DNA from: Eledone cirrhosa
Lineage: Eukaryota
Length of the DNA stretch: 64,000 bases
Direction: 5' to 3'
Assembly: GCA_964016885.1 (NCBI GenBank)
Contig: OZ024744.1
Coordinates: 59,954,001-60,018,000 of the forward strand
The notes beneath the pieces were generated by a model, which searched no databases, was not told the origin of the DNA, and worked only from the letters and a program-made list of their open reading frames with translations. The position numbers and the translations under genes are program-made. Numbering within the stretch: position 1 is the first letter of the stretch; each line of letters opens with the position of its first letter. Below, one piece after another: positions 1-64,000 of the stretch.

Positions 1-182
1 AAGGGACGTAACAATGTTGGAAAGCATGGCGTCCAACCCTCTACCGATTCTGCCAATCTACCGCCCTATAATAACAATAATTGTTTCTACTTTTGGCACA
101 AGGCGAGCAATTACCCAGTGCATTACTGGTACTTTATTTTATCGACCCCGTAAGGATGAAAGGCAAAGTCAACCTCGGCAGG
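1..182 (-). mobile_element. tRNA-derived SINE family 1, two partial copies
   Basis: Matches the recurrent family consensus (aattgtttctacttttggcacaagg...tcgaccccgtaaggatgaaaggcaaagt...cctcggc). Confidence 0.8.
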
Positions 183-184
183 AT

Positions 185-350
185 AGTAATAACAATAGTA
201 ATAACAAAATCAATAACAACATCAATAATATCGACAACAACAGTATTAACAACATCAATAACAACAGCAACAACAACGTGAACATCAATAACATCATCAT
301 CATCATCATCATCATCAACAGCAACAACAACAACAACAGCATCAACACCC
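185..350. repeat. (AAC/AAT/ATC)n degenerate trinucleotide microsatellite
   Basis: Direct inspection. Confidence 0.9.
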
Positions 351-589
351 CAACGTGAGCATCAATAACAACGAAATGGTATCTTAGATAAAAAGATTGC
401 ACCCCCACCCCACCCCACCCCGCCCCACCCACCCACCCCACCCCACACCCCACCCCACACCAAGAGCTTCTTAAGAGAATTTCAAGGAATCCTTATTGAA
501 ATTCACCGCAGCCCGTTTCCAAGATTCCAAAAATTCTATAAAGTTGACTTCAGGAATTTTATCAGAATTAAATTCCACGGATACTAAAG

Positions 590-2368
<1,779 letters not shown>

Positions 2369-2511
2369 TCAAAATAATAATGATAAAGATGCTGATACTG
2401 ATAATGATGTTTGTAAAGATGAGAATATACATTTTTTTAAAGAATAGACAAGACGCAAAATCACAGTCTTATTCGTTTCACGCTTATATATATGTGTGTG
2501 TGTGTGTGTGT

Positions 2512-2612
<101 letters not shown>

Positions 2613-2654
2613 TAACAATTATAACGAGCCAGACAATTAGATATCGCCTCTCTA

Positions 2655-2822
2655 TCTACTAATATATAATACCCTTGTGTATTTGTCCGTCACAAGAGAT
2701 GACTGAGGAAGGAAGAGGTAATAACATCTACATCTATGTGTGTCTATATGTATAGCAATTTGGCTACACACATTGGCTGTTAGTATTATGGGAGTGTTTG
2801 TGTGTGTTTGTATCACTTGTGT
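2655..2822 (+). mobile_element. 5' fragment of a non-autonomous Helitron-like element
   Basis: A|TC start; similar to 46898-47090 (tgtgtatttgtcc...caagagatga.tgaggaaggaag...acacacattggctgttag). Confidence 0.55.
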
Positions 2823-3324
2823 CGTTGCTGAAAATTATAGAAGCTGGATTCTTATTGAATTCCAGTAATAATCAGGAACTGATTACACAGAGCAATTGCC
2901 GGTCTAGTGAAAACTAGGTGTTAGGATTGGTGGTCTGAAATAGCGATGTATATATGACTGAATGCATAGTATATTTGACAATTTTCTATAATTTTCGTCA
3001 CAGGCAGGGGAGTGCGTGGTTTTGATAAACTCCAAACAGTGAGAAACAGACTGTTAGACTCTCTCCCTACCTTTGCCGAAAATAAGTGACACAGTCACTA
3101 CTTTAAAACTGATAGCGTATGGTCTTCTAAATGTTTTTAGAAGTATACTATACATACATTCATGTATACATCGCTATTTCAGAGCACCAATCGTTTCTCT
3201 CTCTTCCGTCTTTTTACTTCTCCTTAACACAGCGACTTACTAAAATAAACAAACCACTATCCTGATGTCTTCCAAAAGTAACGGTTGCATTTTGAAAGGG
3301 TACGTCAATGTTTATTTATAAAAC

Positions 3325-3532
3325 TGGTATATATTGTATTTTGTCTGATGAAAGCACACCATAATTTAACTTGGTATCCTTGAAATATGTATAATGAAAT
3401 AAATATGGTTTTATAAATATAGTTTCCATTTGTTAATATCGTATATCTACTCCAAATACTTGTCGAGTGCTTTATATCAGTTATAAAAATATTTGCTTGT
3501 GTTGTATCCCAACAATTTAAATAGAACTTTTG

Positions 3533-3535
<3 letters not shown>
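3325..3535 (+). mobile_element. Penelope-like pLTR remnant with hammerhead-like motif (3340-3395)
   Basis: ctgatga-stem II-gaaa-tatgta; same family at 31890-31995 and 49025-49330. Confidence 0.6.
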
Positions 3536-3580
<45 letters not shown>

Positions 3581-3584
<4 letters not shown>

Positions 3585-3684
3585 TGTAATAAACAACATA
3601 AGATAATTATTTCATTTACCAGTGGTTGCTTTCAAGAAACCACTGGTAAATGAAATAATTATCTTATGTTGTTTATTACATAAC
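3581..3684. repeat. Near-perfect palindrome, arms about 47 bp
   Basis: gttatgtaataaacaacataagataattatttcatttaccagtggtt ... aaccactggtaaatgaaataattatcttatgttgtttattacataac. Confidence 0.9.
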
Positions 3685-3749
3685 TAATAAGCTCTGTAAC
3701 TTACATAGAGCACTCTTTTTTTCCTGGACATTTCCGACGGAATCACTTC

Positions 3750-3835
<86 letters not shown>

Positions 3836-4103
3836 GCACAGAAACACGAACGCATACACACATCACAAATTCAGACTGAGCTGAAGGTGGAACGAAGAAG
3901 AAGAAGCAGAGGAGGGGGATGAGGAATGAGGAAGGGCAAGAAGAGTGATGGGAAGGAGCAAGGAAGGGGATGAGGAGGATGAGGAGGTGTAAAAATAAAT
4001 ATACAATTATTTCAGTTATCTATCTCTAATACGTCAACATAGGACAGAAATTATGTATGTAAGTATATACGTATGTATGTATGTGTGTATGTATGTATGT
4101 ATG

Positions 4104-6074
4104 TTTTCTCTTTCTCTTAATTTCGAGTATATTTTTGACCGGCCACCTTCCTGGTGGCAAGGTTGTAAAAGAAAAGAAATTGTCATCCCTTGAATCGCAA
4201 GAATGTTTTGCAAATTATGAAGGTGCCAGCTATCGCAGCCATTTGTAGACTATGAATTAGGGAGCTGCGCTTTTTGTCCGCAAATCCAAGTTCAGTCATA
4301 CTTTGGTCCAAGCGGGTTGGTATATAACCCGTAGCTCCAATAATGATGGGTATGAAGCTAAAGGTGTATCTTGGATACTGGATTTGTAAACTCCTCATCA
4401 ATGGTCCGTAGATGTCCTCCTTCTCCTGTATTTTTCTGACAACGTTTACATCAAGTGGGCAGCTGATCTCCACAACAGAACACGTTTTCAATGTGTGCTC
4501 CCAAACTACAATATCAGGCCGGTTGTGCTTTAATTTGGTGGCAGTTTTTATTTTCAGGTTCCACCAGTATTCCTTAGTGCCATCTGTCTCAATATATTCT
4601 TCCTCGTTTGTTGTTAATTTTGTTTTCCGAAGTTCGTTCCAGATGGTTCTAGCTATTCCATCGTGTCTCATGGGGAGGTAGTAGCGAGATGACATTCTTT
4701 CGCAGCTGGCAACAATGTGGCTTACATCCTCGATCTTTGTTTTACATAGCCTACATTTATTGTCAGCTGCTGGCCCTCCTCTTTTGTGCAGCAGATATTT
4801 GGTAGGGAGTTCTTGTTCCTGTATTACATAGAGATATCCCTCAAGGTGTGATATCATAAACTTGTCGGAACTCCATGCCAGGCTTTTTGAGTGGTTTATC
4901 CCCTCTATAGTCTGTGTTTTACGCCTCAAGTATCCATGCACAACTTTTTGTGTAAATTGGTCAATTTTTTTATCTTGTTTGAACATTGAATAGGATTTTC
5001 CGATTTCTCTGGGTGAGAGATTTATATCAGGCTTTATTCCATATCTCTCCTCCAGATCAGTCGCTATTCTAATGATATTTCTTTTTTCATGCTCATAAAC
5101 CTGGGCAAGATGGTTGCCAACCTTTTTCCTCTGTTGAAAGTGTTGCTTCAGTGTTACTATCCGGATCTCATATGTTGGTAATATTGATTTTAGACCCCGG
5201 CCACCTTCCTTGCGTGAGAAGTATAGCCTATCCACATCACCATTGATGTTAAAGTTCCCAGTAACACTGAGAAGTTTTCGAGTTCTAACATCCATCTCAC
5301 TTAGTTCTTGCAATGACCAGTTCAGTAGGCCAAATGTTGGCGTTAGAATTGGCACAGCATAAGTATTGTGGGCAATGTATTTGTTGTATGCTGACAGTTC
5401 TGATGACCATATTTTCTTTACTCTTCTGAGGTATTCAGTTCTGGTTCTCTCCTTATTTATGGGTCCATCATATCTGACATTCTCATCCTGTCCAAGATAT
5501 CTGTAGTTGTCACCTGACTGCAGAGGTTGTATTGTCAGGCCGTTTATCTCCAGATTTCTAGAGGAGGGCACAGCTCTTCCACGTTTTACTGCCAAATATG
5601 CACACTTGGACTCACCAAATTTCATTTGATGTCTGTTGAAAATTGTGTAATGAGGTCCAATTGTTTCTTGATGTCATTGATATTTGGCCCATACAACTTC
5701 AGGTCATCAACAAAGAAAAGATGGGAGATACTTCTGGGCCCACTTCTTTGTCCACCTTGTTTCCTGAGTAGGTAAGATAGTGGATTCACTGAGAGAACGA
5801 ATAGTATAACTGACAAGCTATCACCCTGAAAGATGCTCTTCTGGTAATGTATCTTATCAGTCTTAACCTGCTCCTTCTCACCTCTAAGGATCAAATTGGT
5901 GTACCAGTTCTTGGTCAGGCGTTCAACAGCAGCTACCAATGGTTGTGGGACTTTAGCTAACTGTAAAGCCTTAATAATCCACCCATGAGGTACACTATCG
6001 AATGCTTTTTGATAGTCCAGCCATACGACAGTCATGTTTCTGCGATTCTTTGTTGTTTTTTCCTGAATCATTTT
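4104..6074 (-). mobile_element. R4/Dong-clade non-LTR retrotransposon family A, copy 1 (5'-truncated; RT, CCHC, restriction-like endonuclease)
   Basis: RT motifs WLDYQKAFDSVPH, FQGDSLS, HLFFVDDLKLY; CRLC...HIVASC; RHD; RPDIVV...VEISCP; 3' UTR hairpin gccacc/ggtggc; both junctions in (TACA)n. Confidence 0.93.
4183..6074 (-). pseudogene. RT-RLE polyprotein C-terminal part, split by a 1-nt frameshift near 5625
   Basis: ORF 5622..6239 (RT from KMIQEK) and ORF 4183..5625 join at FSTDIK/MKFGESKC. Confidence 0.88.
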
Positions 6075-6212
6075 GTTAGTTAGTATGTATGTATGTATGT
6101 ATGTATGTATGTATGTATGTATGTATGTATGTATGTATGTATGTATGTATGTATGTATGTATGTATGTATGTATGTATGGATGTGTGTATGTATATATGT
6201 ATGTATGTATGT

Positions 6213-6665
6213 AAGGGCAAAGGAGCTCTTAAGAGTCAATGGCCATCCAAAATCACCGGGAGAGATGACCCCTTAGCCTTTGTCAAGGCAGAATTCTTGG
6301 AGAAGGAAAACTCTGATATAACACCTTCAACCCTAATGGTATCCAATGATGTTGACTTGTTCTTCTTTTTGGTAAATATCATCTTGGTTAAGAGAGTGGG
6401 ACTGGCTTTGTGCAGTGCCATTGCTCACTATAAAAGCTTCACGGCACAGGCATTGCTTTATATATGGAGATCTCTCTGCACTTGTCGTCACATGGTACCA
6501 TGGGCCCAGCACTATGTGTCAATAATTGTCCAAGTGTAGTGTTTATACCAGAGTTTTCAAGTCGCTGGCTGGACTAAAAAGTCACACTCGTTCAGCGCAT
6601 CGGTAGGGGTTCTCCTACATGGATATAAAATAGTGGCCGTACTCGAAAACGAGTTGGCAGCCACC
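6213..6665 (+). mobile_element. Non-autonomous bipartite RTE-derived element family 1, copy 1 (5'-truncated)
   Basis: RTE-type 5'UTR motif ggagaaggaaaactctga joined to an RTE-type 3' end (actcgaaaacgagt hairpin, gcagccacc), then an (ATGT)n tail. Confidence 0.8.
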
Positions 6666-6696
6666 ATGTATGTATGTATGTATGTATGTATGTATG

Positions 6697-6730
<34 letters not shown>

Positions 6731-6760
6731 TGTATGTATGTATGTATGTGTGTATGTATG

Positions 6761-7059
6761 TTTTCTCTTTCTCTTAATTTCGAGTATATTTTTTTGACCG
6801 GCCACCTTCCTGGTGGCAAGGTTGTAAAAGAAAAGAAATTGTCATCCCTTGAATCGCAAGAATGTTTTGCATATTTTGAAGGTGCCAGCTATCGCAGCCA
6901 TTTGTAGACTATGAATTAGGGAGCTGCGCTTTTTGTCCGCAAATCCAAGTTCGGTCATACTTTGGTCCAAGCGGGTTGGTATATAACCCGTAGCACCAAT
7001 AATGATGGGTATGAAGCTAAAGGTGTATCTTGGATACTGGATTTGTAAGCTCCTCATCA
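6761..7059 (-). mobile_element. R4/Dong family A, copy 2 (3' ~300 bp)
   Basis: Near-identical to 4104-4400; flanked by (TATG)n. Confidence 0.93.
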
Positions 7060-7310
7060 TATGTAAGTATATAAGTATGTATGTATGTATGTATGTATGT
7101 ATGTATGTATGTATGTGTGTGTGTATGTATGTATGTATGTATGTATGTGTGTATGTATGTGTGTGTGTATGTATGTATGTATGTATGTATGTGTGTATGT
7201 ATGTATGTATGTATGTATGTATGTATGTATGTATGTATGTATGTATGTGTGTATGTATGTGTGTGTGTATGTATGTATGTATGTATGTATGTGACCTGAC
7301 ATAGATATGT

Positions 7311-7914
7311 CTATGTCAGGTCACCAGTTGGTGCTACTGGTAACATGTATCCCAGTACAACCTGTCTCATGGTCGGGTCGTTGGCGACTAAACTGGCAAC
7401 CCCACCAAGGTTTCTTGGTGAGGAGGGTGACTTTGGACATCCTGCAGGACTAAAAACAAAACCTGTCAAAGGGCAAAGGAGCTCTTAAGAGTCAATGGCC
7501 ATCCAAAATCACCGGGAGAGATGACCCCTTAGCCTTTGTCAAGGCAGAATTCTAGGAGAAGGAAAACTCTGATATAACACCTGCAACCCTGATGGCATCC
7601 AATGATGTTGACTTGTTCTTCTTTTTGGTAAATATCATCTTGGTTAAGAGAGTGGGACTGGCTTTGTGCAGTGCCTTTGCTCACTATAAAAGCTTCACGG
7701 CACAGGCATTGCTTTATATCTGGAGATCTCTCTGCACTTGTCCTCACATGGGCCCAGCACTATGTGTCAATGGTTGTCACAGGTGTAGTGTTTGTACCAG
7801 AGGTTTCAAGTCGCTGGCTGGACTAAAAAGTCACACTCGTTCAGCGCTTCGGTAGGGGTTATCCTACATGGATGTAAAGTAGTGGCCGTACTCGAAAACG
7901 AGTTGGCAGCCACC
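7311..7914 (+). mobile_element. Bipartite RTE-derived element family 1, copy 2 (full length)
   Basis: ctatgtcaggtcacc...gcagccacc; encodes remnant [19 protein letters not shown], resembling the zinc-finger-like C-terminus of RTE-BovB-type ORFs. Confidence 0.85.
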
Positions 7915-7919
7915 ATGTA

Positions 7920-7955
<36 letters not shown>

Positions 7956-8037
7956 TGTATGTATGTATGTATGTATGTATGTATGTATGTATGTATGTAT
8001 GTATGTATGTATGTATATATATATGTATGTATGTATG

Positions 8038-8068
<31 letters not shown>

Positions 8069-8369
8069 ATGTATGTATGTATGTATATATATATATGTAT
8101 GTATGTATATATATATGTATGTATGTATATATATATGTATATGTATATATATATGTATGTATGTATATATATATGTATGTATGTATGTGTATATATGTAT
8201 GTATGTATATATATATATGTATGTATGTATATATATATGTATGTATGTATATATATATATGTATGTATGTATGTATATATGTATGTATGTATATATATAT
8301 ATATGTATGTATGTATGTATATATATATATATATGTATGTATGTATATATATATATATATGTATGTATG

Positions 8370-8401
<32 letters not shown>

Positions 8402-8795
8402 TGTATGTATGTATGTGTATGTATGTATGTATGTATGTATGTATGTATATATATATATATATGTATGTATATATATATATATGTATGTATGTATGTATCT
8501 ATGTATGTATATATGTATGTATATATGTATGTATATATATATGTATGTATATATATATGTATATATATATGTATGTATGTATATATGTATATATATATGT
8601 ATGTATATATATATGTATATATATATGTATGTATATATATATGTATATATATATGTATGTGTATATATATATGTATATGTATATGTATGTATGTGTGTAT
8701 ATGTATATATATGTGTATGTATGTATATATATATATGTATATATGTATATATATATACATACATACATATATATGTATATGTATGTATATATATG

Positions 8796-8864
<69 letters not shown>

Positions 8865-8893
8865 GTGTATATATATATATGTATATATATATG

Positions 8894-8924
<31 letters not shown>

Positions 8925-9036
8925 GTATATATATGTATATATATATATATGTATATGTATATATGTATATATGTATGTATATATATATATGTATATATAT
9001 GTATATATATGTATATATATTATGTATATGTATATG

Positions 9037-9068
<32 letters not shown>

Positions 9069-10150
9069 TTATATGTATATATATATGTATATGTGTATAT
9101 GTGTATATGTATATGTATATGTATATATATATATGTATATATATATGTATATATATATGTGTATATATATATGTATATGTATGTATGTATATATATATAT
9201 ACATACATACATATATATGTATGTGTATATACATATATATACATACATACATATATATGTATGTGTATATATATATATATACATACATACATACGTATGT
9301 ATGTATGTATATATATATATATATACATACATACATATATATGTATGTATATATATATATATATACATACATACGTATGTATGTATGTATATATATGTAT
9401 ATATATACATACATACATATATATGTATGTATGTATATATATATATATATACATACATACGTATGTATGTATGTATATATATATATATATACATACATAC
9501 GTATGTATGTATGTATATATATATATATATATACATACATACATATGTATGTATGTATGTATATATATATATATATACATACGTATGTATGTATGTATGT
9601 ATATATATATATACATACGTATGTATGTATGAATATATATATATATATACATACGTATGTATGTATGTATGTATATATATATATATATACATACATACAT
9701 ACGTATGTATGTATATATATATACATACATACATATATATGTATGTATATATATATATATATACATACATACATATATATGTATGTATATATATATATAC
9801 ATACATACATATATATGTATGTATGTATATATATATATACATACATACATATGTATGTATATATATATATATATACATACATACATATGTATGTATGTAT
9901 ATATATATATATATACATACATACATATATATATATATGTATGTATATATATATATATATACATACATACATATGTATGTATGTATATATATATATATAT
10001 ACATAGATACATATATATATATGTATGTATGTATATATATATATACATACATACATATGTATGTATGTATGTATATATATATATACATACATACATATAT
10101 ATGTATGTATGTATATATACATACATACATGTATGTATGTATGTACGTAT
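7915..10150. repeat. 2.2 kb compound (TATG)/(TA)/(CATA) microsatellite
   Basis: Direct inspection; internal polarity switches. Confidence 0.95.
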
Positions 10151-10189
10151 GTTCGCAGGCCGTGCGGCGGCGTTTCGATTCGGCCGTCA

Positions 10190-10829
10190 CTATGTCAGGT
10201 CACCAGTTGGTGCTACTGGTAACATGTATCCCAGTACAACCTGTCTCATGGTCGGGTCGTTGGCGACTAAACTGGCAACCCCACCAAGGTTTCTTGGTGA
10301 GGAGGGTGACTTTGGACATCCTGTAGGACTAAAAACAAAACCTGTCAAAGGGCAAAGGAGCTCTTAAGAGTCAATGGCCATCCAAAATCACCGGGAGAGA
10401 TGACCCCTTAGCCTTTGTCAAGGCAGAATTCTAGGAGAAGGAAAACTCTGATATAACACCTGCAACCCTGATGGTATCCAATGATGTTGACTTGTTCTTC
10501 TTTTTGGTAAATATCATCTTGGTTAAGAGAGTGGGACTGGCCTTGTGCAGTGCCTTTGCTCACTATAAAAGCTTCACGGCACAGGCATTGCTTTATATCT
10601 GGAGATCTCTCTGCACATGTCCTCACATGGGCCCAGCACTATGTGTCAATGGTTGTCCTACCATGGGCCCAGCACTATGTGTCAATGGTTGTCACAGGTG
10701 TAGTGTTTGTACCAGAGGTTTCAAGTCGCTGGCTGGACTAAAAAGTCACACTCGTTCAGCGCTTCGGTAGGGGTTATCCTACATGGATGTAAAGTAGTGG
10801 CCGTACTCGAAAACGAGTTGGCAGCCACC
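10190..10829 (+). mobile_element. Bipartite RTE-derived element family 1, copy 3 (internal ~35 bp tandem duplication)
   Basis: Near-identical to copy 2; catgggcccagcactatgtgtcaatggttgtc occurs twice (about 10627 and 10662). Confidence 0.85.
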
Positions 10830-11012
10830 ATGTATGTATGTATGTGTGTATGTATGTATGTATGTATGTATGTATGTATGTATGTATGTATGTATGTATG
10901 TATGTATGTGTGTAGATATGTATGTATGTATGTGTGTATGTAGGTATGTATGTATGTATGTATGTATGTATGTATGTAGGTATGTATGTATGTGTGTATG
11001 TATGTATGTATG

Positions 11013-11995
11013 TTTTCTCTTTCTCTTAATTTTGAGTATATTTTTTGACCGGCCACCTTCCTGGTGGCAAGGTTGTAAAAGAAAAGAAATTGTCATCCCT
11101 TGAATCGCAAGAATGTTTTGCAAATTTTGAAGGTGCCAGCTATCGCAGCCATTTGTAGACTATGAATTAGGGAGCTGCGCTTTTTGTCCGCAAATCCAAG
11201 TTCAGTCATACTTTGGTCCAAGCGGGTTGGTATATAACCCGTAGCACCAATAATGATGGGTATGAAGCTAAAGGTGTATCTTGGATACTGGATTTGTAAA
11301 CTCCTCATCAATGGTCCGTAGATATCCTCCTTCTCCTGTATTTTTCTGACAACGTTTACATCAAGTGGGCAGCTGATCTCCACAACAGAACACGTTTTCA
11401 ATGTGTGCTCCCAAACTACAATATCAGGCCGGTTGTGCTTTAATTTGGTGGCAGTTTTTATTTTCAGGTTCCACCAGTATTCCTTAGTGCCATCTGTCTC
11501 AATATATTCTTCCTCGTTTGTTGTTGATTTTGTTTTCCGAAGTGCGTTCCAGATGGTTCTAGCTATCCCATCGTGTCTCATGGGGAGGTGGTAGCGAGAT
11601 GACATTCTTTCGCAGCTGGCAACAATGTGGCTTACATCCTCGATCTTTGTTTTACATAGCCTACATTTATTGTCAGCTGCTGGCCCTCCTCTTTTGTGCA
11701 GCAGATATTTGGTAGGGAGTTCTTGTTCCTGTATTGCATAGAGATATCCCTCAAGGTGTGATGTCATAAACTTGTCGGAACTCCACGCCAGGCTTTTTGA
11801 GTGGTTTATCCCCTCTATGGTCTGTGTTTTACGCCTCAAGTATCCATGCACAACTTTTTCTGTAAATTGGTCAATTTTTTTTTCTTGTTTGAACATTGAA
11901 TAGGATCTTCCGATTTCTCTGGGTGAGAGATTTATATCGGGCTTTATTCCATATCTCTCCTCCAGATCAGTCGCTATTCTAATGATATTTCTTTT
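11013..11995 (-). mobile_element. R4/Dong family A, copy 3 (3' ~1 kb, intact CCHC plus RLE frame 11093..11896)
   Basis: 267 aa ORF nearly identical to copy 1; both ends in (TATG)n. Confidence 0.93.
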
Positions 11996-12434
11996 ATGTA
12001 TGTATGTATGTATGTATGTATGTATGTATGTATGTATGTATGTATGTATGTATGTATGTATGTATGTATGTATGTGTGTAGATATGTATGTATGTATGTG
12101 TGTATGTAGGTATGTATGTATGTATGTATGTATGTATGTATGTATGTATGTATGTATGTATGTATGTATGTAGGTATGTAGCTATGTATGTATGTGTGTA
12201 TGTATGTATGTATGTATGTATGTGTGTATGTATGTATGTATGTATGTATGTATGTATGTATGTATGTATGTATGTATGTATGTATGTATGTATGTGTGTG
12301 TGTGTGTATGTGTGTGTGTGTATGTATGTATGTATGTATGTATGTATGTATGTATGTGTGTATGTATGTACGTATGTATGTATGTATGTATGTATATATG
12401 CATGTATGTATGTAGGTATGTATGTATGTATGTA

Positions 12435-12466
<32 letters not shown>

Positions 12467-12598
12467 GGTATGTATGTATATATGAATGTATGTATGTATG
12501 TGTGTGTGTATGTATGTATGTGTGTATGTATGTATGTATGTATGTAGGTATGTATGTATGTATGTATGTATATATATATGTATGTATGTATGTATGTA

Positions 12599-12630
<32 letters not shown>

Positions 12631-12888
12631 GGTATGTATGTATGTATGTATGTATGTATGTATGTATGTATGTATGTATGTATGTATGTATGTGTGTATG
12701 TATGTATGTATGTGTGTATGTATGTATATATGTATGTATGTATGTATGTATGTACGTATGTATGTATGTATGTATGTATGTATGTATGTATGTATGTATG
12801 TATATATGTATGTATGTATGTATGTATGTAGGTATGTATGTATATATGTATGTATGTATGTATGTACGTATGTATGTATGTATGTATG
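11996..12888. repeat. (TATG)n microsatellite
   Basis: Direct inspection. Confidence 0.95.
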
Positions 12889-13388
12889 TTTTTTCTTTCT
12901 CTTAATTTCGAGTATATTTTTTTGACTGGCCACCTTCCTGGTGGCAAGGTTGTAAAAGAAAAGAAATTGTCATCCCTTGAATCGCAAGAATGTTTTGCAT
13001 ATTTTGAAGGTGCCAGCTATCGCAGCCATTTGTAGACTATGAATTAGGGAGCTGCGCTTTTTGTCCGCAAATCCAAGTTCGGTCATACTTTGGTCCAAGC
13101 GGGTTGGTATATAACCCGTAGCTCCAATAATGATGGGTATGAAGCTAAAGGTGTATCTTGGATACTGGATTTGTAAACTCCTCATCAATGGTCCGTAGAT
13201 GTCCTCCTTCTCCTGTATTTTTCTGACAACGTTTACATCAAGTGGGCAGCTGATCTCCACAACAGAACACGTTTTCAATGTGTGCTCCCAAACTACAATA
13301 TCAGGCCGGTTGTGCTTTAATTTGGTGGCAGTTTTTATTTTCAGGTTCCACCAGTATTCCTTAGTGCCATCTGTCTCAATATATTCTT
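12889..13388 (-). mobile_element. R4/Dong family A, copy 4 (3' ~500 bp)
   Basis: Near-identical 3' end; flanked by (TATG)n. Confidence 0.93.
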
Positions 13389-13603
13389 GTATGTATGTAT
13401 GTATGTATGTATGTGTGTATGTATGTATGTATGTATGTATGTATGTATGTGTGTATGTGTGTGTGTGTGTGTGTGTATGTGTGTGTGTGTATGTATGTAT
13501 GTATGTATGTATGTGTGTATGTATGTATGTATGTATGTATTTATGTATGTATGTATGTATGTATATATGTATGTATGTATGTAGGTATGTATGTATGTAT
13601 GTA

Positions 13604-13635
<32 letters not shown>

Positions 13636-13739
13636 GGTATGTATGTATGTATGAATGTATGTATGTATGTGTGTGTGTATGTATGTATGTGTGTATGTAT
13701 GTATGTATGTATGTATGTATGTATGTATGTATGTATGTA

Positions 13740-13772
<33 letters not shown>

Positions 13773-13773
13773 A

Positions 13774-13809
<36 letters not shown>

Positions 13810-14735
13810 TGTATGTATGTATGTATGTGTGTGTGTATGTATGTATGTATGTATGTGTGTATGTATGTATGTATGTATGTATGTATGTAGGTATGTAGGT
13901 ATGTAGGTATGTATGTATGTATGTATGTATGTATGTATGTATGTATGTATGTATGTATGTATGTATGTGTGTATGTATGTATGTATGTGTGTATGTATGT
14001 ATGTATGTATGTATGTATGTATGTATGTATGTAGGTATGTAGGTATGTAGGTATGTATGTATGTATGTATATATGTATGTATGTGTGTGTGTATGTATGT
14101 ATGTGTGTATGTATGTATGTATGTGTGTGAGTATGTATGTATGTATGTATGTATGTATGTATGTATGTATGTATGTATGTATGTATGTATGTATGCATGT
14201 ATGTAGGTATGTATGTATGTATGTATGTATGTATGTATGTATGTATGTATGTATGTATGTATGTATGTGTGTATGTAGGTTTGTATGTATGTATGTAGCT
14301 ATGTATGTATGTATGTATGTATGTGTGTATGTATGTATGTAGGTTTGTATGTATGTTTGTATGTATGTATGTATGTATGTATGTATGTATGTATGTATGT
14401 ATGTATGTGTGTATGTAGGTTTGTATGTATGTATGTATGTGTGTATGTAGGTTTGTATGTATGTATGTATGTATGTATGTATGTATGTATGTATGTATGC
14501 ATGTATGTATGTATGTATGTATATATGTATGTGTGTATGTATGTATGTATGTATGTATGTATGTATGTATGTATGTATGCATGTATGTATGTATGTATGT
14601 GTGTATGTATGTATGTGTGTATGTAGTTTTGTATGTATGTATGTATGTATGTATGTATGTATGTATGTATGTATGTATGTGTGTATGTATGTATGTGTGT
14701 ATGTATGTATGTATGTATGTATGTATGTATGTATT

Positions 14736-14769
<34 letters not shown>

Positions 14770-14895
14770 TGTATGTGTGTATGTATGTAGGTTTGTATGT
14801 ATGTATGTATGTATGTATGTATGTATGTATGTATGTATGTGTGTATGTATGTATGTGTGTATGTATGTATGTGTGTATGTATGTATGTATGTATC

Positions 14896-14929
<34 letters not shown>

Positions 14930-15031
14930 TGTATGTATGTATGTGTGTATGTATGTAGGTTTGTATGTATGTATGTATGTATGTATGTATGTATGTATGT
15001 ATGTATGTATGTGTGTATGTATGTATGTATG
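13389..15031. repeat. (TATG)n microsatellite with TAGG/TTTG variants
   Basis: Direct inspection. Confidence 0.95.
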
Positions 15032-15642
15032 TATGTCAGGTCACCAGTTGGTGCTACTGGTAACATGTATCCCAGTACAACCTGTCCCATGGTCGGGTCG
15101 TTGGCGACTAAACTGGCAACCCCACCAAGGTTTCTTGGTGAGGAGGGTGACTTTGGACATCCTGCAGGACTAAAAACAAAACCTGTCAAAAGGCAAAGGA
15201 GCTCTTAAGAGTCAATGGCCATCCAAAATCACCGGGAGAGATGACCCCTTAGCCTTTGTCAAGGCAGAATTCTAGGAGAAGGAAAACTCTGATATAACAC
15301 CTGCAACTCTGATGGTATCCAATGATGTTGACTTGTTCTTCTTTTTGGTAAATATCATCTTGGTTAAGAGAGTGGGACTGGCTTTGTGCAGTGCCTTTGC
15401 TCACTATAAAAGCTTCACGGCACAGGCATTGCTTTATATCTGGAGATCTCTCTGCACTTGTCGTCACAGGGTACCATGGCCCCAGCACTATGTGTCAATA
15501 TTTGTCACAAGTGTAGTGTTTGTACCAGAGTTTTCAAGTCGCTGGCTGGACTAAAAGGTCACACTCGTTCATTGCATCGGTAGGGGTTCTCCTATATGGA
15601 TATAAAGTAGTGGCCGTACTCGAAAACGAGTTGGCAGCCACC
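15032..15642 (+). mobile_element. Bipartite RTE-derived element family 1, copy 4 (full length), tail to 15978
   Basis: Near-identical to copies 1-3. Confidence 0.85.
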
Positions 15643-16245
15643 ATGTATGTATGTGTGTATGTATGTATGTATGTACGTATGTATGTATGTATGTAGGTAT
15701 GTATGTATGTATGTGTGTATGTATGTATGTATGTATGTATGTATGTATGTATGTATGTATGTATGTATGTATGTATGTGTGTATGTGTGTATGTATGTAT
15801 GTGTGTATGTATGTATGTATGTATGTATGTATGTATGTATGTGTGTATGTATGTGTGTATGTATGTATGTATGTATGTGTGTATGTATGTGTGTATGTAT
15901 GTATGTGTGTATGTATGTGTGTATGTATGCATGTATGTATGTGTGTATGTATGTGTGTATGTATGTGTGTATGTATGTAGGTGATGAGGGAAGGAGTGAG
16001 GCATAAGGGAGAAGGCCTACGGCGATGATATGTGATGAAACATGGGATAGTGTTTAATATAAAATCGTGTAACGCCTATGTGTGTATATGTGTGAGTGTA
16101 TATATGTATATGTGTGTATATATGTATGTGTGTGTGTATGTATATATGTATGTATTTATGTCCATGGATATATTTGCATATTTGTATATGTAGAATTATA
16201 TATATCATACACATATACATATTTATTTAAACAGATATATAGACG

Positions 16246-16296
<51 letters not shown>

Positions 16297-16539
16297 TGCG
16301 CATGTAGGCACACGTGCTTGTGTTCATGCGTACACTTACATACACATACATACACACATGCATACATACATTCTTACATACGTACAAACATACATACATA
16401 CAAACAACAATCTTTCACAAAATTCACCCAGAGGCTATAGCAGAAAAACTTGCCCCAATGCTAGGCAGTGGAGCCAAACTCAGCATTACATGATCTAAAA
16501 ACAAACTTCTAAACCATACAACCATATCAAGAGATATTC

Positions 16540-16800
16540 CAGGAGGCATGTCACACTGCAATTGTAGAAGATCAGACAATTTGTTACACAAAAAGAATGA
16601 GGAGATATTCGGATGTAAAATATCTCAAACATCACATTTTAGTGCGGGACAAGTTCGCTTGCAAGTTATCTATGTTTTTCGAGACAACATATGCTGCTCT
16701 AATATCAACCATCTTATGTATAAAGAAAAGAAGCCGATCGTTAGTTCGGACTAAGGACACTGTTTCCATTGGTCTTTCCACTTACCATTCTGCCAGTCGC
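16540..16800 (-). pseudogene. Highly decayed LINE (probably L1/Tx1) RT fragment; related fragment at 18330-18610
   Basis: METVSLVRTNDR / METVSLIQSDDR shared between both loci; weak resemblance to the region upstream of the RT QG motif. Confidence 0.35.
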
Positions 16801-17299
16801 AACTCTTTGTCGAAAGAAATAGGGTTTGAACTCATAATACACAGAGCCGGATCAGATACCATAAAGCAACCCATCCGGCTCTTTAATAATTCCGCCAATC
16901 TATTGACCTTAATTTGTACTTTATTTATCGACCCTTAAAGATAGGAATTTGGTAGGAATTTGAATTTAGAGAGCGGAAAGCCGAAACAAATATCGACCTT
17001 CTAATGATTCTTCTAATTCACTGCCGACCACCAAAAAAACATAGCCAAATAACAACAGCCACGAAGAAAATTGCAAGAACCGTGATCCACCATAAAAATA
17101 TAAAAATATAACTATACCCCTGAGAAAGGATTGCTACCCGCTTACGTACATACACAGATAGGTGCAGAATCTCACAGCTATATTGAAAGAGAACTTCACT
17201 GTTTACATCGACATCTCACTAAACTGAAAACAAAGAGAAAAAATATACGTTTATGACACGACTTACTTGATACAAAACTATTGATCGCTCAAGTTGCTA

Positions 17300-17935
17300 A
17301 AGAACATTCAGCACAAATCGAAGCCTCCATTGAACGTCTTAATGTATTTTTTGCAGTTACCATTCACCAACAGATAGAAGTAACAGGGATTGGTCGAAAT
17401 GATAATACTCAGTTGAAACAGCTCCCATTTCTCCAAAAGAATATCGAAAGACTCAGGAAAAACATCGGATAATTGGATGCTATCATTAATTCAAAGTGAA
17501 TAATGAATTCATGAAACTTCAGCTGCGACTTTCTGATAGTGTATCCTCAAATCTAAGGAAATTGCTTGTGAGTGGTGTGTCAAAAGATTAAGTGTCATAA
17601 GAAACTGCAAAATAGAGGGAATGAGGAATGCAAACAAACAGCAAAACTGCAATGCTGTATGGTTAAATGAGCTACGAGGATATTGTATAAACGTCTTTCC
17701 TAAAACATGACATCACAACCGAAACTGTCCTGGTAATTTGTTACAAAAACTACGTACTTGACGGTCATGCTGGAGAGACGTGATAAGCAGTTAATACTAT
17801 AGAAAGCTCGTGTTTTTTTTTTTTTGTTTTTTTTTAATGAATCCTGAACTCGATGTGCCAAACTGGTTGTCAATTGCACAGACAAAACTTGTGCCTAAGA
17901 ACCAAGAGACAAACATCCTAGCCCAGTGACCGAGA
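17300..17935 (+). pseudogene. Decayed R4/Dong-type fragment (pre-RT and RT start)
   Basis: LQKNIERLRKNIG, NAVWLNELR, PNWLSIAQTKLVPKNQET with stops and frameshifts. Confidence 0.55.
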
Positions 17936-17949
17936 AGAATTGGAATTAG

Positions 17950-18300
17950 AATGAACTTCCATCGGTTTCAACGATGAGCGTTCCAGTTGTTCAATCAACG
18001 AAAGAGCCTGGTCGTGAAATCAGCGTGCAAGCGATTGAACATTCCACAGGCACATGTACCCTTTACGTAATTTTCAATAAGATTCAGTGTAACAAAATTT
18101 GTGACAAAGTCGGTCATTTTAATTATAGGTACAATCCATCCAACGGGTTTCCAAACTGTTTCTGTATACCCAGTTTCGCTGACAAGGCTTGTATGAACAC
18201 GAAGCTATGTATGGCAAATGACTCGTGCTCAAGATGCCCGCAGGATTGAACCCGAAACCTTCTGATCGCGAAGTGAATTTCATAACCATGATGTGTCCAC
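17950..18300 (-). mobile_element. tRNA-derived SINE family 2, decayed (related + copy at 23283-23585)
   Basis: tRNA-like head (caggattgaacccgaaaccttctgatcgc...aacca) and body shared with 23283-23585. Confidence 0.6.
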
Positions 18301-18678
18301 GGCTGAACAGAACATACATCAAAAAGCAATACTGACAAGCTGTCTGCCCGTAGAATTTCTTTTTGATAATGTATTGCTTCTTCTCAACTCTCATACGTAC
18401 CGTTTTGTTGTCCTCTCGTACATGACTGGTATTACGACTAAGAAAAGAACCGATCGTCAGATTGAATCAAGGAAACTGTTTCCATTGTTTTCTCCGTTGC
18501 TGATACTTTCTGCTGGTCACAGCTCTTGGCAGAAGAGGTAAGACATGAACTCAGAAAGCAGTGTTGGATCAGAAACCACAAAATATCCTGCCCAGCTCTA
18601 TAACAATTCTGCAAATCCACTTTATTTATCGACTACGAACGAATTCAAGTTAAAGTTGATCTCGGGGAGGTTTGAACT

Positions 18679-18742
18679 GTATAGTGGTTATCACAACTGC
18701 TTAACACGCAGAAAATCGTGAGTTCGAAAGTCGTTTGAACCT
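18679..18742 (+). pseudogene. tRNA-Val(AAC)-like pseudogene
   Basis: tagtggttatcac A box; ctgc-ttAACac-gcag anticodon arm; gttcgaaa B box; degenerate T stem; 5' end abuts a SINE fragment. Confidence 0.65.
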
Positions 18743-19071
18743 CAACTTGTTTCTCATCGACCTAAGAAAGCTCACAAGAATGGGGTTCTAATTCAGAACC
18801 AACTCATTCTGTAAGATATTTTGGTTGGAGAGGCAATAAATAGTATAAACTAACTTCACACTTCTTAAATTTCTTCTTACTAGATCATTGTGCCACCGGC
18901 AATATAACACCAAAACGGGGTGGTGATAAAAAGTTAGTGTAGATAGATATACAAACATTTAGATAGATAGTTTGATAGTGATAAATAGATAAATAGATAA
19001 ATAGATAGAGAGAGAGATAGATAGATAGATAAATATGTCGACAGACAGACAAACAGAAAGTCAGAGAGACC

Positions 19072-19139
<68 letters not shown>

Positions 19140-19312
19140 CTATCTATATAGGACAGTGAGCTTAATGCATTCCAACTATAATTATATATCAGCAACACTG
19201 ATTGGAAAACAAAATAACCGAAATTTTTCGAAATTCTTCAAAATCTTTTTGTGAAGTCATTCTCCTCTAAGATGTACAAAAATCATGGTCAGGTATAACC
19301 CAATAAAAAAAC

Positions 19313-19683
<371 letters not shown>

Positions 19684-19899
19684 AAGTTCTTTTCGTGCTT
19701 AGGTTAGTATACAGCTACAATTTTGTGGTGTTAAAATTTCCATATATACAAACACGTGCGCCTCTGTGTCTGCGCGTACGCACACACACACACATATATA
19801 TATATACGAAATCATGACCATTTACCATCGATAACTACCCTAAATATACATACACATATAAACACTATACATATATTTATATAAATGCATGTATATAGT

Positions 19900-20232
19900 T
19901 TTTGAATTTGTTTTGCAAGATTTCTTATCTGAAAACGTGTGTTGAAACAGATATTGTTATACTTTGGGAGGGTCATGCTGCCAATAAAAACACACGCACC
20001 TCTTGGTTTTCACTTCAATTTATTTTAAATTTCTGGTTGGATGGTTGGTTCCATAATCGGATGGTTGTTTATATATTGTCAAAGCTCTTTCGTCACACAT
20101 TGTGCGACCTCCTCAGTGACTAGGTTTTTATTTTGTGTGTCTCCTTTGCTCTATCCTACACCATCTTGTTTACGTGTCCAGACAAGCTGGTGTTAGGTTA
20201 GAAGAAAGGAGAGACACAAAATAAAAACCCAG
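19900..20232 (-). mobile_element. Penelope-like pLTR remnant
   Basis: Similar to 34000-34280 (gaaaca.atattgttatact..gggagggtcat); contains a hammerhead and a short internal inversion (20123-20165 vs 20190-20232). Confidence 0.65.
20078..20120 (-). ncRNA. Type I minimal hammerhead ribozyme
   Basis: gtca-CTGAGGA-g-gtcgcac(aat)gtgtgac-GAAA-gagc-TT-tgac; stem I gtca/tgac is perfect. Confidence 0.8.
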
Positions 20233-20234
20233 TC

Positions 20235-20310
<76 letters not shown>

Positions 20311-20393
20311 AGCAAGCAGGACCATCAAACACACAAATCCGAACACAGACATTCCTAGAACAAACATAAATATTGCCCTATACGTAAATAATT

Positions 20394-20562
20394 GGCACAA
20401 GGCCAGCAATTACCCAGTGCATTACTGGTACTTTATTTTATCGACCCCGTAAGGATGAAAGGCAAAGTTAACCTCGGCGGGATTTGAACTCAGAATGGCA
20501 AGGGCCGTAACTCTATGAATCAAAGCATGGCGCCCGACCCTCTACCGATACTGCCAATCCAC
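20394..20562 (-). mobile_element. SINE family 1
   Basis: Consensus match including the tRNA head. Confidence 0.9.
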
Positions 20563-20935
20563 CTCGGAAAATAAAGCATCTAGTGGGTAAGACCATCGTA
20601 TTTCAAACTTGTAAAAATTATATTTGTAAAAATATATTGTATAACCAGACGAAAATTCACTGATTATCCACCATTACGTACATTTCACAGATGATTAGTT
20701 TAAGTTTCATATTTGTGTTATAGCATCAATCTACTCATCAGATGTGTGATTCTAGCTAAAAACAAATTTTCATCTATGTACGTTCATTTCAACAACCGAT
20801 GATCACATTGAGTCTTGTACTTGTTGCCACTATTATGGTATCATCCGTCATTCACGGGGCATCCCCACCTCTTCTTTTATTAAGTTACCTATATTATCTT
20901 TCGTCTCGTTGTGGTGCTTAAAACCAGCCAAAATT

Positions 20936-21110
20936 TTGTTCCCTGAATGTCACGTTCTCTGTGTGTTCACATCTCCCAAACTGATGTTCCCTGCGTGTTT
21001 ATGTCTCTCGAACTAACGTTCCCTGTGTGTTCACGTCTCTCGAACTAACGTTCTCTGTGTTCACGTCTCCCGAACTAACGTTCTCTGTGTGTTCACGTCT
21101 CCCGAACTAA
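20936..21110. repeat. Minisatellite, ~30-32 bp unit, about 5 copies
   Basis: Unit gttctctgtgtgttcacgtctcccgaactaac. Confidence 0.85.
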
Positions 21111-21359
21111 GTGGTCTTTTTCTCCATATATTGTGCGTCTGTAATGTTGTATATTTCATTCTACACACGTAAGTTTTATTTTATTCTATTTTTCGGGACA
21201 GTGCTTTTACAGTTTTGTCAAGCTCTATGACCCCGTCATAGTGTTTGACAAAACAGACCCTATGGACATACACAGGTTCGACCCTGTTGGTAGAGGTCGA
21301 AACTATGTATGTATATTTTGGCGGCCGATGACCAAGGGGTCTTGTATGTATTACAAGTA

Positions 21360-21441
<82 letters not shown>

Positions 21442-21972
21442 CACTACGGTTTCGATGCATTAAGATTGATACTATTCATTCCAGTGAATATAGGGTCATA
21501 ACAAAACAGGTAGAGATAAATTATGCCTTTAGGTGAATTATACAAATATAGATGAAAAACTATCCTAAGTGCATGAATTGACAAAAAGGGACAGAACGGT
21601 GCGTGAAGTCTTAACCAAAGGAGAATAAATATAGAAAGGAGAGAAATAATAAAGTACAGTTGATTGGCAGAAACGTTTATACGTCGGATAGAATGCTTTA
21701 TGCCATTTGTTCCTACTCATTACATTCTGAGTTCAAATCCCGCCGAGGTCAACTTGCCCCTCCACCAGATTTGCTGGTCTTATACCTAAATTAGAAATTA
21801 ATATTATCTATATATATATATATAGGAAAATGTTAAAGACCCCGACGGCAGACCTCGAGCCGTTTCGATGGCTATTTCCTATTACCCACTCTACTACCCT
21901 AAATATTGAGTACTCTGGTGCGTTATGGTTCACCTGGTTCCTTACCACACTTCCTTCGTTATATATATATAT

Positions 21973-22157
21973 AATTGTTTCTATTTTTGGCACAAGGCCA
22001 GCAGTTACCCAATACATTACTGGTACTTTATTTTATCGACCTCGTAAGGATGAAAGGCAAAGTTAACCTCGGCGGTATTTGAACTCAGATCATAAAGGGA
22101 CGTAACTCTGTGCTTCAAAGCATGGTGTCCGACTCTCTACCGATACTGCCAATCCAC
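21973..22157 (-). mobile_element. SINE family 1
   Basis: Consensus match. Confidence 0.9.
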
Positions 22158-22189
22158 AATGGCTGTCGACTCGCTTTATATAAAAAAAA

Positions 22190-22765
22190 AACGTTATAAA
22201 ATCCAGCGTGATCTTAAAGTAAAAAGAGTCCATTGGGAATTGTTAAAAAAATACAACATCGAAACGCAATGTCAGTGGTTCGAACAGATTCATCTTGAAA
22301 CCTGCCAATAAAGTGAGGGAGTAGAGTTATTTGGGGTCCTCGATATCAAGACCACAAACAAAGTCCAACACAACTGTCCTGATATTGTTGTAAAAACAAA
22401 CGACCCCCACTCCCAAATTGACTCTAATTGATGTTGCGGTTCTTAAGACAACAATGTGGTTGAAAAAGAAATGGAAAAGATCAATAATATGCTGACGTTG
22501 CAGGCGCTATTAGAACTGAGGACCATATAGAGACAGGTATCATACCAATCATAATTGAGGCACTAGGTACAGTCCCTAAACGCCTTACGTCTTTCATCAA
22601 AAGTCTTGGGATTCTCAACTTCATAGGTAGTGCCCAAATTTTTACCAACACTAGCAGTGCTAGAATCCTACGCGATATACTGAACCTCTGATATCAGGGG
22701 CTGATCTGAGGCTAATTAACACTTCGTCTAACAACCAATTGTTAGAGAAACCTTACAAAAATAAA
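22190..22765 (+). pseudogene. Decayed RLE-type non-LTR (R4/Dong-like) 3' end
   Basis: VHWELLKKYNI, HNCPDIVVK, LIDVAV, IPIIIEALGTVP, ARILRDILNL*. Confidence 0.75.
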
Positions 22766-23642
22766 TTATTATTATTATTTTGGCGTGTTTGTGGCCCTTT
22801 AAGTTCTGAGTTCAAATCCCGCCGAGGTTAACTTTGCCTTTCATCCTTACGGGGTCGATAAAATAAAGTACCAGTAACGCACTAGGGTCGATTTAATCGA
22901 CTTTCCCCTCCCCCAATATTGTTGGTTTTGTGCCTAAATCAGAAATCATTATTGTTATTATTTTACCCTTTGTTGTTGTTGTTGCTGCTGCTGCCGTTGC
23001 TGATGTTGCCATCAGCAGCATCAGCATCATTTTCGTTATTGAACTTTTAATTTACTTGGCACCGATTTCAAGAGCAACAAAATAATTTTGATTCCACACA
23101 TTTTTTTGGTATTACACGTTCCTGCAAATATTTACACCAAAGAAACAGTGGAATTATACATTTCTTTCAATGTTCCAACTCATTATCTTACAGCAATCTG
23201 TTACACACAGAATGTTTTTTTTATGAATTTGCTATCAAAGAGCATGAATGGTTATGGTTAAAACATACTTCTATTTATAGTGGAAGCACTTGGTTTAGGG
23301 TTTAAAGTGTTCGGCTCATGATCGTAACGTAATGTGTTTGATTAATGACGATGACTTGTGTCCTTGAGGAAAACACTTTATTTCACGTTACACCAGTCAA
23401 CTCAGCTGGAAGAAAATGCATTGTACCAGTAATTCAAAGAACCACACTTGTCACGCACTGTGTCATGCTGAATTTCCCTGAAAACTACGTTAAGAGTGCA
23501 TGGGCCTGTAGAATGCTCAGACGTCAATAACACGAATAGACTGTTCCGTTCGAAAAACTGGAACTCTTGTTGTCGGAGGTTCAGCACGAGTGTGTGTGTG
23601 TGTGTGCGCGTTTATCATCGTTTTTTAATTAAAATTATTATC

Positions 23643-23922
23643 GCCGAGGTTGACTTTACCTTTCATCCTTACGGGGTCGATAAAATAAAGTACCAGTAAT
23701 GCACTGGGTGATTGCTGGCCTTGTGCCTAAAGTAGAAACAATTATTATTAGAGGGTCGGACGCCATGCTTTCCAGCATAGTTACGTCCCTTTATGGTGTG
23801 AGTTCAAATCCCGCCGAGGTTAACTTTGCCTTTCATCCTTACGGGGTCGATAAAATAAAGTACCAGTAATGTACTGGGTAATTGCTGGCCTGGTGCCAAA
23901 AGTAGAAACAATTATTATTATT
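23643..23922 (+). mobile_element. Two tandem SINE family 1 copies with (ATT)n tails
   Basis: Consensus match; B box gagttcaaatcc. Confidence 0.88.
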
Positions 23923-24573
23923 GGTGTGATCGGACATCTTTTTGCTCGCTCCCTTAAGTCTCTTTATTTACCTGTCATAAATCATTTATTGTAAATTGTT
24001 GTTGTTGTGTAAGGGAGATAAGCCCTTGGACTTTGCCCTGTGAAGGGGAAAGTATAGTATTTGGGCCAAAAGGCCCAAATATTTTAACTTTATTTAAAAT
24101 ACAATTTAAAAAAAACAAAACATGGTGGAGCCACGCCTCCCAAATTCGTCTGACAGCGGTTTAAACGTTAAGGCGAATAACTCTGCTCGTCCCATAACAA
24201 ATATTTGTTTCTACTTTTGGCACAAGGCCAGCAATAATCCCAGTATATTACTGGTACTTTATTTTATCGACCCCGTAAGGATGAAAGGCAAAGTTAACCT
24301 CAACGGGATTTGAACTCAGATCATAAAGGGCGGCAACTCTATGCTGCAAAGCATGACGTCCGACCCTCTACCGATACTGCCAATAATGAAACCAACACCG
24401 CATTAGGCAGTATCGCCAACAGCAGCACCAACAATAATGAGAACAACAAGAGCAGCAACAACGACAACACCAACAACAACAATGAAAATTCAAATATCAA
24501 GAAAAATGACAACACCATTAACAGCAGCAACAACACCAACAGCAACAACAACGACAAGAACAACGACAACAAT

Positions 24574-24608
<35 letters not shown>

Positions 24609-25791
24609 AGACAACACCAACAGCACCAAGGACAACAACAAGAACACTTTCGCTGCCGCAGCAGCCAAGAAAAGGCTTTAACATGGATTTGACAGACAAG
24701 GAGACAAAGTTGGCCCAGGCATGGAAGCTCATCAAACAGGAGCAAACCTGGGCCAACTTAACTGTCACAGCAGAGGCCATAGAAGCGGTGGAGAGGAGAA
24801 CCCTGGTCTTCAGATGCTCTACCAAGCGGGCAATGCGATCAGTGGAATTCCCACTCACGAGTTCTATAGAGGATTAGTGGAGGGCAAGTGCGATGACGCA
24901 CTCGGAGAAGCTTTGGGCCTCGACGAAGTCGAACTGACCAGTCTGTACCGTAGGACTTTCGAGCTGGGGACGATGGACAATTTCCAGAAATCCCTCGCTT
25001 GGCAGTGCTACCGGCGTCATTGCCGGTTCGGGATAAACTCTACAGGCACGGAAGTGCTGTCAGACGGACCTGCCCAAGATGCGCACAGAACGACGAAAAC
25101 GTTCTGCACGCACTTGTCCAATGTCCGTGCATTACTAACTTGTAGAGTTATGTCGAACAGCTACTGTCGCGTGTGGAACGAATCCGGCTATCGGCCGAGT
25201 CCATAGGGAAGATCGACCCGCCGCCTTCCTTAGGACAGGAAGAGCAGGAAATGTTCCTCTTTCTGGTGGCAGTTGCGAAAGAGGTTATATGGTGGACCAG
25301 ATTAAAAGGACTGAAGACAGACACTTTTCTCTTCGGCCAATCCCTCATCAACTTCTTCAAATTTCACCTGGAAAGAAAGGTGAGGGTGGAGAGAGAAGTG
25401 CTGCCCCCCAGTACATTTGCTAAAAGGTGGATGAATGTGGCGAGAATGGCTCGTGTGAATGGGCCTACTCTGACCATGCGCCTATAGGCTAGCTAACTTG
25501 AGGAGAGGGGTGCTCTCCCTGGGTGCCCTAGAAGCGCAGGGTGGTTCAGGATTGGTGGGGTACTCGAGTCACCCCAGGGTCGTCCACCCCCTATCGGGGA
25601 ATTTATTTTGTTATATTTATGCATAGTTTATTTTATATATATATATATATATTTATTTTTATTTTTTATATCTTCATTGTTAAATTAGTCTTGCCATTGT
25701 GCACTTTTACTCGACCTTATTGTAAACCCCCACTGTCCCTGTCTTTGTATTGTCCCCTACATGTCGGCCCTTGTGGCTAATAAATGAAATC
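23923..25791 (+). mobile_element. Tx1/L1-clade element 1, internally deleted (5'UTR, ORF1 start, ORF2 3' end, 3'UTR); SINE inserted at 24203-24383
   Basis: ATG 24122; putative ORF1 remnant MDLTDKETK...VERRTLVF; ORF2 end FYRGLVEG...DNFQKSLAWQCYR...AKEVIWWTRLKG...TMRL*; aataaa at 25779. Confidence 0.8.
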
Positions 25792-25812
25792 ATTATTATT
25801 TTTATTATTATT

Positions 25813-27345
25813 GGCGACCTACGTAGCAAATCGTATCATCGTGAGCTCCGCAAAGGTTTGTTGTTTTCGTTTGTTTAAAATTGCCATTTATGGAAAAATT
25901 TTGTTGTTATCTGTTTATAAGGTCACAAAATTTGCTTTCGGAAAAGGACACTCAAAAAGATTGGGGCCTTGAGCCCAAAATTTAAACTTTTATAATTATC
26001 AAACAAAAAATTTCTTTGAAAAATCATGGACGACTCACAGCCACACCTTCCTCTCAAACTAACACATCACACCGACACCACCATTGTAAATATTACCACG
26101 TTTACCACTAAAATTATAAGCAGTAGCAATAATTTAAATTTGTCTCAGGCAGACATTCATTTCCCGCCATTACCAATGACTGCAGGTGTTGAAGCCGCCA
26201 CCCCCACACCACCACAGCGACAACAGAAACAAAAGAAAAAATTTGGCGGACGTCTACTGCAACTGGCAACAGAACGGGAGAATTCCCAGTTCTGTGAGCC
26301 GAGGAGCCGAGGAGCTGTGGCATTGCTGAGAAAGGATCCGAACAAGGGGGATAACATAGATAATTTCCGGCCCATAACTCTGCTAAACACAGAGTTCAAG
26401 ATTTTGGCCAAGGTGCTAGCAAAGAGGTTGGCGCTTGTCGTTGGTGGTCTGGTGGGAGAGGCGCAGACATGCGCCATTCCCGACAGATCCATCCACGACA
26501 ACCCCCACCTCATGCGATACATCGTGGAGAGGGTAGCTAAGGAACCTGGCACGGGTGGGTCCTTGATCAATTTAGATCAGTCGAAAGCTTTCGATAGGGT
26601 CGACCATCGTTACCTAGCGGCAGTCCTGAGGGCGGCTGGCTTTGGGCCCGTCTTCAGAGGCTGGATCGCTGCCATGACGGTTACCTTTCGGAACCGTTCA
26701 ACATCATGCGCTCGGTCCGCCAAGGATGTCCCCTCTCGTCCCTCTTGTACGTATTGACTCTCGAGCCATTACTGCACAAACTGGAGACGTTGAGAGGGGT
26801 CCCGCGCGAACTAGGATACGGAAGATCCGTGTCAGCATATGCGGACGATGTCACCATAGTGGTGTCGAACGCCAAACACATCGAGGCGATCGGCACTACA
26901 CTCAGAGAATACGAAGCGGTGACAGGAGCAATGATCAACCAGGAAAGGTCAGTAGGCCTGCAGCTCGGCACCTGGAAAGGCAGGTCCATGCCGTCCAACA
27001 GCGTCGTCGGGCGCTGGACGGACGGACCGCTTAGATTGCTAGGGGTCTGGTTCGCTTCGGACCTCCAGACAGACAAAAACTGGGACGAGGTGACGAGCAG
27101 CGTGGCTTCTCTCACCTAGAAATGGGCCGAGAGAAAGCTATCCCTGAAAGGTCGAACGGAGGTGGCTAACGCGTATATCGCGTCCGTCATCTACTACCGC
27201 CTGACCGTCGTACCTTGTCCTAAGCCCCGCCTGACTGTGCTGGAGCGTTTGCTCTTTCGCTTTTTGTGGAAGGGACGCGCTCCGATGGTTAGGCGGTCCA
27301 TCTGCTGTCAACACCCGATACGCGGAGGGATGGGAATGCCGTGGC
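25813..27345 (+). mobile_element. Tx1/L1-clade element 2 (5'UTR and ORF1 start fused to RT)
   Basis: NFRPITLLNTEFKILAK, NLDQSKAFDRVDH, SVRQGCPLS, SAYADDVT; frameshifts and stops. Confidence 0.9.
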
Positions 27346-28960
27346 TTCGGGCCCGTTTTTAGAGGCTGGAAAGCTGCAATGCACAGCGAAATCTGCTCGA
27401 TTGTGAGGGTGAATGATCATCTGTCGCAGCCTTTCAACATCATGCACTCGGTCCGTCCCTCATGTACGTACTGGCCCTCGAGCCGTTACTGCACAAATTG
27501 GAGACGATGAGAGGTGTCCCACACGAACTGGGATGCGGGAGATCCGTGTCAGCTTACGCCGACGATGTCACCGTGGTGGTGTCGAGCACCAAACACGTCC
27601 AGATGCTCGGCACCGCTCTCAAGAAATACGAAGCGGTGACAGGAGCTACGATACACCAGGAAAAATCGGTGGGCTTGCAACTCGGCACCTGGAGAGGCAA
27701 GTCCGTGCCGTCCGACAGCGTCGTGGGGCGAGGTGACGAGCGAGGTGGCCTCTCTCACCCAGAAATGGGCCGAGAGGAGGCTGTCTGTGAAAGGTCGGGC
27801 GGAGGTGGCGAATGCAAAGATCGCGTCCGTCATCTGCTACCACCTGACCGTCGTACATTTCCCCCGCCCAACTCTGACCAAAATGGAGCGCCTTCTCTTT
27901 TCTCTTCCGCTTTTTGTGGAAGGGACGTGCTCCCATGATCAGACGATCCATTTGCTGTCAACACCCGTTTCGTGGAGGATTAGGCATTCCGTAGCTGATG
28001 ATGCGCAAACATGCGCTGACGCTGCGATATCTCTGGTGCTTCCATGATGGTGAACAGGTGAGGTCGCCGTTTGCCAATCGCGCTTTCCCCAGCTCATCTC
28101 CTTGACGGAGCTGCAGTCCTGGATCAGAAAAAGACCGAGGGATAGCGCTTGGAAGCTGGAATGTCTCCAAGCGCTCACCGCCCTCTACCAGCTGGCGTTC
28201 TATAGAGGGCTAGTGGAGGGAAAGAGCGACGACGTTCTCGGGGAGACCCTGGGCATCGAAGACGATCAGCTGTTCGCTCTCTTCAAGAGAACTTTCAGAC
28301 TGGGCCCTGTGGACAACTTCCAGAAATCCAAGGCTGGCAGTGCCACCGTGGAGCGTTGCCTGTTCGGTATAAGCTCTACAGGCACGAACGTGCTGTCAAC
28401 CGAGCCTGTCCGAGATGCGCACATGGCGACGAAACCGTCCTGCACGCACTCGTTCAGTGCCCGAGGATTGCTGACTTGTGGAGCTATGTCGAACAGCTGT
28501 TGTCGCGTGTAGGGCGGATCCGGTTATCGACTGAGTCCATTGTGCAGATAGCCCCGCCATCCTCCTTTAAAGAGGAGGAAGGGCAGGCAGTTTTCACCTG
28601 CCTGGTGGTCATGGCGAAAGAGATTGTGTGGTGGACAAGGCTGAAAGGGTGAAGACTTTCACTTTCATCTTCGGCCAATCCCTGATTAACCTTTTCAAGT
28701 TTCACTTGAAGAGGAAAATCAGGGTGGTGAGGCAAGTGCTGTCTTCTAGTAAGTTTGTTGAAAGGTGGGTGAAAGTGGTGAGTCTGGTCCGAGTGAACAG
28801 GCCCACTCTGAGTATACGCCTGTAGACTGAGGAGTGGGAAAACTGAGAGAGGGCGCTTGCTCTGGTGGTCAGGGTGGCCGTGGTCTTTTGTGTGGTTTTC
28901 ACGAGTGACCCTCGGAGGTTTCCTCCTTTTTGGGGAATTTTTGTTGTTTGAATTTTATAT
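27346..28960 (+). mobile_element. Tx1/L1-clade element 3 (RT to 3'UTR, degenerate)
   Basis: SAYADDVT; CPRC...ETVLHALVQC zinc knuckle; ends TLSIRL*. Confidence 0.9.
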
Positions 28961-29231
28961 AATCTCTACTGTCCCTAAGACCTCAGCGCCACCTGGGGGG
29001 GGGGGGGGGGGTTAGCACCCACTTTCAAAACCTCTGTCCTACACTGATATCCTAACAAGAATTAGAGGTCTCTCACTCCCGATAGTCTAACCGCGCGCTC
29101 GGCACCAAACTGTGTATGTGCATGTCTCCATACACACATACACACATACATACATACATACATACACACATACATACATACATACATACATACATACATA
29201 CATACATACATACATACATACATACATACAT

Positions 29232-29410
29232 GGTGGCTGCCAACTCGTTTTCGAGTACGGCCACTACTTTATATCCATGTAGGAGAACCCCTACCGATGC
29301 GCTGAACGAGTGTGACGTTTTAGTCCAGCCAGCGACTTGAAAACTCTGGTACAAACACTACACTTGTGACAATTATTGACATATAGTGCTTTGCCTTTGG
29401 TACCATGTGA
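29232..29410 (-). mobile_element. Bipartite RTE-derived element family 1, 3' fragment
   Basis: Reverse complement of ~15465-15642; (CATA)n on both sides. Confidence 0.88.
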
Positions 29411-29413
29411 CAT

Positions 29414-29450
<37 letters not shown>

Positions 29451-29500
29451 TACATGCATACATACGTACGTACGTATGTATCTTTGTGTGTTTCTGTGTC

Positions 29501-29541
<41 letters not shown>

Positions 29542-29893
29542 ACAGGCGTATATACACGCTATTAAATGACGGTGGAATCAATGGAATCCATCTACTTTTT
29601 GACAGATGTTCTATTTAATGGTGTTCTTGTTGGTGTTCTTGTTGATGTTGTTGTGTATGCTTTAAGTGTGTTTGTGCGTGTTATTGTGTATGTGTGTGTA
29701 TGACATAAAGCAGTCAGAGATAGACTAAGCGACAGAGAGACAAACAGCCAGACATGCAGGCAGACAGACAGACAGACGGACTGACGGACAGACAGACAGA
29801 CGAAGAGATAAATAGTTAAGTAGATAGTTGGGTATGTATAAATAAAAAGAAAAAAATAAGTGAAGGGACGCAACTCTGCTCAACAGTCTACAC

Positions 29894-30201
29894 CAGGTAT
29901 AGGCAACTTATTTCGAGAAGTGGGCCGCATGAGATATAGTTCATCACCAGGCGGGCCGCAAGCACTAATTTACATTCATGTCCACATAAAAAAAAGGACT
30001 GTAACTCAGGTTGTTTTGATTTGTTTCTTCAGAATTCGTACACGCTGTTTTCCTCGATCGTAAAAATGATAGAAAGATAAATTACGACTGAAAAGTTGGG
30101 GTAAAAAAATCGGAAAGCTTTCACTTAGGTGACTTAGGCGAGCCATCCAGAAAGCTTCGCGGGAGGCATGCGGCCCATGGGCCTCTGATTGCCAATGACT
30201 G
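29894..30201. mobile_element. hAT/Charlie-like MITE
   Basis: Imperfect TIRs caggtataggcaa / ttgccaatgactg; internal gggccgca/tgcggccc motifs. Confidence 0.55.
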
Positions 30202-30330
30202 GTTTGCCATGCAAACATAATCGTCTACAAGTATGTATGTACTGTAGTATGTATGTATGTATGTATGTATGTATGTATGTATGTATGTATGTATGTATGT
30301 ATGTATGTATGTATGTATGTATGTATGTAT

Positions 30331-30917
30331 GTACAACCTATCGCATGGTCGGGTCGTCGGCGACTAAACCGGCAACCCCGCCAAGTTTACTTGGTGAGGA
30401 GGGCGATTTTGGACACCCTGCAGGACAAAAAACAAAACCTGACAAAGGGCGGAAGAACTCATAAGAGTCAACGGCCACCCAAAAGTGTGTAAATATGTAT
30501 ATACACATGTACATATGTATGTATATGTATAAGTGTATATACATGGGTGCATGTGTATGTATATACGCGGAGATATAGAAATCTTGGGTTGGACACCGGA
30601 TCGCGCTGTTAAACCACTGGGAGTGAAGGACCCCTAGCCTTCGTCACGGCATTCTTCTAGAAGGCAACTCAGGAAACTGGGATAACTCCGATATAAAACC
30701 TGGGGCTCAGTAGTTATCGATGATATTGATCTTTTCTTCTTTCCCGGTTATAGCTACTGTCGCTCAGAGTGGGATTGGCTCAGTGCACAGTCTTTCCTCA
30801 CTTTAAAAAATATCTTCATGCACAGGCATTGCACGATAGAATTAATAAATAATTATTCATAATGGTATAATGTGCAATGGCCATACCCGATAATGAGGGG
30901 GCAGCCATCATCATCAT
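30331..30917 (+). mobile_element. Bipartite RTE-derived element family 2
   Basis: Diverged homolog of the family 1 leader; ends gagggggcagccatcatcatc then (TATG)n; preceded by (TATG)n. Confidence 0.75.
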
Positions 30918-31010
30918 GTGTGTATGTATGTATGTATGTATGTATGTATGTATGTATGTATGTATGTATGTATGTATGTATGTATGTATGTATGTATGTA
31001 CGTATGTGCG

Positions 31011-31447
31011 TTCTTCTGGTTTTATAATTTCAGAAATTTTTGCCAATAGAGAGAGAGTTGGTTTCTAACATAAACACAAGACTCTCTCATTGGAATTTAC
31101 ACAACATTAACTAGGTAGGTATGTCTGCATGCCTGCATGCATGCATGTGTGTGCAGGTATGGATGTTATTGTATGTGTGGATGTGGATGTGGATGTGTAT
31201 ATTTAGAGGCAGACATTTTGGAATATTTTACATATTTTTACTGTTCCATTAATGGATTGTACTTGTAGTTTCCTAACTAGTTGTGTTCTTTCTATTTCTG
31301 TGAAACCCAGTTTCTCAAGATTTGTATTGAGACAGTTACTAACATACCCCAGTGCCCCAATAATCACAGGCATAAATCTGATGGTGTAATCAGGGTGGAG
31401 TATCTGTAGATTAATCATCAGTTCTGCTTAAATATTCTCCTTTTCTT
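31011..31447 (-). mobile_element. R4/Dong family B, 3' fragment
   Basis: NLQILHPDYTIRFMPVIIGALGYVS; 3'UTR matches 60835-61057; ends in (ACAT)n. Confidence 0.88.
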
Positions 31448-31545
31448 AACTTGTGTTAGGAGTTCAATGCAGACAGTCTACTATCTGCATTGAACACATA
31501 ACACTAAGTTCATATGTCGATATGTCATTATCTTTAAACCAAATA

Positions 31546-31886
31546 GGCGGTGGATTGGCAGAATTGGTAGAGGGCCGGACGCCATGCTTTGCAGCATAGA
31601 GTTACGCCCCTTTACGATCTGATTTCAAATCCCGCCGAGGTTAACTTTGCCTTTCATCCTTAAGGGGTTGATAAAATAAAGTAATGCACTGGGATAATTG
31701 CTGGCCTTGTGCCAAAAATAGAAACAATTATCTTTAAACCAAATAACATATAATATTTGGTTTAAAGATAATTGTTTCTACTTTTGGCACAAGGATAGCA
31801 ATTACCCAGTACATAAAGTACCAGTAATGCACTGGTTAATTGCTGGCCTTGTGCCAAAAGTAGAAACAATTATCTTTAAACCAAAT
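31546..31886. mobile_element. SINE family 1 cluster (full + copy and inverted 3' fragments)
   Basis: Target sequence attatctttaaaccaaata at about 31528, 31727 and 31869, and inverted at about 31755. Confidence 0.85.
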
Positions 31887-32105
31887 ATTATATGTTATCT
31901 GATGAAAGCGTACCAACATACTGGTACCCTTGAAATATGTATAATAAAATAAATATGTTTTTATAAGGATATTTTCCATTTATTAATATTATTGATATAT
32001 ATATATATGTGTGTGTGTGTGTGTAGATAGATAGATAGATACACATACATACATACATACATACATACATACATACATACATACATACATACATACATAC
32101 ATACA

Positions 32106-32137
<32 letters not shown>

Positions 32138-32139
<2 letters not shown>

Positions 32140-32544
32140 GTTTGGGACCACACATTGAAAACGTGTTCTGTTGTGGAGATCAGCTGCCCACTTGATGTAA
32201 ACGTTGTCGGAGAAATACAGGAGAAGGAGGACATCTACGGACCATTGATGAGGAGTTTACAAATCCAGTATCCAAGATACACCTTTAGCTTCATACCCAT
32301 CATTATTGGTGCAACGGGTTATATACCAACCCGCTTGGACCAAAGTATGACTGAACTTGGATTTGCGGACAAAAAGCGCAGCTCCCTAATTCATAGTCTG
32401 CAAATGGCTGCGATAGCTGGCACCTTCAAAATTTGCAAAACATTCTTGTGATTCAAGGGATGACAATTTCTTTTCTTTTACAACCTTGCCACCAGGAAGG
32501 TGGCCGGTCAAAAAAATATACTCGAAATTAAGAGAAAGAGAAAA
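32138..32544 (+). mobile_element. R4/Dong family A, copy 5 (3' fragment)
   Basis: KTCSVVEISCP...KICKTFL; (CATA)n on both sides. Confidence 0.93.
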
Positions 32545-33075
32545 CATACATACATACATACATACATACATACATACATACATACATACATACATACATA
32601 CATACATACATACATACATACATACATACATACATACATACATACACACTTGTAGCCAATTGTATCATGTAGACTGTTGTACAGAGTTGTGTCCCTTGAC
32701 TTTTTTCCTTTATATTTTTAAATGAAGGTATGTTAACTTTCAGTTATCCTTATTCAGAAGGATTGCGGGGTTTAAATATCCAACAAAGGTGGTTATGCCT
32801 CAGTATAGCTGTAATCCAACGCCTGACACCAGGCTTTTGAGAAAAGGCCATCTGAAATAACCACGTTAGGTTAACAGAAAATAAATCCAGGAATTTATTA
32901 TTATTTATTAATTTATTTATTAAGTGATTACTTAACAAAAAGGGAGACTACTAAGATGCATTTATTTTTCGCTATTTCTGAGAATTGACAATGAAGCAAG
33001 GGAGGTAACACTTTTAACACCTCCTTCCTATAGTATAGGCGTGTGAATGAGTGTATATGTGTATGGATACATATA

Positions 33076-33397
33076 CAGTAGAACCTCGGTTCAAACTTAT
33101 TCGTTCCTGAAGGTCGTTCGTCACATGAAATGTTCGTAAACCGAAACTTTATTTTCATACGGAATGTTGAGAGAGAAATACAGTGAGAGAGAGATTGTGT
33201 GTGAAAAACAGATAGATATTCCCATAGTAACTAACTAAATAGCAAGAGACGCTTTACCACCGATACTCCAAGCTTGTTGCCAATTGTTGTTACCAGTTTG
33301 CGTGTTCGTTATTCGAGACACCGTTCCTGAACCGAGACGTTGTGTGTTCGGAAAAATTGTTCTTGATGAAAGGCGTTCGTGGACCAAGGTTCCGCTG
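33076..33397. mobile_element. Tc1/pogo (Tigger-like) MITE
   Basis: TA|cagtagaacctcggttc ... gaccaaggttccgctg|TA. Confidence 0.75.
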
Positions 33398-33480
<83 letters not shown>

Positions 33481-33483
<3 letters not shown>

Positions 33484-33972
33484 ACGTCGCTCTACGGCGT
33501 TACTGGTAACATGTAACCGAGTACAATCCGTTCATGGTCAGGTCGTCGGCGACTAAATCAGAAACGCCACCCAGTTTGCTTGGTGGGGAGGAGGATTTTG
33601 GACAACCTGCAGGATGGAAAATGAGACCCGTCAAAGGGTGAAGGAACTCATGAGAGTTAACAGCCATCCAATAATTTTTTTTTGTGTGCTTCGAGAGACC
33701 CCCTAGTCTTCATTAAGACATCTCTACAGGTGAAGGTCATACTAATATAAAACCTACGACTTGGTTTGTATCCACTGATGTAGACTAGTTTTATTTTTGG
33801 GGTAAATTCGATGTTCAGAGAGTGGGATTGGCCCCGTGCAAAACCATTCCTCACTTAAACAAGCTTCAAGAACGGGCATTGCTTGATAAATAACATTGCT
33901 GGCCATGGGGAAGTTCCTGGCGGGACTAAAAAGCCACGTCCATTTTGTTCATATAAATCGAGTTGCAGCCAT
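33481..33972 (+). mobile_element. Bipartite RTE-derived element family 3
   Basis: Homologous leader; 3' end gcgggactaaaaagccac...cgagttgcagccatc; preceded by (TG)n. Confidence 0.72.
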
Positions 33973-34699
33973 CATATATATATTTTATTTTTTTCCGAGG
34001 TTTTTGATATGAAATCGTGTGTCGAAACAAATATTGTTATACTTGGGGAGGGTCATATTTGTGTAATAATATTGCCAGAATTAATAACAGAACACACTCA
34101 CTGTTTGGTTGGTTTTCGCTTCAGTATCTTTTATATCTCCACAGTTAATTCATTCGGTCCTCAATGTTTACCATTGACTGACCAACGGTCAAAAATACAG
34201 ATATAATATAGATATAAACACATATATATAGTCTAACAAAGTTCTTTCGTTGCACATCTGCAACATCATCAGTGGTACTATTATGTTCCTCCTGTTGTAT
34301 TGAATATCTACGCCATTTTTATTTTATCTGTTTATTTATTTATTTATTTATTTTTGTCTTCTCTGCGAATGCGTTTGCGTGTGTGTATAGTGTTTGGTGT
34401 ATGTTCGCGTTTGGGTGACTGTGTTTTGGTTATTGTATTCTATCTTAGTTTACTAGTGTGTGATTATATGTGTTTGTTGTTATTGTGCTTGTGTATATAT
34501 TCATTTATTTATTTATATTTCTCTTAAGTCAGTATTGTTTGTTTGGGTGTTGTTTATATTCCATTCATTTTTTCTGTTTAGCTTTGGCCTTCTAAGCTCT
34601 ATTTCTCTGGCCTCTCTGATTTGCCTACCTGCTGGGTCATTTCTATGTTCAGATGAACTGGGCCTCCTTCTTAGACTTACCTAAGACACCGACTACCTA

Positions 34700-36210
34700 G
34701 ACAGTCATGACCTTAGCCGTTTCTGCCCCAGTAGACCCATAAGGAGTAGACCTCCCACCATAACCTCAATGGCAAAAACGACTCCATGGGAAGGTGGATT
34801 GGGTGGACCAAAGCCACACGGACCCCCCGAAACAATGATCAGGTAAGAAAAATGGTCGCGCATGCAATAGGGGCTAGTATTAAAACTACCATAACGGGCC
34901 ACATATTCAAATTCAACGAGAAGATCTACACCCAAATGGGGGAACAGCCATTGGCGTCAGCATAGCTGGTGACGTTGCCAACCTTTTTATGGTGTGGTGA
35001 GAAAGGAGACTCAAAGATCTCCTTGATGAGAGCTCCATAGACCTCATCATGTACTCTCGTTACGTAGACGGTATTAATATAGTAATAAGGGCACCCCCAC
35101 AAGAGAGTACTACCAAGTATGATTTAGAACGTAGCACAATGGAAAGCATCCAGCAGATAGCTAACTCCATACACCAGAGTATAACTGTAACTATCGACTA
35201 CCCTTCCAAACACCCTAACTGTAGACTACCTGTATTAGACATGGAACTCTGGATTAACACTATAGACGAGAGGGCCCACATTCTCCACTCAGACTACGCT
35301 AAACCCATGGCTTCCAAATACCTGATATTCAAAAACTCAGCAATGTCCAGTAGTGCTAAGTTTAATATTCTGATCGCAGACTTGGTACGAGTGATGAAGA
35401 ACGTGTCCCGCATGTGCGACCCAACAGAAATGGAAAGACACATCCAACACTTCATAAACCGCATGCAGTTCTCTGGCTACAACCAAAGAGACAGAATCAG
35501 AGTATACAAAGGAGCCACAGAGAAATATAAGACCCTCTTAGAACTGGACATGAAAGAAATTTTCCCATTATACAGGAGCAAATCATGGAATAGCTTATAT
35601 AGGACTAAACATAAGATAGGGAAAGACACCTCGTGGTACGACAACCAGAGATACCAGAGTGTCATGTTCGTGGACGCTACCCCTGGAAGGAAATTAGCTA
35701 ACCAATGTAGAAAGGCCCTGAGAAAGACCCACTTAAAGATTAAAATGGTAGAAAAGCCAGGAACTACCATAAAATCCCTGATAAGCAAAACATACCCTTT
35801 TAAGGAAACCCACTGTACTAATAGGAAATGTATTATATGTAAAGTAAACTCCCAGATAAACTGTAAAACTAGAAACGTAGTCTATAGCATAAGATGTACA
35901 GAGCGCACTTGCAGAAACATAACAACAACATACAGAGGCGAGACAGTTCGTAGCATAGGAGAAAGGATAGACCAACACTAGGGGGAACTAAAAGGACGAA
36001 AAAACGGTTCAGTACTATAAGAACACGCCAGACAACAACATGATGGTAACATAGACAACAAAGAAATTAAAATAATATCTAAACATAGAAATGACCCAGC
36101 AGATAGACTAATCAGAGAGGCCAGTGAAATAGAACTTAGAAGGCCAAAGCTAAATAGAAAAAATGAATGGAATAACAACAACACCCAAACAAAAAATACT
36201 GACTTAAGAG
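34700..36210 (+). pseudogene. Penelope RT/GIY-YIG coding remnant (longest frame 35049..35981)
   Basis: YVDG instead of YVDD; stops at ~34998 and 35979; upstream frameshifts. Confidence 0.85.
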
Positions 36211-36444
36211 AAATATAAATAAATAAATAAATATATACACAAGCACAATAACAACAAACACATATAAACACACACTAGTAAACTAAGATAGAATATAATA
36301 ACCAAAACACAGTCACCCAAACGCGAACACACACCAAACACTATACACACACACAAACGCATGCGCAGAGAAGACAAAAATAAATAAATAAATAAACAGA
36401 TAAAATAAAAATGGTTAGATATACAATACAACAGGAGGAACATA

Positions 36445-36498
36445 ATAGTACCACTGATGATGTTGCATATGTGCAACGAAAGAACTTTATTAGACTAT
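36445..36498 (+). ncRNA. Hammerhead-like motif in pLTR (inverted copy 34228-34281)
   Basis: acca-CTGATGA-t-gttgca(tatg)tgcaac-GAAA-gaac-TT; distal stem I atagt/actat. Confidence 0.65.
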
Positions 36499-36919
36499 AT
36501 ATATATGTGTTTATATCTATATTATATCTGTATTTTTGACCGTTGGGTAGTCAATGGTAAACATTGAGGACCGAATGAATTAACTGTGGAGATATAAAAG
36601 ATACTGAAGCGAAAACCAACCAAACAGTGAGTGTGTTCTGTTATTATTTTCGGCAATATTATTACAACAATATGACCCTCCCCAAGTATAACTATATATA
36701 TATATATATTTGAAAAAAGGAAAAGAATGACTTCACTTGTAGTTCTAAACAATTTGATTTAATTTTATAATATTATAATATTATGAGTTGGTAGATCTAG
36801 TAAGTTCTTTGTTAACTTCGGTGGAAAGATTTTTAAAGATTCCTAGTTAAATTTCCTGGAGAGCTTTCTCGCATTCGTCGATGGCGATTGTCAAATTGTT
36901 GACAATTGCCAAATTGAAA

Positions 36920-37345
36920 ATTAGAATTGGTGCTCTGAAATAGCGATATATATATGAATGTATATATAGTATATTTTGCAATACACTGTATGCTTAATTA
37001 AAAGCATTTTGAAGACCTTACACTATTGTTTTAATTAAGCATACAATTCTAATTTTCAATTTTTGATGGACCAGCAACCGCTCTGTATAATCAGTTCCTG
37101 ATTATTACTGGAATTCTATAAGAATCCAACATTCATAATTTTCGGCAAACAGGAGGAGTGGTGAGCTTTGATAAGTACCAACAAGTACCAACAAGCACGA
37201 AACAGAGCTCTGTCAGCTTATCTCCCCTGTTTGCTGAAAATTGAAGTAAGTGACATTGTCGCTACTTTAAAACAATAGCGTAAGGTCTTCAAAATGCTTT
37301 TAATTAAGCATACAGTGTATTGCAAAATACACTGTATATACATTC
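36920..37345. mobile_element. Rearranged repeat with internal inversions, homologous to 2825-3140
   Basis: Shared ttccagtaataatcaggaactgatta and ctactttaaaa...atagcgta.ggtcttc; 36945-37025 is inverted at 37275-37355. Confidence 0.6.
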
Positions 37346-37372
37346 ATATATATATATATGAATGTATATACA

Positions 37373-37414
<42 letters not shown>

Positions 37415-38009
37415 ATGCAACTTGATTTATATATATATATGCATGTGTATAAATCTATACAAACATATGTATGTGTGTGTGTGTACGTCTGTCTGGCTGT
37501 CTATGTGTATGTGCATGTAAAATGTAAACAAAAATAACAAAGCAAACGATACAGCACATTAAAGAAATATATTAGTTTAATGCTTGAAATAACAGGAAAA
37601 GAGGGTTAACGTTTCGGACACTAGTCCGTCATCAGAAGACAGAATTATAAATAAAAGATAAAATAGAAAGATAAAGCGTGTAAAGAGGAAGGGACGGGGT
37701 AAAACGTGAAAAAATCGCTCGTGGGTATTCAGTCGGCCATTTGAGAGATTTGCTGGTGAAGGGTTATTTTACGCGTTAGAGAGGTTTACGAAGGAAGATA
37801 ATCATTGTATATTTTGGAGTGGACATGTGTGTACGCTTGCGCATGCGTGCGTGCATGTCTGTGCGCGTGTATGCGTGTTCGTATGTTTGAAGGATGGGCA
37901 TTAGTTCGTGACAGGCTGGCTGCTTTGAGAGTGCTGTTGTATGAGTGAGCGTGTATCGTAAACTGACCACAGTAGGGCGGGGTACGATAATATATATGAA
38001 TTTCTACAT

Positions 38010-38800
38010 ATACACAACTAACAACTAGTTATCGCTCTACATGGCTGAATACAATAAATGTAATTTGAGTTTTCCGAATATTAATAATTGTTTCTACTTT
38101 TGGCACAAGGCCAGCAAAACACCTAGTGTATTACTGGTACTTTATTTTATCGACCCCGTAAGGATGAAAGGCAAAGTTAACCTCGGCGGGATTTGAACTC
38201 AGAGTGGCAAGGGTCGTAACTCTATGCGTCAAAGCATGGCGTCCGACCCTCTACCGATACTTTTCCGAATATTAATAATAACATTCGATTCGTTTTTAAA
38301 GCCTTTTTAAAGCCATGTCATTCTTGCTCTTGTGTTGACATGTAAACAGAATTGCAGACATTAATGTTTCTGGGTGATTACTCTTCATCAGAGCTAGTGA
38401 AAATATATGATATTTTCTGAAATATACAGTGACTGAAATTTACATGGCTTAAAAGAGGCTGTTTGCATAATTGCAAACAAATCGAATATTAGTATTAATA
38501 TAATATTCGAAAAACTCAGATTAACATTTATTATATGCAGCCATGTAGAGCGATAACTAGTTGTTAGTTATTTGAATATGGCAAAGCTTGCCATTAATCA
38601 TTTGTATACATGAAACTGACTGGCTTATCTGCTGATATGCAAATCTGGCTGATCAATGGGTCTGCTAATATGCAAATCATGCCGATCAGCCACTGTATAT
38701 TTCAGAAAATATCATTTATTTTCACTAGCTCTGACAGTTGGCAAGTAAATAGCAAACTGCACTGATGAAGGGTAATCACCCAGAAACATTAGTAGTGTCA
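38010..38800. mobile_element. Penelope-like fold-back remnant with SINE insertion (38086-38261, TSD ttttccgaatattaataa)
   Basis: Inverted blocks 38015-38085 vs 38495-38570; hammerhead-like motifs at 38756-38796 (+) and 38360-38395 (-). Confidence 0.65.
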
Positions 38801-38904
38801 GATTACATTTACATTTACATATACATATGCAGAGGTAGATGTGTGTTGGGTGCTATATATGGATGTTGTAAATGTGGGTGGAGTTGTTTGTGTGTGTGTG
38901 TGTG

Positions 38905-38970
<66 letters not shown>

Positions 38971-38993
38971 CGTGTGTGTGTGTGTGTGTGTGA

Positions 38994-39081
<88 letters not shown>

Positions 39082-39194
39082 AAGGATTGAAATATATCAT
39101 ATACACATATAACTAGCTTATACACACAGCTTATAAAAATCGTCTTGCCGTCTAAATAAGCAGCTGAATCAAATAGCTTTTGAAAATATAAACA

Positions 39195-39358
39195 AACGTC
39201 GTATGTGAGGCTCGAATTTTCGAACTTACTAAGCGCAGAGGAAATAAATTTATAAGTTGGAGGAAGCTCAAAAGTAGAAAATAACTTTAATTGCAGTTAT
39301 GAATTTATTTGTTCGGCACTTAGTACATTCGAAAATATGAGCCTTACATATGACGTTT
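39195..39358. repeat. Imperfect inverted repeat / MITE-like hairpin
   Basis: aaacgtcgtatgtgaggctcgaattttcgaa... vs ...ttcgaaaatatgagccttacatatgacgttt. Confidence 0.7.
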
Positions 39359-39399
39359 ATATATAGTTGTGCCCTCATCAATAAATCTAAAATTGAATG

Positions 39400-40410
39400 A
39401 CTTGACTATTCAATCTCTAGAGTCAGGTTATAACTTTAAGTATGTTAGATAAGACGAGAATGTCAGATATGATGGACCCATAAATAAGAGGAAAACCAGG
39501 AATGAATACCTCAGAAGCCTAAAGAGAATATGGTCATCAGAACTCTCTGCACAACAAACAGATCACCCACAATACTTTTGCTGTTCCCATGCTAATGCCG
39601 ACATTTGGCCTTCTGAACCTCTCATTATAAGAACTGAGCGAAATGATGTAAAGACTCACAAGCTGCTCAGCGTTACTGGAAACTTTAACATCAATGATGA
39701 TTTGGATAGGCTATATTTCTTATGCAGGGGCCTAAAATCCACAGCATACGAAATCCGTATAGGAACACTGAAACAACATCTTCAACAGAAGAAAAAATCA
39801 GCAGCCATCTTGGCCAAGTTTATGAGCATGAAAATAATATTGTTAGGATAGCCACTGATCTAGAAGAAAAACAGGAAATAAAATGATACAAATGTTTCTC
39901 CCATGAACTTTGGAAGACTCTACTTAATGTTCGAACATTTAAAAAAAAATAGAGTATTTCACTGAGAAGGTTGTATATGGGTACTTGAGACGATAAACAC
40001 AGACCATATATAAACCATGGATAAATTATATTAAAAGCCTGACATGGAGTTTTGACAAGTTCATAATATCCTACTGTGAAGGATATCTCCCTGCAATCCA
40101 GGAACAAGAAATCCCCACCAAGTACCTACTGCACAAAAAAGGAAGGACATCAGTTGACAATAAATGTTGGCTGCAAAAAAGAAAGATTGAAGATGTTAGC
40201 CACATTATTGTCAACCGTGAAATAATTGTTTCTACTTTTGGCACACGGCCAGCAATTACCCAGTACATTACTGGTACTTTATTTTATCGACCCCGTAAGG
40301 ATGAAAGGTAAAGTTAACCTCGGCGGGTGTCTTCTTGTTACTACCTCCCCATAAGGCATGATATGATAGCTAGAACGACCTGGAATGCATTACGGAAGAC
40401 AAAAATAGAA
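39400..40410 (+). pseudogene. Older decayed R4/Dong family A-related fragment, SINE at 40222-40328
   Basis: DENVRYDGPINK, IWSSELSA, QEQEIPTKYLLHK, YYLPIRHD. Confidence 0.85.
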
Positions 40411-40554
40411 ACAAGTAGGGATTTTCTAATCCATCATAAGCATACACTTACTTACTATCCTTTATGCTAATAGCTTATTTTCATATAATCATATGTATTA
40501 AACAGTAATTTCTAAAATATTTCATTAGTACTTTGGAGTGAAGAGCTTAAATTT

Positions 40555-41090
40555 CACATTTGGTTTTGATCTTTTAACTGCTTTTTTATATTTCACATCT
40601 AGCTCGGTCCTAATACCTTCTGTAGCACTGTTAAATCAAAGATTTTTGGAAATTGCTCATAATTCCCAACTTGAGTGTCTTCTAGAAGTTTCTGTTCAAA
40701 CTATCCTCATCGATGTCCAGATTGGTTCATTGGTCATCGTCGTTCATTCACTTCCTTAACCATTTATAGATAGCAAGCGTTGCATTCTGGTTGCTGATTG
40801 ACTTGCACAGTTAATAGAGTGCAGCCTTCCAGATGCTCGCTGCCCTTCTCCAATTTGCACTTGACCCAGAACCGCAGCTCCGTTAAGGAGTCGAGTTGCG
40901 AAAAAACGTGTCTGATGAAAGGCTTCAACGCCAGTCCTTGTCACGGGAGTGATATTTCTGCCTGTGTCTCCACATAATCAGCGCAGGAATTCCGAGGCCT
41001 CCGTACAGTGGGTGTGGGCAGCAGATGGATTTCTTGACATGCAGAACTTGTTCCTTCCACAAGAAACGAAAGAGTAAGCGTCCCAAACTG
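40555..41090 (-). pseudogene. Decayed Tx1/L1 ORF2 fragment
   Basis: Minus-strand LGRLLFRFLWKEQVLHVKKSICCPHPLYGGLGIP and MSNFQKSL. Confidence 0.75.
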
Positions 41091-42247
41091 GTAAGGTGTT
41101 TCTTATTATAAACAGTATGGTGTAAAGAAATCGAAAATAGATCAAATATCTGTAAACGGTTTTGGAACTAAAAATATTTCTCTATGAATTGATAAATAGA
41201 AGTAGTGTACGGTCGTCTCCTGCCCCTCGCCCCATCTCTCTCCCAATATATATATCTGTCTTGTCTTCTCCCTTTCTCATCTCCCTTCATGTATACACAG
41301 AGATACATGCATGCACACACAAATATGGTATATGCATGCATACAAAGTGGGTTGGAGCAATGTAAAATAAAGTGTCTCACTCAAGAACACAACGCCCTGC
41401 CGTGAAGCGAACTGATGGTCTTACAATTGTGAACCGAATACTGTAATCACTAAGCCGGGCGCCTTCACACACAATTCAATGAGCTAGAATAAAAAGACTA
41501 TTTTCTTTGCGGTGTTTCAACGTCGTTATTGTTTCTTCTTTTTTTTAATTGCCATATGCTGTCAAACTTCTGTGGGTCTTACTCACATACAGTCTGCAGC
41601 ATTCGAACACTACAGATGTTCTTTGAAATTCAATGACCGTGAATATCATGGGTCACATCTTTCTGGTGGTTGACTGAACTTTGCATAGTATCATCAATTA
41701 TTTTTATCATTATATCATTTAAATATAGCAGAGGCTTTCAACCTAATTATGTATCAAACATAATACGGCATCACATATTTCTGTCCCGTCCCTTCTTATT
41801 ATCATAAAAATTCTATCATACACAATTTCTATCGCAACTGCAAACAAAAATAGTAAATATAATAGGTCAGAAAGTAAAGTTTATTGACGTTTTGTGACTA
41901 AGAATAATGGGTATTTATTGACAGAATCATTAGAGCGTTGGATTAAATGCTTTGGGGGTATTCGTTCCCGCTCTTTACGTTCTGAGTTCAAATTCTACTG
42001 AGGTTAACTTCGCTTTTCATTCTCCCGGAGTCAATAAAATAAAGTAGCAATTAAATACTGGGTAGATTTAATCAACTTTGCCATTCCACCAAATTGCTGC
42101 TTTTGTGCTTAAATGAGAAACCAGTCACTTACATGTTAATTTCATGAGCAGGCTGTTCCGTAAATCAAACAATTGGAACAGTCATTCTTCAAGTAGACAG
42201 AGATCCATTCCATCTGTGTATGTCTGGGTTATGTTTATCTCTCATAG

Positions 42248-42340
42248 CGTTGCAAAACCCTTGAGAATGTCAGCCAAATACTTGGAGCGGAATCAGTGCG
42301 AATACCAATATAATTACTCCAAGATATTGCGTGGAATGTG
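42248..42340 (+). CDS. Candidate host exon (93 bp, VAKPLRMSAKYLERNQCEYQYNYSKILRGM)
   Basis: tttatctctcatAG acceptor, GTAAGA donor, one open frame, non-repetitive in this window; no homology recognised. Confidence 0.3.
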
Positions 42341-42526
42341 GTAAGAGTCTACTTTATTTAAAAATATATTTTGTAGTTACCTGTATATTGTTCTTGTTCT
42401 TGTTAATGTTTTTTTTTCCTGAAAATTGTTTACCATTGACCAACTTAGTAGTCGTTTTGTATTTGTTTCTCTATTGCGTAACTCCATTCTAATTTTCTTA
42501 TACACACACACACACACACACGCACG

Positions 42527-42672
<146 letters not shown>

Positions 42673-42889
42673 GATAGATAGATAGATAGAGAGAGTTGTG
42701 AGTGATATATATATATGTGGTATGGAAATAGCTGTCTGAAGAGCTGATTCTTTCCATTGGAAATTCTCTGAATTTCCAATCTTTTGATAAGCGAAACCGT
42801 CGGTCACAGCATTAGAACGGGTGAATATTTAAATCGTATTTTAATTTATTTAAAAGATTGTTTAATGTTTACTTGTTCCGCTCATTTTT

Positions 42890-43507
42890 TCTATATATAT
42901 ATATATATATATATATTTAATATTATAAAGCTGAGTTTCGTGTGTATAAAAGCTGAGTGTCGTGTGTATTATGTATGTATGTATCCTACACACCTCCCTA
43001 TAGTTTCTTAGCTTTACTCTCTCCGTCGCTCTTCCCTCTCTCTATAATAGATCATTCCCCCTCTCTATAATTTAACTGCTTTACTCTCTCTGTCGCTCTT
43101 CACTCTCTAATATTATAAAGCTGAGCGTCGTCTCTTTCTCTCCCTCTTTCACTCTCTCTATAATTTAACTGCTTTACTCTCTGTCTCTCTTCACTCTCTA
43201 TATGACAACACTCTTTTACTTTCCGTAGAGATGAGCGTCGTGTGTAATTTCGGCTCTCTATAATAGATAATTCCCCCTCTCTATAATTTAACTGCTTTAC
43301 TCTCTCTGTCGCTCTTCACTCTCTAATACTACAAAGCTGAGCGTCGTCTCTCTCTCTCTCTCTCTCTCTCTGTCACCCTCTCTATAATTTAACTGCTTTA
43401 CTCTCTGTGTCTCTATATGACAGCAGTTAATAAGTACATCAAAAGGCAACCCTGACAAATATAATAATGTATGTATCCCACACACTTTTTTTGTCGTCGC
43501 TCGCATA

Positions 43508-43590
<83 letters not shown>

Positions 43591-43963
43591 CACATACACA
43601 CACACACGCACACACACGCACACACAAACACACACACACACATACACACACACACGCGCACACACGCACACACAAACACACACACACATACACATACACA
43701 CACACAAATACACATACTTTCACACCTGATTTCACCAATTGCCGGATAACATCAAAACAAAACACAGACATACACATGCACATACACACATACACTAACA
43801 CATACACATACACAAACACACACACACACACATCTATACTTTATATGTATGTAAGATCATTCCCCCTCTCTATAATTTAACTGCTTTACTCTCTCTGTCG
43901 CTCTTCACTCTCTATATGACAACACTGTTTTAGTTTCCGTATCTCCCTTCAATATATCCACAT

Positions 43964-43997
<34 letters not shown>

Positions 43998-44233
43998 GGG
44001 AGGGGAGAGAGAGAAAGCGAGATTTAGAGACAGATTAGGAAAACTACACACACACATCTACAGAGAGAGACAGTGTGAGGGGCAAAGAGAGAGATAGGCC
44101 GTTAGACAGAGAGAGATACAATTAAAGTGTTATTTTTTCAGAGAGAGAGAGAGAGAGAGAGTCGGAAGGAGAATGTGACACGGGAGGGTGTGCAGGTATA
44201 CCTAGCCGCGCTCCAGCTGGACAGGCCAGCTAG
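42890..44233 (+). mobile_element. Non-autonomous Helitron-like element with internal minisatellite
   Basis: TCtatata...tataaagctgag 5' end; GC-rich subterminal segment and CTAG|T 3' end; repeated tctataatttaactgctttactctct. Confidence 0.6.
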
Positions 44234-45431
44234 TATATATATAATTAAGAATGATTTTCCGAAGAGGTACGTAAAAAAAAATACAGTTAAGTAAGGTGCT
44301 CGGTACATTAGTAGGTAACGTACAAACTTATTTCATATAGAAATTACTTCTAAAGGATAAAGACTGCTTTGTTCGTTTTGAATTTCCAGAACTTTCCTGG
44401 GAATTTCAAATGAATGAAATAGTTCTTGTTCTGAAGAAGTCATTTCTATATGAAACATTCTATATCATTGGCAAATAATTTGGAAAGTAATTTTTAAAAA
44501 ATTGAGGGAGATAGTAATATAACTAACTTTATCATTATTAAGCTGGTGTTTGGACCATAACTTAACAAAGGTTCTGGCATAAAATCATGATGGAAGCTTT
44601 TTATTAGATAAATATAAATACTCATACGTTACCATACCTCTAATGATAGGCACTGCCTTTATGTTTTTAATAATTTTGAATACAATGAAGAATTCTGAGG
44701 GATTTAGTAACTAACTATATCATTAAGCTGAATCATAACGTAACAAAGGAGTTTACATAAAATTATAATTGTTTCTACTTTAGGCACAAGGCCAGCAATT
44801 ACCCAGTGCATTACTGGTACTTTATTTTATCGACCCCGTAAGGAATAGAAACATTTTAGATGCATATAAATACTGTCAAATAAAAAGTTTTGTATGTTAG
44901 AACTAGGCATGGTTTTTGGGTAACTTCGTATCAAAATGGTATATATAAGGTGAATTTGGGAATCCAAACACGAAAATGATATCCTATCTTATTCTATGCT
45001 GTTTTGTATAGTAATTTGGTAAAATGCAGTTTACTGCACAATGAAAACAATTCAATTTGAGATTCTTCAACGATTTACTGGGTTTTTTTTTCTTTTAATT
45101 TACTTATATTATCAGGATGATTATGCCTCGTCAGCGGAAGCTATGAGAAAAGGAATGTCGGCAGGTGTAAAAGATTGAATAGTCTCTTAAAGAAAAATTA
45201 CATTTTTTTTTGTCTTGTTTTGTTTTGATTTGTTTTGAATTGTTCTTCTAAACATTTTGCTTCACTATCCGACCATGCATTCTTAAACATTCTCGCAATT
45301 TCCGTAAAGATTGATTTAACTACAGCTTAGCGGAAACCGTTGAAGATTTAAAAAACCACAAGCCGTGGAGAATGTAGAGATGTTATGATGGTGCGAGTTT
45401 TGTTTGTTTGTTTTGTTATTTCTACTGCTAA

Positions 45432-45620
45432 TAACTGTTTCTACTTAAGGCACGAGGCCAGCAATTACCCAGTACATTACTGGTACTTTATTTTATCGAC
45501 CCCGTAAGGATGAAAGGCAAAGTTAACCTCGGCGGGATTTGAACTCAGACTGTAAAGGGACGTAACTATGCTAGAAAGCATGGCGTCCAACCCTCTACCG
45601 ATACTGCCAATTCACCGCCC
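45432..45620 (-). mobile_element. SINE family 1, full length, TSD tttctactgctaataa
   Basis: Direct repeats at 45419 and 45621. Confidence 0.92.
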
Positions 45621-45688
45621 TTTCTACTGCTAATAACAATAACAAGCATACATCATCTTACCTAAGCATATGTATATCGTAACGTATA

Positions 45689-46035
45689 CAGTGTACACCC
45701 GGCATTCGCGGTCCCGGTTATTCGCTGAATTCTCCTTAGAACCTAACTAATAATTGTTCATGGAAACTACCGCATATTCGCGGAATCGTAAATATCTTGC
45801 GCAATTTTTTAATGTTTTTTTCTGTGGCAATATATATTTTTAATGCTAAATAATCGATAATAATATACCATATTTGCCGGCTTATTGGACGCCCCTTCGC
45901 ATAAGACGAAATTATATTTTACGTTTTATTTTGACGTTTATAGGCATTTTTATGGACTACGTCCAATATTCGCGGCTTTTCACGCTTCGCGGCTGCTTTA
46001 GGGACGTAAGTCCCGCGAATACTGGGGGACAACTG
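45689..46035. mobile_element. Tc1/pogo (Tigger-like) MITE
   Basis: TA|cagtgtacacccggcattcgcgg ... ccgcgaatactgggggacaactg|TA. Confidence 0.78.
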
Positions 46036-46344
46036 TATTGTGTAATTTAGCGTTAGTCAGTCGGGTGGAGCTCAATCTATACATACAATACGATGTAGAA
46101 ATCAACACAGCAAGCTATAGAAGCACGTGATAAATCTTTTGTGACCATATTTCTAATGAAATACACAATATTTGAATTAATGAATGAAGAAGAATTTATT
46201 CTTAAAATTGTATTTGCAACACAACTATAGATATATGTGTATATGTATATATTTAAATTAATTACACAATATGTATTCCCGTTAATTTATGAAGAATTTG
46301 GAGGAATTTACTAAAAGTTTTAATAATTTGTTTCATTATTAAAA

Positions 46345-46742
46345 TAATTGTTTCTACTTTTGGCACAAGACCAGCAAATACCCAGTACATTACTGGTACT
46401 TTATTTTATCGACCCCGTAAGGATGAAAGGCAAAGTTAACCTCGGCGCGATTTGAACTCAGAATGGCAAGGGGCGTAACTCTATGCGTCAAAGCATGGCG
46501 TCCGACCCTCTACCGATACTGCCAATCCCCTCTCATTATTAAAATAATATTAAGGGTGGTGGACTGGCAGTATCGGTAGAGGGTCGGACGCCATGCTTTG
46601 ACGCATAGAGTTACGGCCCTTGCCATTCTGAGTTCAAATCCCGCCGAGGTTAACTTTGCCTTTCATTCTTACGGGGTCGATAAAATAAAGTACCAGTAAT
46701 ACACTGGGTAATTGCTGGCCTTGTGCCAAAAGTAGAAACAAT
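46345..46742. mobile_element. Head-to-head inverted pair of SINE family 1
   Basis: Minus copy 46345-46530 (TSD tcattattaaaataat), plus copy 46555-46742. Confidence 0.92.
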
Positions 46743-46897
46743 TATTTGATAAAACATTATTTCTATGATCCATTGCTATCTACTACTTTAAACGTGGTAG
46801 CAATGATACGCCACTAATATAATTTCATTCAGAAGATGAAGCTGAAGAACGCTATTGTTACAAACTAAAGACATAAAGGACTAAGGAAACGCAAAAA

Positions 46898-47842
<945 letters not shown>

Positions 47843-48055
47843 TACTTAGATAAAAGAGATTAAACTCGAACGTAGCGCTGTTTTAAATATAACACATTTG
47901 AAAGAAAAAATACAACTATAAAAATATATAATCAGAAATGTATATCCAAAATTAAGGGTGTTATGTCTGAGAGACATGCACCATGTCCACTGCAGAGTAT
48001 GCTCAAAGATTCCAATGAATAGATCCGAACATTTTATATCAACTAGAATTTGAGT

Positions 48056-48123
<68 letters not shown>

Positions 48124-48347
48124 GAACATAAGAAACAATCACAGGGAATAATTTGTAAAGTGTGTAAGCACATACAGCTAGGTAGGTAACTAATTAAAGT
48201 TTAACTAGAACTTCAAATGATTAATCTCCTTTGTATAATAAAGAAATAAATAAAGAAATATATTTCACCATCAATCGGTAAATCACATGCGCTATATCCA
48301 CTGTAGAATATGCTAAATTATTCCCTGTGATTGTTTCATATGTTTAT

Positions 48348-48428
<81 letters not shown>

Positions 48429-49024
48429 TCGTTTAATTAGGAATATACTCACTTATTTCCTAATTTTTGTTGAGGGATTTGGCCGGAGTATCGCTATTAG
48501 CTTCCTCCGATAATGTATTTATATATATAAAAAATAAACAATTTAGCATATTATATATATGTTTAATCAATTTCTAGTTGATATAAATGCTCGGATCTAA
48601 TCAGAAATGTATGGATTTTTTTCCACTCATGCATATAACGTCCCCGAAATAACAACAAACAACAAACATATTTAATGTAAAGATTAAAACCTAATTCCTT
48701 CATTTCAAAGTAACTGCTGCTATCACCAAAATATGGAATGTGGATGAATAACGGAACAAAACATAATGTTTCTTGTCTGTAGTAAGTAGAGGGTGGCGGG
48801 TGAGACTGGGTGAGGGAGAATGAAAGAGAGAGAAAGAGCGTCGGACAGCTTGTTTTGTGGTATATATTTACGGCCCTTTACGTTTCACATGTTTATCTAT
48901 CCTTACGGGATAGATAAAATAAAGTACCACAGGTAGCGATTTAATATTATTCATATGTAACCCATTTGCAACCACGCAGCACGTCATGTTTTCATATATT
49001 TATATATATATATATATATATATA

Positions 49025-49326
49025 CGATATTAATAAATGGAAACTATATTTATAAAACCATATTTATTTCATTATACATATTTCAGGGATACCAAATTAA
49101 ATTATGGTATGCCTTCATCAGACAAAATACAATATATAACAGTTTTACAAATAAGCTTTGACGTAATTTGGTATCCCTGAAATATGTATAATGAAATAAA
49201 TATGGTTTTATAAATATAGTTTCCATTTATTAATATAGTATATCTACTCCAAATACTTGTCGAGTGCTTTATATCAGTTATAAAAATATTTACTTGTTGT
49301 ATCCCAACAATTTTAAATAGAACTTT

Positions 49327-49330
<4 letters not shown>
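49025..49330. mobile_element. Penelope-like inverted pLTR remnant with hammerhead-like motif (49071-49125, -)
   Basis: Inverted duplication of the 3325-3535 family. Confidence 0.65.
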
Positions 49331-49412
<82 letters not shown>

Positions 49413-49730
49413 CATACATACACACACACACACTCTGAACTTGGTGTCTGAAACAAAGAACGGCATACAAATATATATACATGTATACATTAATATATAT
49501 ATATGTATATATATACCAATATACATACCTCCTGCTGCATATATAGCGTTCCTCTGTGCTAATTTACCGGAAGTGTAAAGAACACGAAGACATTCATTCA
49601 CTAACACATTCTGACTTTTCTTCAACTCAGATACTCGGTCTCAAGCCTTTTAGGTTCGGTGTTGTCAGAATTATTCAAGAAAGTGAATTTATGGTTTACA
49701 AAAAAGTAAACAAAAACAAAAAAAGCAACA

Positions 49731-49929
49731 AAGAAGAAGAAGAAGAAGAAGAAGAAGAAGAAGAAGAAGAAGAAGAAGAAGAAGAAGAAGAAGAAGAAGA
49801 AGAAGAAGAAGAAGAAGAAGAAGAAGAAGAAGAAGAAGAAGAAGAAGAAGAAGAAGAAGAAGAAGAAGAAGAAGAAGAAGAAGAAGAAGAAGAAGAAGAA
49901 GAAGAAGAAGAAGAAGAAGAAGAAGAAGA
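49731..49929. repeat. Pure (GAA)n, about 66 units
   Basis: Direct inspection. Confidence 0.97.
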
Positions 49930-50725
49930 AATATATCTTCAAACATTAAGATTTTCCCATTTCCTTTCGGAAGTAGCGTTGAACATGTGCTGAGCCCCCA
50001 TATCGTAATTTTGCTATCAAGTTGGGTTGATAAGACCACTGCTCATTTAGTCTGGGTTTAATCTAAACTCTAACGACGTTGGATTAATTCTGTAAGAAAT
50101 CTCTGAACGATTAAATAAATTCGTTAAGCTGAATGAGCTAATCATTTCCCAACGCTTCCTGCCCACTATCGTCATTTACTAACGCTTCCAACGCTTTCCC
50201 CTTCTTCTTTTTATCTATTTGGTTAATTTACTATCATCCGTCAACCTCTGCTTTATATCTCCTTCCTATTCGTCTGTTTGATTTCATTCTTTAATACTTT
50301 CATTTTCTCATTCCTTTATTCTGGTTTTCTATATGGGCTTCCAGCTTCTCGGTGTACGTAAAGTCAGCAGGTCTAGCCTACATCTCTCCACTCACATATG
50401 TGCATATGTGCAATATACCCAATACTGTCTATTTGACTTTTAATAGTTACCTTTTCACACATAACAGACTCTATACATTTTATTTCAAACAGCTTCTGAA
50501 CTCTTAAGTGTTTTCCCATTTTCCCATCACACAAAACGAAACACACACACATAGATATATAGGTCACGCGCGCGCGCGTATGTATGTGTTTTATTGAAAT
50601 GCTTATATAAAGAGCGACCTCACACGATACCATATTAGATGATTAAGCATAGTTTAATCAGAAGTACAAACCTTATACAATGCTTACAACACAAAATGTT
50701 TCGTATATTTGTTGTTGCTGCTGCC

Positions 50726-50756
<31 letters not shown>

Positions 50757-51269
50757 TTCTGCATTATTGCAGAACAAAAATACTGACCTCTCTTGACTGA
50801 AATGACTGAAACCGGAAATTTTTCTCTCTACAGCGATGAGCTTCCTGTTCCAGCACGGAAAGAATACAAGGGATATCTATGACTAAAGAGTGCAGTCTTT
50901 TTGCTTTACAGTAATGCAGAAAAGAAAAAAATGTACGATACAACATCTGTAGTGAACTCCAGATGTTGACTTAGGAGATTTTTTAGGAGTTTTTCCGTTG
51001 TCTTTTTCCTGTTTTGGATTCATGTTCAACAGTCTTAGCCACGCGGGCTTTTTTAAAGCTATCGCATAGTAGATGTCACACCGCCTGGTCTGTCTCCCTA
51101 CACCTCAGTGTCAGCCTTCATTGTCTGCACATTGTACTGCAGTCCATATTATTTCTGTTTTTCTCAACTTTCTATTTTTCTTCTCCTTTGGCCCTCACAC
51201 ACCTTCTCTCCTTTCTTTTCCAGTTGATGCACTTTGGATATTTTTCCGTCATTATTTGTGTAACTCAAA

Positions 51270-51692
51270 TGGCGGTGGATTGGCAGTATCGGTTGAGGGT
51301 CGGACACTATGCTTTGCAGCATAGAGTTACGGTCCTTTATGATCTGAGTTCAAATCCCGCCGAGGTTAACTTTGCCTTTCATCCTTACGGGGTCGATAAA
51401 ATAAAGTACCAGTCACGCACTGGGGTCGATTTAATCGACTTTCCCCTCCCCCAAAATTTCTGGCCTTGTGCCTATATAAGAAACCATTATTTGTGTAACT
51501 CACAAATGGTGGTGAATTGGCAGTACCGGTAGATGGTTGGACATGCTTTCCAGCATAGTTACGTCCCTTTATGATTTGAATTCAAATCCCGCCGAGGTTA
51601 ACTTTGCCTTTCATCCTTACGGGGTCGATAAAATAAAGTACCAGTAATGCACTGGTTAATTGCTGGCCTTGTGCCAAAAAGTAGAAACAATT
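51270..51692 (+). mobile_element. Two tandem SINE family 1 copies of different subfamilies
   Basis: A box tggcagtatcgg, B box gagttcaaatcc; attatttgtgtaactca occurs before, between and after. Confidence 0.92.
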
Positions 51693-52199
51693 ATTTGTGT
51701 AACTCACTTAAAGACATAACTTTTCCAGCCTTTGTCTCTACCTGTTTTGTTTCCTCCCAGTGTACACTAGAATGAATAGTATCAACCTTAACCACTAAAC
51801 CTGTAGTGATTTCCAGAGGTTAACTGAGAAGATAGGATTGTCCGTTTTGCCGATGTTTTTTCGTTGCCTTTGTCGCATGTGACCCCTGTTTTGTATCCGT
51901 GTGATGTTGCCGGACGCGAGAATCTATGAGTACACAGGTGAAATTCCAGAATAACAAGACTCATCAGTTAGTCATAACAGAGTATTTTCTGTGTGTGTGC
52001 GCGCGCGCGCGCGTGTGTGTCTGTGTGTCTGTGTGTGTATGTATGTCGATTATCAATCCAACACTCTGTTCCTCTATTTGTGCGCACACTACTTACATCT
52101 TTTACGTCACATTTTTTTAATCTAAAATATAATCATTGAGATGCCAATCCTTCGATCTTGGATGCATCCAAATTGTTTTATATTTATTTTTCTGTACAA

Positions 52200-52870
52200 A
52201 AGGTAAAGACTGAAAAACCATTTCGGTTACATTCTCCTACATCTAAGGTAGGCCATGTTATGAAATCAGATCCAACCCTCAGGTTGAAGACATCTATTAG
52301 CTTATCAGAAATTGACTCGTTTCTCAGAAATTCTCTCAGTTAATTGTAGATTTGTTCAATAGATTTTTCTAGGTGTGACATTGTAGATGCGTAAACACTC
52401 ATTATTGTAAGGTATCTTCATTTTTGCAGGTGCAGTCGATATGATATAATACGTTCTGGGGAACCAGTTGTACAGTTTTCACAAGATGAGTTGGGAGGGT
52501 TTCTAACAACCAAGCCAACACCAGATTCTCTCCCTTGACCGTCTGCCACACCTTTCCAAAAGAAAGTGTAACTAAATCCACTTTCATTGAGCTGACCATC
52601 TCCATGTAGGCATGTTTCAGAGAGAGAGCTACTATATCTAATGAATATATTTTCAATTCATGAGTGGTCAGTGTGGTTTGTCACTCTGGTCTTTGAACCA
52701 AATTGTCCTTCACTAGAGTATGCACATTCCAACAAGCAAGTTTCAAAGAGTGTTTAACGTCCTTATGCTGTCGATTGACCACAGTAGCAGGATAATGACC
52801 AAGTCCAGCAGGTGGCGCACTATGGGGATCTGCCGAACCAGACCTATTCACCTGTCGTTCCCAAGTCTTT
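52200..52870 (-). pseudogene. RTE-type APE endonuclease N-terminal fragment
   Basis: LKLACWNVHTL...RPE...YSLDIVALS. Confidence 0.7.
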
Positions 52871-53477
52871 ATTGCCATTTACTAATTTTGTTTGAGACTT
52901 TTCAAATGAGTTTTAAGTGTATTTTAAGGTTAGTACTAACCATACAGCAGATGTTAAATAAGTTTGAAGTGTACAAAAAGTACATGTGCAGTTGAACATA
53001 TTTTGTGGACATAGATTTTACATAACAGCCCCCACTTCTTGACCACAGAAAGTCTCAGTTGTGTGGCATATGGAATGACAAGTCCGAAAACTTCAGGAGC
53101 TTCGTGTTTCTTTTTTTATTTCAAAGCTTACCATCTCCTGAACTAGTTGCCATAATCTACCTATAGAGTCTAGTCTACTCTTTAAGATCACTGATAGTAC
53201 CACCCTATTATGGGGACGCTCAGCAATCAGAGACCTGGTATTATATAAGAGTTATAAAATAATGATACACAATTAAACAATAATATACAATATACAGTAT
53301 GTAAAAATAAGAAAGAAAGTGAAATAAAGTAAATTATAAAAAAAAAAAAGATAAATAAATAATATTTTAAAAAGTTAAAAAGCTAAAAGGATAATAAGAT
53401 AAAATAAATTTTTTAAAAATTATTTACGGTTGTATACACACATACATACACACAATATATAGATATGTACATACTAA

Positions 53478-53653
53478 TGGATGGCCGTTGACTCTTATGA
53501 GCTCCTCAGGTTTTGCTTTCATTCCGCAGGATGTCCAAAATCCTCCCCCTAACCAAGCAAGCTTGGTGGGGTTGCCGGTTTAGTGGCCGACGACCCGACA
53601 ATGCAACAGGTTCTACTGGGTTACAATTCACAAGTAGCGCTCGGGGACCACCC
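53478..53653 (-). mobile_element. RTE leader fragment (family 4)
   Basis: Homolog of 7330-7505. Confidence 0.75.
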
Positions 53654-53708
53654 TACACATATATATATATATAAGTAAGTATGTTTTGAAACAGCGAGAA
53701 AGTTTGAA

Positions 53709-53866
53709 ATTAGAAAATAGAAGCTTTCATCGTATTTTTTGACTAAATAAATTTTAGCCGGGGTTTAGAATACTCATCTTTTTCCATTTCTCTGAGGGTT
53801 CTAAACCCCACTATCAGGCTAAAATTTCTTTAGTAAAAAATACGGTGAAAGCTTCTATTTTCTAAT
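53709..53866. mobile_element. Small MITE-like element with ~50 bp TIRs
   Basis: attagaaaatagaagctttcatcgtatttt...tttagcc / ggctaaa...aaaatacggtgaaagcttctattttctaat. Confidence 0.7.
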
Positions 53867-54041
53867 ATATATATACTATACACACATACCACGTGTAGCT
53901 TGATAGTTAATCCACACTCGCACTGAAGGTAAATACTATTTCCTATTATAACGATGCAATTCTTTAAAAAGTAAACAAAACATTTCTCCGGTGTCGTTTG
54001 CATTTGAAAGAAATGAACTTATTGAGGTATTTATTTGTTGG

Positions 54042-54084
54042 TTAATTCTGATGAGCCCCAAGAGGTGAAAGATATGTAAATTAA
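54042..54084 (+). ncRNA. Minimal type I hammerhead-like motif
   Basis: ttaatt-CTGATGA-gcc(ccaaga)ggt-GAAA-gatat-GTA-aattaa. Confidence 0.65.
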
Positions 54085-54249
54085 ATTATGATATAACTAA
54101 CAGTGTTTGGTAACATAATTAATGTAAAAATTCGCTCTACGTGTGGATAAGCCTGCACATTAGAATTCCATATATTTATTTTAGAAATTGTATATAGTCG
54201 TGTGTAGAGTTTATTGTAATAAATTATCGAATTTTGAGTTTCACCTAAT

Positions 54250-55505
<1,256 letters not shown>

Positions 55506-56354
55506 TATGAGAACTGATTGTGATATCTAAAGCCATCGCTCATAAATGCGAGTGTAAAACTGTGTGGATAGGAAGAGAAAAAGTTTTCTGTACATTGTTC
55601 TGTACATAGTTCTGTGGGGAAAAAGGCATGTTTAGCGAAAATGTTTTATTGTTAACTTGGTACGTTTTGTGGGTGCACTTTTCAGGTGTTTAGTTTACAA
55701 AGGACGTTTAGTTTTGTTATTATGTTGCCTCTAATTTCATTTTTGTCTTGGTGTATTGTAAGCGTTTAAGTCTAATAATTGTTTCTACTTTAGGCACAAG
55801 GCCAGCAATTACCCAGAGCATTAATGGTATAGACTGTCTTAAGGTGTTGGAGATGGAGTATGTAGCCGAGTCGATCGAGCGTTGAATAGAATATCTTGAG
55901 GTATTTGTTCCGGTTGACTGAGCTCTACGTTCAAATTCCACCGAAGTCAACTTCGTTTCTAATCCATTCGAGATCGATGCAATTAAGTGCCAATTAAGTG
56001 TCGGTGGATTTTCAGGATTGTTAAGACATCGGCCTTGCAATATATATTCCAGTACTTTACGTTTTGAGTTAAAATTCCTCTTAGACAGTAGAATCCTACC
56101 AATGGATTGCGTTAACCTGACAGATCGCAAGTGATTATCATATATCATCAAATCTATAAAGGGCGGAAGAGATTTGCAGCCGTCTTTTACAGCAGCCGAA
56201 CGAAGAAGGCAACGGCGACTACATCGATGACGATGATGTTGGTAATGATGATGATAATGATGATGTTAGTGGTGGTAATGATGAGGATGGTGTTGGTGAT
56301 GGTGATAATGATGTAGCCTAGTGAGACGGTTTGCAAGGTTGGTAAGCTAGTGGT

Positions 56355-56535
56355 GTGTGCATAAAATCCTGCATCTACACATGTACAGATACAAAGCATA
56401 TACACATGCACACATACAACTTAAAACATACACATCCACACATACAATAACATCCATATCTACACATGCATGCATGCAGACATGCAGACATATCTACCTA
56501 GTTGATGTTGTGTAAATTCTAATGAGAGAGTCTTT
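56355..56535 (+). mobile_element. R4/Dong family B 3'UTR fragment
   Basis: Matches 60830-61000. Confidence 0.7.
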
Positions 56536-56536
56536 A

Positions 56537-59225
56537 TTACGCTGATTTTATTTGCTGATCTGATGTCGGATTTCAACTAAACCACACAATCCTCCCATGC
56601 CTTAACTTTGGACGCCTTTACTGTATCTGCTGTGACTTTTCGCGTCCGCTTAAACCGCAAGTACACGAAGCCCCTTTCGAACGCAGTATTTAGCATCTGA
56701 AGCAGAAACCTCCGATCTAAGCAGTCTCCATTCCGTTGTAACGTCCTCGGTTTGCTTAGAGAGTTCTCTGAATTCGGACGCAATAGTGTCCGTAAACCAT
56801 TTCCTGACTTTCTTATTCGCCAAAGCTTCCCACATTATCCTGCAGTTTGACCTGGATCTACCAGTTTTGTGAATTTCCTTGGCTTCAGGTGTTGTCAAGT
56901 TTCAGTTAACTAGATGGGGATCAGTTACGGTTCCACGAACATCCAGCACAAAATTGAAGAGATCAGATACAATAACAACAATTGTTGATCAATTATTGAT
57001 CTGTGTCTCTGATTCTCCTTATACCATGTATATTTATGGATGTCTGTGCTAGAAGAAGGTATTCACAATAGAGAGCCTATTACTAAAACAGAAGCCTCAT
57101 AAGGCCTCCTCATTCGTATTTAGATCGGGATCACCGTTCCTTCCAATCACTCCTTTCCATGTCAGGTGGTCAATGCCAACATGTGTATACATTGAAATCT
57201 CTCATTCTTAACTACATCTAACGGTGCAGTGAATTCATCAAGTTTCCGACTCCTTGTTTGGTGCATAAACTTGCTCCACTCACAGAGACCTATCCTTCTT
57301 TCTAAGCTCCAAGAGCCAAGTACTCCCTCCTAATAGTATCTAATCTATAACACATTCTGATATCCGAGGGCTTCTGAGTATTTCCACGCCCACGCTATGC
57401 AGTCATTTCTGGCGCCACACCTGAATAGTAGAGTTTCCACCCTCCATCCTAATCTACAGCACCAGAGCCACAGATCTTTGTCGAGGAAACCCCGACTAGA
57501 TATAGTCGGTAGCATCTAGCCTTCTAGCAATAGTTCCTGCTCCTTACCTGTAAACGTTGTGATGTTCCAGGTTCCAATGACTACAGCTTGCTCGCTTCCG
57601 AACTCTCTTTGGTGTTTCGGGATACGCAATCTTTGTGCGTCCACTCCACGCCTCCCAGGTCAGGTCGCAGGCTCATCCCCAGTTTTTACAGCATAAGACT
57701 GCAATATATTGTTCGAACAGGCGCTTATAACTAAGGCGTGAACGCATCCCTTGTTAATCCACGAGGACAATGCGGTATGACTCATTTGTTGTGTCTAGCC
57801 ATTATACAGTGTTTTGTGGTCTTTCGCACCTGTCACGAATTTGGTAATTTTCTCAGGCTCACGAAGTTTAGGCTTTTTTCAGGCGACCTTTATTCGCCTC
57901 ATCGTAGTTACATCATTAGGTTGTGAGAGTTTTCGTGGGAGCTAAAGGTGTCGTCCATTCCACCATCTCTCCTAGTAGCTTACCGCTGTTGATCCGAGGT
58001 TGCTTATTCGTCAGATAGGTGCCCGCTTATATCGCAACTAACCATCATATCTGGTGACCAAATCACTATCCGTTCTGTAGCAGAATATATCTGCTGAGAA
58101 GAACAGTTTTGCCAAGAGAATACTTTGTTGATTCCGTAAACCTGATTACAGCATCTTCTGATGTATACGAGGTGCATCTGAAAGCGATGACTAATTTCTC
58201 AAAGGCTGAGGTAACCAGAGCAATTAAAGAGTTCAATTGGGGCAAGGCCTCTGAAGAGGATGAAAATCGGCCCGAGATGTTAAAAACCTGCCTGTTTGCC
58301 GTGTGGCCTGGATCTCTGGAAAGGATCCTAAGCAATGGCGGTCGGGAGTGATAATCTCAATTTTCAAAAAGGGAGACACGAGAGATTTCTTTAATTATAG
58401 TAGGATCGCCTTGTTAGGTCTCCCCGGTAAAGCCTATGCTAAATGTCTGGCAAAGAGATGTAACGACATTGTCGAGTCCAAACTAGCTGACGAAGAGTGT
58501 AGTTTTCGCCCCAGAGGCAGCACAGCAGACCAAATATTCACACTACGGCAGGTATCTGAGAAATGCCAAAAGGTGTATGACGACTGGCGCGTGTAGGACG
58601 AGTCGGCTGAAATGTGCAGACGACATGGTATTAATTAACTCGTTAGAAGATGATATCCGACATGCCTTTGATGTCAAGTGCTGCATGGCTGAAATGAAAA
58701 TCAGTGTTGCAAAGACTGAGACACTCGTCCTCTCAAGGAAACCTGCGCAGTGCACTCTACATATGAGTGCAGTTCCACAGAAGCGGGTGTGGAAGTTCAA
58801 ATATCTTGGGGCCGTGTTCACGTGTGATGGCAGGCAGGAGGCAGAATTAAGTTCAAGAATTGCAAGAGTGGGTGCAGCATTCAGCATTCAGTAATCAGAA
58901 GAATAGAGGGAGGTGTAAAATCCAAACTCTTTACCTTCAATTCGGTATTCGTGCCAACCCTTACCTATAGTCATGAATCTTGGGTAATGACTGAAAAAAA
59001 TACGATCGCGATTACAAATATCTGAATTGAGATACCTCCAAAGGTCTTTGGAGTAACATTGCTCGATAAAGTGCGTAAATTGGAGATCAGAGAGTCACTC
59101 CAGGTAGCGCCACTACTTATCCAAATTAATAGATCATAGTTCCAATACTTTAGGCATATGGTTAGAATGTCTCAGGAAAGAATCGCTGGACAGATTTTAC
59201 AGGCAAAACCATTTAGCAGGAGACA
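56537..59225. mobile_element. RTE-group LINE with inverted 5' half (putative UTR plus APE on -, 56537-58060; RT on +, 58105-59225)
   Basis: VIGTWNITTFTGKEQEL (-); WRSGVIISIFKKGD, FRPRGSTADQIF, KCADDMVL, FKYLG, VPTLTYSHESW (+). Confidence 0.8.
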
Positions 59226-59227
59226 GA

Positions 59228-61057
59228 GAAGGGCGACTCTATTTTCACTGATAAAATAGAATGTAACGGGGGTATATTTCAAGGAGACAGTCTCTCTGTG
59301 TTACTATTTATTGTCATTAAACCCTCTGTCCTTTCTGTTCAAGAAATGTGAAGGATACATAATTGACTCACAGGAGGACAGAAATACAAACCTAACCCAT
59401 AACTTTTTGTGGACGACCTGAACATAGATGGGATGAAGAAAAAACATTGACCTTTTTACAACGTTCTCGAAAGATATAGGAATGAAGTTTGGCCAAGATA
59501 AATGTTCCTATATGAATATATCCTATAATGGTATTTGTAATAAGGAACGTGTAACCAGATAATATTACACCAGATTAAGAAAGATATGGTCATCAGAACT
59601 CTCTGTGCACAGTAAAACAGTGGCTCACAATGTGTTTGCTGTGTCTGTCCTAACACCAACGTTTGGAATACACGAGTGGACGATAGACGAAATCTGAGCA
59701 ATTGATGTTAAAACTCGAAAACTTCTAAACATCATAAACTTCCACATCAACAGTGACATAGACCGCCTCTACTTGAAACGTAAGCAGGGAGGCAGAGGCC
59801 CAACATCAGTCCAGACAACATTTGAGTGTCACATTACATCCCTTCGACATCTACGAACCACCAAGTATAAGAGCCCATCTATTGTGTAAGTCTGTCTGCA
59901 CGAGAAAGAGATCATGAGAGTTGGAAAGGAACAGCTTGAGAAATACTCCCTGTGTGATAATCAAAAACTCACACCCAGGGAAATTGCCCAGCAGTACCGC
60001 AGTGAATCCATGAGTGAAAAGCTGCATGCTTATCAGCAAAAAAATCATGCATGGGTATGTTGCTAAGAAGCTCCAGAGTGAGAGTAATATAGATAAGGAA
60101 AGTAGTCTATCTTGGACCAACAATCGCTATATTGGCTCTCACTTTGAAGGATATGCTTTTGCAATCTAAGAACAGGAAATCAACACGAAATACCTGATTC
60201 ACAAAAGAGACAGGAATGCAGGCAAAACACCTAGATGTGACAAGTGCAGACTCTGCAGATTTAACATCGAAGATGTCACCCCTGTCATAAGCAGCTGCCC
60301 AAAGATGTCATCACAGTACTATCTACCTATGAGGCATGGTGTGGTGGCCAAAACTCTGTACAATGCAATTTATAGAAAAGATAGCCCCGATAATAAACAC
60401 GTTAAAAGCTACAGCACTGTGGAAGACATACACATACATAATATGAAAGAGTACTGGTGGAATGTTCCAATAAAAAAACCCAATAAAATGCAGGTATAAC
60501 AGACCAGATATAATGATATGGGACAGGGAAAAGAAGGCATGCATGGAGGTGAAAGTTAGCTGCCCAGCAGATGCCAATATAATATCAAAGATTAGCGAAG
60601 AAGAGAATATCTATGCAGAACTAATGAGAAATCTGCAGATACTCCACCCTGACTATACCTTCAGATTTATGCCTGTGATTATTAGGGCACTGGGATATGT
60701 TAGTAACTGCCTCAGTACAAATCTTGAGAAACTGGGCTTCACACAAACAGAAAGAACATGACTAGTTAGGAAATTACAAGTACAATCCATTAATGGAACA
60801 GTAAAAATATGTAAAACATTTCACAAATTCTGCATGTACACATGTATAGATACAAAACATATGCACATGTACACGTAAAACACAAAACATACAGATCCAC
60901 ACATACAATGACATCCATACCTGCACGTACGCACACACACACACGCATGCAATGCAAACATACATATCTACATAGTTGATGTTGTCTAAATTCCAATGAG
61001 AAACCTGTTAGAAACCAGCTCTCTTTCTATTGGTGAAAGATAATAAAGCCGGAAGAA
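59228..61057 (+). mobile_element. R4/Dong family B, 5'-truncated, decayed, ends in (CA)n
   Basis: GVYFKGDSLS-like, FVDDL, IWSSELS, CRLC, YYLPMRH, RPDIMIWD...EVKVSCP. Confidence 0.88.
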
Positions 61058-61076
61058 CACACACACGCACACACAA

Positions 61077-61189
<113 letters not shown>

Positions 61190-61520
61190 TACAAGATATA
61201 TATAGGACAGATTTCTGCAGTTTCTGTCTACCAAATTTCACTCACAAAGCCTAGGTCAACCCCAGGCACATATAGCAAAGACTTGCCCAAAATATCAAGC
61301 AATGGAATTGAGACCGAAACCATATAGATGTCCGTATGGTATTTATTTAATTATCAAGGGTTGCTGACCTTTTGATACTAGTGTTGTCGAAAAGAGAAAA
61401 AATACTGACATGGACCGCTGATGTTTCCTTCTTTTACAGTTTATTTATTTTTATTTTTTTATTTTGTGTATATATGTGCGAATGTGTGTATATATATGTG
61501 TATATGTGTATGTCTATGAA

Positions 61521-61690
61521 TAATTGTTTCTACATTTGGCACAAGGCCAGCAATTACTCCAGTGCATTACTGGTACTTTATTTTATCGACCCTGTAAGGA
61601 TGAAAGGCAAAACTAACCTCGGCGGAATTTGAACTCAGAACGTAAAGGGCCATAATTCTATGCTGCAAACCATGGTGTCTGACGCTCTAT
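61521..61690 (-). mobile_element. SINE family 1
   Basis: Consensus match. Confidence 0.85.
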
Positions 61691-62071
61691 GGGTAATATA
61701 AGTGTTTAGCACAAAGCGAGAGACTGAATATAGACTCGTGTGGATAAAGCAGATTCATTAGAGCGTAGGACACAATGCCTTGCGGTAATTCTTCGGGTTC
61801 TCCGATTTCCGAGTACAAATCCCAACGAGGTCGCCGTTCGCTTTTCATCCATCGGTAAGATAAAATAAAGAACCAGTCTATGGCGACGGATTGGCAGAAA
61901 TGTTAGAGCAATGAACGAGATGCTTTGCGGTGCTTGCGCCAACATTCTTGTGTTCTACGTTCTGTAGTTGCCCTATTTAACAGCACCACTTGATCTTTAG
62001 ATACTGTTAGCGGGACCACGCGGACTCTCCCCCTCCCCTTACACCAATCTCTGAGACCCTAAATACATTAA

Positions 62072-62301
62072 ACCTTTTGCTACTAAAATTCTGAAATTAC
62101 TCATGAACCCATATTTTAAAATGTTTGTATTCACTTAAAAACCTTCCATTCAACTCTATGTGAAACCTCTGTTAAGTTATGTTCCAAACAACTTAATAAT
62201 GAGAAAGTTAGTTATACGGTATTATTACATCCCAGTCAAATTCTTCACTATTTTCAAAATTATAGGTAGTGTATTTCCTTTGACATAAGGTAACAAAGGG
62301 G
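62072..62301. mobile_element. piggyBac-like MITE
   Basis: TTAA|accttttgctac ... gtaacaaagggg|TTAA. Confidence 0.6.
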
Positions 62302-62456
62302 TTAAAGAGTCATCGTCACTGCCTTTCACTCCCTGGCTGAACGATACATTTTGAAAATGTCCATGAATTATAATCATACTTCTACGAAATTTAAAGAAAA
62401 TATACAACCAAAAGTAAACAGAGTGCAAATATCTGCATGTTTCAAAGAGTCCTCAT

Positions 62457-62496
<40 letters not shown>

Positions 62497-62499
<3 letters not shown>

Positions 62500-63878
62500 A
62501 ACGAGTAGGACCCCGACGGCTGAGCTCAAGCCGTTTCGACGGCTAATTCTGGACTAAATGAAAATTTTTATCCTGGTATTTGAATAGCCGAGCTTCTCAA
62601 GGGGTAATTCCATATATGGTAAAAGTGATTGTCACAAGCATTGGTTAAAAGTTTGTTGTTGAGACATAATAATTCTATGATGGCAATTTGTGGAGGGAAG
62701 GGGTAGCTGAACCTGCCAGTAGGAGAAAGCGGAAGAGGGGTGGAGGAGACCCAGCCATGCGTTGATAGTGCCGACTACAGCTGGGCATGAGGTCAGAGAG
62801 GATACTAGGGAGGGGGAGGAAGTCGAAACAATAAGTAGAACAATATGGGGTAAATATATAGAAAAATACCGAGAGTGTTAAAAAGCAATTAAATGTAAAA
62901 AAAATAAACAATTTCTGGTTACTACGACCTAAGTCTCTCACTGGTACTGCTAGACTAAAGAAAGGTTTACTAGGTGGGACGGAATTATAATGAGACCCTT
63001 TTAAGAGGTATAAGTAATAAACCGAGTATATCTTACGGTGACGGGTCAACAAGTGAGGGGCCAAAATACTAAAGAAACTACCACGAAATAATAAATAAAG
63101 GTTTGTACCCCAGGCACAAGGCCAGCAACCACCTAGTGCAAAAAAGTAAACTAATACGAAATAATAATTCAGAGTCCCGAAAAAGAATACTAATACTATC
63201 TCTAAGGGTGCCGCCACGATACAAAAGTTCTAGTGCAAGCTACATAAAAGCTCGTACGAAGTAAATGTAAAATTTGATACGGAAAATTAATTCAGAATCC
63301 CCCCCCCCCCCCAAACAAAATACTGATATACGAGAAATTAAAGCAAAGATATTACTAAGAAATATAGAAAGCACGGAAAAAGGGCAGCGGTCGGATAAGA
63401 GGGCAAGTATCCGGGGTCTAACACATCTGCTATGAAAGCGGAGTCGGCCAAATCTATCATAGAATAGGGGAAGGGGGTGAGGGTACTGAGGCTACAAAGG
63501 ACCGAGGGGCTGCCTCGGGTGGGCGAGAAAAAGACGACGACAAAGAAAGAGAACTGGGGTGGAAGGACTAGGGAGGGATGGGAGGAAGAAGGAAATATAG
63601 AGGAAGCGAATTGCTATCATAGAATTATTATGTCTCAACAACAAACTTTTGACCAATCCTTGTGACAATCACTTTTACCATATATGGAATTACCCCTTGA
63701 GAAGCTCGGCTATTCAAATATCAGGATAAAAATGTTCATTTAGTCCAGAATTAGCCGTCCAAACGGCTTGAGCTCAGCCGTTGGGGTCCTACTCGTTCCT
63801 ATTACCAACTCTACTACCCTAAGTATTGAGTACTCTGGTGCGTTATGGTTCATCTGGTTCCTTACCACATTTCCTCCG

Positions 63879-63880
<2 letters not shown>
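62497..63880. mobile_element. Non-coding element with ~190 bp inverted repeats carrying hammerheads (Penelope-like/retrozyme-like), inside (TA)n
   Basis: 62497-62688 is the reverse complement of 63610-63801; related fragment at 21823-21960. Confidence 0.75.
62510..62605 (-). ncRNA. Type I hammerhead ribozyme, U3-A8 core variant
   Basis: acccc-TTGAGAA-g..cggcta/tagccg..c-GAAA-cggct/agccg-TC-ggggt. Confidence 0.75.
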
Positions 63881-63936
<56 letters not shown>

Positions 63937-64000
63937 CGACCAAAAGTTAAACAAGACTGGAATTGAACCATCAGCACAGTTGAGGTATGTCACACATCAA

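Follow-up and report, generated by a model that had tools for sequence, protein, structure and literature searches.

Dong of Bombyx mori, DongAg, DongBg, the ostracod elements Dong1/2 and the R4 clade combine RT and a restriction-like endonuclease (RLE) in one ORF, as do the retrotransposons described here, termed family A. Excerpts of PMC7998251 and PMC3812793 describe a Myb/SANT-like N-terminal region without zinc fingers and insertion into microsatellites for Dong/R4, features that recur in family A, the Myb/SANT-like region as a weak prediction. Dong proper inserts in (TAA)n and family A in (CATA)n, so that this feature of Dong in the strict sense is not shared. Taken together, passages of several sources, among them PMC3812793, PMC4640811, PMC7998251, PMC8967140, PMC3124438 and PMC5035012, name (TAA)n alone for Dong and ACAY for the APE-type element Waldo. 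The ACAY class of Waldo (WaldoAg1/2, WaldoFs1; R1 clade) includes ACAT, the repeat occupied by family A, and the sequence-only reading of this DNA had correctly pointed to this likeness (excerpts of PMC3812793). Waldo elements have an APE endonuclease and insect hosts, whereas family A has an RLE. Because the family A protein lacks an APE domain, a target common to the two would be convergent. A review has called the mechanism of microsatellite targeting by Dong poorly understood (PMC3812793, in part).

The closest solved structures are those of R2Bm and R2Tg, which share with family A the RT-thumb-linker-CCHC-RLE order and an apparently upstream-biased target logic. R2 proteins have N-terminal C2H2 fingers and a 28S rDNA target, whereas the family A protein contains no CxxC motif in aa 1-400, that is no N-terminal zinc finger, and its target is periodic. 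Identity between R2 and family A proteins is about 17-20%, and family A lacks the defining features of the R2 clade. According to excerpts of PMC10499050, R2Bm contacts a motif at -34 to -22 through N-terminal domains, a Myb among them, and reads -6 to +1 through its RLE; it can do without the downstream sequence, and 3' homology is optional for it. Dong-R4 elements of O. vulgaris have been described as abundant and recently active, with 5 families and 1,129 insertions (PMC13282606, in part), and a full-ORF consensus was reported for O. bimaculoides (PMC9115989, in part). No target sequence was found for these octopus families, the word "target" being absent from PMC13282606 and its one supplement. 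Full-text searches, judged mostly by title and start of the abstract, brought up no description of a CATA or CTTA target for the R4/Dong group; Repbase and Dfam, as well as subscription journals and the supplements of bioRxiv papers, lay outside them and may record it.

The window, a 64-kb stretch of Eledone cirrhosa DNA, was read from its sequence as holding five family A copies with a CATA-type repeat on both sides, and BLAST and inspection of the flanks confirmed all five. Copy 1 (4104-6083, minus strand; its end had earlier been placed at 6074) is a 5'-truncated RLE LINE comprising aa ~537-1169 and the 3' UTR. It contains the second half of the RT (5622-6074, minus strand; Pfam RVT_1, E 8.5e-15) with the catalytic FVDD at 5703-5714, a CCHC zinc knuckle (4702-4755, minus strand) equivalent to C980, C983, H992 and C997 of the intact ORF, the restriction-like endonuclease domain (4186-4587, minus strand) with HNRPD at 4513-4527 followed by E1075 and K1091, and a 3' UTR (4104-4182, minus strand) that terminates in ...GAGAAAA. 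The (CATA)n target tracts on its 3' and 5' sides lie at 4052-4103 and 6084-6213, both read on the minus strand. This copy is dead: its coding part begins within the RT (aa ~537), and a shift of 1 bp near 5670 breaks the frame. Copies 2 (6761-7059), 3 (11013-11995) and 4 (12889-13388), all truncated and on the minus strand, and copy 5 (32138-32544) on the opposite, plus strand also have CATA flanks at both ends, and are 97.5-98.6% identical to copy 1 by BLAST within the window. The 3' junction was ...GAGAAAA followed by CATAC in four of the five copies and ...GAAAAAA followed by CATAC in one, and all five had sense-strand CATA repeats upstream. The proteins had been described as differing by a few residues, which holds for copies 2-5 (1-4 differences each from the intact ORF) and fails for copy 1, where 23 of 630 aligned residues differ, one of these being a junction artefact. 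Copy 5 ends early through a stop at codon 1166, close to the C-terminus.

The same arrays hold family B, an RTE-related element of ~600 bp that resembles the 5' UTR (69%) and the C-terminal zinc-finger end of the RTE LINE at L045, runs in the opposite direction to family A and has looser AT/GT/ATGT flanks. Its copies in the window are at 6213-6666, 7318-7917, 10190-10830, 15036-15643 and 30331-30916 on the plus strand and at 29231-29390 on the minus strand. An older A-like copy, 75% identical, lies at 39365-40414; both its true ends are missing and it is interrupted by a short repeat of ~100 bp at 40227-40327. The window also contains a 1.77-kb (ACT)n/(GCT)n trinucleotide array of 589 units (591-2357), decayed RT-bearing LINE fragments (24298-28652, RVT_1 matches at 26023-27116), which we take to be L1/Tx1-like, and an ORF of 326 aa (35001-35981) that has no Pfam match and is presumably Penelope-like.

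Recovery of a full-length copy had been proposed in the sequence-only reading, and was achieved by walking upstream from genome matches. The complete unit of ~4.22 kb starts with A(1-4)TGGCGACC and consists of a 0.63-kb 5' UTR, a single ORF of 1,169 aa and an 83-nt 3' UTR. From the 41 top-scoring matches to the family A 5' end, 20 were fetched. Nineteen of these were full length, with ~97-99% identity to L035, the reference copy; five (L089, L093, L095, L097 and L098) had an uninterrupted 1,169-aa ORF, these five being 5-17 residues apart. The supposed youth of the family agrees with these identities and with the surviving intact ORFs, in a sample in which young copies are over-represented because the best matches to the queries were taken. 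The full-length starts A(1-4)TGGCG (L093:397-412) resemble a putative YY1-type initiator motif, and an imperfect internal duplication lies within the 5' UTR. A stem-loop was predicted in the 3' UTR of the intact copy L093 (z -2.97). No Rfam ribozyme was found in the 5' UTR region, and folding of the 5' end was not unusual (z -0.13 and -1.49). The genome that holds the window is 3.0 Gb in size. Contigs from four public runs cover family A along its length; in two of the four, depth was high and biased towards the 3' side, and the element's terminus was followed by CAT.

The intact protein matched Pfam RVT_1 with E 2.7e-23, and the C980/C983/H992/C997 knuckle and the C-terminal HNRPD...E...K were conserved in the ORF. 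No APE match and no protease family was found by Pfam, and a protease of the NeSL type is thus absent. A single ORF with RT, CCHC knuckle and PD...E...K endonuclease motif and without APE is the architecture of RLE-type non-LTR elements, and family A has neither an N-terminal zinc finger nor a Ulp1 protease, as is the rule in R4/Dong. The fixed 3' end and the variable 5' truncation are the signature of TPRT. All five sequence matches in PDB were R2 proteins. For the AlphaFold model (pLDDT 88) the seven best Foldseek matches were all R2 structures, with Z 32.4 and rmsd 4.9 for 788 residues aligned over 318-1169, LINE-1 ORF2p being close behind (Z 29.5); the overall fold is thus predicted to be R2-like. 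Residues 12-85 were modelled as three helices (pLDDT 86). Comparison of this domain with Myb/SANT proteins gave many low-scoring rows (best Z 5.8; Atlas score 0.84), including TRF1 (rmsd 4.0, 65 aligned) and Zeste (rmsd 2.5, 64 aligned), and no Foldseek match at E<=0.001. These values are consistent with, and do not prove, a predicted Myb/SANT-like domain at the N-terminus, where a Myb-like region has been described for R4/Dong (PMC7998251, in part). Family A and a second CATA family (family C, below) do not agree in helix 3 of the Myb-like domain, so there is no simple target code.

Among distinct fetched copies, the 3' end was followed by CAT in 61 of 73 cases and by CATACAT in 52 of 73. An exact count over the whole genome, confined to undiverged ends with either CAT or a non-C base next to them, gave 3,131 family A 3' ends of the first kind and 377 of the second, over 3,500 in all. 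Of the first 30 exceptions, 25 were CATA-rich downstream, mostly 1-2 bases out of phase. At these 30 loci 13 of 21 visible left ends reached the CATA threshold upstream and two more scored 0.48; several of the remaining left ends were internal rearrangements and one had the repeat inverted. For the 5' side, 89 left alignment ends were collected, and removal of four internal breaks (L038 twice, L039, L051) left 85 true junctions. CATA-rich DNA was found upstream of 33 of 34 full-length copies and at 45 of 51 true truncation junctions, together 78 of 85. In a background sample of twenty 10-kb stretches at round coordinates (200 kb), perfect (ACAT)n made up 0.09%, (AT)n 3.3% and (AC)n 0.56% of the bases, and a random position had a 0.27% chance of a CATA-rich upstream 24-mer. 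The association with CATA is therefore not due to chance.

Orientation was also constrained: of 70 copies with both junctions, 68 had the upstream repeat in the sense (CATA-wise) and 2 in the antisense (TATG-wise) direction, and none had pure AT or pure AC upstream, although (AT)n is 35 times commoner than (ACAT)n in the background. The residence in (ACAT)n that had been read from five copies thus extends to the genome and is strand-specific, and the junction analysis that had been suggested established a fixed ...AA/CAT phase across 3' ends. Numerous non-repeat 5' flanks, the finding that was to count against the claim, were looked for at the 85 junctions and not found. For family A, a broad preference for repeats of alternating purines and pyrimidines was rejected; that looser habit was seen in family B. 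The upstream repeat was inverted, (TATG)n, at L022 (L022:1255-1285) and L211, though the downstream flank was CATA. Mixed CATA/TA flanks occurred at L036, L071, L093 and L097.

Six copies (L086, L044, L043, L092, L014 and L096) had only 0-4 CATA-like bases at the 3' flank and 47-172 bp of CATA upstream, with a target duplication of at most 1-5 nt. Since these copies leave the repeat within 0-4 bases downstream and keep it upstream, (CATA)n is a target and no obligatory tail, and a mere 3' tail was ruled out. Tract lengths differed between the two sides, with medians of 65 bp upstream versus 31 bp downstream (Wilcoxon p 8e-4, a value that is somewhat generous because a few sampled copies are tandem duplicates), and the longer tract was upstream in 50 copies and downstream in 18. 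Purity of the repeat was ~0.83 out to position -36 and dropped to 0.6 by +17. This asymmetry suggests that upstream DNA binding contributes to targeting; alternatively, it could reflect repeat expansion at the 5' junction. CATA spacers free of A occur between tandem family B elements, and such spacers host A at L011 and L094. A search for the empty site of L012 gave no orthologous contig in the four runs, the flank itself being an old repeat.

The CATA target is not confined to family A. The window contains a piece of family C, an older CATA-targeting R4-like family, at 31010-31445 (minus strand), followed by a CATA tract, and a decayed copy at 59235-61050 (plus strand), followed by (CA)n and CATA. 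Family C has 4,357 first-look candidates genome-wide and is 53% identical to family A in amino acid sequence over RT-RLE. At almost every one of 30 loci its 3' end reads ...CCAGAAGAA followed by CATAC; most truncated copies had CATA upstream. At L180:1-4375, three pieces of two Dong-like families (D1/D2), flanked by (TAA)n, directly precede a CATA tract and a family C copy; these TAA-flanked pieces are 30-32% identical to family A and form a separate branch. The nearest named protein to family A is from Argonauta hians (52-55% identity). A first metagenome scan with a single protein yielded 0 relatives among 155 pattern matches, and an alignment-based scan yielded 17 loci related to family A, each a single contig, so that the evidence for any one element is thin. 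CATA was found at both ends of two loci and at the 3' end of one, with the AA/CATAC junction in two of these three. CTTA was found at both ends of one locus (L197), on the 5' side only of two and on the 3' side only of three, two of the last being near-identical; eight of the 17 had no flanking repeat. The relatives at 50-52% identity lie in CATA or, in the neighbouring branch, in CTTA. The repeat of the CTTA-flanked relatives (metagenome contigs L195-L200) is one base away from CATA.

In an 83-row RT tree, 62 R4-like proteins were separated from 21 outgroup rows, APE-bearing and in one case Ulp1-bearing, with SH 0.999; the group containing A and C also had 0.999, and two rows had been dropped for RT coverage. 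Family A grouped with the TAA-flanked Dong-like elements and with moth and ladybird proteins. The assignment to an RLE-type, R4/Dong-like element made in the sequence-only reading fits both architecture and tree, the trees being built without a named R4, Dong, Rex6, R2 or Hero sequence; a position of the RT outside the RLE clades, which would have spoken against that reading, was looked for in these trees and not found. In a 29-row IQ-TREE rooted on two R4-like proteins, families A and C formed a clade with every CATA- or CTTA-flanked element at UFBoot 100; support was 99 for A plus the three metagenome elements flanked by CATA, 91 for the CTTA group and only 70 for C joined to that group. CATA occurs on both main branches, with few tips labelled, and is therefore likelier the ancestral target. 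Sequence comparison thus indicates that the CATA target is likely old in the A/C subclade and CTTA a later shift. A recent target switch in family A was ruled out, since family C and the metagenome relatives share the target; CATA specificity is no recent invention of this family.

Taken by analogy with R2Bm, these data make it quite probable that family A inserts by protein-directed TPRT into pre-existing (CATA)n in one orientation, and the enzyme, as inferred from sequence, would be an RLE with ACAT specificity. The Myb-like domain would dock on repeats some 20-35 bp upstream, and the RLE would cut the (TATG)n strand opposite A/CAT at a fixed phase. The freed 3'-OH would prime cDNA synthesis on the family A 3' UTR, perhaps aided by a few CAU read-through bases, and early termination of this synthesis would produce the 5'-truncated copies. 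Because each insertion would leave CATA on both sides, arrays such as that at 4.1-16 kb of the window could build up. The upstream-biased flanks of family A appear to match the logic of R2Bm, with the Myb-like domain acting alone. Fixed phase and orientation would likewise be expected if the endonuclease were loose and read-through (CAUA)n transcripts annealed to nicked (TATG)n DNA; copies residing in CATA would give read-through RNA carrying CAUA, and 3' homology improved the priming precision of R2Bm in vitro (excerpts of PMC10499050). We consider such homology guidance unlikely, because downstream annealing does not explain the six copies with almost no 3' CATA and long upstream tracts, and R2Bm does not need 3' homology (same excerpts).

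Still less probable is that the repeat is made by the insertion itself, slippage or template jumping of the RT adding (CATA)n to one or both ends at short CAT seeds. Upstream tracts that are long and pure even where the downstream flank is unique or degenerate would agree with this, as would L047, where a short CACATACAT links an RTE fragment to A. It is contradicted by the A-free CATA spacers between family B elements, by the many flanks that are degenerate old repeats with substitutions, by the several copies without a 3' repeat, and by the joint switch of both flanks to CTTA in relatives (L197). Unspecific insertion, with copies surviving in or recombining into microsatellite-rich DNA, is what excerpts of PMC3812793 suggest for the Waldo-A/B elements that lie near CA repeats in Drosophila. 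For family A this was rejected as largely refuted and the least credible of the explanations, given the fixed phase, the 68:2 orientation and the lack of any copy behind the 35-fold commoner (AT)n; the youngest intact copies, too, obey the CATA rule. Protein-directed insertion into existing repeats is thus the reading that we prefer.

At the level of the genome the association of family A with CATA is real and has good support. The kind of system is known; the target, CATA, is apparently new and shared by an entire subclade. Whether this amounts to an undescribed and widespread R4/Dong subclade that moved from (TAA)n to tetranucleotides, (CATA)n being ancestral and (CTTA)n derived by one base, and in whose intact members, of 1,169 aa and without zinc fingers, a Myb-like domain bound upstream reads the repeat, is in our estimate evenly balanced. 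If true, TAA, CATA and CTTA would form a natural series in which target recognition by RLE elements could be mapped and reprogrammed; the parallel with APE-type Waldo would be one of convergence. Intact ORFs, thousands of fixed-phase junctions, TAA relatives in the same genome and CTTA relatives elsewhere make the target-setting domain testable in a finger-free RLE element. The value as an insertion tool that had been suggested is doubtful because the CATA target is dispersed and multicopy, and family A is less attractive than R2 in this respect. In genomes with such families, insertions may interrupt marker loci made of CATA repeats. For the genome itself, targeting by family A offers an explanation of its long mixed retrotransposon arrays.

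Follow-up and report, generated by a model that had tools for sequence, protein, structure and literature searches.

Subclass-1a xrRNAs of flaviviruses are characterised by a three-way junction, PK1, PK2, a U-A-U triple and a discriminator C (PMC8374639, PMC7527734), and Xrn1 halts 5-6 nt before P1 of the viral xrRNA (PMC5760640). At the junction of xrRNAs from mosquito-borne flaviviruses only C-G pairs are found (PMC13161572). Putative xrRNAs have been reported from marine invertebrate flaviviruses as well, and cases missed by Rfam have been noted (PMC8128465). As of 2021 xrRNAs had been characterised in viruses only, and their discovery in eukaryotic genomes was named as an open question (PMC8374639). 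A 2025 paper (PMC12397905) yielded no passage on transposons, and searches of mostly open-access literature turned up no retrotransposon for which an xrRNA had been described. Some LINEs carry HDV-like ribozymes at their 5' ends, which are thought to free the element from a co-transcript and to give it exonuclease resistance (PMC5786205, PMC12222951).

The window, by which we mean the whole 64,000-nucleotide stretch of Eledone cirrhosa DNA that was analysed, is microsatellite-rich animal DNA crowded with retroelement fragments. The following copies and fragments of four element families were located in it.

7312..7915, + strand: family 1 copy a, a full-length, non-coding, RTE-derived element of ~600 nt, then a (TATG)n tail
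10191..10830, + strand: family 1 copy b, full-length, xrRNA-like unit at 10191-10250
15032..15643, + strand: family 1 copy c, full-length, xrRNA-like unit at 15032-15091
6213..6666, + strand: family 1 copy, 5'-truncated and without the leader
29231..29408, - strand: family 1 3' fragment
30331..30485, + strand: family 2 copy, 5'-truncated inside the xrRNA-like unit
33479..33975, + strand: family 3 copy, xrRNA-like unit at 33479-33538, partly decayed, with compensatory change in P2
53478..53657, - strand: family 4 copy, with a decayed xrRNA-like unit and an internal deletion

In two sequencing runs from a single organism code, family 1 reached a very high summed depth. No RT-bearing element of the window was matched by the 3' tails of families 1-3. 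Another LINE family, a young one (RT with zf-RVT), is represented by 3' ends, 97-99% alike, at 4104-5084, 6761-7059, 11013-11994, 12889-13387 and 32140-32544; they occupy the same (TATG)n tracts, several of them beside family 1 copies, which suggests a common target.

At the 5' end of copy a, Rfam, the minimum free energy (MFE) fold and a structural descriptor converged on one 60-nt unit, and the descriptor passed all of the full-length family 1 copies (3/3). Its predicted parts are as follows.

7312..7371, + strand: xrRNA-like unit of family 1 copy a
7317-7321 with 7360-7364: P1, 5 bp
7322-7325 with 7330-7333: P2
7334: junction C, between P2 and P3
7335-7340 with 7352-7357: P3
U7314-A7359 and G7315-C7358: PK1
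7344-7347 with 7368-7371: PK2, the L3 pseudoknot

We also take U7316 to join A7336-U7356 in a base triple (U7316.A7336-U7356); all three nucleotides are present, and invariant in the retroelements, an invariance that by itself proves no contact. The P1-P2-P3 junction is the MFE structure of 7312-7375 folded in isolation, and the folding energy of this segment is not better than that of shuffled sequences (z -0.25).

Comparison with Rfam, which the first-pass annotation of this DNA had left to be done, gave no match in the whole window at the gathering score; ARAGORN likewise returned no genes in the window. At a relaxed threshold, and setting aside microsatellite-driven miRNA matches, the top Rfam match was Flavivirus_SLIV, which aligned over the full model to 7310-7381 with 26.5 bits (E 0.031 with 701 nt searched, 0.0042 with 96 nt searched), below the gathering score of 54.5. 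This sub-threshold match begins 20 nt upstream of 7330, the position at which the first-pass annotation had started the conserved leader. That start proved to be 18 nt late: the 5' unit begins at ~7312 and forms a different three-way junction from the one that had been described, and most of the structured unit with the best support is located 5' of 7330.

Relatives outside the window were sought with an anchor lying 3' of the unit. Of the 60 metagenome loci obtained, 8 were relatives and 52 were dropped by eye as unrelated; the relatives were drawn from few samples, L050, L055 and L064 came from one assembly, and several are decayed single copies. The unit was carried by all six relatives with an intact 5' end (6/6), the other two being cut short, and it forms the extreme 5' end of these RTE-type LINE relatives. 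Anchor scans of viral contigs gave no matches. An APE-type endonuclease ORF lies downstream of the leader in L055 and L087, with the endonuclease domain ~600-750 nt past the anchor and no long ORF ahead of the domain. We tentatively assign these two LINEs to the RTE clade from their N-terminal motifs. L087 contains a decayed autonomous LINE, and over 192 nt family 1 is 78.6% identical to the 5' UTR of that LINE (E 1e-37); it is the first 192 nt of family 1 that share homology with the 5' terminus of a LINE encoding an endonuclease. The pattern occupies the extreme 5' position of its elements, ahead of the endonuclease ORF. These results bear out the first-pass view that RTE-type retroelements share a conserved leader with RNA structure at the 5' end, a leader that extends to the L087 5' UTR, and the four stretches it had grouped are indeed homologous, with 79-88% identity to the 7330-7515 copy.

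Several further features were seen at element 5' ends. A tandem 5-nt unit, GTCAG, is present in 2-4 copies in L050 (906-925), L055 (1226-1250) and L087, possibly from slippage in 5' joining; as a result of these repeats the P1 and P2 arms are alike and two registers are allowed. In L071 and L079 a tRNA-like B-box stretch lies ~100 nt upstream of the unit, and these loci may represent either a tRNA-headed SINE fused to an RTE 5' end or a SINE that received an insertion. Another endonuclease-bearing LINE relic seems by eye to be headed, at window 53240-53190 (- strand), by an xrRNA-like unit that may be decayed; the covariance model R1 (described below) gave no match there at E<=2, and the endonuclease match of that relic is at 52630-52373.

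The three full-length family 1 copies share sequence from 7312, 5 nt before P1, and in copy b the common 5' start comes after non-microsatellite DNA; the (TATG)n target overlaps this boundary, which in microsatellite flanks can be placed only to within 5 nt. Such a boundary, 5 nt ahead of P1, agrees with the published halt distance of Xrn1. Two other observations were made at these junctions. An inverted duplicate of the first ~16 nt of copy a lies directly upstream of it (window 7291-7324, a fold-back at the 5' junction), and a GC-rich stretch of ~39 nt (window 10152-10190) separates the microsatellite from the 5' end of copy b and may stem from a template switch or be a 5' extension that escaped trimming.

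We consider it probable that the unit folds into a ring that blocks 5'-to-3' exoribonucleases, and RTE-type elements likely rely on it for protection or trimming at the 5' start of their RNA, a reading drawn from sequence comparison. We infer the three-dimensional fold, the nuclease block and the following route. The element would be transcribed within longer host RNAs by read-through; after decapping or cleavage, Xrn1 (or Xrn2) would trim the RNA back to the block. Trimming to the block would leave a unit-length template, the task that has been assigned to the HDV-like 5' ribozymes of other LINEs (PMC5786205, PMC12222951).

The main alternative keeps a working xrRNA and has it only stabilise RNA that an internal promoter starts at the element 5' end, with no excision. 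It is a variant of the trimming explanation with which it has most of the evidence in common, and the present data do not separate the two; we regard it as possible and somewhat doubtful. The strongly conserved 140 nt downstream of the unit could hold promoter elements, and a regulatory function has been invoked for the conservation of RTE 5' UTRs (PMC5786205). Yet a promoter start at exactly the Xrn1 halt distance would be an added coincidence, which trimming explains directly.

Conservation and some structure mark those downstream 140 nt, for which a promoter or protein-binding role is a guess. Three features were placed in or next to them.

7372..7397, + strand: P4-like hairpin after PK2 (gtcg-loop-cgac, possibly extended)
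7403..7420, + strand: variable-length hairpin ccacca/tggtg, kept in 9 sequences with one- and two-sided changes
7434..7505, + strand: the three-way junction of the first-pass annotation (here a second domain), weakly supported

The pairs of the P4-like hairpin are kept in most of the 9 sequences, where RNAalifold prefers another register; since the stretch is nearly invariant and served as the search anchor, it yields no covariation. The first-pass annotation had listed three small hairpins as common to all four families. The gtcg/cgac and ccacca/tggtg hairpins do occur in all four (family 4 decayed), whereas tactgg/ccagta is missing in family 2 (5'-truncated at 30331) and damaged in family 4. 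For the second junction, compensatory changes were seen once in the closing core (L047) and once in the cagg/cctg stem (L055, L064), which lends some weight to the three-way junction proposed at 7434-7505; against it, RNAalifold on 9 sequences did not recover the closing stem (covariation term +1), and the pair probability of that stem averaged 0.21 for family 1 and 0.0 for the 8 other folded sequences. As had been written, the closing stem forms 11 of 12 pairs in family 1, but its outer part is confined to that family and only a 4-bp core is common. The aggg arm, thought to be present throughout, has been removed from family 4 by the deletion, and the cggaaga linker is, among the four, found in family 2 only, as had been noted.

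A second alternative is that the likeness to xrRNAs reflects structural convergence or is a relic, the fold serving protein binding, translation initiation or template recognition with no nuclease block. We consider this unlikely. It draws on three departures from the viral class. The junction-closing pairs of P1 and P3 are U-A in every intact retroelement unit; among 16 flavivirus-sized contigs (defined below) U-A closed P1 in none (0/16) and P3 in one (1/16), the latter also being found in the viral loci L007, L008 and L027. Having U-A instead of C-G at these two pairs could weaken resistance. Secondly, the Rfam score is under threshold, and the Rfam xrRNA families had no match at E<=5 in 5 metagenome relatives. 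Thirdly, the predicted P1 of the metagenome copies is weak: in pseudoknot-free folding the P1 pair probability was 0.89 in family 1, and it exceeded 0.5 in 0/5 metagenome relatives versus 9/16 flaviviral controls. Pseudoknot-free folding with long flanks was discarded, as genuine viral xrRNAs fail it too (P1 >0.5 in 1/16).

Against convergence or a relic stand the position of the unit at the 5' extremity, where a nuclease block would act, and the inclusion in the match of tertiary-contact positions (both PK1 pairs, the junction C and the PK2 register), one of which shows a compensatory change. Family 1, family 4 and every intact relative (6/6) have a C between P2 and P3; the decayed family 3 copy has U there. 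PK2 comprises 3-6 Watson-Crick pairs in the retroelements and lies in the viral register (loop position 3; 2-3 nt after P1), with a two-sided change between families, CAUG/CAUG versus CCUG/CAGG. The G-C pair of PK1 is invariant in 5/5 retroelement sequences. Across 7 retroelement sequences the second PK1 pair is U-A in family 1, family 3 and L050, G-C in L055 and L064, G-U in L087 and U-U in L071; the reading for L050 and L055 uses the outer of the two registers, the one with the longer P2. P2, PK2 and the second PK1 pair are all broken in L071 and L079.

The leader unit is conserved, with compensatory changes in P2, PK1 and PK2. Pair counts on 5 sequences, a set too small for a formal test, showed 92.6% of cells paired and 3 pairs changed on both sides; P1 and P3 are nearly invariant among these 5 retroelement sequences and so offer no covariation of their own. 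In sequencing run X2 three further P2 variants were found, all paired and all opening with the identical 5' motif after a variable flank. The variants listed for that run at a frequency of at least 1% fell at 7351, 7366, 7367 (three letters) and 7374, and all 6 were unpaired or pair-keeping. One record of run X4 (record 12, depth 147, other organism code) has a unit with a far longer P2, the base of which is still paired.

An uncatalogued or divergent self-cleaving ribozyme (HDV-like, twister or hammerhead), the reading that the first-pass annotation had entertained, is very improbable for the leader. In its favour an invariant ACTAA follows a hairpin, which we take to resemble the HDV J4/2 strand. 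The Rfam results go against it: ribozyme families were absent from the 19 matches at E<=10 over 7250-7950 and from the matches at E<=5 in 5 relatives. A relaxed descriptor for HDV-like ribozymes matched the family 1 copies only and 0/7 other sequences (it was thus absent in 7/10), compared with 8/30 shuffles, which is a background rate, and the HDV-like candidate was rejected. The hammerhead core (CUGANGA/GAAA) was found in 1/10 sequences, where a deletion had made it, so that this candidate was also rejected, in line with the earlier statement that the junction is not a canonical hammerhead. For twister, compared through Rfam alone, the Rfam twister models gave no match at E<=10.

The unit was compared with flavivirus xrRNAs in two ways. 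A degenerate core pattern retrieved 30 viral loci, of which 16 were contigs of 10.5-11.1 kb in which the match lay close to the 3' end (the flavivirus-sized contigs). Rfam xrRNA families mark 8/16 of the flavivirus-sized pattern sites, which indicates that the pattern catches real xrRNAs and that Rfam misses many. A structure filter, consisting of P2, P3 and a Watson-Crick PK2, was passed by family 1 (3/3), by 4/6 relatives (L071 and L079 failing), by 9/16 flavivirus-sized contigs and by 1/14 of the other viral matches, and by 0/54 prokaryotic matches to the retroelement-style pattern, which served as controls. The second PK1 pair, which is in no search pattern, was Watson-Crick at 20/21 flaviviral sites versus 15/54 controls. 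The full descriptor, written after the Rfam match, had 0 occurrences in 150 Mb of random sequence.

The second comparison was reciprocal. The covariance model R1 was built from five retroelement sequences only, family 3 among them, using alignment A5, which places L050 and L055 in the inner register, whereas the analysis of the second PK1 pair favours the outer for both; the MAFFT alignments A2 and A4 misregistered P1. The test set comprised 12 of 23 flavivirus 3' UTR loci chosen by an unrelated motif, the other 11 being left out for sharing records with the viral loci of the core pattern. R1 gave 11 matches at E<=0.01 in 8 of the 12 loci, all on the sense strand, and none in the remaining 4; 9 of the 11 matches coincided with Rfam SLIV sites, and 9/10 SLIV sites were recovered. 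The family 4 copy, which is outside the training set, scored 17.4 bits (E 0.012). On pattern-selected loci R1 did not discriminate: 4/54 prokaryotic controls matched at E<=0.01, with up to 32 bits, and the informative sites are for this reason those that were not chosen by the pattern. The control that reached 32 bits (L118) was considered as an xrRNA and rejected as chance, having no PK2.

Some short environmental viral contigs (1.2-4.3 kb) also hold subclass-1a-like patterns, namely L007 (400-452), L008 (400-472 and 747-799), L027 and L010, and the viruses concerned may fall outside Flaviviridae. L007 had the top R1 score among the 30 viral loci (31.2 bits), and three ORFs near L007 and L008 had no Pfam match.

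That the four stretches are alike by descent alone, with the xrRNA likeness a chance product of a short GC-rich motif, could be argued from the homology of all the retroelement sequences, the small sample and a descriptor composed after the fact, but the empty controls and random sequence, the reciprocal recovery of viral sites by R1 and the compensatory changes in P2, PK1 and PK2 make it extremely unlikely.

The preferred reading remains an exonuclease block at the element 5' end, and it allows a broader proposal, which we put forward tentatively and consider rather less than probable: an RTE LINE lineage and its short derivatives, in several animals, would obtain mature RNA through a host 5'-to-3' exonuclease that cuts back read-through RNA as far as an xrRNA carried by the element. 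Such units would form the first family of cellular xrRNAs, with ancestry shared with the flavivirus subclass-1a xrRNAs through exchange between retrotransposons and invertebrate RNA viruses. Descent from a common source and convergence with flaviviruses would both accommodate the identity at unpaired and tertiary positions. Whatever its origin, the unit is a concrete, high-copy, 60-nt candidate xrRNA outside viruses and is fit for one standard assay. If it acts as proposed, non-LTR retrotransposons would have a third way to set their 5' end, beside internal promoters and self-cleaving ribozymes; the exact 5' terminus kept in short derivatives would be explained; and the question of descent or convergence would be raised for flaviviruses and retrotransposons. 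The numerous chromosomal copies could yield Xrn1-resistant RNA fragments in host cells.

Among known systems, the twister variants of Schistosoma non-LTR elements (PMC8501958) resemble the present case in tying an RNA motif to end processing; they differ in fold, and no twister appeared in the Rfam scans. Bipartite non-autonomous RTE elements (Kojima 2018, PMC5786205) are, like family 1, short and non-coding, with the 5' end of an RTE LINE and a microsatellite tail. Unlike here, no xrRNA is described for them in the available portion of that paper, and the link of family 1 to RTE covers the 5' part. The HDV-like ribozymes of R2, RTE and Ingi LINEs (PMC5786205, PMC12222951) are likewise structured RNAs at the extreme 5' end that are kept in non-autonomous derivatives. 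The present unit has no conserved HDV fold or catalytic core, and its end would come from host exonuclease and not from self-cleavage.

Closest of all is the subclass-1a flavivirus xrRNA (RF01415 Flavivirus_SLIV, RF03547 Flavi_xrRNA; PMC8374639, PMC7527734, PMC5760640, PMC13161572, PMC4829329). With it the unit shares a three-way junction, a 5-bp P1, the variability of P2, a C separating P2 from P3, two PK1 pairs, an L3 pseudoknot of identical register, a P4-like hairpin downstream and the core nucleotides. The candidate differs in having U-A for C-G at the two junction-closing pairs. We regard it as a likely xrRNA, a variant and not a proven member of the subclass, that fits the tested sequence features except in three respects: its junction is not all C-G, its Rfam score is below threshold, and its location is another. 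Viral xrRNAs lie in the 3' UTR, whereas this unit is at the 5' extremity of a chromosomal retroelement; and where the viral structure makes a subgenomic RNA, the retroelement unit would protect the whole element.
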